From: an uncultured Nitrososphaeraceae archaeon
GTDB lineage: Archaea > Thermoproteota > Nitrososphaeria > Nitrososphaerales > Nitrososphaeraceae
Length of the DNA: 64,000 bases
NCBI GenBank assembly: GCA_963825865.1
Contig: CAWGVG010000021.1
Span: 128,001-192,000 of the forward strand
Direction of reading: 5' to 3'
The translations under genes were made by a program, and so were the position numbers. Position 1 is the first letter of the stretch; each line of letters opens with the position of its first letter. The notes beneath the pieces were generated by a model, which was not told where the DNA came from, made no database searches, and worked only from the letters and a program-made list of their open reading frames with translations. Below are positions 1 through 64,000 of the stretch, piece after piece.

Positions 1-10
1 GGATTCTGAG

Positions 11-1378
11 ATGGGTAACCTTATTTCTGACCTTCAAACTTTGATTAGGCAATCCAGCGTTTCTGCAAAAAAGCAAGGCCTTGTTGAATGTGCCAACCTT
101 ATTGCAGACATTATGCATAAGGCAGGAATTAGCTCTGAAGTATTGTATCTTGACGATCATAGAGGAAATGACGATATAAAAGATGTTCCTCCGCCAATAG
201 TTTACGGCGAAGTTAAATCTAAAGCAAATTCAAATGGAAAGACCATTTTATTTTACAACCATTATGACATACAGCCTGAAGATCCAGTAGAGTTGTGGAA
301 AGATGATCCATTTGGTGGTAAGGTTGAAGGTAATTATATTTTTGGACGCGGATCTGCAGATGATAAAGGCGAGTTAATAACTCGTATTAAAGCAGTGGAA
401 TGTTTTCTAAAAAAGGCTGGGGATGTACCCTGTAATGTGAAATTTATTATTGAAGGAGAAGAGGAAATTGGAAGTGTGCACGTTGAACGATACCTTACCA
501 AGTATAGGCAAAAACTTTCATGTGATGGAGTAATTTGGGAATTTGGTTATGTTGATGAAAAAGATAGACCAATTATCAGTCTTGGAATGAAAGGGCTGCT
601 TTATGTTGAATTGATAGCGAAGGGACTCGCCAGAGATGCCCATTCCAGCCTAGCGGTTTTAATTGAAAATCCAGCATGGCTACTTGTTAAAGCACTAAAT
701 ACTATGAGAGATGAAAATGGAAAAATTCTGATAAAGGATTGGTATAAAGAAGTAAGAGAATTTACTCCAGAAGAACTTGCTGTTCTTGCTAGTGAACCAT
801 TTGATGACCAAGAATTCAAAAAAGAGTACGGTATAGATAAGTTTGTTAATAATATAAAGGATATCGAAGAGGTCAAGAGAGCAATGGCAGGAGGGCCAAC
901 ATGCAATATTGCAGGTTTAGTATCAGGATATAATGGCAAAGGTGCAAAAACTGTTCTTCCATCTATTGCTCATGCCAAAATGGATTTTAGACTTGTCCCA
1001 AATATGGTTCCTGAAAAACAGTTTGAACGCCTTAAAAACCATTTAAAGGAAAATGGATTTGGTGATGACATAGAAGTAAAGTTCATCCATGGAGAAGCAG
1101 CTGCCAGAACATCAGTCAGTGATCCCTTTGTAAAAGGGGTTGAAGAATCTGCAAAGGAAATTTTTGGTACAGCAGTTATCAGCGTTTCATCAGCTGGCAC
1201 AGGACCAATGTATTCGTTTGTCAAAATTCTTGATGCACCATGTATTTCTATAGGTAGTACTTACGTGTATGCGAAGATTCATTCGCCAAATGAATTTGCA
1301 AGAATTGATCTGTTAAACAAAACGACTAAATGTATAGGCAATATTATAGAGAAATTTGCCAGTTCAACCATCACATGA
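11..1378 (+). CDS. M20/M25/M40 family metallopeptidase (ArgE/DapE-like)
   Basis: HYDIQP, GRGSADDKG, EGEEEIGS and C-terminal HSPNE motifs; true start may lie upstream of the window. Confidence 0.9.
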   Translation: MGNLISDLQTLIRQSSVSAKKQGLVECANLIADIMHKAGISSEVLYLDDHRGNDDIKDVPPPIVYGEVKSKANSNGKTILFYNHYDIQPEDPVELWKDDPFGGKVEGNYIFGRGSADDKGELITRIKAVECFLKKAGDVPCNVKFIIEGEEEIGSVHVERYLTKYRQKLSCDGVIWEFGYVDEKDRPIISLGMKGLLYVELIAKGLARDAHSSLAVLIENPAWLLVKALNTMRDENGKILIKDWYKEVREFTPEELAVLASEPFDDQEFKKEYGIDKFVNNIKDIEEVKRAMAGGPTCNIAGLVSGYNGKGAKTVLPSIAHAKMDFRLVPNMVPEKQFERLKNHLKENGFGDDIEVKFIHGEAAARTSVSDPFVKGVEESAKEIFGTAVISVSSAGTGPMYSFVKILDAPCISIGSTYVYAKIHSPNEFARIDLLNKTTKCIGNIIEKFASSTIT

Positions 1379-1675
1379 GAAGAATATGAAATAAGGGTAA
1401 TGTCATGGAAAGGTTTAGGCTATATTATGGAAAGTTTAAGGAATATTTTCTATTATCACTACACGAAGGTGTACGTATATTCCATGAATCACTCTACTTC
1501 ATTCACAGTCTTTTTAACCAATTGCAATAGAACCTATATTATAGTACTGCTATTCTTGTGTAATAATTTGATGATTTTGTAATATACTGCTATTCTATAT
1601 TCATATATGCGTCTCTATTTTTCTCTCCAATATTACAAGATTGTATGTAACTGTCCCATAACTGAACTTATTGAA

Positions 1676-2726
1676 TAGATCTATTGCGTAATTACGAAAG
1701 AAAATCTCTTCATGATGGTCAGTTTTGCTCTTTTTTTAGAGTGACATCCCACCATTAGTTCGTATTATTCTGAAATTTACCAATCCTGAAACAATGTCAG
1801 AAGCATGATCATATCTTCCAAGCCTGTTTCTAAATTTAGTACCCATTATTCCGAACTTTTTAATTCTGCTTACCGTGTGCTCGACTATTATCCTTAGTTT
1901 GGAATACTTTCTATTGTATCTCTTTTCTCCATCTGAGAGTTCACTTTTCCTTTTTTTTCTAAATGGCAGTACATACTTTACAGTGGGAAAGTCATTCTTA
2001 ACTCCCAAGTAGCCAAGGTCAAGGACATTTTCAACTTGCAGCGGAGTTATAGGATGTTTATTTTTGAAAATCTCATAATCATGTATTCTTCCCCGATCAT
2101 GACCTGTTTTGTGTAGTATGTACCCTCACTGTTTACCATATATTGTGTCTTGATAGTATGCTTCCTCTTTTTGCCAGAGTAGTAGCTCTTCCTTCTCCTT
2201 TTGTTCTTTGGCCTTGGTATCTCCTGTTCGGAAGAATCTATGAAAGCCTTGAAGCCTGGAAAGTACTCCTCAACTTCATCTATGGTTCTAAGCCTTCTTG
2301 TACGTTTATACAACTTCTTTGGCAGCGGGATACACTGCTTGATAAGTGGTTCTATAATGGATATATCTCTGCAGATATTACTCTGGTCAAGATCAAATAG
2401 AAATCCTGATAATGTAAAGGTAATGTACAGTCTGTAATAGACTAGTAGAAGCATCAAGAATCTTTCTTTGGCTTTCAGCTTGAATGGTCTACCAGCACCA
2501 ATATCTCTTTTTCTTTTCCTATTGGAAAGACGCTTTCTTTCATGCTCATCATATTTCGATTCTATTTCTTTAGCAATGACATCAAATTCTGATACAGCCA
2601 GTCCAGTAAACGATTTAAATAACAACGGCCTTCTTGATAGGCGAGCGTAAGACATCAACTGAGTATGTAATATGAACGGATCAATGGAGAATAAAGCTCT
2701 AAGCTTTCAATTACGCAAGAGGTCTA
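1676..2726 (-). mobile_element. IS5-family (ISL2-like, DDE_Tnp_4) insertion sequence
   Basis: Imperfect TIR TAGATCTATTGCGTAATT (1676-1693) vs reverse complement of 2709-2726 TAGACCTCTTGCGTAATT (16/18) enclosing a transposase. Confidence 0.8.
1736..2658 (-). pseudogene. IS5-family transposase, frameshifted (ORFs 2047-2658 and 1736-2008)
   Basis: FKSFTGL N-terminal HTH, FIDSSEQEIPRP, YSGKKRKHTIK, RIIVEH motifs. Confidence 0.85.
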
Positions 2727-2943
2727 TTGTCTAATTGTTATTTATTGAAGCAGAAATAAAATAAAGAAGAGTAGGTTGAAGAATAATTTTAGGAAGACTA
2801 AAGGTCTTGATGCAACTAAAGCAATCAAACAAAGACTAGAACCAGAGGTTGTAGTCCTTATCCCAAATGTAGGCTTATAGTTTACTTCTTCAAATCGAAT
2901 ATCTTTGTGAACAATATGTCGTATCCGATATATCTCTGCTTTA

Positions 2944-3364
2944 GAGCCTATCCCAAAATTATCCTCCAGTAGACAATAAAACAGCAAGCTAAAGAGACGA
3001 GTGCAAGATAGTTCTCTGATTTCTTTTCATATCTTACTAATAGTTTTCTGAACCTGTTATGCCATGAATTAGTTCTTTCTACAACCCACCTCCTTGCTGA
3101 ATAATATCTTAGCTTTATCAATTCTTCACCTCTGTGACGAATATGCGGCAAGTATCTTCTTTTGGTAGATTCTCTTTCTATTTCTGGATAATCATATCCT
3201 TTGTCCAGACATAGGTTCTGTTTCTTTAACGGTCTTTCAACTATCACATTATCCAGCGTATCTGTTTCAGCCTTCATGTCATGTGTATTTGCAGATGCAA
3301 TAATAACAGAATACTGGAATACCACGCTGGTCTGTTAATACATGGCGCTTAGTTCCTATCTTAC
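2944..3364 (-). mobile_element. Truncated copy of the IS5-family element at 19611-20484 (orfB part plus one TIR)
   Basis: Near-identical to 19611-20030; TIR GAGCCTATCCCAAAA at 2944; LDKGYD and RWVVERTNSW motifs. Confidence 0.9.
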
Positions 3365-3534
3365 TCACTTCTACAGGTTAAGCGAATACCAGGGAAGGTG
3401 GTAGTAGTGATAATAATAGTTGTCCAATTCTTGCCATTGGTTGCCAACTGGCTAGTAATACTTTCCTTAGCCTATCATAGCATATAATCTTTAGTCTTTT
3501 CTCTCTTTCTCTCTTTCTCTCTTTCTCTCTGTTA

Positions 3535-3867
3535 TCATTTATTATCATCACTAGATAAAATACCTTTATCGGCTCCATAAAGATGGTTAATAATGCCTGC
3601 TAGTTTAATATCATAATTACTAATTCCATTAACATCATGTGTTACTAGGTCAACCTTGACCTTGTTGTAAACGTTAAACCACTCTGGGTGGTGATTCATC
3701 TTTTCAGCTTCCATTGCTATTTTTGTCATAAAACCAAATGCCTCCACAAAGCTTTCGAATTCAAAGGTTCGATTTAATTTGCCGCTAACTACTTTCCATC
3801 CTTGGAGTTTGTTAACTTCACGTTCTATTTCTTGTTCTGATAACTTCCGATAATCATCCTCTGACAT
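3535..3867 (-). CDS. phhB: Pterin-4-alpha-carbinolamine dehydratase
   Basis: [17 protein letters not shown]...[17 protein letters not shown] signature. Confidence 0.92.
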
Positions 3868-3997
3868 ACTCCCTCTTTACTCCACTACCTAATACGCATG
3901 ACTCTACAATTATATTGTTTTCTTTTTAACGCTATATCCATATGCATATTTACAGTTACTATAGCGGGTCTATATTAAGAACCATGTAGACCATAGA

Positions 3998-5438
3998 ATG
4001 ACACTAAAAGAAATGACCAACAACAGCAGTAATAGTAGTAACAGTAACAGGCAGCAACAACAACAACAACGACGGCAGCAACATTAGGCAGCTTTAGCAG
4101 TAGTAGTAGTAATATTAGCAAAATTATAGCTTCATCTTCATCTTCATCATCTTTCTCTTCATTATCAGAAGAAAGCTATTACCGCAATTTTAAAAATTCC
4201 TGCAAAGCAGTAGCTACCTTTGAGAGTTATAACAACAAACTCAACAAATATATGAAATATAAAGGATATACAGAGTATTCTCAGTTAGTAGATCCAAACA
4301 AGGATGTCAGGATTATCGAATCTGACATTATAGATTTTATAGTTTATTTAAAAGAAAAACATTACCGATATGAGTCAAGATGTGCTTACCTAAACGCCAT
4401 ATGTCATTTTTATAATGTTAATGATGTTGTAGTTATTCGTAAAAAGAAGATCTCGAGATTTTTGGGCAGTGAAGATGATGATAATAATGACGTTGCTGCT
4501 ACGGCAACGGGAGGAGTAGGAGTAGAAGATCCGCCGCAACAGGAAGATAAACCATATACTACTGAGCAGATCTCCAAACTGCTAGAGGTATCAGACGAAC
4601 GTACCAAAGTAATGGTTCTACTAATGGCATCTGCTGGTTTAAGATTGGGTGCTTTACCAGGTTTAAAAGTAGGTCATTTAATCAAAATTCCTGAATACTC
4701 TAATTATCAAATAACAGCTTATGCCAATTCAAAAAAGTCAAGATATCAAACCTTTTGCACTAGTGAATGTGCAGTAGCAATTGATAACTATCTGGATTTT
4801 CGTAAAAGATGCGGAGAACATGTAACAGCTAAATCGCCATTGCTACGACGACAGTTCAATAGAGATGACGAGTTGCAAACTGCTAACATGGTATTGCCTA
4901 TAGGAATATCAGCAGTAAAGCGGTGTCTAAATAAAGTATTATATGAATCTGGTCTGCGGACCCATTTAATAGAAAAAAATGAAAACAAACTTAATCAACG
5001 CAGAGATATGTCGCAATGGCTCACGGCTTTCGCAAGTTTTTTGATACAACTTGTACGCTAAATGGAATGAATCCTATCTATGTCGAGATTTGTATGGGTC
5101 ATTCACTCAAAGGGGTAAAGGATTCATACTTTATACCACGTGCGGATAAGAATGGCATTTATCGTGATATCTTGGAAGGTAATGACAGAAACCTAGGCTA
5201 CTTATCAATTATGGATGCTCTTACAATAAACCAAGAGCATCGTCTAAAGACTGAGAATATAAAACTAAAAACCGAGACTTCAAAAGTTAACCAGTTACAA
5301 GGCCAGTTAGATAACATGAAAAACGAGATAAACGCATTAACTGGAAGTTTGTATAATATGTTATCCAAGACATCGAAAAAAGAGATTGAAGAGGAAGTTT
5401 CTCAACATATTGAACTTGATGAATCTAAATGGCGTTGA
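3998..5438 (+). CDS. Tyrosine recombinase/integrase, split by frameshifts (4252-5061 plus 5016-5438)
   Basis: SAGLRLGAL (Arg I), AHGFRKFF (HxxR), MGHS and DSYF (Tyr), C-terminal coiled coil; frame is open upstream of 4252 (YYRNFKNSCK). Confidence 0.85.
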
Positions 5439-5672
5439 TTGATAATGATATTGGCCATTTTGGCCGAATTGTGAAGGATAGATAGACTGATTTGGTATCA
5501 GTTACATTTTGTTAGTTAGTTAGTTAGTTAAATGAGTTTTGAGATGTTAAATTGATTCCTTTATTTGATAAAAAGTTCCTAAAGAATATGTCCACCTTTC
5601 TCACAGTAATATTTTACTGCTAAAAGAGACGAGAAGCTTATGAGTGAGCTTTAAGCTGTATGTATTGACTAT

Positions 5673-5886
5673 ATGTTGAGACAGGAAACTTTAAAGAAGG
5701 ACCACCAACTGCATCAGCAGGCAGCGGGTTCAGAATAATAACAGCACTGACATAACAGCTGTCCTTGTTACAAAACAGACTCGCGAAACATTACGGCAAA
5801 TCGGACGCAAAAATGAGACTTACGATCAAATTATAAACCGACTAATTAAAAAATCAAGCTCAATAATGAGGAGCAACGAGGTTTAG
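5673..5886 (+). CDS. Small RHH/CopG-like DNA-binding protein (one frameshift; not in ORF track)
   Basis: Translates TAVLVTKQTRETLRQIGRKNETYDQIINRLI, typical of small archaeal RHH proteins. Confidence 0.6.
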
Positions 5887-6070
5887 ACAAGTAAAATGCA
5901 ATTAAATGGTAAAGTTGGGTACTGGGCAGTTGTTGCCCACCAGTCCAGCACCCAATTGTTAGGTGTGAATCAGCAGTTTTTGTCAGCATGTACAACTCAA
6001 ACTACTCTTTCGACTTTGCAGACCCACCATCAACCACAGCAGTCACCTTCAGGAGCAGGTTCGCCGCTAG

Positions 6071-6361
6071 TTGACTAAAAGAAACGAAGATTCTACAAAA
6101 TTTAAAGCTAGCGAAATTAGAAGTCGTAGAAATAAAGATTTACACAGGAAAATTGATTTTTCAGAATTTAACGACAGGTTTGACTGTCTGCAGCGTGCTC
6201 AAGCAGGAACTCGGGAGCAAGTTAATTGTGTTGAAAACTTATGTTTGGAGCTAAAGGAGTTAATCTCTAACAAGTTATCAGCAATCGAACGAAGTAATAT
6301 ATTATTTAGTCAGATTATCGCTGAAAAGGATCTGAATTTGGATGGGGTGACGATTAATTGA
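6071..6361 (+). CDS. Hypothetical element protein
   Basis: ORF whose stop overlaps the next start; operon-like with the MCM. Confidence 0.5.
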   Translation: MTKRNEDSTKFKASEIRSRRNKDLHRKIDFSEFNDRFDCLQRAQAGTREQVNCVENLCLELKELISNKLSAIERSNILFSQIIAEKDLNLDGVTIN

Positions 6362-6768
6362 TGGCTCAACGAATAATATCGCAACCATCATCATCACCGC
6401 CACAACCAGATTTCTGTGAACTAAAGTTCTGGACTGAGACATGTCTGATTGAAGACATATTCCTTAGACTTGCAGGAACTAAAATAATTGTAAAAAAACA
6501 CGAGGACAACAAAGATGTAACTGTCTACAAATACTATAATCAAGCACTCAGACTAAGATATCGGATTCCTATATACAAACCGACGCCTGAATTCATTGTC
6601 AATAAGTCTGATCTAACACCGCGAATAATGTCCGAGTTAAAGTCACTAGATGCTAAAGACTCTGCAGTTATCTTAAAGCAAGCAGTAGGTTGGATATTCG
6701 CCAACATTGATTCTCGGCAATACAATCTAAGTGTTGCCAGAAAATTGAAAGTGAGGTTAGACGCTTAA
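6358..6768 (+). CDS. Hypothetical element protein upstream of MCM
   Basis: 136-aa ORF ending 4 bp before the MCM start. Confidence 0.6.
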   Translation: MMAQRIISQPSSSPPQPDFCELKFWTETCLIEDIFLRLAGTKIIVKKHEDNKDVTVYKYYNQALRLRYRIPIYKPTPEFIVNKSDLTPRIMSELKSLDAKDSAVILKQAVGWIFANIDSRQYNLSVARKLKVRLDA

Positions 6769-6772
6769 TAAC

Positions 6773-8158
6773 ATGTCTTCGTCACAATCAACTCCATCAA
6801 CAACTACTACAGCAACAGTAGAGGAGAAAGTCAAGAAAACTCATTACTCTGTATCTGAGGCCATAGAAGCAGGATCAGGTAAGAACGTCATTGTAACAGG
6901 AATGATTGCGAGTTATTCCACTCCATACAAAACGATATCTAGATCTGAATGGAAATGTGATAATCCTCTATGCAGTCTAGTTGGAAGTGAATCATACACT
7001 CCGCCATTATTAGTACCGCTAAATAGACTTGATAATACGAGAGGTTTTAGTATAAAGTGTTTCAAATGTGGAAGCACTGCATTTGACGCTTACCATATCT
7101 ATAACAACACCAGACCAATACAATTAGAAGATTCGGACAAGGCAAGTGATGAAGCATATAATAGCACCGACAGACTCGAAGTAGTGCTTTATGACGATGC
7201 GGCTTCTCGAGTAATTGCAGGTGAGATAGTTGATATTGTAGGAGATATAATCACTCAGCGCAAGTCTGACAGCGGTGCTAGTGCTAAGAACAATAGCAAG
7301 AAACTTGTTAATGTACTCCATAGCTCAGATATAAGATATCGTAACAAGGATAAAGTTGTCATAACGCAGAAAGATATTGATACATTCTACAGACATAAGA
7401 GGATCTGCGATGCAGTATATGCCAAAGAACTTGAAGCATCCAAGACCAATAAGCAAATTGTTCCTATGCGATATATCGATAGACTAGTTGCAATGTTTGC
7501 ACCAAACGTATTAGGATATGAGAACGTAAAACTTGGGTTGCTTAGATCCTTAGTCGGTGGTAGAAAGGATCACGGAGACGACAACGGAAGACGTGGAAGG
7601 ATAAACACCGTGTTAGTTGGCGATAAAGGCACAGCAAAATCCATGCTTGGTAAAGAATCTACAAAATTAATTCCAAACTCTAGGTATATCAGTGCACAGA
7701 ATACGAGCGGTAAAAGTTTAGTCGGTATTGTAGACAAAGAGAACGATGGTTACTATCTCAGGTTAGGACCTACAGTATTGGCTAGGAATGCAGTATGTGC
7801 AATCAATGAGTTTGGATTAATGCCGTTAGAAGACCAAGGACACTTAAACGATATTGCAGAGGAAGGTAAAACAACGCTAATCAAATATGCTATAACATTT
7901 GAACTCGACGCGCAGACAACTATCATAGCAATTGCCAACCAATTCAATACAGAATGGAACGATCCAAAGAGCATATCTAAAGACGAGATTCCTATGCTCA
8001 GGACTCTAATAGACAGGAGTGACCAGGTATACGCATTTAGAGACGAACGTACAGAGCAGGAACTTGAACAATATGCCAAACAAAAGACCAATCTAAGAAA
8101 ACGTAGACCGCATAATTACAGGGGGTTGTGGTTGTTTATTTCCTATTTTCAATGTTGA
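6773..8158 (+). CDS. MCM-family helicase (element-type), C-terminally truncated
   Basis: Zn finger (C-x4-C...CxxC), FAPNVLGYENVKLGLL, Walker A GDKGTAKS, Walker B AVCAINEF, IIAIAN, R-finger LIDRSD. Confidence 0.88.
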   Translation: MSSSQSTPSTTTTATVEEKVKKTHYSVSEAIEAGSGKNVIVTGMIASYSTPYKTISRSEWKCDNPLCSLVGSESYTPPLLVPLNRLDNTRGFSIKCFKCGSTAFDAYHIYNNTRPIQLEDSDKASDEAYNSTDRLEVVLYDDAASRVIAGEIVDIVGDIITQRKSDSGASAKNNSKKLVNVLHSSDIRYRNKDKVVITQKDIDTFYRHKRICDAVYAKELEASKTNKQIVPMRYIDRLVAMFAPNVLGYENVKLGLLRSLVGGRKDHGDDNGRRGRINTVLVGDKGTAKSMLGKESTKLIPNSRYISAQNTSGKSLVGIVDKENDGYYLRLGPTVLARNAVCAINEFGLMPLEDQGHLNDIAEEGKTTLIKYAITFELDAQTTIIAIANQFNTEWNDPKSISKDEIPMLRTLIDRSDQVYAFRDERTEQELEQYAKQKTNLRKRRPHNYRGLWLFISYFQC

Positions 8159-8293
8159 TAATTGTCTTTTCTTTGCTCGTTCAGATTCTATCTTTCTTTT
8201 CGAGTTCAAAACCTAGGTCTGCTTGACTTTCTGTTTTGTATTCTCACATATTCTAATTGATAATGGTGTAAGACGACATGCTAAAATTCATGG

Positions 8294-8601
8294 AAATGTG
8301 GGAACCACAATTTTCACTCCAAAACATGCAATAGTAAGAATCAAAACTTGCACCTGCTGTGTTTCTAAAAGCGGGGGTATCCCCGCTTTTGATTTCCGTG
8401 CAACAGTTTTTGATTTCCATCGTTCATATGAATGTCTTCGTATTTCTCTACCATCTATATCACCGAATAAGTCTTTAGTTCTGTATTTGCGGCCATTGGA
8501 CCGCAAATTGATTCTTGTTCTTGCTTCGTCCCAATAAGTGGCGCTACCGCCACTTTTGATTTACTACCAGGTTTACTCTTTGATTTCCATCGTTCATATG
8601 A
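8294..8601. repeat. Two tandem ~170-bp structured units (hairpin A, hairpin B, 23-bp identical tail)
   Basis: TTTGATTTCCATCGTTCATATGA at 8409-8431 and 8579-8601; stems at 8367-8390 and 8536-8555. Confidence 0.8.
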
Positions 8602-8778
8602 TAGATGGAGAGGAGGTAGACAATAATAATGAAAAACTAATACAGAATCTTGCTTTGTCAAATTCTGAAAATGACAAAGCCGAATTCTCTAACAATCCTC
8701 TATATTATGATATGAGGTTCTTTGTCAGTCAGTCAATCATTTATATTGGCAAACGTTGCTTGATTGCTTGATAGTTAA

Positions 8779-9198
8779 ATGTCAACAAATCAAAGTACAA
8801 GTTCAACAAATACAGGCAAACAAGTCCTAAGTGAAGAGACAAAGAAAAAGATATCAGAGATGAGATTAAGACTGGACCAGAAAGCAAGTAATAGGAACAC
8901 CAAGTTTATCAAGTTCAAAGATGGCGATCACCGATTACTGCAAATCATTCCAGATAAAACAACTGAAGAATTAGTTACATATGAAAGCCAGCCAGACAAG
9001 CCAGTTAACAGATTCAAGTTCTATGTGCATGATCTTGGTAGTTCGGAATCAGCTGGTGAGTTATTGGAGTGGACCTGCTCTGAAACAGTTGCTGCAGATA
9101 TTCTAAAGTGGATTGAAAAAGGTTACTGTGCAATGCACATAACTAGAAAAGGTTCGGACCTAAAGACCAAGTATGATATTGACCCACTGATAGACTAG
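8779..9198 (+). CDS. Putative phage-type single-stranded DNA-binding protein (copy 1)
   Basis: KFIKFKDG...ITRKGSDLKTKYDIDP resembles gp32-like SSB motifs; three copies in the window; function inferred. Confidence 0.5.
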   Translation: MSTNQSTSSTNTGKQVLSEETKKKISEMRLRLDQKASNRNTKFIKFKDGDHRLLQIIPDKTTEELVTYESQPDKPVNRFKFYVHDLGSSESAGELLEWTCSETVAADILKWIEKGYCAMHITRKGSDLKTKYDIDPLID

Positions 9199-9613
9199 CG
9201 TTGTGTCACCAATCATTTATTCTTTCTATTCAGTTGTCTCTCTTTTATCTACTGATGAGAATTACGTCAATGATATAGTTCTATTGCATTTCCAACCTTC
9301 TAACAGGCATCGTCTTTTGCTTGCCTTACTTCCAGGATATTGATGTTACTGATTATTGGTAACGTATAAAATTTTTTCCAGAAATGAAATCTAGGTGCGT
9401 TTTGTTTGTTTATGAATTTGTTCATGATGGCTCATGTCCAGAAAAGAATCTTTATAATGAATTATAACGTCAATTCCTAGATTACAAAGTATCCTTCATT
9501 TGATATACTCAATTGTTATACGAAACAAATCCGTAATAAATCATATCAGATAAATCAGCAGTAACTTACTCACTTCAAATATACAGGTGATATTGTAAGT
9601 TGTAATATAATAT

Positions 9614-10232
9614 ATGAACAACACAACAACGAGAACTCTAGCGTTAGTAGCTGTCTTTATGGCGAGCAACATTAGTAGTAGGAACATTTGCAACAACAAC
9701 CACAATAGCAACAACAGGACAATCAGCATATGCTTATTCACAAAAGAAGAAAGGAGGAGGAGAAGACAATGGAAAAGGTAATGGCAACGGCAACACAGTT
9801 ACCATAGAGGAATGCAAGAATAAGGGTTCTGCAAGCGGATTTGATACCGCAGTAGATCAAGAATGTGAAAACCTGATATGTACACATCCAGGTGAAAACG
9901 CAACTTGTGTACAAGAAGGAGCAACAGTAGCAGGAGCAGTGCAACAAGGTAGTCAAACAACGCCAGTAAAACTAACATGCGAACAATGTTTCACAAAGTT
10001 CCTTAGCAGTACACAATTATCCCAACTACTTCAAATATTAGATAGGGCATTCGGGGTTAATAGTTTGCCAGACTTATGTGCAGCACTATCCAGTGGCTCA
10101 AATCCTGAACTAGCTTATCTTTCTTCAAGTATTTCTAGTAAGATTGCTTGGGGAAACAGGAGCGGCTCCGCTAATTCAATGTCTAATAGATGCTGGAATA
10201 GTGCTTCCTACAAGACCAACGTAGGATATTAA
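9614..10232 (+). pseudogene. Secreted/low-complexity protein with signal peptide, frameshifted
   Basis: MNNTTTRTLALVAVFMA signal-like start; Cys-containing segment TCEQCFTKFL. Confidence 0.45.
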
Positions 10233-10831
10233 CCACATACATCAGCAAAAAACAACAATAACCCTCCCTATTTTTTATTACAACTATTTCATTCTGCTGC
10301 GATTCTCCACCACCAAATAACTGTAATGGTGTAGAATATGATCAAGTTGCAGAAGTAGAAGGACTTGAACACATAAATCTAAAATTATCTAGGGCAGCAA
10401 GCTTGATCTGTACTTTTACAAATAAAGAACAAGCGCCATAATCTACCAACCAATCTCCTTGCATAGAATCGGTTCTTATATTTATATATGTATGGAGCAC
10501 CGGCTGTTACCATTACTTTATTCTCCCAATAACTAAACTCTTTAAGGTAGTTAGTATTAGAAAACCGTGAAGTAAAGACGTATGTTTTATCCAGACTCCC
10601 CGGAATATAAGCACAATAAAAATAAAACAATCACAACAATCCATGCAAATGAAATCTATATGTAGCTATTGAAGGTTTTCTTCCTTTTTTCTAAAAAGTT
10701 ACTTTATTAGGTACTATACGGTAATTGTATTGTTCTCCATTGACCTTTGGTCAGACATATTTGTCAACTACCTTTAAGATGGCTTTCTATTGCTCTTCTG
10801 AATCGGCTTCGTTCCTGGAGATAAATTATTA

Positions 10832-12460
10832 TTAATATAGGAATTCAAATGAAGCAATCATTTGCTCTGCAAGAGGAAGGAATTTGAGATATTTTTCTGG
10901 TTTTGAACGATACATTATATGATAAACTTTATTTCCTTTTTTTGTCACAACAACCAATGATTTTTCTCCTTTTTCGATATAAACCAATTGATAAGCAGGA
11001 ATACCTGCTGCAATAGTAGTTGGAATGGATTCAATGAGATGGAAATCAGAAGATGTTTCCTTCAGGTTTTGTATAGTAGAATCAATGAATTCTTTCAGTG
11101 TAATGTTTGGATCTCCAGTTATTCCGATGTATACGCCTTCCAAATAGGAGTCAACAGAACTTTCTTTTGGAGACAGGAATCCTACTACTCTTTGCCATGT
11201 AGCGGGATAGTCTATCTTTATGCCATATTGATCTAAAACACATTTCAGAAAAGTATTATTATTATCCGTTGTTATGTTTTGGACCTGATTCTCGATAAAT
11301 GAATGCTTTGCACTATTCTGGCTGTCGCGACCAAGTTTTGCTCCACATTGATTGCAAAAAGTAGAATTTTCTGGATTAACATTCCCGCAGTTGGAACAAC
11401 TATTACTCTTAAGTTTGGATCCACATTGATTACAAAACCTGGACTCTAGAATTATTGTAACCACATTGATTACAACTTACATATATAGTATTATTAGTTG
11501 ATACAGGTTGGGTTTGAGTAACTTGAATTTCTTCAGATTGATTAAATTTTGAGTCTGTTTGGATAGGTCCACCAATTTGCATATGGCTTTGCTGCCTTTC
11601 TTATTGATTTGACGACTGATGCTAGTCCGTGTGGGTCGCTAACTTGTCTAAATGTAATGTAGGGTTTACCATCAGCAATAAAGACGACATCTCCTATAGT
11701 CATACTAGTAGTTCTTGCATTGCCAAAACCAGATAAGTTATAGCGAGATCTAGAATAACTACCTATTGAATCTGTATTAGATGCGCCGGCTCTGGTTATT
11801 AACTACTACATCTTGAAGTCCTGGCATTAATACTACAGTCCCACTGTGCAGCTTGTAGTCATACTGAAGAACTCTATAATTTGTCAAAACTTCTATCCAG
11901 ATAACTTTCTTGTGAACAATACCCTCAGTTTTCATGTTGTGCCATATTATTTCTTCCCCTTCTGCTAAGAATGGTGTGAGAGGGTAGATGTCAACTGTCT
12001 TTATTTGACCATCATCATTTTGTAAAGTTAGTAAACGGTAGGTCCAATAGACATCATCGAATTCTTTTTGTTTTATTAATTTTATATTGTCTAAAAATTC
12101 CTGGATATATTTCTCCTCTAGATCTATTATGATCCAATAATCCAGATTATCCGTATTGAAGACTATTTTCACCATTAAATCTTCTTTCTTCTTAATCCTT
12201 CCCTTTGTCTCAGAAATTTCTTGAATATCAAGAATATTTGCTATAGGAACTATAGCATCCTGCTTACCTTTATTGTCTACTTTGAAAACTAGCTGTGCAT
12301 CCCATTCCACGGGATGAAGTTCGACTTGTTTTACTTTTTTGTTTGGTTTATGCGTTGAATCCTGAACGATCTCTATTTCATAAGATGGTATTATTAACAT
12401 ATTCGAACCTATTATAGGACGTGACAACTGTTCTGATGCAGGTCGCAGAGGTGTTATCAA
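10832..12460 (-). CDS. Multidomain protein: uncharacterised N-terminal domain, double zinc ribbon, PsbP-like domain (ORFs 11777-12460 and 10832-11464 probably one frameshifted gene)
   Basis: Shifted frame after 11777 stays open into CNQCGYNN, adjoining FCNQCG repeats; YGIKIDYPATW and EQMIASFEF PsbP-like motifs. Confidence 0.6.
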
Positions 12461-12670
12461 TTGAGGCTCAATTTCCCTTCTCTTTTATAAGATAACATAG
12501 TTTTTAACTTTTAAATTAAAGAAATTCAATCTAGTTACCTTTTCAAAAAGAGATAAAAAAGATCAGAAAATAGAAGCTTAATTTTCAATTTTATGGTCGC
12601 AATGGTTGTTTTGTATCAACATTCGACTACGAGGATAAAACGTTAAAAATACTGCCAAAGTATTAAACCT

Positions 12671-12949
12671 ATGGTATCTTTTCTTGTTGTAATCTTTTTT
12701 CTAGTGTTATCGATTACGACTATACCATCATTAACAAGAACCAGCAACTATGACACAAGTTTGTATAATAATATACCGGATAATCACCAATTTCTATCAT
12801 TAAAAAACGCTTATGGTTTTACATATACGCCCAATAATAACAACATAAATTTATCACTAGATAAATATGAACAAATTAAAACTATTCAAGATTCAGGACC
12901 TTATGTGAAAATTGTAAAAAAAGGGAGTCTGAGTTATAGAAATGAATGA
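12671..12949 (+). CDS. Hypothetical secreted protein or fragment
   Basis: Hydrophobic N-terminus. Confidence 0.35.
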   Translation: MVSFLVVIFFLVLSITTIPSLTRTSNYDTSLYNNIPDNHQFLSLKNAYGFTYTPNNNNINLSLDKYEQIKTIQDSGPYVKIVKKGSLSYRNE

Positions 12950-13202
12950 AGATGTTAATATTGAAGCGATTGCCTTGAAACAATGGCATCGAAAATATGG
13001 TCTATTTGCATTCGCAAGTATTCCAGACACGAAAATAATAATGCAGCTCCTAAAACTCTCAGAAACAGACAAACAGCGGGCCATTGAAAATCTAACAAAC
13101 TTATTCGGACAATTTAGAAAAGAGACAGGTATATCAGGCTCATTTATGAATGCTGATATGTGTAAACAAGTCGTAGAGGACTATCTAGAAAACCATTTGT
13201 AA
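12942..13202 (+). CDS. Hypothetical protein
   Basis: 86-aa ORF with protein-like composition. Confidence 0.5.
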   Translation: MNEDVNIEAIALKQWHRKYGLFAFASIPDTKIIMQLLKLSETDKQRAIENLTNLFGQFRKETGISGSFMNADMCKQVVEDYLENHL

Positions 13203-13280
13203 CAGAAAAGGATTTAGAATCATAAGCGCAAAAATACATGCATATGAGTAAGTTCAAAACCTAGCATTTTTTAACAACAG

Positions 13281-13571
13281 ATGTGTTTCAAAGATGGCGA
13301 TCACAAGTTACTGCAATTTATTCCAGAGAAGACAACCGAAGAACAGGTTACATACGAAAGCCAGCCAGACAAACCAGTTAACAGATACAAGTTCTATGTG
13401 CATGATCTAGGTAGTTCGGATTCTGCTGGTGAAATACTCGAGTGGACCACATCTGAAACAGTAGCCGCAGATATTCTAAAGTGGATAGAAAAAGGTTACT
13501 GTGCGATGCATATAACTAGAAAAGGTTCAGACTTGAAGACACGGTATGATATTGATCCGTTGATAGATTAG
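13281..13571 (+). CDS. Putative SSB-like protein (copy 2, N-terminally truncated)
   Basis: Highly similar to 8779-9198 from FKDGDH to DPLID. Confidence 0.6.
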   Translation: MCFKDGDHKLLQFIPEKTTEEQVTYESQPDKPVNRYKFYVHDLGSSDSAGEILEWTTSETVAADILKWIEKGYCAMHITRKGSDLKTRYDIDPLID

Positions 13572-14206
13572 CGAGGTCTCTCTCTTACCCGTTTTTAAAA
13601 GTAAAACTTTATTTGTTTTTATGTTTCCCACATAATGTTCCTAATTTTGGTAAAGTTATATTTTCAAACCAAAAACTACTAAAATGGCCAAATTGGCCAA
13701 ATTGGCCAAATCAAAAACCACAAAAACCTAGCACAATATAATGAAGTAATTGGACTTCATGCCCAATTGTGTAAGAATCTTTATAGCGAATGATACTATC
13801 AATTGCTAAATCAGCAAGTATACTTCATTTGATATACTAGATTGTTATATAAAATAGATATATATAGATGACACCATAATCATCGATCACGAAGATAAGT
13901 ATGAACAAAACATCAACAATTCTAGCGACAGTTGCTATCTTAGCAGCACTAACATTAGTGTTAGCAGTAGTGGCAACTACAATAGCAACAACACAATCAG
14001 CATTCGCTTCTAACCGAACGGCAATACAATAACCATTCAGAGAAACGAACAACATGCGACAGTAAGTGGACACGATAAGCATGTGGAGCAATGCTCTTTC
14101 AACGGCCATCCCTGCTAAACTAAATCGAGGTAGCGGTCCAGGACATCAACCATCACCTCTTCCATTATTTTTTAACATTGAATGATAGCAAAAGTTTTAG
14201 CTTCTT

Positions 14207-15646
14207 GTGTATAGATATAATAATGATATGATTAATGACGAAGGTAACGATGATGCTGATAATAATTCTACACCATCAGCATCATCAGAATTACCTAGAT
14301 ACAGAGGACCAGTCAAATTAGAATGGGTCGACGGGCCAGACAGCTTATACATACCAGATTTTGAAAGCAGGCAGCAAATGGAACACCTGGCCAGTTACAA
14401 GAATCTTATTCTGTAGCTAAAAATTTAGATGATAATAGTGTGATAAATGAAACAGACATCAAACAGTTTGAAAGTCTAAAATCGGATAAAGAAAAGTACT
14501 ACATGGTCAAAGGAATGATTACAGGTGTAGAAAGAGTAAATAACCCTGGTAGACATGAACTACCAAAAAGAAACTAACGAAAACGGCAATCAGCAACCAC
14601 AATTAATGATAATTAAAAATCAAAAAATTGTGAATATCCTAGGTGAGGAAGAAAGCGATCCAATTTGTGATTTCCTGAACTGCTATCACAGATTCAGCTG
14701 GCACGATGGTGGTAACAAAGAGTGTGATTGTCACCATATGCAAAATGCAATATTAGGAGTGAAGGCTTAGAATGAAACATCACCACCAACAACAGATTGT
14801 TGACGACGAATTATACTATTTGATTGTTCAACAACAACAACAGTTAGAAGAGGAACGCAGATTGGACCAGCAGGACTCTGAACTTTACTCACAACTAAAG
14901 GCAGATGAACGAGAATTAAAAGACAAAGAGGCTATAGTTAGAAAGAATCGACGGGAATATCAGAGGCTAATCACTAGATATGTTCAAAGTATAAGCAAGC
15001 AAGAAGTAAGGCATAACCGAGTATAGGAGATAACAAGAAATGACTTCTTCTAGTTCTAATACAACTCCTAATACTATGGCTTTTGATGGTGAAATGTCAT
15101 TCCCATCTGTTGAAGCGTTAGTAGAATACCATGTTAGAACCATAAAGCAAGCACTCGATAAACTGATTCAGGAAGTTGAATTATCAACTGCTGCTATTGA
15201 AAATAATATAAAGAGTAAAGAGGAGGATGTGGAAAAACAAAAATGATACACCATTTCGAAATCACATCAATTACTATAATTGTCGTTTCTCTGATTCTTA
15301 CACTGTTTGTGATTCTTTTATTCTTCTATCTGCCGTCAACAACACTCTACGCTAAAGGTTCCTCTGATTCAGAGGAAGGTTCAGACTCAAACAAAGGTTC
15401 AGACTCAAGCAGTAATAACAAAGACCAAAGGCTGGATTTCGATAATTGGTAGTAGACGACGACGACGACGACCATCACCATATCTGTGAGATACATGGTT
15501 GCAATCTACCTGCTACAGCTTTTTTTGAAGTAGCCAATCTCTGCAAACAACATCTAAACGCTGCCTTATTGGACGATATGATTAAGGTCATTAAAAGATG
15601 TGTTATACGCAAGGATGAACAATTCGGCCATTTTGGCCAATTATGA
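14207..15646 (+). CDS. Cluster of 6-7 tightly packed small hypothetical ORFs (14207, 14555, 14772, 15040, 15243, 15446), virus/plasmid-like
   Basis: Co-oriented, abutting or overlapping ORFs; Cys/His-rich, coiled-coil and membrane-anchored members. Confidence 0.5.
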
Positions 15647-15957
15647 TTGTATATATAAGGCAGACATTATTATTTGATAACTAACTGGCTAATGATGGCG
15701 TAATAGATTTGTTTCTGGTGCGTGACATTTTGTGTATCTATCTATCTACGTCAACAAAAGCCAGTTTAACTATTCAAATATATATATATTCATATATTCA
15801 TATATACACACACATACACACATACATATCTTTCTTTGAAAGTAAGTAAGCTCAATTAATTACGGTGCCTATAACACGTCTATTCGCATACATACGGTTC
15901 TGAAAGAAACTGTATAATCTTATTTATTTAGACTGGTTCTACTACTGTATTTGTCAT

Positions 15958-16524
15958 CTATTTAACCTCCAATATTTTTGCATAAGCAAGTAATGCTGCA
16001 ACTGTCTTACAGTCATTGATTTCTCCATTAATGCATTTTTTGATCGCAGTAGTTAGCCTCATACGCTTTATTGTAATATTTTCATCGCTATCCAGATTTC
16101 CTCTTCTCTTTATTTTTCTCAAATCTGTAGCAACAAACACATACATCAATTCGGTGTCATATCCTGGGGCTAGATACCATTGCAATATTGGAAATAATTT
16201 GCCTGTATAACCGATCTCTTCTCCCATTTCTCTAAGAGCTGCCTGCTCTGGCGTTTCGTCTTTTTCTATCTTACCTGCAGGTATTTCTAACATTGTTTTT
16301 CCTGCTGCATGGCGATACTGAGTTACAAAAAGTAGATGTGTATCATCAATAACGGGAATCAATCCTATAGATGGTAAATGTTCGACAACTTCCTTTTCAA
16401 TTGTCTTTCCGTCTAGCTTGAACTTATCTATTCTAAGTGAAATGTTTCCTGAATATATTTTCTTACTAAACAATAAATCTACCTTTTTCTTCCTAATTCG
16501 CGTTTCATTCTTTATAAAAATCAA
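15958..16524 (-). CDS. NUDIX hydrolase (ADP-ribose pyrophosphatase-like)
   Basis: Nudix box GKIEKDETPEQAALREMGEEIG; QYRHA. Confidence 0.92.
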   Translation of the reverse strand: MIFIKNETRIRKKKVDLLFSKKIYSGNISLRIDKFKLDGKTIEKEVVEHLPSIGLIPVIDDTHLLFVTQYRHAAGKTMLEIPAGKIEKDETPEQAALREMGEEIGYTGKLFPILQWYLAPGYDTELMYVFVATDLRKIKRRGNLDSDENITIKRMRLTTAIKKCINGEINDCKTVAALLAYAKILEVK

Positions 16525-16969
16525 AACTTAAACGTTTGTTAATTATCCCATACTAAAATAAAGACATAGCTATACTATGAGATATTTTTACAACACTAAA
16601 TAGACTTGAGTCAATCTCATAATCTGAAATTTGTCTATTACAATCTGCTCTAAAAAGCAAAATAAATAATAAAAATAGGCCGGTAAATTATCTCGATCAA
16701 TTCAGAATTGCGATTACCAGCTCATGGCTCAATAATTCCTTCGATCATTCTAAAATACCAATTAACGGAAAATTTGGCTTCAGATCATCAATTAATATTA
16801 TTACACATTTGATGAAAATCCTATTTAGCTTGTTTAGCTACTGTCACGGGTTGTCTACGAGAGAAGTTTGTGCTCATTTGATAAGGTTGAAAATCATGGA
16901 TGATGATATAAGAATGGAGATTACATCAAAAAAGTTAATTTTATATTCCGTATCGAGATTGAGGACTAC

Positions 16970-17392
16970 ATGTACTACATCGACGGTAATGCTAACATAA
17001 TTGTGCCCAAATCCGTCAGACCGATAATAGAATATGAGGAGACATACCTTGGTAGCAAGGAAGGTGCCAACAGACAATTTCGCTCAGGCACTCTGCACAT
17101 TAGAGAATATGATGAGTACTATACTGTCCATAGAGATAAAATTGACCCAAGAACCAATCCATTAGGGCATCTGTTATTAGACGCCCCCGAGTATTTGGTA
17201 GGTATTTTATCTTCAGTTTCTGTTGGAAAGCAAGTTAGTGATGCTGTCTATATTCGGAGAAAAGTAGAAGGCAGAAACCAGAGAATTGCCTTATGTGATG
17301 CAATAACGGCAGGTTATCTTGCAGGTTCGGCAGCCGGCATGGCTTCTTACATTGCGAGCAATGCCATCAACAAAATAAAGAGGAGTATATAG
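16970..17392 (+). CDS. Conserved hypothetical protein
   Basis: 140-aa ORF, LHIREY...VHRDKIDPRTNPLGHL. Confidence 0.6.
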   Translation: MYYIDGNANIIVPKSVRPIIEYEETYLGSKEGANRQFRSGTLHIREYDEYYTVHRDKIDPRTNPLGHLLLDAPEYLVGILSSVSVGKQVSDAVYIRRKVEGRNQRIALCDAITAGYLAGSAAGMASYIASNAINKIKRSI

Positions 17393-17539
17393 TGGAATTG
17401 GAAAATTCAGAACAAATTCAACAACAAATTTCTCCGGAGAATTGAACTTGGTCCTTCTTGCATCAAATTATGACAGTGGCTCTCAACACGAGCTGATATT
17501 ATGCCCCAACCATATCTCGAGGTATTGGAGAATACACTT

Positions 17540-17645
17540 TACAAGAGTATTTCCTAAACTCAATGTGGGACGCTTTACTAGGAAACCAATTTCAGTAGAC
17601 GAGCTAGCTAAGAGGATAAAGGAAGAACTAGAACAATCATCATAA
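17540..17645 (+). pseudogene. C-terminal fragment of a response-regulator receiver domain
   Basis: RVFPKLNVGRFTRKPISVDELAKRIKEEL resembles the C-terminus of 36650-37066. Confidence 0.5.
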
Positions 17646-17873
17646 GAATAAGATTTTATGCAATCACAAGAAGAAGAAGAAGACGAAATAAAACTACTGT
17701 CAATCAACTACATGATACCAGTGAGAATCCCAGTAACAATAACCTAAATCACCCTCTGTATGTCAAAATGAGAGGATAGTGATGAATCGGGCACTAATTT
17801 ATTATTTCCTATAGAATTATCTTCTTTTGCTTCAGCTCAAATCTGTTTGGTTTGATAACATTGATAACAAAGA

Positions 17874-19031
17874 TTAGGCTCGAGTAATATGACCGCTAAT
17901 TGATGTTCTAAATTCTAGTGTATTGTATTTACTTATTCCAGAGTTACTAAGATAAACTTTGTTAAAGATAGAAGTAGTTGTTTGGATTGATATTCTATAT
18001 TGAGAGACAGTAGTTATGATGCCAAATCCTACAATGTTTCCTTGAAAGCCCAATCCCACAAACATACCCACAAGTTTTTTTGGTTCTAATTGAACACTTC
18101 TTCCTAATAGTAGAAAACCACGAGCGTCAATCCGTATTCTAGAGTATGTTATTCCTCTATATACAAATTTAGCCTTTTTCAATTCTCTAATAGTAATTTT
18201 ATTTTTATCATGTTCTCGTATATATCGAATATATTGAGTTAATCTTCGCTCACTTCGTTCATTTCTAGATTTTTTCATTTTGTAAGTAGTCCTTCCGTAC
18301 AAGACAAGAGATGAAGTTTTTATCCTGAATCTATCAAATACTGGATGTTCCCCGAGACACACAATTATATCAGGCTGCAATTCTTTGGCCATCTTTATCT
18401 TGTAATCAATACCTTTGTTCAGAATATATCCATCAGTATTAATTATGCAAAGATTGCAATACGAGTGAATTTTTGTCAGAGCGCTTTTGACTGCTTTGAT
18501 AATAATATCTTCAAATCCTAACGGACTTGTGTTTCCTATAAATTCAAAAAATTGAGCATCGACCTCTCGTAGGTCTGTTATTTGTTCTGTTACAACTGCA
18601 GAGCCTATTGCATTTGGTGGTGCCAGGTCCCCTTGACCTGTATCAGCATCTATGATAGCAGGTCTATAGGCGTGTTTAAGTGCCAGATTTAGAAGATAAG
18701 TTGCAAGAGTAGATTTTCCTGTATCTGTATCGCCTATAATTAGTAATGTTCTTACTTTTTTAGCGAATATTTTTCGAATGACATCTTGCCATATTGCTGT
18801 TCCAGCATTAAAATAGTCTGTAACCCAACTTTTGCCACCTTCGCTCAATTCAATATTGATTTTGGAATCACTATTAATTTCGAATGGTAAAATCTTACCA
18901 GCAGCTACAAAAACTTTATTATTGGAAACATCTTTTCCTAATACCTGACAAGTTCCCACTAGAGTAACTTCAGCAGGTCCTCTTACTAAATGAATATAAG
19001 GAGAGGAGAAATTCTTGTATTTATTCTGCAT
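17874..19031 (-). CDS. Clp1/Grc3-family polynucleotide 5'-hydroxyl kinase
   Basis: GDTDTGKST P-loop, DADTGQGDLAPP, IINTDG. Confidence 0.88.
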   Translation of the reverse strand: MQNKYKNFSSPYIHLVRGPAEVTLVGTCQVLGKDVSNNKVFVAAGKILPFEINSDSKINIELSEGGKSWVTDYFNAGTAIWQDVIRKIFAKKVRTLLIIGDTDTGKSTLATYLLNLALKHAYRPAIIDADTGQGDLAPPNAIGSAVVTEQITDLREVDAQFFEFIGNTSPLGFEDIIIKAVKSALTKIHSYCNLCIINTDGYILNKGIDYKIKMAKELQPDIIVCLGEHPVFDRFRIKTSSLVLYGRTTYKMKKSRNERSERRLTQYIRYIREHDKNKITIRELKKAKFVYRGITYSRIRIDARGFLLLGRSVQLEPKKLVGMFVGLGFQGNIVGFGIITTVSQYRISIQTTTSIFNKVYLSNSGISKYNTLEFRTSISGHITRA

Positions 19032-19210
19032 TAGACACTATAAATATAATTTAATTTATTCTTAATGACTCTTTGGTAATCAAAATCGTTGTTTATACAG
19101 TGACATTATATATTTATAAATAAATAATTTCCTTTTTAGCTATCCCTAATGAACAATAGTTCTAGTCTCCCATTATAACAATTCTAATAAGTATGTCTTT
19201 AGCCATGTTG

Positions 19211-19430
19211 TCATTGTTTTTCCATCATCATTTCTGCTTGGATATCTTTTGTTCTTTCTTCATACAATTCCTCATACCATTTCTCTTTTTCTTTCTATTA
19301 TTCCCGGGATTCCATAAACAGCCCTATTAAAGCCAAAATAACCTAGAACAGTTTCTGCAGCATCAAGTATCATTTCTCTGTATTTATCCTTGTCGTAATA
19401 ATTCAGAGTTTTATCATTCTCCTTACTGTC
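19211..19430 (-). pseudogene. C-terminal fragment of PolB2-type family B DNA polymerase
   Basis: Reads YYDKDKYREMILDAAETVLGYFGFNRAVYG...KWYEELYEERTKDIQAEM; recognised from memory of Nitrososphaera PolB2 C-termini. Confidence 0.55.
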
Positions 19431-19610
19431 AACGACAATTCAAGAACTATCTAAAATATCAAAAAAATAAAAAAATCTAGTTAGGCTTTTTAGCCCATTT
19501 ATGGTCTGTATTAACCTATGTCAATGTGCATTGTACGTTCCCTGTAAAGGTTCCCGCTGTATTTGGATCTCTATAAGTGATTGTTACCCTGTCTCCACAA
19601 TCCCCACTTA

Positions 19611-20484
19611 GAGCCTATCCCAAAATTATCCTCCTGTAGACAATAAAACAGCAAGCTAAAGAGACGAGCGCAAGATAGTTCTCTGATTTCTTTTCATATC
19701 TTACTAATAGTTTTCTGAACCTGTTATGCCATGAATTAGTTCTTTCTACAACCCACCTCCTTGCTGAATAATATCTTGGCTTTATCAATTCTTCACCTCT
19801 GTGACGAATATGCGGCATGTATCTTCTTTTGGTAGATTCTCTTTCTATTTCTGGATAATCATATCCTTTGTCCAGACATAGGTTCTGTTTCTTTAAAGGT
19901 CTTTCAACTATCACATTATCCAGTGTATCTGTTGCAGCCTTCATGTCATGTGTATTTGCAGATGTAATAATAACAGATACTGGAATACCACGCTGGTCTG
20001 TTAATACATGGCGCTTAGTTCCTATCTTACCTCTGTCAGTAGGATTAGGACCTGTCATTTCCCCCCTAAAGGTGCCTTCACAGATACACTATCAAGCGAT
20101 TGCCACGTCCATCTAATACCTTTGATATCATCATAAACTTCCAGTAGTCTTACCCACAATTTTTGAAATACTTCAGATACTGTCCACTCTTGGAATCGCC
20201 TATGGCATGTTGAACCGGAACCATACTCTTTTGGCAGCATCTTCCATTGGCAGCCAGTTCTTAAGATGTAAACAATGCCATTGAGTACTTTTCTAAAAGG
20301 AACAACAGGACGTCCTATAGTTTTATTTGGTTTTTCAGACGGAAGTAATAGTTTGATCTCTTCCCACAAATCATCTGGAACAATTCTTATAGTCTGAAGA
20401 TGCTTCTTTCTTTTATAATCATAAACCACATGAATAAGGAGAATACCTTCAAGCTATATGCCTATCTATTTTTGGGATAAGCTC
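19611..20484 (-). mobile_element. IS5-family (IS427/IS1031-like) element, complete; two-ORF transposase 20055-20429 plus 19615-20058
   Basis: TIR GAGCC/TTATCCCAAAA at both ends, TTA duplication (19608-19610, 20485-20487); RTGCQWKMLP and LDKGYD motifs. Confidence 0.93.
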
Positions 20485-20789
20485 TTATTGATGAGCAACA
20501 GGCAGGTTGCCTTGATTATCTGCACATACCGCTAGATTTACATCGCTTAAAGTATACGTGTTTCCATCTGTAGTTCCATCTGTAATAGTACTTGACGGAG
20601 GAAACCCGTGTTGGTTGAGATAGTATAGGTTCCACTACGTGTTCCATTGGGTTGTGCCGAGAAGTCTATAGAAATCGTAAGACCAGGTGGCACCGGCGGG
20701 TTACACACAAATGATGCGCTACTCCCTGTTCCAGTTCCTGTAATGGTAGGTATTTTTAGTTAGCAAGGTACTACCTTCCAACGCCTCCT

Positions 20790-21382
20790 ATGAAGGAACT
20801 CTGAGGGCTTGCGAGTGTAGCTTAAGACGGCTGAAAACAGACTGGCTTGACCTGTACTTGCTTCACTGGCCCGGCAGCTATCCATCAGTGAGACAATGCG
20901 TGCTATGGAGAAGCTCGTGGCCGAAGGTCTAGTGCGATTCATCGGTGTCAGCAACTTCGACGTGGAAGAACTAAAAGAGGGGGAACGGGCACTCAAAAAT
21001 GAGCGAATGACATGCAATCAGATATTATATCATCTGGGAGATCGCGGAATCGAGCGACGCCTGCTGCCGTATTGCACCCAGAGGGGAATCGCTGTGGTGG
21101 GATACGCACCGTTCGGGCACGGGAATTTTCCGCCGCCACAGAGTGCTGGAGGACGAGGTACTGGCCGAGATTGCCGAGCGATACAATCGCACTTCCAGAC
21201 AGGTGGCACTTAATTTTCTGATGCGCCATCCTGGAATCTTCACTATTCCGAAAGCCAGTCGTCCAGAGCGGGTGAGAGAGAACAGCGGCGGCATGGGTTG
21301 GAAGATGACCAAGGAAGATTTTGCGGCTATCGACCGCACCTTTCCGGCACCAGACCATGATATACCTCTCGGCATGATTTAA
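20790..21382 (+). pseudogene. Aldo/keto reductase, 5'-truncated and frameshifted, GC-rich
   Basis: [35 protein letters not shown]. Confidence 0.8.
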
Positions 21383-21429
21383 ACAGAAGTCGAGACGATG
21401 GAGAGGCGAGGTAAAAAAAATACGGAGTT

Positions 21430-21666
21430 ATGACGATAGGCAATATCCATTATGACTTTCGTATGCTGAAGATATCCACAGATATTCTCCATCCACAAAC
21501 ATCTACCGAGGAAGCTTGCCGCAAGGACTTCGACCTTCTCAATGGTGAGCGGCTGTGCGAAAAGATCAGAAGCTTTTGCCGTCAGTGCCGGAGCGACGCG
21601 GACCAAGAGATGTGCTGCGCAGACCGGCTTTGTCTGGAAGACATCGAAAATGCCGAATGTCAATAA
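21430..21666 (+). CDS. Small Cys-rich hypothetical protein, GC-rich
   Basis: 78-aa ORF in the same GC-rich patch as the AKR. Confidence 0.4.
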   Translation: MTIGNIHYDFRMLKISTDILHPQTSTEEACRKDFDLLNGERLCEKIRSFCRQCRSDADQEMCCADRLCLEDIENAECQ

Positions 21667-22142
21667 TCATAGGCGGATCGCAAACCATTAACATCAATGA
21701 TGAATTTCATCACTTTTTAACGATTTTTTGTCAAAGTTTTATAAAGTAAAAAAAAGATTGATGTGTATACTTGCGCGAATCTATGTACAAATTTGTTTCG
21801 AAAAAGTTTTCAAAAGGCCACCTTAGGTGACGTGGGTGGTGATAAAATTTCAAAAACGTACAATCTTACTAGCGATAAAACTCGCCTTAACAATGATGTA
21901 ATGAAATTTGGATAGACAGCCGTTTAATAAACATAAAAGAAGGTAAATACAATTCATATAGCATTTTGTCAGAATTTACTGCATACTTACAGGATCCCAA
22001 TTATAATAAGAGTGTGAATTGAAAAAAGTAGATTTTTGTATATAAGATAGAGACTTTCTATTTTCATAATCTACCTGCGGAAACAAAGGTGGTATGAAAT
22101 TATTTGTATTCCTAATGTTTAATGCGTTTTAAACAGCCATAT

Positions 22143-22895
22143 TCATATTGTTACTGAAGATAACACTATCAAGGATGAAAGTCTGGTAACTTCATTAGAG
22201 GCACCAATAACATCGCCAGAAATGCCACCAAAGCTTTTGTTTGAAACATATTGTATAACTGCAGCAATTGCTAGAGATACGCTTAATGATGTGAGACTCG
22301 CATAACCACCTCCTACAAACCATATAATAATAAGTGTAATTCCGGTAGCAGTTAATATTTTCCGTTTATCCTTCATAGCAGCCGTAAATGGAGAACTAAA
22401 ACCCTCCCATGCAGATAGTCCACTATAAGCTTGCAGAACCATTATATACTTTGCCGTTACCTCAGCCACAATAATGCTGGTTAACAATTTAAGTCCATAA
22501 TGAAAACTCGATAGTGCTACAATCATACCTACAACATAAAGAATTAAGGCCACAACTCCTGCAGAACCAACTGCAGGGTCATGCATTACCTTTTGTTTGA
22601 ATTCTTTTCCACCTTTTGCCATCAATCCATCAGCAAAATCAGCCAGTGCATCAGTGTGATGAATGCCAGTAATTATTATAAATGCTCCAGTAATTAGAAA
22701 TCCAATTAATGGTGGTTGAAGATAAAATGAAATTCCATATGCTAGGCCTCCAATTAAAACTCCAGTTATTACACCAACGAATGGAAAGAGATACATACTC
22801 TTTGCAATGTGATGAATATTAATATTTGATGATGATTTGGTTACAGGTATTATGGTCAAAAATGAAATGATTGCCACTATCAATCTAAATACCAA
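22143..22895 (-). CDS. cobS: Adenosylcobinamide-GDP ribazoletransferase
   Basis: FLTIIP, TGIHHTDALADFADG, FGGISGDVIGA. Confidence 0.95.
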   Translation of the reverse strand: MVFRLIVAIISFLTIIPVTKSSSNINIHHIAKSMYLFPFVGVITGVLIGGLAYGISFYLQPPLIGFLITGAFIIITGIHHTDALADFADGLMAKGGKEFKQKVMHDPAVGSAGVVALILYVVGMIVALSSFHYGLKLLTSIIVAEVTAKYIMVLQAYSGLSAWEGFSSPFTAAMKDKRKILTATGITLIIIWFVGGGYASLTSLSVSLAIAAVIQYVSNKSFGGISGDVIGASNEVTRLSSLIVLSSVTI

Positions 22896-23871
22896 ATAGT
22901 ATTCCCCACCATCCAGCCAAATATAAAATTGCTATTAAAGGGATAGAGAAAATGACACAAAATAGAATTGTTGTCAATTTCATGATAGAAATTGCAATTT
23001 TACATTTTTCAACTGATGAAGGCTCATATTTCTCTCCTAATGAATAGTAGCCGATTTTTTCAAGCTTAATTCGTAGAGCACCTGCCATTGCGGCCATCGG
23101 ATATCCTGCGTTGGGACTGAAAGTCTTATTATGATCACGCTGCAAAATCGCCAGGGAATTCTTCCAGTCTGCACCAAGTACTCTTGCAGAGATTACTATT
23201 AAAAATGCAGTAATCCTTGCAGGCATATAGTTAGCAATAGTGTCAAGCCTTGCAGACATCCATCCAATGTTCTTGTAGTAATCATCATTGTAACCTAACA
23301 TGGAATCAAGCGTATTAATTGTTCTATAAATAAATGCTCCAGCAGGACCAAAAAATGAATAATAAAATAATGGTGAAACAATTCCATCAACTGTACTTTC
23401 ACCTATGCATTCGATTATTCCTGAAATGACATGTTGTTCATCAAGAGTTTTTGTATTTCTTCTTACTATCATTGATAGATTATATTGTGCATTTTCCAGA
23501 TCGCTTCTTTTTAGTGCACTCATAATTACTCTGGCGTGTTTCTCCATACCTCTTATTGAAATGGTAATTTTCAAAATTAGAGTAGAAAAAATAATTACCT
23601 CAGTTGCTCCAAGTAAATGAAGGATTGTTAATACTATAGAGTGAATCATAAGTCCAAAGGTGATAATTAAGGAAGTTGTAAAAATAAGTCCCTTTGCTCT
23701 TTCTTTCTTTGCAGGATTATTATTATTATTATTGTCTTTTAACTTTGGTACAAAGTATTCTATGAATCTGCCTAACCATGCTACTGGATGATACTTGTTG
23801 GAAGGATCTCCAAATAAAAGGTCGATTGTAACTCCTCCAGCAAGTGCTATAAACAGATATTCTGCCATCAT
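22885..23871 (-). CDS. cbiB: Adenosylcobinamide-phosphate synthase (CobD/CbiB)
   Basis: GDP..HPV, YRTINTLDSMLGY, ARLD..NYMPAR, SPNAGYPMAAMAGAL. Confidence 0.95.
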   Translation of the reverse strand: MMAEYLFIALAGGVTIDLLFGDPSNKYHPVAWLGRFIEYFVPKLKDNNNNNNPAKKERAKGLIFTTSLIITFGLMIHSIVLTILHLLGATEVIIFSTLILKITISIRGMEKHARVIMSALKRSDLENAQYNLSMIVRRNTKTLDEQHVISGIIECIGESTVDGIVSPLFYYSFFGPAGAFIYRTINTLDSMLGYNDDYYKNIGWMSARLDTIANYMPARITAFLIVISARVLGADWKNSLAILQRDHNKTFSPNAGYPMAAMAGALRIKLEKIGYYSLGEKYEPSSVEKCKIAISIMKLTTILFCVIFSIPLIAILYLAGWWGILFGI

Positions 23872-24731
23872 ACTTTGTTCAATTCGATAATCTTTGCCGT
23901 TATTTTTTCTATATCTATACTATCTTTTATCGCCTTTGCAAGAAGGTCGATCTGCCCATCCCATGATTCTTTTGGAAGATCAGATTTATTGGAATTTTTA
24001 CCATTAACAGAATCCTCGTCGGGTAAATTAAAGTCAACTTTTGGTATTACCCCTAAAATTTTTTTTCTAGTTATTTTTTCAACCGATTTTATTGCTGGTT
24101 CCAAAAGTGATCTATCACCACGGAATTTGTTTATGAGAAAACCTATCACCAAATTCCTATGAACCGGCTTTAATAATTTCATAGTGCCGACCATACTTGC
24201 AAAACAACCTCCTCTTTCAATATCTGAAGAAATTATTACTGGTGCACCTACTTTCTCAGCAAGTAACATGTTTGCTACATCATATTTTGAAATATTGATT
24301 TCAGCAGGAGAGCCTGCACCTTCTATCACGACAACATCATTTTCTTTTCTCAGGCTGGCAAGAGCCTTTAAAATAAGTGGGAAACCTTTTTGCAAAATGA
24401 AGCTTTTGTAATATTCTTTTGCATGTATTTCAGAATGAAATTTACCATCCAAAATAACGCTGCTTCGATAGTCTCCAAGTGGCTTTAATAAAATAGGATT
24501 CATTCGTATATCTGGTTCTTTTCTTGAAGCAACTGCCTGAACAGCCTGTGCCCGGGCCATCTTATCTGACGTATCAGTAATAATATAGATATTTGAAGAC
24601 ATGTTTTGAGCCTTGAATGGGGCTACACGATATCCATTGTCGCTGAAAATTCTACAGAATGCAGTAACAATGGTACTCTTACCTGCTCCAGACGAAGTTC
24701 CCTGAACCATAATCACTTTTGCCATTGTCAT
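23868..24731 (-). CDS. cobQ: Cobyric acid synthase (synthetase domain only, 287 aa)
   Basis: MVQGTSSGAGKS, PFKAQNMS, MNPILLKP, EGAGSPAEIN, INKFRGD. Confidence 0.92.
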   Translation of the reverse strand: MTMAKVIMVQGTSSGAGKSTIVTAFCRIFSDNGYRVAPFKAQNMSSNIYIITDTSDKMARAQAVQAVASRKEPDIRMNPILLKPLGDYRSSVILDGKFHSEIHAKEYYKSFILQKGFPLILKALASLRKENDVVVIEGAGSPAEINISKYDVANMLLAEKVGAPVIISSDIERGGCFASMVGTMKLLKPVHRNLVIGFLINKFRGDRSLLEPAIKSVEKITRKKILGVIPKVDFNLPDEDSVNGKNSNKSDLPKESWDGQIDLLAKAIKDSIDIEKITAKIIELNKV

Positions 24732-25862
24732 CTAGCATCAATCGACTCCAGAGCTTCAAGTAGAAGCAAATTTTCCCTATGAGTTTTTACCGCTACACGA
24801 ATATATTCAGAATTCATACCAGTAAAAGTACCTACAGTCTCTAACAAGTACTCCACTTCTCGTCAAGATAGAATCTCTCATTTTTGTAGAGTTTTTATTT
24901 TTTAAATGAATCAAAAAATAGTTTACATCAGATTTACAAGGAGCAAAAGATTGCATTTTTCGCTCTATCTTATACTGCATAAACTTCCGTTCCTTTTTGA
25001 TCATTGCTCTTGCTTTTGTTAGATGTTTTAGATCTTTCAAGGCAATAATTCCGGCCATTTGCGCCAGTCCATTTACATTCCAAGGTATTCGATTAGCAGA
25101 TAGCTGTTTGGCAAGTTTTGGGTTGCTTATACTATAGCCAACTCTTAGACCGGCAAGACCAAAAGATTTTGTCAATGATCGCAAAATTACCAGATTATCA
25201 AATTCCTTTATTTTATTAATCATTGAATGCTGACTATGATGTTCATCATAATCATCATCATCAATAAATTCAATAAAACATTCATCAATTAGAATTTTCG
25301 TGGAACTATCGATATTTTCGATTATTTTTTTAATCGATTTAACTGAAAACAATCCAGTAGGATTATTTGGATTACATAGAAATACAGCATCAAGATTTTT
25401 TGTTTTTTCTACAATAAGTTCAGCATCTAAAGTTAAATTCTTCAGAGGAATGAATAAAATGTCAGCACCTCTTCTTTTCGACGCAAGCTCATACTCACAG
25501 AAAGTTGGAGCAGGGATGATTACCTTATTCCGCACAAATGCTCGAGCAAAGTCATGAATTATTTCGGATGAGCCATTTCCTACAGTAATGCACTCTAAAC
25601 CTAAACCAATATCCAAATAATTCAGTAGGCTTTTTTTTAAATCGATGCATTCAGGATCAGGGTATAATGAAGAAAGTCTAGCTGCATTTTTCTGAATTGA
25701 TTTGAGAGCCATTTTAGAAATTCCAAGAGGATTAACATTGGAACTAAAATCAACTTTGACTAAGCTAGGATTAACCGAATAGACGCCACCATGGGAGCAG
25801 TATGCATTTGATAATATAATTCCTCCCCCATCATTTATGTTGCCTGCTTTTGCATCTACCAT
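24728..25862 (-). CDS. cobD: L-threonine-O-3-phosphate decarboxylase (class I/II PLP enzyme); frameshift near 3' end
   Basis: HGG, DFSSNVNPLG, CNPNNPTG, RSLTKSFGLAGLRVGY; shifted frame gives YIRVAVKT and ends at 24728. Confidence 0.88.
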
Positions 25863-25981
25863 TATTCCAACTTACACGGAAGCTATATTTAGAATATATT
25901 CTTCACTTTGTGTCAAATTATACAATTTTGATATTGTGTGGCTGAAACGAATATTAATTACATGACAACTAATGCCATCCT

Positions 25982-27079
25982 GTGTTAAAAGTTGCGCTTA
26001 TTGGAGCCACGGGTGCTGTCGGGCAAGAATTTGTTGTAGCTCTGAATAAACATCCATGGTTTGAATTAACCCAGATTGCATCATCTCAGAGATCTGTAGG
26101 CAAAAAATATGTTGAAGCTCTACATGATCCAACTTCTGGCATCATAAAATGGCATAATAAAGAACAAATTCCGGAATACGTAAGCGACATGATCGTTAGT
26201 AAGGTCCAAGACATAGATGGAAAAAAATTCGATCTAATATTCACTGCCCTAGAATCAGATGACGCCAAAATAATTGAGCCTAACTTTGCACGATCACTAC
26301 CAGTAATAAGTACCGCTGCCGCTTTTAGATACGAAAATGATGTTCCAATATTGATTCCAGGTGTAAATGACAATCACGCAGAATTACTGAACGTTCAGAG
26401 AAAGAATAGAAGCTGGAAAGGCTTCATTGCTCCGCTACCAAATTGTACTACAACGGGTCTGGCTATCACCCTAAAGCCAATCATGGACAAGTTTGGAATT
26501 GAAAATGTTTTCATGACATCGATGCAGGCAATATCAGGCGCTGGAAGGTCTCCTGGTGTTATTGCCCTCGATATTATGGATAATATCATCCCATATATTC
26601 CAAAAGAAGAGGAAAAAGTTCAGGTGGAGATAAAAAAGATTCTAGGTGATTTGAATGCTAAGACGATTGTTCCTACTCCAATCAAAGTAAGCTGTACATG
26701 TACCAGAGTTCCAGTTTTAGACGGCCATACAGAATCTGTATTCGTCGCAACTAAAAAGCCAACTGAACCAGAGAAAGTAAAGGATGAAATGTTAAAGTTC
26801 TCAAAATCTGTAACAGTCAAAAAATTGCCTACAGCTCCACAAGACTATATCATTGTCCACGATGACCCAGCAAGACCACAACCACGTATAGACAGGGAGA
26901 TTAACGACGGCATGACAACAGTTGTAGGCAGATTAAGAAAAGATACTGTTTTTGATAATGGTATAAAATATGTCTTGTTATCACACAATGAAAAAATGGG
27001 TTCTGCAAAGGGTGCAGTATTACTTGCAGAATTATTGAAGGAAAAAGAGACTCCTTTAGCCCTTTTTTATTATTCTTAA
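25982..27079 (+). CDS. asd: Aspartate-semialdehyde dehydrogenase
   Basis: GATGAVGQ, PNCTT, MQAISGAG, CTRVPVLDGH. Confidence 0.96.
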   Translation: MLKVALIGATGAVGQEFVVALNKHPWFELTQIASSQRSVGKKYVEALHDPTSGIIKWHNKEQIPEYVSDMIVSKVQDIDGKKFDLIFTALESDDAKIIEPNFARSLPVISTAAAFRYENDVPILIPGVNDNHAELLNVQRKNRSWKGFIAPLPNCTTTGLAITLKPIMDKFGIENVFMTSMQAISGAGRSPGVIALDIMDNIIPYIPKEEEKVQVEIKKILGDLNAKTIVPTPIKVSCTCTRVPVLDGHTESVFVATKKPTEPEKVKDEMLKFSKSVTVKKLPTAPQDYIIVHDDPARPQPRIDREINDGMTTVVGRLRKDTVFDNGIKYVLLSHNEKMGSAKGAVLLAELLKEKETPLALFYYS

Positions 27080-27148
27080 AAAAGTTCAACTAAATTTGAA
27101 ATTAATACGTTTATTAATCCCTAAATTAAAGATATAACGGGTTATTAA

Positions 27149-27613
27149 ATGGGAAGAATCGACGATTTAGATCTAAAGATTTTGAGTGAACTTGCCAATG
27201 ATGCAAGTATCTCTGTACCAAAACTTTCAAAAAAGATTAACGTGAATGCGTCGGTTGTTTACAGTAGAATAAAACGACTTATAAAGAGAGGTCTTATCAA
27301 GAAATTTACGATTGTAATTAATGACGAAGCTCTTGGTTTCAATGTAAAAGCCCTTACAGGAATCAACATGGATTCTAAATTGAGAGATAATGTTCTCAAC
27401 GAACTATTCAAAATACCAGAAGTCCGTGAAGTTTCAGAAGTGACAGGGAGATTTGATGTTCTGGTAACAATGAATGCACGCTCTCTTGATGAAATGCACC
27501 AGTTGATCTCTGAAAAAATAGGTCATGCCGAGGGGGTTCAAAAGACAGAAACCTTTATCGAAATGAGAAAGACAGTCCGTGAAGTAATCTATCCGACCTC
27601 TATATCCAAGTAA
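27149..27613 (+). CDS. Lrp/AsnC family transcriptional regulator
   Basis: IDDLDLKILSEL HTH; EVTGRFDV RAM domain. Confidence 0.93.
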   Translation: MGRIDDLDLKILSELANDASISVPKLSKKINVNASVVYSRIKRLIKRGLIKKFTIVINDEALGFNVKALTGINMDSKLRDNVLNELFKIPEVREVSEVTGRFDVLVTMNARSLDEMHQLISEKIGHAEGVQKTETFIEMRKTVREVIYPTSISK

Positions 27614-27701
27614 CCTCTTTCGTTGATTTACCTTTGAAGACATAAATATGTAGATATTGTCTTTTATAACGGATTAAAAAGAAAGAGTTGATATTCACAT
27701 C

Positions 27702-28593
27702 TTGATCCCACAGTTGACAGTAGGCAACCGGGTCAAAAATTATTATGAACTTACAAAACCAAAGATATGGTATTTGCTAGTTTTTACAAGTTTTGGTGCG
27801 GCGTTAACAGCGTCTTTGTTATTTCATATTTCCATTAAACCTTTGACTTGGCTGTTGCTTGTTGGCGGAGTAGCTGCAGGTTCAGCAGCTGCCTGACACA
27901 CTTACAGGCTACAATGATCGTGATATTGATGCGATTATGGACAGGACCAGAGGAAGACCCATTCCATCAGGAAGAATTTCCCCAAAGAATGCATTAGCAT
28001 TTGGTTTAATCTTGGCAGCAATCTCGTTGGTATTTGCATGGTTTATCAATATCTGGGCTATTGCTCTGATGGCCTTTGGATTGTTCGATAACATCATAAT
28101 ATATAGCAAATGGTTGAAGAGAAGGAGCCAAACTAATATCATTTTAGGCGGGTTCTCAGGTGGTGCTCCTGCATTAATAGGATATGTTGCAGTAACAACG
28201 CAAAATATTGAAATTGGTCTAGTTATGGCAGGTCTGGTTTTCTTGTGGATTCCAACCCACATCTGGAGTCTTGCCTTGCATGTTAAAAAGGATTATACAA
28301 GGGCGGGCATTCCAATGCTACCAGTAGTTTCTAGTGAACAGAAATCAGTTCGAGTAATTGCAGGAACAACTTTGATGATGGTTGTATTCAGTATTCTTCC
28401 ATTTTTCTTCAACCAATTTGGATTAATATATTTGATTACTGCAACTGTTTTCGGTGTAGCGATGGTAGCTTTATCTATATGGTTGTTAGTAAAGCCCAGT
28501 GAGAAAGCGTCTTGGACGGTATTCAAATTCTCTAGCCCATATTTGACTGCACTCTTTATTGCGTTTATAATCGATGCAATATTTCATCATTAA
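27702..28593 (+). CDS. ctaB: Protoheme IX farnesyltransferase (frameshift near 27893)
   Basis: YYELTKPKI, DRDIDAIMDRTRGRPIPSG, FLWIPTHIWSLAL, DYTRAGIPMLP. Confidence 0.92.
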
Positions 28594-28594
28594 T

Positions 28595-30822
28595 TGTTGT
28601 ACTACTACACAGATGGGTAACAATTTTGATTACCTACATAGGTTACACTTTCTTGCTTCCTTTTTGTATATGTCTTAGATTTAATTAAACCTTTGTACAA
28701 ACCTTTCAGAAGGAGTAAGACCATTTATTCCACCATGTTCCCTAGTTTCATTATATGCTTTGACAAACATATCATACCTTAGTATTTCCATCATCAATAC
28801 TTGTTATTTCTTCAACTGTCAAGAACTCATTCTTTGACAATCTTGTTATATGCTTCTATCTTTCCTTGTAACTGTGGATATGAATTTGGAATTGGTTTAT
28901 CCTTTATGTTATTACTTATATAGAAAGTGTTTGAATAGTTTAGATGTAAACTGCTTACCGTTGTCATGCATAACTTTCCTGGGCTTTCCGTTATCCATAA
29001 TCCACTCCTCTAGTACATTCAAAAACATCAATGCTCCTCTTTCTTTCAGACCACTTGCTAGCAACTTTTCTTGAACAGTCATCTATACAGCTTATCATGT
29101 AATTTCTTGTGCTAGAACAGCGTACGTAAAATGGTCCAAGTATATCCATTTGAAGCATGTCATTTGGATGTTTCATTGCAAATCGCTTATACTTTCTATT
29201 ATTCTTTACCTTACAGTTTAGAACGTTGAGAGTTATGTTTATTTCAATGTCTTGTATATGGTTCTACTGCTCAATGATACTCCAAGTCTTTTTAATCTGA
29301 ACCTGATTCTAACTACACCAAAGGTCTTTAATCTTAAATCTAAGTATTGTTTCTTCTATTTCTTTAGATACTTGACGATTGGACATAAATCCAGCTCTAT
29401 TATTTTGCAAATATATATTGATGAATTAGGCTAAAGCTATCCTTTGGATGTCTGAATTTGTGATGACATATAATAAAACATCCTCAAAGGACAGCACATG
29501 ATAGTTCAGAATCCATCCTTATTGGTATTCTGTATTTGATAGGCTTGATACCATGGCCAGAATCACAAAAGATGAAAAAAAGAGGTAGACCATACGTCTA
29601 TTCTTCTACTGTCATACTACGATGTTTCATAGTCAGATTGTGGTTTAGAATGGATTCTAACAACGCATTACATGAATTCCTAGGAATGGATTACCCTTAC
29701 AATAAGAAGATAATGAAAAGATGTGGTCTTACCCAAATACCAGATAGACGAACATTTGACAGACGTCTTAAGACCATATCCATAGACATCAAGGAAAGGA
29801 TTGCTACTATGACTAGTCTATTAGTAAATGGGAAGATAATAGACCCTTATATTGTTGCAATAGATAGTACATTGCTCAAAGCCAGAGGACATGTTTGGCA
29901 CAAATCATCTATGGATAAAGGAATAATACCACGTTCAGGTATAGATACAGATGCCAGGTGGGGATTCAGTCATACCAGAGGTTGGATATTTGGTTACAAA
30001 CTACATTTGATATCAAGTACTGGTTCTACCATAGTACCTTTTGCAGCAGATTTTACAACTGCTAATGTACAGGATAATCAAATGTACAATCCTATGATAT
30101 CATCATCATCATCATCTCTGTTCCTAGAAACATGTTTCATGATAGGTGATTCTGGGTATGACGACAATAAACTATATGATTTGAGTACCTAAAAGAGGAT
30201 TTGAACTGGTATGTCCAGTACAAAGGTACAAAAATACCCCAAAGAATAGACTAGAGCTGATACAATTCTATGAATCTGAGTTAGGACAGGCTATTTACTC
30301 TTGGAGAAGTAAATCGTATAAATATAGATAGAACATATTAAATCTATTTTTAGAATAGACCCATTACCGGTAAGAGGCTATCAGAAGGCTGCTTGAATAG
30401 TACTTCTGTCAGTACTACTGTATCAGATCCTTGTCTACTACAATTATAAAACCAGACCTAGTCAACGACCAAAATCAATCAAACACATGTTATGTAGTTA
30501 ATGCAACACTAAATGATAGATGAAAAATATAGAAATGAATTATGCCCATGTCTCAGATACTTTGGTTTTGATGCTATGAGGCCTTCTAGATAGGTCTTTC
30601 AACCCGTCTATTCCGTGCTCTATGTATCTATTTTTCCACTTGTAATATGTCTTCCTAGATATTTCGTATTTATTGCAAATATCGCTAATACTATTACCAG
30701 TCCATTCATGTTCATGAATGAGATTGAATTTTGTTCTAATTTCTATAGAGATTTCCACTTCCTAGCAGAAGTGTTACCTATGTCTGTAAGCTATATTGTT
30801 ACCTATGTTTGTAAGTACAACA
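28595..30822 (-). mobile_element. IS481-family element, degraded, interrupted by a nested IS
   Basis: TGT...ACA ends, ATTAAT duplication (28589-28594, 30823-30828); fragments homologous to 55704-56702. Confidence 0.9.
29374..30554 (+). mobile_element. Nested DDE (DDE_Tnp_1-like) IS with frameshifted transposase (~29478-30500)
   Basis: 8-bp duplication AGATACTT (29366-29373, 30555-30562), weak TIR; AIDST, FGYKLH, GDSGYD motifs. Confidence 0.8.
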
Positions 30823-30823
30823 A

Positions 30824-31546
30824 TTAATAACTCAAAGACAAAGCTTTCTCGCATTCATAAAGTATCCTTGCGATAACAACATGTGCCTCTAATCCAGATT
30901 TTCCAATAGAACATAAACAAGTGAATAACTTACTTATATTGTCAGAGAAATGACCTTTTGGAAATCCACCTATCACAAATGCACAATGGGGATTATTATT
31001 TTGAGCAATATTTTTTGAAACTACTTCTTCAAACGTATGTTGAGCTCCCAGAGTAGAAAGGCCTATCAATTTATTAGGCTTGACTATATTCTTTATCAGG
31101 CTTTCGAACGTAACATTATCATATATTTTTAAAAGAACATTATTATTATTACCTTCCACATTTTTTATAACTCCATCTTTAAACAAATTCATCATTAAAC
31201 CTTCGAAACGAAAATATGATTTTGGTATTCGTAAATTTTCACCAATAAAAATTACTTTATTATTTATGGTGGAGACGTACACTTTTAGTATGCCTTTGAA
31301 AAATAAAGGTGTCGATAATGCCTCCATCAAGGCAAAATGGGTTATATCTGGCCTGCCTCGTTTCCATTCTGATTTCAATCTACATTGTATCATTCAGCAT
31401 GATGGTAACTTCTATCTAGCAGAATTTCTGTGGGCTTTTTGCCAGACTTATGAGCATGTTTTTTGACTGAGGAATGGTGCATAATTTCATTTGGTACAGT
31501 TTCCAACGCAGCCTCAGCGATTACTAACGATACTAGCGGTAGCAAT
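30824..31546 (-). CDS. nep1: rRNA small-subunit pseudouridine methyltransferase Nep1/Emg1 (frameshift near 31395)
   Basis: AEAALETVP...LLDRSYHH, RGRPDITHFAL, RIPKSYFRFEGLM, IGGFPKGHF. Confidence 0.9.
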
Positions 31547-31982
31547 GTGTACAGTAAGTATCTGTGCTTTATTTAGATAGCATATAAGGACAATAGTGCC
31601 TACTTTGTAAGTATTTTAGCCTTTTTTGCAAATACTGTACTAAATTAGTATGTCCTTGACATTAAATTTTCTGTGTTATCAGTGCATAAGATGGATGCAC
31701 TAATATAATCTTAAAAGAAGTTGTGAATAATTTATGAACAAGCATAGAGGAGTTTACCAATTTACTAGTAGGTTGTTTGAAGATTATACGTGGTTTATGA
31801 TATGCTTTTGGGTTAAGAAAGGTTTTGAATACGTTAGTGAATGGCATTATGAACTTATGACACAATTTTAAAACTCCGGAGAGTATAAATAAGAATTTAT
31901 AGTGTGTAGAATACAAAACCCCCTCTCTCCTTTTGTAGCTCCAATTCTTTTAAAGAACGGTAAAAGAATCAATCAAAGGACA

Positions 31983-32249
31983 ATGAGCCTATTTCAAAAT
32001 GGAGAAGATATCCTAACTACAGAGATTGAATCATGGAAAGGTTTTGAATATGCTCTGAGAGAAGAAAATAGAATTCTCTTTGACAAAATGCTTTCTGAAT
32101 GTCAAGAAAATCAAGATTATGTCAGAGCGGCAAACTCTAAAGGAGAGTCATACACAGCCGAATCATTGTTTATGGCTTTGATATTTCAACAGCAAAAAAT
32201 GATTAGTCAGTTAATTGCAAAACTATCTTCTTTAGACTATAAAAAATAG
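31983..32249 (+). CDS. Small helical protein, PolB2-operon-associated (arCOG07300-like) family
   Basis: EIESWKGFEYALREENRILFDKML...ESLFMALIFQQQKMI; paralog at 38525-38779. Confidence 0.6.
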   Translation: MSLFQNGEDILTTEIESWKGFEYALREENRILFDKMLSECQENQDYVRAANSKGESYTAESLFMALIFQQQKMISQLIAKLSSLDYKK

Positions 32250-32288
32250 ATAAATGAAATGCTATTATTATTATTATTAGGATAAGAA

Positions 32289-33173
32289 ATGGTTGACGAA
32301 CTTCTACTAGGCTGTTCAGGATGGAATTATGCGGATACTGCTGACAAAGGAGGATGGACTGGAGTATTCTATCCAGATAGCAATACAAAAAGACTCAGGT
32401 ACTATTCCCAGTTCTTCAATACTGCAGAGATGGATTCTACTTTTTATGAGAAATTCTACACTAATATGACTAAAGGTACATTCATTGGAATGGCTAAAGC
32501 TACGCCAGAGACATTCCAGTTCTCTATTAAGGTTCCAGAGACTATCACACATAAGAAAAGGTTGAATGTCAAACAAGGTGCTATGACAGATTTTGAAGAG
32601 TTTCTTGACAAGATATCTCCCTTGAAAAATTCAAACAAATTGGGTGCTGTACTAATACAACTTCCACCCAGTTTTACCGTTAATGATTTTAGGAATATAG
32701 AAGGCTTCCTTGATAGATTGCCATCATCAGGATGTGATTATGCCGTTGAATTCAGACATCCTTCATGGAAGACTGAAGGTCCATGGGATATGTTAAAGCA
32801 TTACAATATAGCAGCTGTAATGACAGATTCTCCTTCACAGGAAAATCTGCAATTTTTATCTGATGTTACCATAACTACTGCTAGCCATTCTTTCATTAGA
32901 TTTCATGGAAGAAATACTACACAAGGTCATTATTGGTATAATTACCTGTATACAAAAGAGGAGCTAAAGCCATGGGTTGAAAAAGTAGAGCAGGTCAAAA
33001 AAGAGACCAAAGTTCTAAGAGTGTATTTTAATAACCACTATGGTGGAAAAGCTCTTGTTAATGCGCTACAGTTCAAAGAGATGACTTGTGGTACATCATT
33101 ATCAGAGAATGAAAGCAGAGCTTTGGAACATGCGCAGACATATTTAGATAGAGCGCAGATAAAAGACTCATGA
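32289..33173 (+). CDS. DUF72 family protein
   Basis: LGCSGWNY, EMDSTFY, KVPETITH, QLPPSF, YIRFHGR-like, YFNNH. Confidence 0.93.
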   Translation: MVDELLLGCSGWNYADTADKGGWTGVFYPDSNTKRLRYYSQFFNTAEMDSTFYEKFYTNMTKGTFIGMAKATPETFQFSIKVPETITHKKRLNVKQGAMTDFEEFLDKISPLKNSNKLGAVLIQLPPSFTVNDFRNIEGFLDRLPSSGCDYAVEFRHPSWKTEGPWDMLKHYNIAAVMTDSPSQENLQFLSDVTITTASHSFIRFHGRNTTQGHYWYNYLYTKEELKPWVEKVEQVKKETKVLRVYFNNHYGGKALVNALQFKEMTCGTSLSENESRALEHAQTYLDRAQIKDS

Positions 33174-34174
33174 ATCAAGCTTGACATGATTTTTAGGGCT
33201 CTGAAAATTAGACGTTAAGATTGTGGTATAATAATCAACTCTAGCTATTAATAATCATTAATTGTTATTAGGCTAAGGAAACGTATGCTAGACATAGACT
33301 ATGAACTTGTAAGACGGCATTTAAACATGAGATAACTTCTTCATGCTTATGACGCTGGATTTACAGTACTATGCCTATTTTGCAATAGGCCATTTACAGT
33401 CTATTCTCCAACTCCTGAATATATCAGAATAATTCACCATCCTTGTGAAAGAGAAGATAGCATTACAAGAGACCAAAACTGTCCTACATGTAGCCAATTA
33501 AATAAAATTATTTGGGATAAAGACCATAATCTGTCATTTAATAGAGTCTGAAGATCTCCTCTCAAAATATCTTGCCATGATTGATCTATGAGTAAAATCT
33601 TTCTTGCATTGCAACGCTTTAACTGTTGTTGGACCCTGTTAATGTTGCGTCAGCAGAATCAAATAAATTGTAAAACTTAACTACTTCATCTTGTATAGCA
33701 TTACCATAAGGAAATTTTATTGAGAAGGTACCATTGAAGTTTGTGAGGAATCAACGGCCGGCGACATGGCTGTGGCACATTAGTAATATTAAAAAGTAAA
33801 TGATAGTGTGAAGATCAATCATTAAGGTATTGGATTAAACCAAAACTGTATCTCTATATATATATATATAATATAGTTGATTACTGGATTTATTATATTC
33901 CCAATCTATTACTTGAAGTAGGCCTCTTTTTTCTATAATCTATAAGTTGAGATTATAGAGAAACATATTTTAAAACTCATATATCCCACTATGCAATATG
34001 ATGTTATTTCTTCATTATCTAATAAATCCAGAATAAATGTTAGAAGAGGAAGAGGGAACGAAAGAGCATATAGTCCAAGACTTCAGGACTTTAAAAGAAG
34101 AAGCAGTAGTAGTAGCAATAGTAGTATTAACAGTGTTAATGATGCAGAAAGGGAAATAGAACCTCAAAGAAGCT

Positions 34175-34670
34175 TTGCAGAGCAGACGTATGGATGATAT
34201 TTTTGATACTTTTAGAAATGATATAGAGCATATGATGGATCCCTTGTCGTCATCATCTATATGGGATTGGCGGTTTCCATCTGTGTTTAGGGGAAGAGAC
34301 CAAGAAGAAGAAGCAGACGACATGATGGTGAGAATGCCAATTTTTGATATGGTTGATAAAGGAGATAGATATGAGTTAAAAGTAGAAATACCCGGAATTG
34401 AAAAAGAAAAGATAAAAGTTAAAGCAACAAAAGACTCAGTTGAAATTTCTGGCGAACAATCAGAAGAAGAAAAATCAGAAGACAAAAGAAAGAGATATGT
34501 TTACATTGAAGTTATACAGCTCATTCTACCGTAATATTCCAGTTCCAGAGGAGATTGTATCTTCAAAGGTTAGCGCTAAAATGAGTAACGGAATATTACA
34601 TGTTGACATTCCAAAAAAGAACCCTACAAAAACAGAACAAGAGGAAGCAACAACTGTAGAGATTAAATGA
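34175..34670 (+). CDS. Hsp20/alpha-crystallin small heat-shock protein (frameshift near 34510)
   Basis: DMVDKGDRYELKVEIPGIEKEKI; FYRNIPVPEEI...AKMSNGILHVDIPK. Confidence 0.88.
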
Positions 34671-34849
34671 TATGGTCTGCTCTGACGTAAAACTACGAAC
34701 AGAACATTCAAACAGTAATTCACCACACCCTAGACATGCCAAAAATGTAGTCCAAGTATACAACATGTATAGTGTTGGATAGATAGAACAAAATAATGAA
34801 AAATTAATATTTTCAATAGCTGATAAGTTAGTAATAAGTTGATAGGAAA

Positions 34850-35151
34850 TTATTATTTCTATTGGGCTATTGAGCAGTTGTTATCACTATTATTATTATA
34901 GCTTATTCATTAGGTTTAATATTTGGAGCAGAATTAGGAATCATCATCAGTCTGCAAGTGCTATCAACAAACCAGAATATAATTCGACGTCAACAATATG
35001 TATAAATGATAAACCTTGTGTTACAACAATTTGTATAAATAATGATCCATGTCATACTGTTACATCAAATTCTACAAATACAGATAACTTAACTAATAAT
35101 AATAAGAAGAAGCATACCCTAGTTTCACCTTTTCCTCAGGAAAGCATTTGA
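34850..35151 (+). CDS. Small secreted Cys-repeat protein
   Basis: Tandem TICIND/NKPCVT repeats. Confidence 0.4.
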
Positions 35152-35207
35152 TATCGAAAGAAGTAATGAGGTAATAATATGGGTAATATGAGGTGGCTAT
35201 TTGATAG

Positions 35208-35402
35208 TTAGATATAATTATCAGTATCACCAAAGATATTTTGCAGTACCTTTGTAAACATCTGCTGCTGGTAGCATTTCCAATGTTCATATTCTTTTAC
35301 TCCACCTGAGAAGGCTGTAATAATATAGCGCTCTCCTGCTTTGTTAACTTCTATAATGTCTTTACAAAATCTGCATCTAATTGGAGCCTCTTCAATACTC
35401 AT
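35208..35402 (-). CDS. Small putative Zn-binding protein
   Basis: CRFC...HWKC. Confidence 0.45.
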   Translation of the reverse strand: MSIEEAPIRCRFCKDIIEVNKAGERYIITAFSGGVKEYEHWKCYQQQMFTKVLQNIFGDTDNYI

Positions 35403-35823
35403 GTGCTTTTATGTTATGACCCTATACTATATTTCCCATCTCTTTCCCTGTCTGTGTAGTCCTAGCCTCTCTAAATTACCTTGCTAGGATAAGTGGCTTT
35501 GAGGAGGGGTAAGAATAACATGTCTTTCGTAGCTTTTTCCAGGTCAGTTTGATAAGTATTACAATAATAGCAAGAATGCATAGAACTGTGTTCTTTTCCT
35601 GCCAGATATACTTGTTTGCTAAAACTACTAGAATACTGATCAGCAATAGAATAGCAGTTAAAGTATGTCATTTTTGTATAGATTCGAAATTATTCTTTTT
35701 AATTATAATTGGCGCTATTAGTAATTTGTAATTATTTATGCATAATAATAGGATTGTCAGTAGTGGACAGATAGACAAGACATTATTACTACTACTCTCT
35801 GCATAATCATGATTTTATTGTTA

Positions 35824-36452
<629 letters not shown>

Positions 36453-36649
36453 GAGACTATTTTATTGGTCAGCAATAGAAAAATGAAAAATTGCCAAATT
36501 GTATTCTTAACGTTTAACGTATAGAAATATTTAGAATAGTTACCATTACAAACTTATACAGGTCAAAGAATATAGAGTCTTAATTAATAATACTTTTATC
36601 TGTGATTATTTTTCACACTATTTGCAAAAGAAGGTAGAATAAAAGAAAG

Positions 36650-37066
36650 ATGCTACCAGATACTAACCAAGGAAATAATAATAGTAATAATAATAGATCT
36701 ATCCTTGTACCTGATGACGAACCTGACATTGCAACAATAGTTAAACAGTCTCTGCAAGGTCTTGGATTCAGAGTATCTGCTTTTACAGATCCAATTGTAG
36801 CATTAGAATATTTCAAGTCAAATTTTGAAGATTGTTGCAGCATAATTATCTCTGATATCAGAATGCCAGGTATGAATGGTTATGAGTTTGTGAGAAAAGT
36901 AAAAGCAATCAATCCAGAAGGCAGAATAATACTAATGAGTTCTTTTGAGATTAATGACATAGAATTCTCAAAGGTTTTACCAGATATTAAGATAGACGCG
37001 TTTTTGCAAAAGCCATTCTCTATAAGAAAGTTAAAAGGTCTAATAATTGAAAAGTATTCTAATTAA
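36650..37066 (+). CDS. Single-domain response regulator (receiver)
   Basis: DDEPD, ISDIRMPGMNG, FLQKPF. Confidence 0.92.
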   Translation: MLPDTNQGNNNSNNNRSILVPDDEPDIATIVKQSLQGLGFRVSAFTDPIVALEYFKSNFEDCCSIIISDIRMPGMNGYEFVRKVKAINPEGRIILMSSFEINDIEFSKVLPDIKIDAFLQKPFSIRKLKGLIIEKYSN

Positions 37067-37145
37067 ATGCAACAGAAAAACATTTGAACTAGCGCACTAT
37101 AATGCTTATAATATTTGTTTATCAAGCCATGTTGTGTATCAAGAT

Positions 37146-37814
37146 ATGAAAGAAAATCTAATAACAACTGGATCTAATAATGAGATTTTAGAGCATCTCA
37201 ATAAAGCAGAATATGGCACTCATTCTATTCTTGTCTATCCTAATATAGAAACATTAAGAGAGACTTATTCAAGGTATGTGAAAAGCCAATTAGAAGACAA
37301 TAATGAAATTGTTCTTATTCTTCCGTATTATGAGACTGCCAATAAGGTTAGAAAGACTTTGTCTGAGGGTTTTGCCAACAATATAGCAGATGGTAATGGT
37401 AATGATGCTAATTCTAATGACACCAATGGCAACAGCATTATTGATATGGGAAAATATGAGAAGGAAGGTTCTCTTATAATTATGGATTCTGTAAAAGGAT
37501 ATTTTGGTTCAGATAATAATTATAATAATACTGATTTAACAGAATTTGTTAAACAATTAGTTAAAAAGGCGGAAAGTACGGGTAAGAATGGTGTTTCTGT
37601 AATTGCTGATTTAGGTTCATTTTATCATTACTACCATAGTAAAACAGCAGATAAACTTGTTGAATATGAATTATCCCTGCCATCAAAATTTGATGGTATG
37701 AAATTAAAAGCATTTTGCATTTATCATAAAGAAGACATTAATAAAAGATTTACAGAAGAGCAAAAACAAAAGTTACTGGACCATCATGCAAAAGCATTAA
37801 TGATAGCTAACTGA
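37146..37814 (+). CDS. MEDS (DcmR-like sensory) domain protein
   Basis: HSILVY..., LVEYELSLP...AFCIYH; follows the response regulator. Confidence 0.7.
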   Translation: MKENLITTGSNNEILEHLNKAEYGTHSILVYPNIETLRETYSRYVKSQLEDNNEIVLILPYYETANKVRKTLSEGFANNIADGNGNDANSNDTNGNSIIDMGKYEKEGSLIIMDSVKGYFGSDNNYNNTDLTEFVKQLVKKAESTGKNGVSVIADLGSFYHYYHSKTADKLVEYELSLPSKFDGMKLKAFCIYHKEDINKRFTEEQKQKLLDHHAKALMIAN

Positions 37815-37918
37815 ACGTTGCCAACGAACTGGCCAAACTTGCTAAACTTAAGGAACAAGGAGTAATATCAGAATCTGAATTTCAGCAAATGAAGCAAGAT
37901 CTAATTAGGCGGAAGTAG
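37815..37918 (+). pseudogene. SHOCT domain fragment
   Basis: ANELAKLAKLKEQGVISESEFQQMKQDL, no start codon. Confidence 0.6.
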
Positions 37919-38099
37919 ATGGGCAATAGATGTAGTTTGGAAATTGATTTACAAAGCAATTTTAAACTTCCAATAACTATAACTCATACTTGAAATTCTC
38001 TATAATTATATTTGCAAACAAAACATCTATCTGTCTTTTACACAAGTTTGTCATTTGTTAAGAAACAAATGCTATATTATAATCCTAAATATATGCAAG

Positions 38100-38512
38100 C
38101 TCTGCATGGTTTTGATGTTTTACTATGGCATATTTTCCTTCCCCTACAGGTCTGGCTGGATCACATTTTCTAAATTCATCTGACAAGATCTCTTTTGTAA
38201 GCTCATTAGGATCTCTGAAGATACCACCTACTCTAGCCCAATACCGCTCAGAGGCTCTGGCTTCACTCTTTCTGATCTCTGGAAGTGATTTTTTACCTAT
38301 AACAAATAGCCTATAAAACTGATTTTTGTCAGTCGTTTATTTTCTGATTTTTCAGGGGCAGTAACCATGAAAAAGCGTTTAACATCCTCAATACCTTTTA
38401 CCTCTTCAGCATTTTTCTTGGGCCTATAAAAGAAATAGATATCACCTTGTTCTAAAACCTCAGGAGCAGGATTATTTTTATTATCTCTGGTTTGGTTTTG
38501 TTCTTGAATCAT
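38100..38512 (-). pseudogene. Fragment of conserved hypothetical protein
   Basis: LEQGDIYFFYRPK...DVKRFFMV; frameshifted and truncated. Confidence 0.5.
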
Positions 38513-38524
38513 AGCAAAAATCCC

Positions 38525-38779
38525 TCATTTTTGAGGCATCTTGATTTGATCAGTTAACCAATCAATCATTTTATGCTGAGAGAATAGTAAAGCCATGATT
38601 AATGGTTCTGTTGAAAATGGCTGTATTTTTGTATTAATAGCTGTCTCATATTTGTAGCAATCATTTAGCATTTTATTGAATAGTTCCGTGTATTCTTGAG
38701 AATTCAAACTATCTGCAAAACCTCTCCATGACTCTATTTCTTTAGTTAGGAAATTATCTTCATTTGGAAATAGGCTCAT
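38525..38779 (-). CDS. arCOG07300-like small protein (paralog of 31983-32249)
   Basis: EIESWRGFADSL...EPLIMALLFSQHKMI. Confidence 0.6.
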   Translation of the reverse strand: MSLFPNEDNFLTKEIESWRGFADSLNSQEYTELFNKMLNDCYKYETAINTKIQPFSTEPLIMALLFSQHKMIDWLTDQIKMPQK

Positions 38780-38992
38780 TGTCTTTCTTTCTTTGAGCTA
38801 TTACCGCTCTTTTTAAGAATTGGAGCTACAAAAGGGGAGGGGGGATTCTATTTTATATGGCGCTTAATTCTTTCTTCCAACAGGGAAAGTTAGTTGACAG
38901 ACTAGTTCCCCTACCCCAAATACTGATATTAAAACCCTGTTTTTGTTCTAGGGGGGAGGTTAGAGATGCTCTCTCTTGTAATAGTACTTTGA

Positions 38993-39579
38993 TTATAGCC
39001 TTGAAATTCTGTGTCTTATCGCTTCAGTAATTAGTCTGATTGCATTACTTCCTTTTTTTGCCTTTACAAATAATGAGTGTGCCGGTAATTTTCCATATAG
39101 ACCTTTGTCTGAAGTCAAAATAATAGCAGGAATATTTAAATAGGAATTAAATACTTTGATTACATCATTATCAGAAGTCCCTGTAGGAATTATATCAACA
39201 TAACAATTCATTTCTGGACTTACCAATTTTTGGATTAGCTCTAAAATATGCAACTTTCCTAATTTGCGCCTTACTGATTCATCTATTACTATTACAGCAC
39301 TACTCTTTTCAAGATCAGGAGATGTTGTTGTTAGTGTAGTAGAAGAAACAAGATCATTATATGAATCCCAGTTCTGAACGTTCTTCTTTTCGTTCTTACA
39401 TGGTGATTGTAGCGGTTTTGTTGTTGTTGTTGTTCTTGCTCGTAGTTGTAATCTTTATTATCTGCGTCATAGTGAACACAAGAAAAAAAATCTCTGCAAT
39501 AATAGCAGAAGCCGCACTCTTGACATAAGGGTTTTGATAGCGTAGGTATAAATTCAGAATAGCAGTTAAAACACTTCAT
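38993..39579 (-). CDS. Putative Zn-finger plus PIN-like domain protein (ORFs 39331-39579 and 38993-39253 probably joined by a frameshift)
   Basis: Three CxxC pairs; in-frame VIVIDES upstream of 39253, SDNDV and ILTSDKGL PIN-like acidic motifs. Confidence 0.45.
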
Positions 39580-40390
39580 TGCCCTTATGCCTATTTTTAA
39601 GAAATGTTATAACAGCAATTTATTGTTAATCTGGTAAAGTCAAAGTTATGTGATTTTGAGTAATTTGTTTAACGTGAGTATTGCTATAATTAACAATGTA
39701 TTTTGCAGACTGTATCAACTATACATAATAAAGAATATACTAAATTTTTGAATATACTATATTATCTGTCATTTTATACGCCAGCTTAGATACATACACT
39801 CAGAGAGTACAAAATAGAGGTTATGATTACAAAGATGAAAGTTCGTTTTAATGAGTTTGATAAAATTAAGAATGTTTTTGCGGATAGAGCCAACATTCAA
39901 GAAATAACTATGGATACTGAAGGTAAAATTGAACATGCTGTAGTTGAGGAAATAAAGACGTCTTAATTATTGAGACATTAACATTCATAACTAGAAACTT
40001 CCTTTCATTAATATAAATACTAACTGACATCTGCTTGTTAAAATATTTGCTTAAGTGTTAGTCAAGTCTCAATTGCCTGGAAACTCACTCTTTCTATTTC
40101 TATCAAACTAATATTCCTAGATTATTTCGAATACATCTAGACCATGATCTTGCCAGTCAAGTTAGATTGTTTAATTGATGGTACTTTAGACAATTTAACT
40201 TGATATTGCTTACATTGAATTAAGTTAATTGATTCAAAATTATCAGAAGGATTAAAATCATATTCCCAGAACAAATATGTCAATTTGTTATTGAAGCAAC
40301 CAGACGTTATTTAGAACATTTAGAGAATAAGAGGGCTTTTTCAATTAGGCTTAACCATTTCCCTTAAGTAAGGCATATGCCAAACAACCG

Positions 40391-40663
40391 TTGTACATCC
40401 TTGATGATTTAGTTATCTCTGAATTGAATGATGTCTTCTCTAAATTGTATCCTAATCTAAGTCACCAGTTAGAAAAGACAAGGCTGGAATTACCAAGCTT
40501 GATTGTAAAGGAGATGGAACGTATTGCATATGATACATACAAGCATAATCAGCAACAACTTTGTAAGCATGATTATAAACCACCTGCAAATAATAGATAT
40601 AAGTCTAGTAATGTTGTACATTGTCGCAAATGCCATAGCACACTACGAAAAGATGAGAAGTAA
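40391..40663 (+). CDS. Small hypothetical protein with C-terminal CxH...CxxC
   Basis: CKHDY...HCRKCH. Confidence 0.5.
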   Translation: MYILDDLVISELNDVFSKLYPNLSHQLEKTRLELPSLIVKEMERIAYDTYKHNQQQLCKHDYKPPANNRYKSSNVVHCRKCHSTLRKDEK

Positions 40664-40685
40664 TACTCAAAAATATTAAGTACCG

Positions 40686-41886
40686 TTACTTATTTGTAAC
40701 ATCAGCATCAGACCTTATTGGTTGGTTTTGTCCTTTTAATTCCTGTACTTCTACCCTCAACTTCATTACTTGATCTGACAATGTTGCTATGGCATCTGTA
40801 TTCATAGAATCACGTTGTCTTAGTAACTGCATCTCTTTTTCTTTCTCAGATAGCTTAGCCTCAATGCTTTTACCTGTAGCTTCCAGCAGGGTTGAATAGT
40901 CTAAGAATGTAAGATACTTATCATTTAGTAGCATAGATTTCCCTTCTTTCAGATTCTTTTATTGTGTAATAAGGACTCTTATTATGACCCAAGAACCATT
41001 CAGAATAATCCTGCCCGACTTGATTACCAATTACACTCTTTACAAACCTTCTCAAAGAATGTAATGTTATTTTTCTTTTTTTCATTCCTTCTTTTCTTTC
41101 ATCAAGTTTGGCAGCTTGGAGGACTTTGTTGAACTCAGCATTTACCTTCACATATAGAGTCTGTGGATGTGATTTTACTCTAAATACATTGAATACTAGG
41201 TCGTCAGGATTTGGCAACTGTGTAGGATTACAATCTCTTTTACGACATCTCCAATCCAACCACTGCGTTAGATACTTCTTCATCTGAGATATAGATATTT
41301 CTTGAAACTCTAGTCTTGGAATACTCTTTACGAACATGAATTCTGGTAGTATTAACAGAAAATCTATATCTTTAAAACGGATGGCTAATGCTTCGACTGC
41401 GCGCATTCCACCACTGGCCAGAACTAGGAGATATGCTTTAAGTCTGCGGTTATTTCAAGACAACAATATCTTTCTAACATCTTCAACATCTATTGATTCT
41501 TCATCTTCCTTTCCAATTTTTGGAACTTTGACTATTCGCTTAAATTTCGATGGTATGATGTCAATGTCGTAATATGCTAAATACGATCTCATACCAATTA
41601 AAATGGCCCTTATTGTCATAGGTGCAAGCTTTTCATCTTTTGTTGTTTCGTATGTAATAAAACTATCAATTAATTCAGACATCAATTTGTTTATCCAGTA
41701 TTAGTTTTAGTATACTCTCTACAGTATAACCACCATTAAATTTGCCATCCAAGAATCTTTGAAAATGAACTAATGCAGTTTCGTAGTTCTTTTTGTCTTT
41801 AGACTATTTCTCCCCACGCTATCTAAAAATGTTCTAACTTTTGGAAGGTTGTTAATTACTGTACGTGTGGAGATAGTTACCGACAT
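40686..41886 (-). pseudogene. Tyrosine recombinase/integrase with multiple frameshifts
   Basis: ASGGMRAVEA, TLHSLRRF, WFLGH, SPYY, C-terminal coiled coil. Confidence 0.85.
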
Positions 41887-41921
41887 TCCTAGTATTATCA
41901 ACTAAAATTTAATATATACTT

Positions 41922-42320
41922 TTAAAGTGTATGCTTTTTTGCATGTATCAATTTTTGCAGTTCTTTAACACAAGAACCCAACTCTTGCTTTGCCTCTTGT
42001 TCGTTTCCTTTGTTAATTATGATTTCTCCCGGCCCAAATTTTGAACCATTGATTGTAAGTGGTATATCAAGATGTAGCATTTCAGCTATAAATTCAAAAA
42101 GATTTGGGTAAGTTAAATTGTTTATATAAACATATGTGGTCGTTCCGTTGCTAACAACTCCTTCTTTCTTTAATGGAAACACAAAATCTGGCGAAGATAT
42201 AGAATCAACGATGCTGATTGCTGCATTTTTTGATTCATACCATAATTTCTTATGTTGTTTTTTTAACTCTACGTATTTCTTTGCTGTATATTCTAGTTCA
42301 TCTAAATTAATCATTACCAC
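41922..42320 (-). CDS. Conserved hypothetical protein
   Basis: 132-aa ORF divergent from rnp4. Confidence 0.6.
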   Translation of the reverse strand: MVMINLDELEYTAKKYVELKKQHKKLWYESKNAAISIVDSISSPDFVFPLKKEGVVSNGTTTYVYINNLTYPNLFEFIAEMLHLDIPLTINGSKFGPGEIIINKGNEQEAKQELGSCVKELQKLIHAKKHTL

Positions 42321-42452
42321 CTAAAGATAATCACACTACAGGTTAATTACAGTATTTACTCGAAAACGAGTAACTAATGATGGGCCAATCAAAAACATAA
42401 AATAAATACTTATGTTTTAATTCGTATTTCGTATTATTGGGTATAATATTAG

Positions 42453-42767
42453 ATGAGAAAACAACAGATTGCAAAGGAGATTGCAAAGGAAAGGATTTAC
42501 ATTTTGATAACAAATGCTTTATATGAATTAAAAGAAGAAGATAAAGATAATCTTGTAAATGCTTATGCAAGGCTCGCTAAAAAAATTGCAATGCGTCTGC
42601 GCTTAAAGCTTCCTTACGAAATTCGGCAGTTATATTGTAAAGGCTGTAAACAATTTATTTCTCCAGGAAAGAGTGCTAGAGTAAGAATAGGAAGATCAAA
42701 TACAAAGGCCATAAGAATTACTTGCTTAAAATGTGGGCATGTTTATCGCAAAGTCTTAAATCACTAA
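42453..42767 (+). CDS. rnp4: Ribonuclease P protein component 4 (Rpp21)
   Basis: IAKERI, YCKGC...PG...RVRI...ITCLKCG. Confidence 0.92.
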   Translation: MRKQQIAKEIAKERIYILITNALYELKEEDKDNLVNAYARLAKKIAMRLRLKLPYEIRQLYCKGCKQFISPGKSARVRIGRSNTKAIRITCLKCGHVYRKVLNH

Positions 42768-42847
42768 GGATTGATTACTTCAAAGTAATTCCTATAAATT
42801 AAGAATAAGGATTTATAAGGGATCTACCGCGTGATTATTTAGTAATT

Positions 42848-43300
42848 ATGGCCAAAGCTTATGATATTCCTTCTGATGATCTCATTGCAGTGTTATCTGA
42901 ACAGCTAAAAAAAGACAAGAAAATTGAACCTCCAAGCTGGGCAGCATTTGTCAAGACCGGTGCTCATGTTGAAAAAATTCCCCAAAACAGGGACTGGTGG
43001 TATACAAGATGCGCTTCTCTTTTGAGAAAAGTTTACATCCACGGTCCTATCGGTATTTCGGATCTAAAAAGTAAATATGGTGGCAGAAAACAAATTGGAT
43101 ACAACCTATCTCACCATAAGGACGCAGGTGGAGCAATTATTCGTAAGGCATTACACCAACTGGAGGCAGCTGGTTATATCGTCAAAAAAAGCAAAGGTAG
43201 ATTGATCTCAGATGAGGGAATGAAAAAAATCGATAGATTAGCCACCGAATCTTATAAAGAGATTATCAAGTCTTCGCCAGAGTTACAACGATACGCCTAG
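42848..43300 (+). CDS. rps19e: 30S ribosomal protein S19e
   Basis: WAAFVKTG, DWWYTRCASLLRKVY, IIRKALHQLE. Confidence 0.97.
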   Translation: MAKAYDIPSDDLIAVLSEQLKKDKKIEPPSWAAFVKTGAHVEKIPQNRDWWYTRCASLLRKVYIHGPIGISDLKSKYGGRKQIGYNLSHHKDAGGAIIRKALHQLEAAGYIVKKSKGRLISDEGMKKIDRLATESYKEIIKSSPELQRYA

Positions 43301-43329
43301 GTTTTTCCTGTGAGGAGAGATGAAGAGGC

Positions 43330-43617
43330 ATGTCGATTCCTCAACCACAAGAACCAAGTGATGAAGACAAGAAGCGGGAAGCTGAAGCAGTGGCTATGCG
43401 GCAACGTGCTCTAATGGTTCTTTTAGAGCCTTCCGCACGTCAAAGGTTGATGAATGTTAGAATGGTCAAACCAGAACTGGCTACAGCAGTTGAAAATTAT
43501 TTAATAAATGCAGCTTCAACAGGAAAACTGAATAAATCACTGACGGATGAAGAATTGAAACAAATCTTACTTAGCATACAGCAACCAAAAAAAGATTTCA
43601 AAATAAACAGACGCTAA
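43330..43617 (+). CDS. PDCD5-like DNA-binding protein
   Basis: LEPSARQRLMNVRMVKPELA..VENYLI; usual neighbour of rps19e. Confidence 0.92.
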   Translation: MSIPQPQEPSDEDKKREAEAVAMRQRALMVLLEPSARQRLMNVRMVKPELATAVENYLINAASTGKLNKSLTDEELKQILLSIQQPKKDFKINRR

Positions 43618-43681
43618 CTAAAATTAATGTAGTTATGGACTTGCTTTAATAGCAGTTTTCTGATATTGATACCAACAACCG

Positions 43682-44268
43682 ATGTCACAGAAAATCAAAA
43701 TCAAAATCAATCAAATTTCTGGGTATAATTCAAACGAATATTATAGGAATTTCATCAATTCATGTAAATCTGAAGCCACAAGCGTGATTATCGCAAGGGC
43801 TTAGGCTATTTCATGGACTATATGAGCATTGAACCTGAAAAAGAAGATTATGCCAAGTTGATTGAAGGTAGAGATGTCAGGATTATTCAATCCGACATAA
43901 TCAATTGGATCACACATATGAAAGACACAGCAGGATTATCTCCTGCTTCAATCAAGCTTTACACTGCTGGCGTATATCATTTTTACAAAATGAATGATAT
44001 AGTGCTAAACAAAGATAAAGTCAATGCCTTCAAGCCTGAATTTCACAACGTTGTTGAAGACCAGCCATATACAAGGCAACAGATCAAGACAATGTTGGAT
44101 AAAGCAGAACCTAGAAATCGTGCTATAATTCTGTTACTAAGTTCATCAGGTATGCGTGTTGGTGCATTACCGAATTTAAAGGTAGGTGACTTGACGTCTA
44201 TAGACAAATACAACATATATCAGATACAAGTCTACAAACGTTCAAAATCCAAGTATATCACATATTAG
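43682..44268 (+). pseudogene. Tyrosine recombinase, N-terminal half (frameshift near 43780, truncated before HxxR/Tyr)
   Basis: Homologous to 3998-5438: YYRNFINSCK, DVRIIQSDII, DQPYTRQQI, SSGMRVGAL. Confidence 0.85.
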
Positions 44269-44269
44269 T

Positions 44270-44685
44270 ATGGAGCAACAGATTCGAGAAATTCTTAGTT
44301 CAATTCAACGGTCCATCTGCATCCTTCCGTATTAACGAACCCATTGTAAGACACAACGATCCAAGTTCGCTCAAAGACATTCTTGAGCAATTTATGCTAG
44401 GCATTAGTGTTCCAAATCTCAAATCCGTTGAAGATATCAGATGCGACAAGTATGTTATGAATGGCAATGATGAAACATGTAGCACTGGTTTTTACTAGGA
44501 CTGTGAGTTATCTTGATACAAATAAAATCGTCACATTGATGGTAATTTCAGAGCATGAGGGAGTTATGTATTATTTTACATATGAAGCACTTCCAGACAA
44601 TTTTGATGCTATACTGCCAACCGTAGAAAAAATGATTAACTCTTTTAAAATATTGGCAAATACGACTCAGACTCTGTCCTCATAA
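44270..44685 (+). pseudogene. PsbP-like domain fragment
   Basis: YYFTYEALPDNFDAILPTVEKMINSFKIL. Confidence 0.55.
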
Positions 44686-45217
44686 CGTCGTCGCTATCCA
44701 ACTCAAGAAGACTTTGAATACCGTTTGGAGAAATAGAGATGGATTATAAAATATGTAATTGGCACTGATTGAGGATTAATTCTCCAAGTTAAAGACAGAT
44801 GATCAGAAATACGACAGAATAAAAGGCATGATAACAGGATAGAAACTAAAACAGACCCACCTTTTAAAATCTGTGATCCCTGTGTTTATGGTGAATATAA
44901 GAGGCTTGAAAGACTATATTAGAAGACCTTATAGACCAGAAAAAGGTATGGTAAACCCTACCGATGGCAATATCTATGAATACGGGTAGGAAGAGTTGAC
45001 GAACAAATAGGCAAACGCTTAGGAATATCGTATGAAACTTAAATTATCCATCATGTTTGTTCATTTGAAAAACGTACGGCATTACAACCGTTCAATTTTG
45101 GAAAGTTTTACAGACCTATGATTAAGATGCTTTTCAAGTATAGGTTATAACTTACGTTATGTTTTGTTAGCTGAAGTAACGCCTCGCCATTACAGGCCTT
45201 TTGAGTTCAAATGTGCT

Positions 45218-45292
45218 ATTTGACGGATTTGACGGCGTATTTGACGCGCTATTTGACCGCTCATTGACACATTTGACGCGCTATTTGACGGA
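45218..45292. repeat. Seven tandem ATTTGAC-core repeats (iteron-like)
   Basis: Cores at 45218, 45227, 45239, 45251, 45263 (ATTGAC), 45271, 45283. Confidence 0.85.
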
Positions 45293-45406
45293 CATATGAT
45301 AAATATATAAACTGATGTCACTATTTCTTAAGTAAGTAAATAAGAATATGCCTGAGCGATTCCAGAAACTATAAAATCACGAGTTATAATACAATGGCTC
45401 CAAGGC

Positions 45407-45505
45407 CTTATTAGTAAGGTATGAAAAAATCAGAGAACTATCTTGCACTGGTTTGCTTAGCTTGTTGTATTATTGTCTATAGGAGGATAATTTTGGGATA
45501 GGCTC
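45407..45505 (+). mobile_element. 3'-end remnant of the IS5 element (cf. 19611-20484)
   Basis: ENYLALVCLACCIIVYRRIILG* followed by TIR TTTTGGGATAGGCTC. Confidence 0.85.
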
Positions 45506-45749
45506 TTCCCTGTCTTTTCTTATATGTTGAAAAATTCTATGGAGCTTAATCCAATATGACCCTACTATATTTTCGTTCTGTGATATGATATGTAGACATA
45601 TGGATTATATTGTTCAGACTGGATGCTGGTAATAGCTCTAATACTTGCCATAGTAACACTTGCAGGTTTTATTTCTCCAGCAATCCTTTTAGGACTAATT
45701 TTTCTACTTGGGCTAGAGAGCAATAAGTACGCCTGCATTTTCTCCATTT

Positions 45750-46619
45750 TTGCTTGGAACAGTTCCTCGTAGCGAGATTAGAAGTGCTATAACATTAAAT
45801 GGTGTAGCATTAAACATTGGTCGAGGAATAGGACCTGCAATTGGTGGTATTATAGTATAGCGATATAGGACCTGCGAGCAGTCTTTCTAATCAACTCCTT
45901 GTCATTTACTGGAATTGTAATAGTTCTTCTGCGGTACTAAGAACATGAACAGCACAGGGCAGCAAACAGACAGAAGAAATTAGTCGCCTTCCTGCAGAAA
46001 GAATGTTTGGTGCTATTCGGGGCTGGCTTGAGATATGTCAGAAATAGCCCTTCAATAAATAGTGTATTTGTTAGATATACTGCTTTTGCAGTATCATCAA
46101 ATGCACTTCCAGCATTACTTCCATCATTATCGCGTTTTGCATTAAGATTAGACTCTACTGGCTATGGAATTTTGTTTGGTCTTTTTGGTGTGGGGGCAAT
46201 CATAGGTGGAATTAAAATGTAACCAAGAGCAATTAAGAAAACATCTCCTGATAATTTGGTAGTTATTGCAAAAGCTTATTTTCTCAGTTTCATACATCAT
46301 ACTTGGATTGATACATAATCTAGTTGTATTATATGCTCAAATGGTACATAGCTGGAATTGCACAGCTTATGGCATTTTCTACGTTGGTACTTATGTTCTA
46401 TATCGTGGTTTGCCAAACTGGGTGATGTCCCGAGTTGCTTCTGTATATCAGTCGAGTTTTGCAAGTACCATAGTGGGTGGAACTTACTTTGGGTGTAAAA
46501 CTGCTGACAAATTAGGAATTAGGATTACGTTACTAATAACAGGTATTGCAATAGTATCAGCAGGATTAATCACAAAGTTAAAGTTCCCTCTCCTGCATGT
46601 AGAGGGAGAAGTCTCTTAA
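45750..46619 (+). pseudogene. MFS transporter remnant
   Basis: ALNIGRGIGPAIGG, AGLRYVRN, GYGILFGLFGVGAIIG; multiple stops. Confidence 0.7.
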
Positions 46620-46967
46620 GACATTTAGTAATACTGTCTAAGACTTTATCTGTCTTCTATGGGTGCTATTTAAAGAACCAAAACGTTAGGCTGACTGAGT
46701 TAGGCAGAAAAAATTGTGATAAAGGAATATCTATTCCACCATCAACTCATCAGGCACGTTAACCTATGATAAGACTGACTAGTGAATAATCGGACCAACT
46801 ACCATGGATGGATGGATGATAATGCGGGCAATTGCAGATTTGGACATCTTGACCAAATTAAACAGATAAACAAACATGGATTTAATTTTTGAATTACAAA
46901 CAGATCGTTACTGATGATCAGAAACACTATGTCCGAAAAATAGATAAATGGAATTCTTCCTTGTTAA

Positions 46968-47416
46968 CTAATTTATCAAAGGATCAATGCTATACCTGGT
47001 TTTGATGTCCGATCCTTTTCTAGTTACATGCAATCACGAAGTAACCTTTTTCTATCCACTTTAGCATTTCTGCCGCTTACAGTTTCAGATGAAGTCCATT
47101 CCATCTCCTCTTCAGTCGCAGACTTAGAACTTCTAAGCTCATGCACACAAAACTTGTATCTGTTAACTGGTTTGTCTGGTTGGCTTTCATATGTAACTAT
47201 CTCTTCGGTGGTTTTTTTGGGACAAATTGCAGTAACTTATGATCTCCATCTTTGAACTTGATGAATTTCGTGTTCCTTGAAGATGCTTTCTGGTCTCCAA
47301 TTGTAACCTCATATCTGCTGCCTTACGTTTGGTTTCCTCACTTAGGACTTGTTTGCCTGTATTCTTTGTACTTGTTTTTTATTTACATTTACACTTGCAG
47401 TTTGATTTGCTGACAT
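46968..47416 (-). pseudogene. SSB-like gene copy 3, frameshifted (not in ORF track)
   Basis: Reverse strand reads GKQVLSEET..., VTYESQPDKPVNRYKF, RKGSDIKTRYSIDPLIN*; upstream sequence matches that of 8779. Confidence 0.8.
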
Positions 47417-47865
47417 TTTACTATCAAGCAAGCATACAACGTTTACCAATATGGCTTTTTTCATCTTACATTGTTATCTAGATCATCATACTCTGTTGAT
47501 TCTTTACATACTCTATATGGCTTGAATTCTTTGCATTTACATTCAAACAACCTTGCGATAATCACGCTTGTGGCTTCAGATTTACATGAATTGATGAAAT
47601 TCCTATAATATTCGTTTGAATTATACCCAGAAATTTGATTGATTTTGATTTTGATTTTCTGTGACATCGGTTGTTGGTATCAGTATCAGAAAACTGCTAT
47701 TAAAGTCCATAACTACATTAACTAAAATAGTTGTTTTATATATAATTTTTTGCACATATATATATATATATATGCTATCTCAGCTAACTTGACAAGGCAT
47801 ATCTCGTTAAAATTAGCGATTTGGGTTTAGTTAACTATATTAAGTCTTGACATCGTTTCAATTTT

Positions 47866-48916
47866 ATGAAGGCAGCCGTATTTCGGGAATATAATAAAGA
47901 TCCTACAAAAGTTGTGAAGATTGAAGATATTGACATGCCAAAATTGAAACCTAACGAAGTTATGATGAAGGTAGAATCAGCATCATACAATTATAATGAC
48001 CTTTGGGCTATTTGGGGAGACCCGCTTAAAGTTCCAATACCACATATTTCTGGCAGCGATGTGGCAGGTACCTATAGTAGAGGCTGGCGAAGATGTTACA
48101 AAATTCAAGGTCGGAGACAGGGTTGTCTCACATTCTAACTTAAGCTGCAGAGTTTGTAATATGTGTACATCTGGGAGAGAGTATGACTGCAATGATAGAT
48201 TAGTCTGGGGATTCCAGACGGGTCCACTGTGGGGCGGTTTTGTTCAATATACACATCTACCAGAAGTAAACGTTGCCAAAATACCGGACAATATATCATT
48301 TGATGACGCAGCCGCAATCTCAATGGTTGGAATGACTGCATGGCACATGTTAGTAGGCAGAGCCAAGATAAAGCCTGGTCAAACAGTCCTGATCATGGGT
48401 GGGACCAGTGGAGTAGGCATGGCAGGAATTCAGATTGCAAAATTATACAACTGCACCGTCATTGCTACTGCAGGTAATAAAGAAAAAATGGACAAATGTT
48501 CAGAGATAGGCGCAGACTATGTAGTTAACCACAGAGAAGCAGATTGGCATAAGAAGGTAAGAGAGATTACAAAGAAACAGGGCGTAGATGTTATCTTTGA
48601 ACATATCGGCAAAGCAGCATTTGCACAAGAAGTTGCCCTTTTGAAGATGGCTGGAACTCTTGTAGCGACAGGTGCAACTACTGGTTACGATTCAACTATT
48701 GACTTGAGATATCTCTTCTTCAAAGGAACAAACTTGCTCGGCTCCACTCAGGGAACTAAAGCTGAACTAGAAGAGGTAATTTATTGGACGGGCAAGGGCA
48801 AGATAAAGCCCATTATTCATACAATTCTACCCTTTAGTGACATGGTAAAAGGCCATATAATGATGGCTAATGCTGAACAGATTGGAAAAATTCTAACTAC
48901 ACCACAGAAACTCTAA
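47866..48916 (+). CDS. Zinc-binding MDR-family dehydrogenase/reductase (frameshift near 48070)
   Basis: PHISGSDVAG, CRVCNMCTSGREYDC, GGTSGVG, GATTG. Confidence 0.9.
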
Positions 48917-48952
48917 TCTTCATCCTCCTTCTCTTGTCTTTCATACATACAG

Positions 48953-49873
48953 ATGATGTTCAGAAGTCTGATATTTGTTCCTAGCAACATCAAGCGTTTT
49001 ATTAATAAAGTTAAGGTAGTAAATGCGGATATTATATGCTTTGATCTAGAAGATTCTGTCCCTGTAAATGAAAAAGCTGTCGCGAGGCAGACGATCATGG
49101 AGGCGCTGACACAAAGGACGGAATATAAATCAAATGTCTATATCAGGATAAATTCCTTTGAATCTGGTCTAGCACTTCTAGACCTAAACGCAATAATTCG
49201 CAAGGGAATTGATGGAATTGTCATACCAAAGGTAAATGACGAAATGGAATTTTCCAATCTAGTAGATCTTATTTCTACTCTTGAGCAGAAGAGGGGAATT
49301 GAAAAGAACAGTATCAAATTGATGCCATCTATTGAAACTGCAAAAGGTGTGGTTAATGCTTATTCCATAGCAAAGACAGTTCAAAGAGTAAATGCGTTAG
49401 TTTTTGGAGTTTTTGATTTCCTTTATGATATGCGTCTTGATTATGATGAAAATGATGGAATTGAATATGCATATGCTCGCGCCAAAGTCTCTGTTGATGC
49501 AAGAGCTGCAGGAGTTGCCGCTATTGACGGCATCTGGCAAAAAGTCGACGATATTGATGGGTTAAGAAAAGATGCTATAATTGCAAAGCGATTAGGATAT
49601 TCAGGAAAGAGTATAATTCATCCTAATCATATAGAAACAGTTCACAAAATTTTTGTCCCAAACAGAAAAGAAATTGAATGGGCAAAGAAAGTATTGGAAG
49701 CGCTGGGTGAAGCAATGGAAAAAGGAGCCAACAGAGGTACAGTTAAGCTTGAAGGAAAAATGATTGATGCTGTACATTACAAACAGGCAAAGGCAATTTT
49801 GGATGCTATAAATAATAATAAAAATAAAAATAATAATAAAAATAAAAATTTGAATTTAGAAAATCCAAAATAA
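48953..49873 (+). CDS. CitE/HpcH-family CoA ester lyase
   Basis: RSLIFVP, DLEDSV, IETAKG, GKSIIHP, GKMIDAVH. Confidence 0.92.
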   Translation: MMFRSLIFVPSNIKRFINKVKVVNADIICFDLEDSVPVNEKAVARQTIMEALTQRTEYKSNVYIRINSFESGLALLDLNAIIRKGIDGIVIPKVNDEMEFSNLVDLISTLEQKRGIEKNSIKLMPSIETAKGVVNAYSIAKTVQRVNALVFGVFDFLYDMRLDYDENDGIEYAYARAKVSVDARAAGVAAIDGIWQKVDDIDGLRKDAIIAKRLGYSGKSIIHPNHIETVHKIFVPNRKEIEWAKKVLEALGEAMEKGANRGTVKLEGKMIDAVHYKQAKAILDAINNNKNKNNNKNKNLNLENPK

Positions 49874-49886
49874 CGTCATAAAGATT

Positions 49887-51118
49887 GTCGGGAAGGAAAC
49901 CCACATTTCTTTAGAAGTGGGAGGAATTCCCGACTATGATAAAAGCTAAATACTGGGTTATTGATAGATATTTCCAATATTCTTGCTTCAATCCCTAACG
50001 ATCAGGCTTGAAACTTCAGAAGAAGATAAAATCACTTTGCTAGAGACTATGAGAAAATACAATGAAGCATGCAATTTTGTTGCTGAAAAAGCATTTTTCT
50101 TAAAGTTAACTAACAAATACAAACTGCATAAGGAAGTATATAGAGAGATAAGAGAGAAGTTTAACCAAAGTTCTCAGTTCGCTGTTAGGATAATAGGGAA
50201 GGTTGTAGAGGCATACAAAAGAGATAAAACAACCAAGCCCAAGTTTAGAGAACTTGGAGCAATCCAATACGATCAGCGCAATTCCAAAATAGGAATTGAC
50301 AAAGTATCAATAATGACATTAAACGGAAGGATCAAACTTGCAACCAGGATAGGCGAAGTACCAGAAATCAAGGTTTGACAGGGTAAAAGGGCAATCTGAT
50401 TTAATTTATAGAAATGGAATTTTCTACCTAATTGTAGTTGTTGATGCATCTGAGAAATCAAATGAATACGATCCAGTAGGTGCTTTAGGCGTTGATCTAG
50501 GAATTGAGAATATAGCAGTAGATTCAGATCGGCAGGTATTTGAAAGCAAGAAAGTTGAGAAATCAAGGAAAAGGTACTCTGGATTACGAAAGGAATTGCA
50601 GAAGGTAGGGACTAAATCAGCAAAGAGAAAGTTAAAGAAATTATCAGGTAAGGAACGAAGATTCAAGAAGGATGCTAACCACGTTATATCAAAGGCCATT
50701 GTCTCAAAGGCTAAAGGCACAGCTAGGGCTATAGGGATGGAAGACTTGACAAATATATGCACAAGCTCTAGGGCAACTGTTAACTTCAAAGGTAGCAAAA
50801 GAGACAGGCATTCAAAATGGAGCTTTGGAGAATTGAGGAACTTTGTAACGTACAAGGCAAAGAATGAAGGTGTCCCATTGAAGATTGTAAGTTCTAAGAA
50901 CACTTCAAGGCAATGCCCTGAATGCGAATACATAGATCAGAGAAACAGAAAATCAAGGAATGAATTTGAATGCCTTCAATGTGGCTATAATGAAATGGCG
51001 GACTATGTTGCAGCAAAGAATATTGCTGCCAAGGCTAGGGCTGCAGTCAATCAGCCTATTGTAGCACCTCTTTTTTCGGTAGTTACAAGCCCACATACTT
51101 TAGTGGTGGGTAGTTGAC
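49887..51118 (+). mobile_element. tnpB: IS200/IS605-family (IS1341-type) tnpB-only element; TnpB 49983-51117 with one frameshift near 50357
   Basis: RuvC GVDLG / MEDL / ADYVAAKNI, CPEC..CLQC; left hairpin GTCGGGAA...TTCCCGAC (49887-49934); right hairpin CCCAC..GTGGG ending TTGAC. Confidence 0.9.
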
Positions 51119-51238
51119 ATAAAATTATAGGATACAATATACCCAGCCCTCTAGTGCAATGTAATTTTATACTTGCTTGTTTATTTTAAATTGTTGATTA
51201 ATTAATTGATTAATCGGTATCTAATACTGGTTTATTAG

Positions 51239-51850
51239 ATGGATGATGACATTATTTTTCATATATCTATGAAAAAAGATGCACCTTCTTTTTATCATCA
51301 TCAAACAACGGATACCTCTTCTTCTTCTTCCATTACTGCTGATTATAAATCGATTGAAAGTAATTCAGAACTGTTATTTGATCGAAAGGTTGATCAAGCT
51401 ACGGCAGGCTTAGATTCACACTATCGTGAGAGCCTAAAAAACAAAGTATCAAAGGAAAATGCTCTTGCAATATCAAATTTCGTCCTTGCAATGAAGTCTG
51501 AAATCAATCTTTCAGATCATTATAGAAGGCTAATTATTACAGTGCTATGCAAATTCTCTTGCTTCCACAACAACAATCAGAAACCCTTTAGTGAAATATC
51601 TAGAGACGATGTACTATCTTATCTGGACAGCCTTCGCAAACCAGAAGTGATAGATCCGTTGCATAAATGGTTAGGCACGTACAACCTTTACAGAATGTTA
51701 TTAATGAGATTTTTCAGATGGTTTTATTACCAAGATATAGAGCCAAACAAAAGACCAAAACCGAAGGCAGTTGAAAACATCGCCCAATTGAAAAGGAAAG
51801 AGCAGTCAATATACAAACCTACTGACTTATGGAGCAAAGAAGATGACATC
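51239..51850 (+). pseudogene. Integrase N-terminal (core-binding) domain, truncated
   Basis: EINLSDHYRR, DPLHKWLGTYN, LKRKEQSIYKPTDLW typical of a Nitrososphaera integrase family (from memory). Confidence 0.7.
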
Positions 51851-52081
51851 TTCGTCATGAATATATCTAGGTGTAGCCGCCATAATCAGACAATCATATT
51901 TTTTAATTTCTTCTTCAATGTCCTCTAATAAATTTGACGGTGACTGCGTATATTTTCCTACTGTCCCTCCGGTAGAAAATCCTTTTGATTGCGCTAAATT
52001 TATAACATTTTCTACAAAAGGTTTATCCTCTTCTCTCGAACTACAACTTAAGAAAGCTTTTATATTTTGATCGTCTGCCAT
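51827..52081 (-). pseudogene. TIR-like domain, truncated
   Basis: IKAFLSCSSREEDKPFVE...IEEEIKKYDCLIMAATPRY. Confidence 0.55.
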
Positions 52082-52806
52082 TAATTGCTTAACAGAATAT
52101 TATCAAATTATTGTATTTTTAGGTTACTTGTTGTTTATTTCAACTTTTACTATTTTATGATTCATAAGGACCATTTATTGCTAATTAGCTAACTATCAGA
52201 TTTTTGTAGTCAAATTTTTTAGCAATTCCTACGCCTGCATTCTATAACTATAGCGCTGTTACTACTGCTATCTTCGTCTTCTTTTCCGACGCATTGCAGG
52301 TTGTAGTTATATGCATCTTTGTTGAATGCCTCTCATTGTAATTCTTCTTGTACACGTTCATTCGTTTAATTGCTGATTGAAGCTTGTGACAGAAACCATT
52401 TTTGATTATATGTAGATTGGTCTGAACTAAGCTGACTCTGTGTTAGTTCAAGATGAGCCCTTTCATACTGCAAGTCTTTTATTCCATCCTTCGCATTGTG
52501 CATTTACTTGTGATGCTCTACTATCTAGAGCTATAAACACTAAAACTAACAATATTCCAACTATTGTGCTTGCTGTAGTCAAATACCCTAGCTGTTTTAA
52601 GCTGCCCTTTTTGATGTTATTTTAGCTGCAAAATTTTGTCAATAGCGTGTGTATACCATGCCACATAGAATTTCTTTGTTTATAAAATTTTTCATTGAAA
52701 TCAACTAAAATTCAGTTTGTTTTAGAACAATTTTAAATGACTTTATATAATATTATTCATCCTTCGCTTAAGAGTATCGATGTGGTGCATTTTGTTACCT
52801 TAAATA

Positions 52807-54138
52807 GTGGGCTGTGAATAATTAGCCCTGGAAGCATTTCACACACCTTGTAAGGTCGGGTCTCCCTGTTTCTACAGCTGTCTTTGTCACCAGTAACATC
52901 ACCATACTGATACACATTGAATGTAATGTAGCCCATTCTGTTCCTCTATGTTTTAACGAATCAAGGTTTAGCGAACCTTTTCCAATGGAGAATCCTTGTT
53001 CCGATAGTGTCCTTGCATCAAATTCCTTATCGAATTCTTCTGAGCCTGGGTCTACCCAGTAATTCTTGATAAAATTTCTGGCATAGAATCGATAACACAG
53101 TACCTTCCTTCTGGCCTTCTTCTCTTCTGGTGTGGAACCTTTAGATCTTCTTGTATTGAGCGGTATGAATGGTACTGCCTTCAGCCTTTTGACTATCTGT
53201 AGCCTAGTTTTATAGCCATCATATTCAGCATCTGCTAGGAATTTCCTGATTTTGATGAGAGGTAGATTCAGCAATACCATTTTGATAAACCATGAAACAG
53301 TTCTATTCTCTCCGTAACCTGCTTTTGTTATAGTAAGCATCACTGGAAGTCCAGAATCAGAATCAATCGCTACATGAACTTTGTATCCATAGACGTACTT
53401 TTCCCTGTGATGGTCCCATGTCCATGAAGCATCTCTATCTCTGCTCCTGTTACGCCTGCATTCCTTCTTATCGTGTCTAGGATTGTTACTCCATCTGCAG
53501 CCCTTGAACCAAGCCCATATTATAGAACAGTCAAGGCTTACCTTCTCTCCTTTGATTATACCGAGGTTTATCAGCTGAATTACTACCTGTATAAATATTT
53601 CCAGCATCTTCTCCTGTCCAAGCATTCCAGCAAACTTGTAAAAGGTACTCCTGTCAGGCACCTTGTACTTTGTCTCTCTATGTACCGTCTTATTCAAGTT
53701 AAGTGTTACGAGCCATTGATTATGAGCATTTAGAAAACGTATTAGATCCAGTATGCTCTCCATACTTTGTAGATACATCAGCAACAATGCCATGAATATA
53801 GAACTAGGACGATATCCCTTGGGTCCTGACCTTTCCTTCCTGCCAGGGTCTACTATCTTGTCCACAAACGCGAAATCTGTTTTTGCAAAAATCAGTTCTG
53901 AAGGAAATGAATCCTCTCTTACTGGTTTAGGTTGTTGTTTCCTATGCTTGCCGTCTTTATCTGCCTGTTGTTTGTATCTGCTATTCCCACAGGAGCCATT
54001 ATCATCATGGATAAGAGCTCTATCACAGCCATTGCTTCGGATCTATTATCACCAAAATCAATCCTTTGGGACGGTTCATAGCTTTACCGAATGAATCTGA
54101 TTGACAAAACGGTAAGATGCTAATTATTCACAGCCCTC
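52807..54138 (-). mobile_element. DDE IS (IS1182/IS5-like) with transposase 52822-53865
   Basis: 20-bp TIR G(T/A)GGGCTGTGAATAATTAGC; TAAATA duplication (52801-52806, 54139-54144); SLDCS, YGYKVH, ADAEYD. Confidence 0.9.
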
Positions 54139-54489
54139 TAAATAAAATGAATATCAATATTTGTACAAGAATCGTGCTCTGATGGTGATAGTTGGAAATG
54201 AGTACAATTTCTGATCTTCACAAAATGCTAAGAGAATACAAAGGCAGTAATCCTTATGGTTATTCGAATCTAAGAAAGAAATATACAAGACGTGATAGAG
54301 TTGTATTAAAATCAGGATATTTTCTTGGATAAGCTTATGGTAATTTGCGCAAATGTTGGCGTGGCTATAAAATTGCAAAGAATGATGGAGATGAAGAGAA
54401 TATGATTTATTATGCAAAAGGAATTCAAAAATATCAAGTACCGTCAAAAGTCCCACTAATTAGTTTTCCAATGAGTATTGTAATGCGAG

Positions 54490-54720
54490 AACTTCATATT
54501 CCTATACCTATTCCTGGAGTTCCCTGACCATTTGCTATTGCTGATACTGCTGTTCTCGAAAGCGCTATGTCAAAAACAGGATTCAGAAACATACATATTG
54601 AAAGACTTACTGTAGCTTTTGAATTTGCTACAGTAGAAGATTATATTAGTTATACCAAAGCGACTGCTGCTCCAATTAAGAGCATATTAAATAAAGAACC
54701 TGTAAAGGTGAGTCTTAGTA
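54490..54720 (+). pseudogene. C-terminal fragment of a SAM methyltransferase-like gene
   Basis: PFAIADTAVLESAMSKTGFRNIHIERLTVAFEF. Confidence 0.45.
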
Positions 54721-54814
54721 TTCCAAAAGAGTAAATTGTTCTGCTCATACAGCGTAGAACACCTTCTTTTACTTATTTTTGTTGGCCTTTATTAAGACCA
54801 TAATGTGAATGTTA

Positions 54815-55389
54815 TTATAATGATATGAGTTCCTTATACCGAAAGCAACAGATAGTATGATCATTTACCATTCCAACAGCCTGCATCATAGAATAACAAA
54901 TAGTAGATCCTACAAAAATAAAACCTCTTTTCTTCAGATCATTGCTCAATACATCAGAAATTTGTGTCCTCGAAGGAACGTCGGTCCAGCTTTTCCAATG
55001 ATTTTGTTTTGGTTTTCCATCAACGAAGCTCCACAGATATGAGTCGAAGCTCCCAAATTCTTTCTGTACCTATTATGAAAGCCCTTGCATTTTTTACAAC
55101 GGATTGAATTTTTAATCTATTTCTTATTATAGATGGATTTATAAGCAGTCTGTTGAAACTTTCCTTTATCATAATTGGCAATCTTCTGAACATCAAAATT
55201 GTCAAATGCTTTTCTGTATCCTTCTCTTTTTTTAAGTATTGTAGCCCAACTTAGACCTGCCTGTGCTGATTCTAGTAACAAGAATTCAAATAGCTTATTG
55301 TCGTTATGAACTGGAACAGCCCATTCATTATCATGATATTCAACATCAATTAGACTGCCATTCTCGGCCCATTTACAACGAACTTTCAT
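54815..55389 (-). CDS. tag: DNA-3-methyladenine glycosylase I (frameshifted)
   Basis: RCKWA..YHDNEW, LESAQAGLSWATILKKRE, IIRNRLKI, MQAVGMVNDH. Confidence 0.9.
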
Positions 55390-55694
55390 TTGCTTATGAT
55401 TTATAGATCAATGATTCTGTGGATATATACTGATATATCTAATTTGTTTCTGTTTTTCTAAGTGTTTCATAAGATGAAATACGAGAACATTATGGACCGA
55501 TGAAAGTGGAATAGCTGGATGTATTGGATTCAATTAAAGCAGCAAATTATATGAAATGACGTGAAGCTTTTTCAAAATATGACTCCGATAACATCTGCTA
55601 AGCAAGAAACTTACTTTAGCCTACCATTAAGTACATAGATATCACATGTAATAATTAAAGCATGCTTTTTTGTTCTATGATTCAAATTATTAAT

Positions 55695-56722
55695 TGTTGG
55701 TACTTACAGTGATAGGTTACACTTTCGATTACCTACATAGGTTACACTTTCTTGCTTCTTCATTCTGCATACAGTCGAATTATTGAATCTTTGTATAAAC
55801 ATCTCAGATGGAGTCATACCGTTTATTCCACCATGTTCTCTAGTTTCATTATATGCTTTGACAAACATATCATACCTTAGTTTTCCATCATCAATACTTG
55901 CTATATCTTCAATTTTCAGGAACTCATTCTTTACAATCTTGTTATATGCTTCTATCTTTCCTTGTAACTGTGGATAGGAATTTGGAATTGGTTTATCCTT
56001 TATATCATTCCTATGCAGAAAGTGTTTGAATATTTTAGATGTAAACTGCTTACCGTTGTCATGCATAGTCTTTTTGGGCTTTCCGTTATCCATAATCCAC
56101 TCCTCTAGTACATTCAAAACATCAATGCTCCTCTTTCTTTCAGACCACTTGCTAGCAACTTTTCTTGAACAGTCATCTATACAGTTTATCATGTAATTTC
56201 GTGTGTTGGAATAACGCAGATAAAAAGGTCCAAGAATATCCATTTGTACCATATCATTTGGATGTCTCATTTCAAATCTCTTGTACTTTCTATTATTCTT
56301 TATCTTACACTTGAGGATGTTGAGATCATGTTTCCTTAATGTCTTGTATATGGTTCTGCTACTCAATGATATTCCGATTCTCTTTAGTCTGAACCTGATC
56401 CTGTTACAGCCAAATCTCTTTAGCCGCAAATCTAGTATTGCTTCTTCCATCTTCTTGGTTGTCTTGTACTTGATATTATGAGGTGTCCTAGACAGGTCAG
56501 CGAGACCTTCTATTCCTTGTATTTTATATCTATTCTTCCACTTGTAGTACGTCTTTCTGGATACACCATATTTCCTACAAATACTATTTACGGTGTTACC
56601 AGTCCATTCATATTCATGAATGAGATTGAATTTTGTTCTAATTTCTATAGATATCCACTTCCTAGCAGAAGTGTTACCTATGTTTGTAGGTGATATTGTC
56701 ACCTATCTCTGTAAGTACAACA
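55695..56722 (-). mobile_element. IS481-family element with intact transposase 55704-56702
   Basis: TGT...ACA ends, ATTAAT duplication (55689-55694, 56723-56728); HTH plus QMD / IDDCSR / DNGKQF / GKIE rve motifs. Confidence 0.93.
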
Positions 56723-56895
56723 ATTAATAACGAGTGATAAAATCGAGTGCACTCCTCTAGTGACAATGTAATTTTATACTTGCTTGTTTATTTTAAATTG
56801 TTGATAAATTAATTGATAAACAAGCTTTAATTTTCGATACCACGGTCTATATATGTTTTTTATAGAGTCGAAATTAATGATAAACAAGAATAGAG

Positions 56896-57507
56896 ATGTT
56901 TACTGGCATCATCGAAGGAATTGGTGAAGTAAAATCAGCATCTAAATTTAAAGACAAGAACAAAGCAGCAAGTATGAGACTAAGCATATATCTTGGGAAG
57001 ATCTATAAGGGTTTAAAGGTTGGCAATAGCGTAAGCATCAATGGGACTTGTCTTACAATTACAAAACTATGCAAACGAAGAACAGCGGATTTTGAGATTG
57101 TAGGAGAAACTATCAAGCGCACCTGCCTAGGTTTAGTAAGACCAGGCGATAAAGTCAATATTGAGAGAAGTTTACGAGTGGGCGAGAGGTTAGAAGGGCA
57201 TATCGTTCTTGGTCATGTAGATGCGACAGGGACAATAAAAGAGATTATTACATCCACAATAGAGACAAAAATATGGATAAAAATTGAGAAGAGAGAGGTC
57301 TTACGTTCAATTGTCTCCAAGGGATCAATAGCAATAGATGGAGTAAGTCTGACGGTTGTAGATATAAAAGATGATAAGGTTTCTATTTCTTTAATACCCC
57401 ATACTTTAGCCAATACTACACTCGGATTGAAATCAAATGGCGACAAGGTTAATGTCGAGATAGACATAATTGGTAAATACATCATTAACAACTTACCAAA
57501 AAGTTAG
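56896..57507 (+). CDS. ribE: Riboflavin synthase (bacterial-type alpha chain)
   Basis: MFTGIIE, SINGTCLT, VNIERSL, GHIVLGHVD, KGSIAIDGVSLT. Confidence 0.95.
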   Translation: MFTGIIEGIGEVKSASKFKDKNKAASMRLSIYLGKIYKGLKVGNSVSINGTCLTITKLCKRRTADFEIVGETIKRTCLGLVRPGDKVNIERSLRVGERLEGHIVLGHVDATGTIKEIITSTIETKIWIKIEKREVLRSIVSKGSIAIDGVSLTVVDIKDDKVSISLIPHTLANTTLGLKSNGDKVNVEIDIIGKYIINNLPKS

Positions 57508-57562
57508 TAATTACTCGAATTTTAGTAAACTATATAATGAATTTCTGTTGCAAACTACTTAT

Positions 57563-58247
57563 TTGTCTCAAATTGAAGAAGCAATAGCCGCGTTACGAGA
57601 CGGTAAATTCGTTCTTGTCCATGATGATAAAGGTCGTGAAGATGAGGTTGATATGGTAATTGCTGCAGAACATGTTAGACCACAGCATATTGCAACAATG
57701 AGAAACGATGCAGGAGGATTACTTTGTCTAGCTATTGCAAATGAAATTACAGTAAAATTGGGTCTAGTATATATGCACGACATAATACAGAGCCTATCAA
57801 ACATCAATCCAATATTTTCGAAATTAACTAGTGGCAAATCACCATATGGCGACAAACCATCTTTTTCAATTTCTGTAAACCATCGCGATACATATACTGG
57901 AATAACAGATGTAGATAGAGCGTTGACAATTTTTAAAATGGCAGAAGTATGTAAGGAAATTGACTCCAGCGGAATAGATGAATTTGCAAAGGATTTCCGA
58001 GCACCAGGCCATATCCCAATTTTAATTGCATCAAAAGGCCTTCTTCAAGAGAGAATGGGACATACTGAACTTTGTATATATCTGACTCAGCTGAGCTAGA
58101 TTGATTCCTGCAGCAGCGATTTGTGAAATGCTGGATTCTACTACGCACAGAGCATTGTCAGAGAGCCAGGCAAAAAAATATGCAGACAAAGCTGGCATTC
58201 CATTAATAGAAGCAAGCCAGATAAAGACGTATACCAAGGCGGCTTGA
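57563..58247 (+). CDS. ribB: 3,4-dihydroxy-2-butanone-4-phosphate synthase (frameshift near 58095)
   Basis: DDKGREDEVDM, TGITDVDRALT, FRAPGH, GHTE, ICEMLD. Confidence 0.92.
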
Positions 58248-58254
58248 TTGATAA

Positions 58255-58720
58255 TTGAATAAAATCAAGATAGCAATAGTAGTCTCCGAGTTTAACAGTA
58301 GCATTACTTTTCAAATGTTGGATAAAGCAAAAAACCAGGCCCAAAAAGTCAAAGCAGATATCAAATATGTATGCTATGTACCAGGTTCATTTGATATGCC
58401 ATTGGTAATTGAAGAACTTTTGAAAAAGAAGGATGTAGACGCTGCAGTAACATTGGGCGCGGTAATCAAAGGTGAAACATGTCATGATGACATTGTTGCA
58501 GAAAATGCTGCTAGGCTGATTGCGGATCTTTCTCTGAAACATGGCAAGCCAGTCGCACTTGGAATTACTGGTCCAAATATGACTATGGAACAAGCAAGAG
58601 ATAGGATCACTTTTGTGCCGCTGCGTGCAGTAAATGGCAGCGGTTAATATGGCAATTAGAATTAAAAAATTAAAAAAAGAAAAACCGATCTCAGGAAGGA
58701 CAGTGACAATAATAGATTGA
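58255..58720 (+). CDS. ribH: 6,7-dimethyl-8-ribityllumazine synthase (frameshift near 3' end)
   Basis: IVVSEFN, VPGSFDMP, LGAVIKGETCHD, KPVALGI. Confidence 0.93.
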
Positions 58721-59496
58721 CAATACAAATCACAATTATCAGAATTGAAGGATATGGCCCATGGACGCTTAGACTGGGTAGCGATAGAGAAGCGCAGCTG
58801 CAAATGCTGCAGGCAAGGATCTATTATGATATACAACGGTTGTTTTCAGAAAAAGAATGTCTTGTATATTCAAACCGATTTGATGAGTATTTTGCAATAA
58901 CTAACGGTCTTTCAGTCCAAGACCATATAGTCATCCAGAAAGAGCTTGCAAATCTATACAAGGACCTCGAAATATCAATGACAATTGGAAAGGGCATAAC
59001 ACCGTTTGAAGCCAATTTGAATGCTTACAATGCAAGGAAAGCAAAACAGCTTGATAGAAAAAGGAATTTTTTTGCAAAAACAATATCATCCTCTATATCT
59101 TCAAATTCAATATCCTCTCAGGAATTTGTCCAAATTATGCACATTGACATTGATGATTCTACGAAAGTTAGTTCCAAATTATCACCATATGAAATTACGT
59201 CTCTAGTAATCAAGATCTATTCTAGATTGTCAGAAGAATTTCTTGGAAAAGGTTCGCTAACATTTTTCATTGGCGGAGACAATTTCATGGTTATATCAAA
59301 CGGAACTACAAAAGAGGATGCAGAGGAGATTATCAAGATAGTTACCACAGCTATTAATATTAAATTAAATTGTGGAATCGGTATTGGAAGAACTGGAAGA
59401 AAAGCCGCTCAGGCTGCAACCAAAGCACTTGATACCATCCGGGATTTAAGAGATGAAGGGAAAATTCAGTCAGTTTATGAAATGAAATGTCTCTAG
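58717..59496 (+). CDS. gch3: GTP cyclohydrolase III
   Basis: GYGPWT...DREAQLQ, RFD, HIDID, FIGGDNFM. Confidence 0.92.
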   Translation: MTIQITIIRIEGYGPWTLRLGSDREAQLQMLQARIYYDIQRLFSEKECLVYSNRFDEYFAITNGLSVQDHIVIQKELANLYKDLEISMTIGKGITPFEANLNAYNARKAKQLDRKRNFFAKTISSSISSNSISSQEFVQIMHIDIDDSTKVSSKLSPYEITSLVIKIYSRLSEEFLGKGSLTFFIGGDNFMVISNGTTKEDAEEIIKIVTTAINIKLNCGIGIGRTGRKAAQAATKALDTIRDLRDEGKIQSVYEMKCL

Positions 59497-60774
59497 TAAT
59501 CAAGAATGCAAGCCTATTACTTGGAAAAGATTTAACCTTTGTTAACTCTGGGTTTATTGAAATTGGAAAAAATGGAATAATAAAGAAAGCAGGATCTGGA
59601 AGTCATTATAATAATATAGATGAAAATAATAGTGATAATGTAATAGATGCAGAAGGATTTCTAATAATTCCTGGATTCATCAATGCTCATACGCATGTAG
59701 GAGATTCAATTGGAAAAGATATCGCAGTTGATTCCGGACTTGAGGCAAGAGTCCACCCTGTTTTTGGAGCAAAAAAGAAGATTTTACAAAAAAGTAAACC
59801 AGATCACCTCAAGATATTCATGAGAAGTTCTGCGATATCTATGATGAAAAAAGGGATTGTTGCTTTTGCAGATTTTAGAGAAGGTGGTCCTGAGGGTGTA
59901 AAACTATTGAAGGATGCAATTTCCGATCTACCTATCAAGTGCATGATATTTGGTCGAGTTGAATATTATCTTGATCCCTCAAAAAAAGGAAGAGGAAGAA
60001 GAAGTAATATAGGAGAAATGAAAAATGGCAGAAAACTTCCGCCATACGCATTACAAATGGCTTCGGATGTTTTGAAAATTGCTGATGGATTGGGAATTAG
60101 CAGTGCAAATGAAAATACTACTGAATCACTTCAACAGTATCATAAATTATTGCATGAGAACAATAAGAATAAAACAAACAAGGAATTGCTAATAGCAATT
60201 CATGCCGCTGAGTCAAAAAATACTAATGAGTTTTCAAAATTAAAAACAGGTAAAACTGAAGTAGATATAATAATGCACTATTTGAAACCAGACATTATTG
60301 TTCATATGACCAATGCAACTGACAACGATATTTCCATGGTGGCAGAAAAAAGAACTGCAGTAATAGTCTGTCCAAGAGCAAATGGAATACTTGGTGCTGG
60401 TATTCCAAAAGTTGCAAAAATGTTAAAACGTGGATGTACTATTGGGATAGGAACAGATAATGTGATGTTGAATTCTCCTGACATTTTCCGGGAATTGGAC
60501 TATCTGTGGAAAGTATCAAGGGCAACAGAACCAGAATTGATTGATGCTAAAAACATACTAAAGATGGCAACAGTAAATGCGGCGAAAATTCTTAGGCTGA
60601 ATTCCGGGCTGTATAGAAGCTGGACGGTCAGCTGACCTGCTATTTATAGATAAAAACCACATTGATTTGTACCCGATCCATAATCCCTATGCTTCAGTAG
60701 TTCAAAGAGCAAACCAAGATTCAATCAGAGCTGTGATGATCAATGGAGAATTCATAGATGAAGCATTACTCTGA
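59487..60774 (+). CDS. Amidohydrolase-family metallohydrolase (frameshift near 60607)
   Basis: PGFINAHTH, IHAAE, VHMT, CPRAN, IGTDN. Confidence 0.9.
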
Positions 60775-61426
60775 TTTGCGAGTTACAATTAATACAGCAA
60801 TGACAATTGACGGCAAAATTGTGACTATCCATGGAGACTCTGCAATTTCTTCAAAACAGGATCTAAAAAGGATTCATAAATTGCGATCCTCGGTTGATGC
60901 AATTATTGTTGGAATATCGACTGTCATTGCAGATAATCCAAGGCTCACTGTAAGACTAGTTAAAAAGAAAAGAAAAGAAGATCCTGCCAGAATCATAATA
61001 GACAGCACAGGCAGAATACCACTTAGTTCGAAGCTTTTGCAAACTGCATATAAGATCAAAACGATAGTAGCAGTAACAAAACGTGCACCGGATTATAAAA
61101 TTCGCGAAATCAGGAATACTGGTGCAACAGTAATTATCGCAGGAACAAAAATAGTTGATCTGAAAGAATTATTTTTGAATCTGAAAGAGATTGGAGTTAG
61201 AAAAATTCTCGTTGAAGGTGGTGGAGAGTTGAATTGGTCTCTTCTTAGATTAGGAATTGTGGACGAATTAATTGTAACAATCGCACCAAGAATAGTAGGT
61301 GGTAGAACGGCAGCTACATTAGTAGAAGGTGAGGGATATACAAAAATTTCAAAAGGCATAAAAATGAAGTTAAAGAACGTGTTGAGGCAAAATGATGGTG
61401 AGATCGTTTTGTATTACAAAATCTAG
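60758..61426 (+). CDS. arfC: 2,5-diamino-6-ribosylamino-4(3H)-pyrimidinone 5'-phosphate reductase
   Basis: AMTIDGKI, DAIIVG..TVIADNPRLT, LVEGGG. Confidence 0.9.
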   Translation: MKHYSDLRVTINTAMTIDGKIVTIHGDSAISSKQDLKRIHKLRSSVDAIIVGISTVIADNPRLTVRLVKKKRKEDPARIIIDSTGRIPLSSKLLQTAYKIKTIVAVTKRAPDYKIREIRNTGATVIIAGTKIVDLKELFLNLKEIGVRKILVEGGGELNWSLLRLGIVDELIVTIAPRIVGGRTAATLVEGEGYTKISKGIKMKLKNVLRQNDGEIVLYYKI

Positions 61427-61690
61427 TCCTGTAGAATAGATTTTAAGTATGGGATCCTATCAAACACCCATATACTAACCAATGGTATTATTATTATTAC
61501 TTGACAAGAGGAAGAAAATGAAAAGCGATGGCAGATTACTACAGAACCAGAAGATTCAGATTGGATGTACCAAATATCTGTTAAGGAGTATAAAAGAATT
61601 GATTGTAGTGATGACATAAGATTAGAAGTCATCAGAAATAAGAGCAATAAAATTCCTGTAATGAATATAGTAACACTGCCAGGTAAATGA

Positions 61691-62663
61691 TCAAGAGTTC
61701 CCCGTAATCCCCTGCGCAACAAGTATTGAATAACAACCAAGACCGCACTCTTCACAAATTGGTTTTAACGCTTTACTGTCTGCACTTCCTATACAACATG
61801 GCTCGCTTTACTCTTCCCATATGATCTAGTGAAAGTATGGCCCATGAAGGACATTGTATTGGTGTTGTACCAACTCCTCCCCAATTGCCTTTCATCAACG
61901 ATAATTGCTTCTCGCTATTGATTACAAAATTTGGATATTTCTTTCTTAAAGAAACAAGATTATCAACCACTTCATTACGCCCTTTCCCAAATGGTATCCA
62001 TAATGGGTCACCTTTTATAAATGGTGTATGGAACTGAAATCCTATTTTGTTCACATGTCCTTTCCATTCTTCTACTAAATCTTCAATTGTATTATAATTT
62101 AAAGAATTAATTGTCATTGTAATCCAGATATCTTTCCAAGCAGGTTTGCCATGACGATCTGGACCTTTTGTATACTCGAAAATATTTTGCTTAGTTTTTG
62201 CATATGAACCTTCTCCTCTGATGCTATCATGTACTATTTCTGTACCATCTAAGGATATCCAGTAAAAATATAGATTTTCAAATCGGTTTAAAGGATATGT
62301 TCCATTTGTAACAACACATACTCTTCTGGGCATTTCTTCGCAGAAAACTTGAATTATGTCTGGCCGCATTGTTGGTTCGCCACCCACCAAAGTTACGATA
62401 TAGATCTGCTGTTTTTTGAAAGTCTTTTTAATAATTTCTCTCCATCCTTCTGCATCTAGATCTTTTTCTTCATTTTTTCTGTTCAACCACCAATAACAGT
62501 GAGTGCAATGTAAGTTGCAGACATTGTTAACATCTACAGATCCATATAGCGCTGGTTTTGCGTGTAAGAGTTTGATGCTAGTATATTTTTTAAATATACT
62601 AACAAAAAAAGGCATTTCGCGAATAAGATCCGTTATACCCCTACCGTAAACTAAGTCTGCCAT
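61691..62663 (-). CDS. Radical SAM protein (frameshift near 3' end)
   Basis: CNLHCTHC, GGEP, VTNGT, ISLDG; shifted frame adds PCCIG...CEECGLGC. Confidence 0.9.
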
Positions 62664-63022
62664 ATATAATAATGCTGTAAAACTTCTGGAGTAAATAAGT
62701 TTATAGAGGCTGCCACTTTAGGTATTTTTGTTATGTCATTCTACTATTATGGGTTATTAATCTCTTACTCATAAAAGACGTTAGTAGAGAATTTATGCAA
62801 AGTGGTAGTATAATTTGACTCAATATAATGTGCGTAGTAGGTAAATCGGAAAAGTGTATCCAAAATAAACATCATTTATGTGAATGCGATACAATAAGTT
62901 ATTAATGGTTCAAAAACAACAAAAATTTGTTCATGTCAATGTCATAACAATATTTATCAACTAATCCGAAGGATTCAGGCTGTAAATAGTCAGTAATAAT
63001 TCATATAATTATAATAGTATCA

Positions 63023-63532
63023 TTATTTCCTTGAAGACATATCTGCTGTTATTTGTTCAATCTTATAGCGCAATGCTTCCTTTACATTATTATTATCTAC
63101 CATATTAAGCGATCGTTTGCAATTTGGACATTTGAAAAATACTTCAACAGCAGAGTCGAATTTTACACGAGGACAATCCTTATTTCCACAGTGATAAAAC
63201 TCAGAAGACTCTTCATATTCTAACCGCTTTTGCAACCTATCGAGAATCTTTTTCTTTTGATTATCAATAAAATTATCAACCTGATCCTGTTTTGCACGCC
63301 ATCTATATACAAACCAGCCTTTCTTCTCATCTTTTACTCTTATACCGGTAATTAGAGCTTTGCCGAACATATCATAGAGAACTTTTCTTATGATGTTAAT
63401 TCTCAAACCAGTAGCACTGGCAATTTCTTCATCAGTTGCATCTTCAGCATTTAAAAGAGCTCGGGCAACCTTGAGATACTCTTCTCCTCCAATTAGACCT
63501 GCAATTTTAACGAAAGAATCTTCGTAACCCAA
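63023..63532 (-). CDS. tfe: Transcription factor E alpha (ORF open to 63607)
   Basis: TDEEIASATGLRINIIRKVLY, GWFVYRW, FYHC...FKCPNC. Confidence 0.95.
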   Translation of the reverse strand: MGYEDSFVKIAGLIGGEEYLKVARALLNAEDATDEEIASATGLRINIIRKVLYDMFGKALITGIRVKDEKKGWFVYRWRAKQDQVDNFIDNQKKKILDRLQKRLEYEESSEFYHCGNKDCPRVKFDSAVEVFFKCPNCKRSLNMVDNNNVKEALRYKIEQITADMSSRK

Positions 63533-64000
63533 CTGAGCGCATCTAATTGATTGAATCACCATTTTTAGATATATAGTTTTGTTATAGTTGCTATAAATTG
63601 ACAGCATCTGAATAGCAAACTTGACAATATGAGAATATGAAGAACATTTAAGTAAGTTCTGTTGATTCTTCAGGTGTTTGAAGCCGTTGTTGGAGAACGT
63701 TGGCAGTAAAGGAATTTCCCTATCTTTACCATTAGTTGACAGAAATAGCTTGTTCTTCCTTAGTATTAAAATGCAAGTGATAATACTCCTTTAATTGTTA
63801 TTAAGAGTTAGAAAACGCTTTATTGCATACCAGAATTTACACATTTGTATCTCGGATTGTCTGAGGATGATTATGTGAACTGATTTCTTCAGGCGGATAA
63901 TCTTCCAGAAGGAGTTGAAACGTCAGGCAGATCTATATAAGCAGCAGAATTACTTTACAGAAGAAGGATAGGACTAATCCCAAATGTACAGGAAGTTTAT

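Follow-up and report, generated by a model that had tools for sequence, protein, structure and literature searches.

In SaPI and SCCmec, the replication origin is located directly downstream of the helicase gene and contains short direct repeats (iterons) together with inverted repeats able to form hairpins; in SCCmec, a 23-bp direct-repeat region represents the binding site (PMC7581432). For archaea, cryptic integrated elements encoding an MCM helicase have been recorded in Thaumarchaeota (PMC6563490). The main text of that report contains the term "hairpin" 0 times and "origin of replication" 0 times and describes no repeat region, and neither this main text nor a literature search provided a described cis-acting replication site for MCM-encoding integrated elements of these archaea.

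Here, we analyzed a repeat locus within a window of 64,000 nucleotides from an uncultured Nitrososphaeraceae archaeon (the window denotes the whole stretch of DNA that was analyzed, and all positions refer to it). The host genome comprises 62 contigs and 4.98 Mb with ~35% GC and carries a cellular MCM, orc1/cdc6 and ORB repeats, which mark it as archaeal; its features suggest a soil thaumarchaeon. As with the origins of SaPI and SCCmec, the locus belongs to an element that is integrated and encodes an MCM-like or AAA+ replicative helicase, and it forms a non-coding stretch after the helicase gene with direct repeats and inverted repeats that could form hairpins (PMC7581432). However, those elements are bacterial, their repeat sequences are unrelated to the ones described here, and the corresponding region is conserved among elements and bound by the C-terminal domain of the helicase (PMC7581432). 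In the present case, there is no related copy and the C-terminal part of the helicase is lost; the likeness lies in the sequence layout. With the cryptic elements of Thaumarchaeota, the element shares an integrase and an MCM helicase as main replication protein on an archaeal chromosome (PMC6563490), but it is broken.

A decayed MCM-type element and its breakpoints

The genes of the element and the sequences flanking the locus are as follows.
4252-5438 (4252-5061 and 5016-5438), plus strand: two overlapping ORFs that together represent the element integrase, disrupted by a frameshift (weak matches to Phage_integrase in Pfam and to integrase in PHROG)
6773-8158, plus strand: MCM-type helicase gene, 3'-truncated, 461 aa; homology ends at ~8123, after ..RRPHNY
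8124-8742, unstranded: orphan stretch from the MCM breakpoint to the start of paralog homology at 8743 (window self-blast)
8740-8747, plus strand: TATA-like TTTATATT, 32-39 nt before the ATG of the 139-aa gene; candidate promoter
8779-9198, plus strand: 139-aa gene, predicted OB-like fold, possibly SSB (AF2 model, Foldseek, VIA)

Both integrase ORFs can be placed on homologs: 4252-5061 aligns with aa 1-254 of homologs in frames of ~400 aa, and 5016-5438 aligns with aa 292-393 of a 403-aa homolog (55% identity, E 3e-41). The helicase gene possesses the P-loop AAA+ core (PF00493, E 1.2e-35, aa 233-437); the MCM_lid (PF17855, AAA-lid) and the C-terminal part are absent from 6773-8158 according to Pfam. 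In the two closest MCM relatives (61% and 56% identity, 622 and 617 aa), MCM_lid is found at aa 435-506 and 424-494, and 22 of 25 related MCM frames ending in a stop codon comprise at least 600 aa, compared with 461 aa here. A tblastn search revealed no C-terminal MCM piece elsewhere in the window. By the state of these two genes, the element is an integrated MCM-type element that has decayed (MCM truncated, integrase frameshifted).

The orphan stretch is bounded by two homology breakpoints, since MCM homology ends at ~8123 and 8743 is where homology to another copy of the downstream gene sets in, a broken one on the minus strand at 46968-47452. This right-hand breakpoint falls at the TATA-like TTTATATT. 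Further broken copies of the downstream 139-aa gene are present in the window. For 8124-8742, no DNA or translated match was obtained in the genome, the related loci, plasmids or phages. A decayed MCM C-terminus or another gene within the repeat stretch was also considered, and tblastn and tblastx found nothing. The simplest history would be a single deletion in which the 3' third of MCM was lost and the former intergenic region remained.

The first repeat, an 11-mer, begins 229 nt past the MCM stop codon, and the repeat locus is the sole repeat-rich non-coding part of the element, with nothing comparable at 5400-6120. The adjacency to MCM is secondary, the gene being broken exactly at the junction. 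Among contigs of four sequencing runs (three DNA, one RNA), chosen from 11 runs that all had small shares, an RNA contig lies on MCM 7689-7926 only and 8214-8718 is uncovered, so that these data are uninformative on expression or presence.

The protein encoded by the downstream gene gave no Pfam or PHROG match and no PDB relative by sequence. Its AF2 model (built on 14 sequences, pLDDT 84.2) displays strands and one helix in OB-like order. The best Foldseek match to this model is the SSB P12 of PRD1 (E 0.047, with 0 matches at E ≤ 0.001), and VIA yielded Z values of 6.5 for T4 gp32, 6.4 for RB69 and 5.7 for PRD1 P12, all of them below Z 8, the caution line of the tool. Among the atlas clusters, the one at rank 8 has Phi29_Phage_SSB on 17% of its members. 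Based on these models, an SSB-like protein is plausible. A preliminary description of this DNA had placed the repeats between MCM and SSB genes; the location holds, with the qualifications that the MCM gene is truncated and that the SSB label reflects a weak fold resemblance only. The 139-aa protein has relatives in 20 of the 150 other family genomes, and the own genome contains several copies, most of them broken. On four contigs of other genomes (G035:C488, G063:C26, G002:C49 and G019:C14), the family is found within 0.3-3 kb of an element-type MCM; a protein search of viral contigs gave no related loci.

Promoter calls were made by eye only, since 899 upstream regions of the host genome contained no positional promoter signal and the 3-fold enrichment of TTTATAT upstream of genes in this genome is partly polluted by IS copies.

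Two tandem repeat units with unevenly conserved blocks

The repeats of the locus comprise the following features, all unstranded.
8339-8436: repeat unit 1 (alignment, nhmmer; covariance model R1 score 116.4 bits)
8506-8606: repeat unit 2 (alignment, nhmmer; covariance model R1 score 122.2 bits)
8387-8397 and 8408-8418: 11-mer TTTTGATTTCC, two exact copies in unit 1, spacing 21 nt
8554-8564 and 8578-8588: 11-mer TTTTGATTTCC, two copies matching at 10/11 positions in unit 2, spacing 24 nt
8409-8431: 23-mer copy 1 (repeat finder, mismatch count in window)
8579-8601: 23-mer copy 2, an exact match to copy 1 (repeat finder, mismatch count in window)

The two tandem units announced in the preliminary description are real. 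Between 8339-8436 and 8506-8606, 67 of 98 aligned bases are identical with one 3-nt indel (MAFFT), and each unit retrieves the other at E ~1e-5 against the whole genome (nhmmer). The unit period is 167-170 nt; Tandem Repeats Finder did not detect a period of 170 nt. What had been described as an identical 23-bp tail is an exact 23-mer present in both units, and allowing up to 3 mismatches it has 2 matches in the 64-kb window, compared with 0.00 expected. With one mismatch, the 11-mer has 14 copies in the window, compared with 3.35 expected, and 4 of the 14 are located at the repeat locus. All copies at the locus share one orientation (direct repeats), and the second 11-mer of each unit runs into the 23-mer.

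Identity is distributed unevenly along the units. The 23-mer is conserved at 23/23 positions and the run CTTTTGATTT after the hairpin termed B (see below) is identical as well; upstream of this hairpin identity is 17/30 only, and outside the 23-mer, the 11-mers and the palindrome it amounts to ~55-65%. Judged by the alignment, the units are the product of an old tandem duplication, after which the 23-mer and the 11-mers were preserved along with the base pairing of the palindrome, and the remainder drifted. Since conservation is uneven, constraint would have acted on blocks, which is not expected from neutral drift, and the pattern as a whole argues for past constraint.

For comparison, in the host origin (L074, ~223-558), which adjoins orc1/cdc6, inverted pairs of ORB-type repeats flank an AT-rich stretch; the sole Cdc6_C match in the genome is located at C21:85707-85976. 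Both loci represent repeat clusters in non-coding DNA adjoining a replication gene, the minus-strand 11-mer has a short GGAAAT core in common with the host repeats, and in unit 1 a G run follows a few bases further on. However, the repeats of the host are longer, are arranged as inverted pairs and terminate in a G run, whereas the element repeats are all direct, the G run is lost in unit 2, where pairing is kept instead, and the element has no orc1/cdc6 gene. With its direct repeats and a loose ORB-like pattern at unit 1 alone (1 of 108 genome-wide matches), the locus was not classified as a host-type Orc1/ORB origin.

Hairpins and folding

The inverted repeats of the locus, again unstranded, are listed here.
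8297-8309: weak 5-bp hairpin TGTGG-gaa-CCACA (hairpin A of unit 1 in the preliminary description), not kept in unit 2
8367-8390: hairpin B of unit 1, AAAAGCGGGG-gtat-CCCCGCTTTT, 10-bp perfect stem and 4-nt loop, followed by TTTTGATTT
8485-8508: 8-bp perfect hairpin with 8-nt loop (hairpin A of unit 2 in the preliminary description), without a counterpart in unit 1
8536-8555: hairpin B of unit 2, AAGTGGCG-ctac-CGCCACTT, 8-bp perfect stem and 4-nt loop, followed by TTTTGATTT
8586-8609: 24-nt near-palindrome centered on CATATG, with a 9-nt inverted arm on either side; overlaps copy 2 of the 23-mer
8652-8680: 9-bp perfect hairpin with 11-nt loop, GCTTTGTCA / TGACAAAGC (sequence reading, inverted-repeat search)

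We could confirm that the two copies of hairpin B differ in their stem letters and keep their pairing. Eight stem pairs are common to both units; two of them are changed on both sides (C-G to T-A and G-C to C-G) and 0 are broken. All four differing bases fall in these two pairs, both of which are still Watson-Crick. According to a simulation, the probability that all 8 pairs are kept given 4 substitutions is ~0.002. The compensated pairs include no G-U step that would reveal the strand. Pairing kept by two-sided changes suits an RNA hairpin equally.

The proposed pair of A hairpins did not withstand alignment. Its two members (8297-8309 and 8485-8508) lie 188 nt apart, not 167-170 nt, and their positions are not homologous: in the unit alignment, 8485-8508 stands opposite ~8318-8341, where no hairpin occurs. 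As hairpin A has no aligned counterpart, hairpin B is the only structure conserved between the units. Of the selection on structure that had been suggested, a constraint on the pairing of hairpin B is retained and hairpin A drops out, the basis being one paralogous pair of units and not homologs.

A complementarity between 8443-8458 and 8601-8613, also noted before, exists in the form of an 8-nt perfect core plus 4 more bases with a 1-nt bulge, and belongs to the near-palindrome at 8586-8609. For the latter, the inverted-repeat search gives 15-nt arms that are 87% complementary. By a rough estimate, a palindrome as good as this one is expected ~0.05 times per 600 nt, and taken alone it is not significant.

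Genome-wide, we counted 122 distinct perfect hairpins in 4.98 Mb (perfect stem of at least 8 bp, at least 4 GC, loop 3-8), compared with 73 in a shuffle. The hairpins at 8367, 8485 and 8536, which span no more than 190 nt, form the sole cluster of at least three within 200 nt in the 4.98-Mb genome. For 8280-8700, folding gives z = -5.95 (plus strand) and z = -4.90 (minus strand); the minus-strand folds of the single units have z = -3.9 (unit 1) and -2.2 (unit 2). The repeat structure exists and is unusual by statistical measures.

Search for relatives of the repeat

Within the own genome, blastn, nhmmer and the covariance model R1 recovered the locus itself and no further repeat copy. A DNA search of 61 related genomes resulted in chance matches of 22-38 nt only. 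A covariance model had been proposed as a check, and R1, built from the two units, found no further member in the own genome or in 150 other family genomes, where the best E value per genome was 0.009 and the top three matches turned out on inspection to be AT-rich chance matches without hairpin or 23-mer. The tallies across family genomes include three unpublished genomes (G034, G100, G122), and no claim is based on these alone. An exact-word scan with the 23-mer gave 0 matches in GTDB genome contigs and 0 in IMG/VR; a 20-mer had 1 match in JGI metagenomes, a chance match on an unrelated contig (L059). Plasmid and phage collections contained no match to the repeat DNA.

Related loci were approached from both flanking genes. 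No match to the repeat was found in 48 such loci (29 MCM and 19 OB-fold-gene loci) by blastn, nhmmer or tblastx. At least two hairpins downstream of MCM were found in 0 of 25 related loci and one hairpin in 3 of 25; upstream of the OB-fold gene, one hairpin was present in 2 of 12 loci and none in 10 of 12. In the closest relative (L010), the MCM gene is followed by unrelated small tandem repeats alone. The MCM protein search of genome contigs and viral contigs gave no related loci.

Rfam, the other check that had been proposed, provided no family match: at gathering thresholds there were 0 matches in the whole window, and at E ≤ 10 the best scores in 8100-8800 were far below threshold (snoR31 with 21.9 bits at 8602-8692, gathering 44; sraA with 19.5 bits at 8358-8447 on the minus strand, gathering 56). 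Several element classes were rejected on similar grounds: a C/D-box or H/ACA sRNA (visual inspection showed no box pattern, and Rfam scores were below threshold), a tRNA or att-site (the window lacks tRNA genes, and the 23-mer has no third copy) and a MITE or IS end (no other copy in the genome).

Alternative explanations

Two ORFs overlap the locus on the opposite strand.
8288-8506, minus strand: ORF of 72 aa with the motif SYERWKSK..KSK..PL
8455-8661, minus strand: ORF of 68 aa with the same motif

That these ORFs represent two small protein genes sharing SYERWKSK..KSK..PL, or one frameshifted gene with an internal repeat, appears very improbable. Both reading frames are open, and codon scoring gives 0.040 and 0.043, values that resemble those of the element's other small ORFs and are intermediate between shadow ORFs (-0.080 ± 0.128) and real genes (0.107 ± 0.089); in addition, the indel between the units measures 3 nt and the purine skew of the minus strand is sense-like. 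However, the 68-aa ORF has 0 matches among 1.84 billion representatives, the 72-aa ORF has 0 among proteins of near or of greater length, neither Pfam nor PHROG yields a family, the sole start codon is TTG, and the 167-170 nt period sets the two copies in different frames. The units differ by 4 synonymous and 14 non-synonymous codon changes in the ORF frame, which is no better than the other five frames (synonymous/non-synonymous counts for all six: 3/15, 5/16, 2/18, 1/19, 2/19, 4/14). Lacking relatives and families, with TTG starts only, an ambiguous codon score and this ratio of 4 to 14, the ORFs are most likely shadows, as the preliminary description had supposed. As no frame looks protein-constrained, the conserved features would reside at the nucleic-acid level. 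The minus strand might carry two tandem small transcription units, initiated at the 23-mer or close to it and terminated by hairpin B with a short U tract behind it, giving RNAs of ~65-70 nt (~8431 to 8362 and ~8601 to 8532) that would act as element regulators in the manner of plasmid counter-transcripts, or as leaderless micro-ORFs; in all these parts, we regard this as conceivable and rather unlikely. It would account for the two double changes that hold the pairing of hairpin B, and the minus-strand folds of both units point in the same direction. Furthermore, purines are enriched on the minus strand of 8124-8620 (skew 0.163, AT skew 0.236), as on host sense strands (mean 0.097, sd 0.074), a purine skew reached by just 0.1% of antisense windows, and in both units an A/T-rich octamer that may serve as promoter lies ~24-26 nt upstream of the ATG contained in the 23-mer. 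The locus resembles bacterial intrinsic terminators and plasmid counter-transcribed RNAs in its GC-rich stem, 4-nt loop, flanking A and T runs and conserved pairing, but its host is an archaeon in whose genome hairpin terminators are not general, and its best-conserved blocks are found outside the hairpin. Moreover, the candidate promoter regions differ between the units (alignment columns past the 23-mer), unit 2 has a weak U tract behind hairpin B (tail TTATTGGG), the micro-ORFs (20 and 17 codons) diverge after residue 6, Rfam gave no match, and R1 yields no further copy. The purine skew could equally be explained by plus-strand T tracts behind the gene.

The locus might also be a stack of plus-strand hairpin and T-tract terminators closing the gene row from integrase to MCM, an explanation we consider improbable. 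A consensus scan calls three plus-strand sites (8297, 8485 and 8536), the region 6000-11000 contains 6 sites compared with 2.2 expected, all four hairpins have plus-strand T-rich tails, and T tracts abound in 8124-8290. A GC-rich stem with a T run is likewise present, as a consensus match only, with 8367-8390 followed by TTTTGATTT. However, archaeal termination requires oligo-T and not hairpins, which counts against terminators here. Hairpins of this type are also not general in the genome (17 of the 122 hairpins in 4.98 Mb have a T-rich tail on either side), and the best-kept 23-mer and the second 11-mer sit past the candidate terminator and would be left unexplained. A further possibility, which we take seriously without favoring it, is a functionless relic, namely an old tandem duplication in a decaying element whose stem changes arose by quasi-palindrome template switching and not by selection. 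Template switching within a quasi-palindrome alters both arms in one event. The decay of the element, with its truncated MCM and frameshifted integrase, the additional broken copies of the downstream gene in the window and a stretch that is unique to the genome and without relatives are all in line with a relic; besides, there are two units only, so that the "covariation" amounts to two pairs. Neutral drift, however, should be even, and a run of 23 identical bases amid ~58% identity has a chance of ~3e-4 (estimate from the alignment). The repetition of the 11-mer within units is not explained by a single duplication plus drift either, and a relic would have to account for the only cluster of three perfect hairpins in 4.98 Mb.

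A putative cis-acting site of the replication module

Our preferred reading, to which we assign a probability of roughly 0.35, is that 8290-8700 represents a cis-acting DNA region (an iteron-plus-hairpin origin or operator) of the replication module of a now defunct integrated MCM-type element. As far as layout can tell, the element's replication origin or a linked operator is the most likely role. In each unit, a GC-rich palindrome that could form a hairpin or cruciform is followed by two direct 11-mers about two helical turns apart, the second running into the 23-mer. An initiator or regulator, encoded by the element or by the host, may bind the direct repeats, which would function as iterons. 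The palindromes and the adjoining AT-rich DNA (~8614-8650) might aid melting or mark the helicase loading site, and the OB-fold protein would then coat the single strands. Deletion of the 3' third of MCM would have brought the truncated gene up against this region.

This reading agrees with the position of the region directly after the helicase gene and before the OB-fold gene, with a hairpin stem that is fully paired after 4 substitutions, and with the identity of the 23-mer and CTTTTGATTT. Since the best-kept sequences are iterated 11-mers in one orientation and a 23-mer, all outside the hairpin, the layout is that of binding sites. As in iteron-type regions, four 11-mers and two 23-mers are located in non-coding DNA after a helicase gene, here with the MCM gene truncated at the junction; conservation of the region among related elements was not observed in the 29 MCM and 19 OB-fold-gene loci. 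With no relative in anything searched, there is no comparative support for a cis-acting site, and with integrase and MCM both broken, no present function is needed to explain this DNA.

A more far-reaching proposal would be that the two cassettes (palindrome, two 11-mers, 23-mer) constitute an undescribed replication-control module of archaeal MCM-type integrated elements, of which this would be the first example encountered, given how thinly such elements are sampled. Its variants, taken together, comprise a helicase-loading origin independent of Orc1 and ORB, or paired antisense RNAs setting copy number; we regard this proposal, in either variant, as doubtful. As a single orphan copy in a broken element, the locus is a lead and not a finding that changes the picture. 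If it is a true site, it would offer a concrete sequence for the binding of a helicase or initiator, with element repeats unlike the ORB sites of the host.

Decayed copies of element genes

Besides the 139-aa gene with a predicted OB-like fold at 8779-9198 (+), the window holds two extra copies of it, which belong to a mosaic of degenerate fragments of the element. One of them is 5'-truncated (86% DNA identity) and the other frameshifted (75%), and the segment 8914-9735 has its counterpart at 13287-14009. Other broken copies of this gene were found on contigs C27, C33, C6 and C5 of the same genome. The integrase of the element is likewise split by a frameshift, with the C-terminal catalytic part (..HGFRKF..) lying in the second, 140-aa ORF.

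Features of the window (nucleotide positions)
4252-5438, element integrase, frameshift-split into two ORFs (269 aa and 140 aa)
13281-13573, extra copy of the 139-aa OB-fold gene
46968-47452 (minus), extra copy of the 139-aa OB-fold gene
2941-3364, 19608-20030, 2047-2658 and 19615-20429, IS4/IS5-type transposase fragments (DDE_Tnp_1, DUF4096, DDE_Tnp_4)
28586-29364 and 55686-56456, direct repeat of 0.8 kb, 87% identity
30568-30831 and 56470-56731, direct repeat of 0.26 kb, 81% identity

Two of the transposase fragments (2941-3364 and 19608-20030) share 97.9% identity over 424 nt, and the copies of both direct repeats lie 27 kb apart.

The genome contains six more matches to the element-type MCM, on contigs C29, C15 and C62, several of which are fragments (e.g. 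C29:7494-8787, in two frames). Numerous decayed MCM elements may be a partial cause of the large genome size. Positions 7689-7926 of the truncated MCM gene are matched at full identity by a 238-nt contig from rhizosphere metatranscriptome X10, which could reflect either transcription of the pseudogene or DNA carry-over into the library.

The locus of the closest full-length MCM relative (L010) also carries small tandem repeats just 3' of its MCM gene, namely 2 x 12 nt spanning the stop codon (3348-3371) and, about 450 nt beyond, 2 x 18 nt (3811-3846); their sequences are unrelated to those of the window's repeats.

Putative chromosomal origin of the host

About 42 kb before the window, the following region looks like the host's chromosomal origin:
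L074 (orc1/cdc6 locus) 1-1800 = G000:C21:84207-86021, putative host origin

Here, ORB-type repeats (223-250 and 288-311) and an inverted ORB-type pair (382-407 and 532-558), which flanks an AT-rich stretch, are located immediately 5' of the genome's sole Cdc6_C match. The orc1/cdc6 frame falls into two overlapping ORFs (C21:84794-85570 and 85470-86021), and this split may therefore result from a frameshift or an assembly error.

Follow-up and report, generated by a model that had tools for sequence, protein, structure and literature searches.

An inverted duplication of a dif-like attachment core probably accounts for the transposon-like ends of a small decayed integrated element in a soil Nitrososphaeraceae archaeon

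Introduction

At its simplest, the core of a tyrosine recombinase is a short crossover spacer between two binding sites in inverted orientation. Once integrated, an element of this kind has short inverted repeats at its ends and the spacer as a direct repeat on either side. loxP/Cre and FRT/Flp are simple sites with inverted binding elements around an asymmetric spacer, and in the yeast 2-micron plasmid FRT is located inside inverted repeats of 599 bp. IMEX are elements that integrate at dif-like sites. Template switches at quasi-palindromes and head-to-head plasmid dimers at inverted repeats are familiar from bacterial and eukaryotic genetics, where they involve tens of bases or whole plasmids. 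To our knowledge, neither process has been shown for any archaeal att core, and our literature search on template switching and dimers found nothing specific to att sites.

A dif site comprises two inverted repeats of 11 nt separated by a spacer of 6 nt, the ends of which are the points of cleavage (PMC8371274). In Thaumarchaeota, a survey describes cryptic integrated elements of 2.6–98 kb, with att sites down to 8 bp; of 68 sites, 14 are located at the 3′ ends of genes and 15 are intergenic (Krupovic et al. 2019, PMC6563490).

The locus studied here lies in a window of 64,000 nt from an uncultured Nitrososphaeraceae archaeon (GCA_963825865.1, contig CAWGVG010000021.1, positions 128,001 to 192,000), in which a 4.1-kb mobile element with a broken tyrosine-integrase gene is located directly downstream of the conserved archaeal gene PDCD5. 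With a probability of roughly 0.68, we consider that the insertion, in a soil ammonia-oxidising archaeon, is a cryptic integrated element that is small and decayed and of a kind already catalogued in Thaumarchaeota, and that its att core was lengthened once by inverted duplication. As in the elements described in the survey (PMC6563490), the integrase is the sole conserved gene, the size falls within the known range, the att repeat is as short as 8 bp, the insertion is at a protein-gene 3′ end or intergenic, replication genes are of MGE type and IS insertions occur inside. Unlike those elements, the present copy has a dead integrase and is a mosaic with extensive deletions, and it carries 175-bp arms made of the integrase promoter and 39 codons, which go unmentioned in the part of the survey available to us.

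Results and discussion

The insertion interrupts a conserved gene pair

The conserved order of PDCD5 and an alcohol dehydrogenase (ADH) gene is interrupted by the insertion. On its left lies the gene for a PDCD5-like dsDNA-binding protein (43330..43617, plus strand; Pfam PF01984, E 6.6e-25), whose stop codon abuts the insertion, and on its right the zinc-type ADH gene (47866..48916, plus strand; Pfam ADH_zinc_N and ADH_N). Relatives keep the order Rpr2-S19e-PDCD5-ADH; PDCD5 is directly followed by ADH in 14 of 19 loci, and in the remaining five ADH was not found within the 1.5-kb flank. The ADH gene is frameshifted in this assembly only and forms one frame in relatives, and one base is absent at 48071/48073 in contigs of runs X2 and X1.

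The 8-mer ACTAAAAT is present at 43617-43624 (attL) and 47721-47728 (attR), touching the ends of both inverted arms, and the left copy starts with the A that ends the PDCD5 stop codon TAA (43615-43617), as the initial annotation had described. At the composition of this genome, an 8-mer match has a chance probability of 2.9e-5. Among 128 inverted-repeat pairs at most 60 kb apart, genome-wide, this pair alone is flanked by a direct repeat of at least 8 nt, the runner-up repeats being 7 nt long (two pairs); the form with TIRs plus direct repeat is present in a single copy in the genome. Position 43619 is A instead of T in run X5 and in one X1 contig.

The two closest relatives read ...TAGCTAAAAAT... 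and ...TAACTAAT... at the empty site, with the letters ...CTAAAAAT... and ...ACTAAT.... An empty-site contig of the same species comes from run X2, another soil sample; it is 2565 nt long and aligns to 42900-43628 and 47783-48540, the two parts being separated by 50 letters. It fits a single copy of the 8-mer, because 50 letters equal the 54 nt of 47729-47782 minus 4, a letter count only, which presumes that the (AT)n tract 47744-47782 is equally long in X2. Both the relatives and the X2 contig are consistent with the proposed insertion downstream of PDCD5 into a site that reads as a single ACTAAAAT. Run X2 also has interior contigs of the element at lower depth, and the insertion is polymorphic (filled or empty) within the species. 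The attB at this locus resembles the half-sites of the core weakly (6/11 and 5/11 by our own count).

Both arms carry the integrase 5′ region

The left (43624..43798, plus strand) and right (47551..47721, minus strand) arms are inverted repeats, which form a single alignment of 175 nt with 97.1% identity, one mismatch and one 4-nt gap, or two blocks of 155 nt (43644-43798/47551-47705, 99%) and 19 nt (43624-43642/47703-47721, 100%). The left arm comprises the half-site TTAATGTAGTT (43624-43634), a TATA-like TTTAATAG box and the integrase start, and the right arm is its inverted copy with half-site, promoter, integrase codons 1-39 and the same frameshift. Counted from the integrase-like ATG at 43682 to the arm end at 43798, each arm holds 39 codons, together with 57 nt upstream. 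The initial annotation was therefore correct in describing repeats of about 170 bp with one indel and one mismatch that consist of the integrase upstream region and its first ~39 codons. At 47550/47551 the right arm meets a stretch of unique DNA, 98 nt long, that lies upstream of an SSB gene.

It is scarcely credible that the right arm is an artefact of error-prone long-read assembly. The assembly does contain many single-base indels compared to short-read contigs, and the right outer junction is bridged by none of the independent contig pieces listed. However, contigs from three runs and three studies (X1 record 7, X2 record 15 and X5 record 30) run from the unique stretch next to the SSB gene into the right arm, of which they contain the inner 28-30 nt, and a contig of run X5 (record 26, 43546-43798) bridges the left outer junction and contains the full arm with 0 gaps. 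Including X5 record 27, the contigs that reach the inner junctions extend 28-30 letters into the arm each, one letter short of the 31 letters set as junction rule in the comparison. Furthermore, the mismatch and the 4-nt indel between the arms argue against a simple fold-back copy. Of the two junctions for which the initial annotation had called for spanning reads, the left outer one is bridged by an independent contig and the right outer one by none of those listed.

The joined ends have the layout of a dif site

When the element is closed into a circle, its ends read AACTACATTAA-CTAAAA-TTAATGTAGTT, which corresponds to 11 bp, 6 bp and 11 bp with perfect half-sites, and the inverted repeat continues inward until exactly 6 non-palindromic bases are left. 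On sequence grounds this is the layout of a dif site. We propose that the element entered by site-specific recombination, catalysed by an Xer-like tyrosine integrase at a dif-like core of two 11-bp inverted half-sites and a 6-bp spacer just upstream of the integrase promoter. Crossover would have occurred inside the spacer CTAAAA (43618-43623 in the left repeat), directly 3′ of the PDCD5 stop codon, so that the spacer was kept at both ends, and the 8-bp "target duplication" at either end would be this spacer plus one matching base from each half-site. Half-site binding, the 6-nt spacer and the cleavage points at its borders are predictions read from the sequence alone. The initial annotation had set att repeats of integrases against TIRs with a target duplication; this contrast is not supported, since a simple tyrosine-recombinase core yields both and the joined ends are an exact 11-6-11 arrangement.

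With loxP/Cre and FRT/Flp the locus shares the simple inverted-site core, and the long inverted repeats of the 2-micron plasmid also surround a recombinase site. Recombination in those systems leads to inversion or excision inside one replicon, whereas here integration is chromosomal, and only in the inferred circle do the long repeats lie on both sides of a single core. A circular junction was not seen in the contigs of four runs, although contigs show such joints poorly, and in the circular form a palindrome of ~350 bp should be unstable. Similar to Xer/dif, as described in PMC8371274, and to IMEX, the locus has two 11-nt inverted half-sites, a 6-nt spacer that flanks the integrated element and a recombinase that is Xer-like by its best family matches. 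In contrast to both, the recombinase is encoded by the element and scores 56 versus 220 bits, far under the XerA/C/D cut-offs, the target is not the chromosomal dif, and the two half-sites form a perfect palindrome that is lengthened to 175 bp.

DDE transposons and casposons likewise have terminal inverted repeats and a short direct repeat whose sequence occurs once at the empty site, and an IS fragment is present inside the element. Nevertheless, a true transposon-like element with 175-bp TIRs, moved by a DDE-type or other transposase that generated an 8-bp target duplication by staggered cuts, is highly improbable. No transposase or Cas1 gene is found inside, merely 100 bp of an IS end, and the arms have no other copies in this genome or in 237 family genomes. 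Like a dif-type core, the locus has a non-palindromic centre of exactly 6 nt, and the direct repeat corresponds to this spacer rather than to the product of a free staggered cut. The terminal 11 nt of the arms are the integrase-side half-site conserved in related elements with ordinary att repeats. That the outer end of the duplication coincides exactly with the element end is, however, also expected of a true TIR element.

Related elements keep the half-site

The 11-mer TTAATGTAGTT occurs 7 times in 4.98 Mb, and it is found at the same place upstream of the integrase of C27, another element of this genome. The same or a similar half-site follows TTAA-N6 on the integrase side in C27, in the remnant C29 (TTAACATACTT) and in one metagenome element (L137-L139; TTAATGTATAT). 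In 4/4 related junctions TAA or TTAA precedes the variable 6-nt spacer, resulting in the pattern TAA/TTAA-N6-TTAAYR, a consensus of four junctions from about three independent elements, as L137, L138 and L139 are one element. The homology of L137 to an empty site in this genome (C62) stops at the spacer/half-site border.

C27, the closest full relative, appears from its sequence to be a circular-type integrative element with att repeats and, by reading, a primase-polymerase-like gene. It has no long arms and is bounded by an ordinary 14-bp direct repeat, the copies being 12,550 bp apart; repeats of at least 14 bp occurred in 2.5% of 1500 random controls. Removal of C27 results in an Lrp-NcsA spacer of 513 bp, compared to about 420-530 bp in six relatives. 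At its joined ends the half-sites match in 8/11 positions (an imperfect partner) at 6-nt spacing, as found for 0.24% of 200,000 random positions (p about 0.002). The C27 integrase is split in this assembly, which may be due to an assembly indel.

A dead integrase and a mosaic interior

The Xer-like integrase pseudogene (43682..44268, plus strand) lies at one element end and is truncated after about residue 198, so that the catalytic half is absent. It matches PF00589 (E 6.8e-5, below cut-off) as well as the NCBIfam models XerA_Arch (E 1e-11) and XerD (E 3.8e-6), both below the curated cut-offs; the best NCBIfam models for this integrase and that of C27 are XerA, XerC and XerD, all below cut-offs. 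The protein shares 66% identity with the C27 integrase and 88% with L135, where the gene continues intact, and together with the family matches, though these are below cut-offs, this agrees with the original assignment to a tyrosine-recombinase element. A 1-nt deletion near 43775-43785, within the arm and present in both arms, shifts the frame, the missing base being present in C29 and L137. The C-terminal half with the second Arg, the His and the Tyr nucleophile was not found by tblastn in any frame of 43.6-47.7 kb, and the stop codon at 44266-44268 is also seen in X1 contigs. The integrase of this element is dead, and any movement after the duplication would therefore have needed a related integrase in trans.

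The interior is a mosaic of gene fragments (integrase, start of an HTH gene, IS end, MFS_3 and SSB), with a longest open frame of 151 aa. The iteron-like array noted in the initial annotation consists of ATTTGAC units (45215..45290) in a 330-nt module (45078-45410) and recurs in conserved form at three further loci in this genome; elsewhere the module precedes a 446-aa HTH/coiled-coil gene, of which ~20 codons (45348-45410) are left here. Of a multi-copy IS, a 100-bp piece of the 3′ end with the transposase C-terminus is present (45409..45506, minus strand). It is 89% identical to 2943-3042 and 19610-19709 of the window, gives blastx matches of 88-92% over 25 aa and has a depth of 108-144 in four runs. 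An MFS_3 transporter gene is present in fragments at 46007..46619 (plus strand; PF05977, E 1.6e-14 and 2.2e-7). This gene is broken in this assembly, which has 9 gaps versus a short-read contig in 45547-46229, and some of the breaks may be assembly indels.

The gp32-like SSB gene (46971..47416, minus strand) is in pieces across frames and is a paralogue of 8779-9198 and 13281-13571 of the window. As stated initially, it is common to the element and island 1 (46968-47452 versus 8743-9198, 74.5% over 487 nt). The gene was matched by no family model. Its predicted fold (pLDDT 80.7, 5-sequence alignment) resembles best the RB69 gp32 SSB core (Z 9.0, rmsd 2.7, 99 residues), the next unrelated structure reaching Z 6.6, and Foldseek gave no match at E<=0.001.

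The presence of this gp32-like gene would suit what is left of a linear replicon or virus with TIRs (protein-primed or hairpin-ended) after its integration, or a casposon-like element, as would the arm length, TIRs of 100-600 bp being usual in such archaeal replicons. We regard this origin as very remote, because genes for polymerase B, a terminal protein, Cas1 or a capsid were not found among frames no longer than 151 aa, the arms consist of the integrase promoter and 39 integrase codons, and the related C27 is of circular type with att repeats. Since no polymerase, Cas1 or transposase gene is present among the open frames and gene matches inside the element, the linear replicon, casposon and DDE readings of the initial annotation lack gene support.

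The long arms are found once

The initial annotation had also considered an element family with paired arms, which was not borne out. There is no second arm pair in this genome, no arm DNA in 237 family genomes and no inverted copy of the integrase's own 5′ end at 36 other integrase loci, and C27 has plain 14-bp direct repeats. We infer that the 175-bp arms result from a single inverted duplication centred on the core and are not family equipment. The integrase-proximal side would have been copied in inverted orientation over the integrase-distal side, either through a template switch at the quasi-palindromic core while the element was circular or by formation of a head-to-head dimer and subsequent deletion down to integrase codon 39. 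The right side resembles an inverted, internally deleted copy, with integrase codons 1-39 followed by the SSB gene in the relative order and orientation of island 1. As in known template switches and head-to-head dimers, an imperfect inverted repeat would have become perfect and longer, centred on the original palindrome, a course of events deduced for this element rather than observed.

The filled/empty polymorphism despite a dead integrase needs help in trans or an old polymorphism, and C27, with the same half-site, would be a candidate related element for movement in trans. This polymorphism, the identical 11-bp half-site in the same genome and the frameshift in both arms, by which the integrase was maybe already broken when the duplication arose, fit a non-autonomous element with functional, perfectly palindromic att ends, the tyrosine-recombinase counterpart of a miniature transposon. 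Such an element would be moved in trans by a related Xer-like integrase, the long arms keeping both ends optimal binding sites. We consider this unlikely, since the genome has one copy and 237 family genomes have none, and neither a circular joint nor, among the loose ends listed, any at the arm tips was seen in four runs. In addition, the C27 integrase itself is split in the assembly, although perhaps by an indel, gene conversion between the arms could equally have spread the frameshift, and homologous recombination can keep or spread the polymorphism without new excision.

It is likewise doubtful that a single template switch turned an imperfect dif-like core into a working palindrome with 175-bp arms, at which a related Xer-like integrase acting in trans inserts and excises a gene-poor passenger. 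If true, this would explain the polymorphism of a copy with a dead integrase in soil populations. Miniature inverted-repeat elements would then have a counterpart based on tyrosine recombinases, and integrase elements a route to transposon-like ends.

Conclusions

If the element is a decayed cryptic integrated element with a once-duplicated core, as we favour, "transposon ends" on an integrase element need no new transposition chemistry, and the apparent paradox is removed; the flanking repeat and the terminal inverted motif would be leftovers of a dif-like core after integration. The long arms are a curiosity that would show how a recombination core can grow into a long palindrome, and they matter for mobile-element evolution only if they are actually used. 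For one abundant integrase family of soil Nitrososphaeraceae, found in 133 of 238 Nitrososphaeraceae genomes, the analysis offers a concrete and testable 28-bp core with a TTAA-N6-TTAA centre. Since the published att sites of these archaea are very short, a defined core could help to call element borders.

Results

The 4.1-kb insertion between the PDCD5 and ADH genes is bounded by two inverted arms (43624-43798 and 47551-47721), which align at 97.1% identity over 175 nt and differ by a single mismatch and a 4-nt indel. The 8-mer ACTAAAAT lies directly outside each arm (43617-43624 and 47721-47728), and the first base of the left copy is also the final one of the PDCD5 stop codon. The arms each comprise 57 nt of upstream DNA and codons 1-39 of an integrase-like frame starting at 43682. 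The chance of an 8-mer match is 2.9e-5 at the base composition of this genome (G000), and of the 128 inverted-repeat pairs with a distance of up to 60 kb in the whole 4.98-Mb genome, this pair alone has a flanking direct repeat of at least 8 nt. What the initial annotation observed is confirmed, including the differences between the inverted ends, the abutting 8-bp repeat that overlaps the PDCD5 stop, and the integrase upstream region with its first 39 codons in each arm.

Parts of the window occur in data of 8 studies, and contigs assembled from independent short-read runs of other studies (X1, X2, X5) were compared with the element. A check of both junctions had been called for; the left outer one is bridged by X5 record 26 (43546-43798), and the right outer one is not bridged by any independent contig among the pieces listed. 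Since record 26 covers the whole arm without gaps, the frameshift that the arm contains is real. The inner ends of the arms are joined to the interior by X5 record 27, X1 record 7, X2 record 15 and X5 record 30, each entering the arm by 28-30 letters, which is where k-mer contigs break and is one letter short of the 31-letter rule of the comparison. Four runs gave no joints of a circular form or of other insertion sites and, among those shown, no loose arm-tip ends, which does not imply their absence. The assembly differs from the short-read contigs by many single-base indels (e.g. 9 gaps in 45547-46229), and short broken frames in the window therefore need cautious reading; the ADH frame (47866-48916) is split because of one base at 48071/48073. 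Elsewhere in the genome, many integrase genes fall into two frames, and apparent pseudogenes of this genome need checking.

The integrase frame carries a 1-nt deletion near 43780, the extra base being present in a remnant on contig C29 and in the metagenome locus L137. It ends at 44268, at about residue 198, and the C-terminal half of the integrase is absent from every frame of the element; in L135, a metagenome relative of 88% identity, the integrase continues intact. The integrase is Xer-like, with XerA_Arch, XerD and XerC as its best NCBIfam matches, all far below the cut-offs. By eye, the frame that follows it (44461-44685, + strand) is similar to the C-terminal end encoded by the gene at L135:899-1282 (- strand), with no match at the DNA level. 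In L135 this gene is convergent to the intact integrase; relative to the integrase, its counterpart here is on the other strand, a strand switch that hints at an internal inversion.

Beyond the integrase the 3.75-kb interior is a mosaic, with a 100-bp IS end fragment, fragments of an MFS_3 transporter and a broken copy of an SSB-like gene. The iteron-like array reported inside the element is present (45215-45290, ATTTGAC repeats). With its flanks it forms a module (45078-45410) that is conserved ahead of a multi-copy gene for a 446-aa HTH/coiled-coil protein; about 20 codons of that gene are left here, and its matches, to HTH_23 and HTH_Tnp_ISL3, are all weak. The module recurs on contigs C26 (200583-200932), C2 (48442-48678) and C22 (88126-88254). 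The SSB-like gene proved to be common to the element and island 1, an island elsewhere in the window, as had been stated. It has no family model in Pfam, NCBIfam or PHROGs and no Foldseek match at E<=0.001, and an Atlas search returned nothing but viral clusters without a name and a single cluster in which 17% of the members have Phi29_Phage_SSB. The predicted structure of its product (pLDDT 80.7) is closest to gp32 SSB cores (RB69, Z 9.0; T4, Z 7.4), the next unrelated structure reaching Z 6.6, so that the fold is what makes the label SSB-like a reasonable one.

Island 1 has, within 4180-9520, a split integrase (4180-5438), by eye a 461-aa MCM-like ATPase (6773-8158), and the gp32-like SSB gene (8779-9198), with a second, partial SSB copy at 13281-13571. 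A 77-nt repeat follows each SSB copy (9444-9520 and 13773-13849, 82%), and this duplication suggests tandem or nested elements. Two IS copies in direct orientation, 98% identical and 16.7 kb apart (2941-3364 and 19608-20030), flank the island and carry what by eye is an IS4/IS5-like transposase.

The insertion interrupts the conserved gene order Rpr2-S19e-PDCD5-ADH-CitE. Of 19 loci in relatives, all belonging to other genera with at most 80% nucleotide identity, 14 have ADH directly after PDCD5, and in the remaining five ADH was not found within the 1.5-kb flank. Without the 4.1 kb and one 8-mer the PDCD5-ADH spacer measures about 145 nt, similar to that of the relatives, the two closest of which read ...CGTTAGCTAAAAATTATTG... 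and ...CGTTAACTAATTACC... at the site. A 2565-nt contig of X2 (depth 7.8) spans 42900-43628 and 47783-48540 with 50 letters between. This number equals the 54 nt of 47729-47782 minus 4 letters that the aligner carried to 43628, as expected for a precise empty site with one 8-mer; the call comes from counts rather than from the contig sequence itself, and a different length of the (AT)n tract at 47744-47782 is possible. The predicted empty site with a single 8-mer copy agrees with this count and with the two closest relatives. Since X2 also contains interior pieces of the element (depth 2.5-4.6), the insertion is polymorphic within the species. At 41401-41685 (- strand), 2 kb upstream of Rpr2-S19e-PDCD5, there is a third integrase-like fragment with 25% identity over 102 aa to the integrase of contig C27 (E 0.03), and the PDCD5 neighbourhood may be a repeated landing zone.

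When the right end is joined to the left end, the junction reads AACTACATTAA-CTAAAA-TTAATGTAGTT: the inverted repeat continues inward until exactly six non-palindromic bases are left, giving the 11+6+11 layout of dif-type cores (PMC8371274). Read in this way, the 8-bp repeat would be the 6-nt spacer plus one target-matching base on each side, and what had been called a target duplication agrees with a crossover spacer in an att core of the dif type. All four host-side junctions have TAA or TTAA followed by a variable 6-nt spacer (CTAAAA, TCATTC, TAACTG, TATTGA), the trace that would be left by an integrase whose dif-like core has TTAA-N6-TTAA at its centre. Thaumarchaeal att sites are described down to 8 bp, often intergenic or within the 3' ends of protein genes (PMC6563490). 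Position 43619, in the left spacer copy, is A in the X5 left-junction contig and in one of two X1 contigs, and T in the assembly and in the X2 empty-site contig. This could be a plain SNP, or heteroduplex segregation, which is expected from a one-base difference between the attP and attB spacers.

Matches to the half-site with up to two mismatches are not enriched in the window (46 vs 49 expected), and the half-site scan found no second, central core within the element. One 10/11 match, AACTATATTAA (47833-47843), falls in the promoter region of ADH, downstream of the insertion by 112 bp; the GTTAACTATATTAAG around it is kept in the spacers of most of the 14 relatives, with one base different in L011 and one in L014, and the match may be a coincidence or an accessory binding site. 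Three matches of the palindromic core pattern in viral contigs were rejected, being either GC-rich phage DNA unrelated to the element or a contig end that folds back.

The closest full relative within the genome is an element on contig C27 (158638-171201), 12.55 kb long and located between Lrp-like and NcsA-like genes. The two integrases are 66% identical. In the C27 element, too, TTAATGTAGTT stands unchanged in this position and precedes a conserved TATA-like box, the other upstream DNA having diverged. It is bounded by the 14-bp direct repeat CATTAAGAATGATT, copies of which are 12,550 bp apart; repeats of at least 14 bp occurred in 2.5% of 1500 random controls. Its removal leaves a 513-bp Lrp-NcsA spacer, and the same genes are adjacent in six relatives at about 420-530 bp. 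The element encodes a 765-aa protein that reads as primase-polymerase-like, an HTH protein and the integrase, the latter split in this assembly. Its joined ends have half-sites matching at 8/11 with 6-nt spacing, as do 0.24% of random positions, and it has no long arms. A second, inverted occurrence of this 11-mer at 109030, 62 kb from the integrase, was rejected as its far end, having no flanking repeat, and is also disfavoured by the agreement of the 14-bp repeat at 158638 with synteny. In a metagenome element represented by three records (L137-L139; half-site TTAATGTATAT), homology to the corresponding empty site on contig C62 stops at the border of spacer and half-site. The C29 remnant has the half-site TTAACATACTT, and L021 (integrase 62% identity) has kept the TATA-like box and lacks the terminal motif. 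An integrase search of genome contigs gave only 2 loci, and the motif scan found no match in L035 and L040.

Discussion

The proposal of an element family with paired inverted arms found no support. The C29 remnant is the only further arm copy in the genome, arm DNA gave low-complexity matches only in 237 family genomes, and metagenome contigs contained 0 exact matches to the arm pattern. The integrase family itself occurs in 133 of 238 family genomes, with 11 matches in G000. We inspected 40 integrase loci from other genomes with up to 19 kb of element interior each (14 of them shortened by contig ends), plus L021 and the C27 element. The integrase 5' end was located in 37 of these 42 loci, and none but L121 has a second copy of its own integrase 5' region. 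At L121 the match (47 nt, both orientations) comes from an ordinary 22-bp att repeat, which has a palindrome inside it and is located at the 3' end of a tRNA. The tallies of 237 and 238 genomes include the genomes G250, G235, G184, G156, G116, G183, G114 and G115, flagged as unpublished, which the 40 fetched loci leave out; L035 and L040 come from two of them. A pair of inverted integrase 5' regions 41 kb apart on contig C14 (112623-113025 and 153929-154338) was dismissed as two diverged remnants without a flanking repeat. There is thus no evidence for paired arms as a family trait.

How the arms arose may be read from the right side, where the half-site, the promoter, integrase codons 1-39, 98 nt of unique DNA and the SSB gene follow each other inward from the end. 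Order and orientation of integrase and SSB gene are those of island 1, with the intervening DNA deleted. Since the copy and the element share their outer end, we infer a duplication centred on the core. Template switching at quasi-palindromes and the formation of head-to-head dimers followed by deletion are both known from general genetics. By the first route, template switching at the quasi-palindromic core of a circular form would have perfected and lengthened the palindrome; by the second, a head-to-head dimer would have formed and then suffered a deletion. Our literature search found nothing relevant on template switching at att sites. The frameshift is present in both arms, so either the integrase was broken before the duplication or gene conversion spread the frameshift later. 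A similar internal deletion on C14 has joined integrase codons 1-115 to an internal segment of a primase-polymerase-like gene. This fusion (112623-113714) is another deletion starting inside an integrase 5' region; it lies inverted, 41 kb from an IS-truncated integrase (153594-154338), and the two remnants have a 190-nt identical block in common.

The element belongs, in decayed form, to a known class, and its long arms are an unusual single-copy variant. That an integrase of the C27 type mobilises this dead-integrase copy in trans seems improbable, and if it does so, the arms would be functional.
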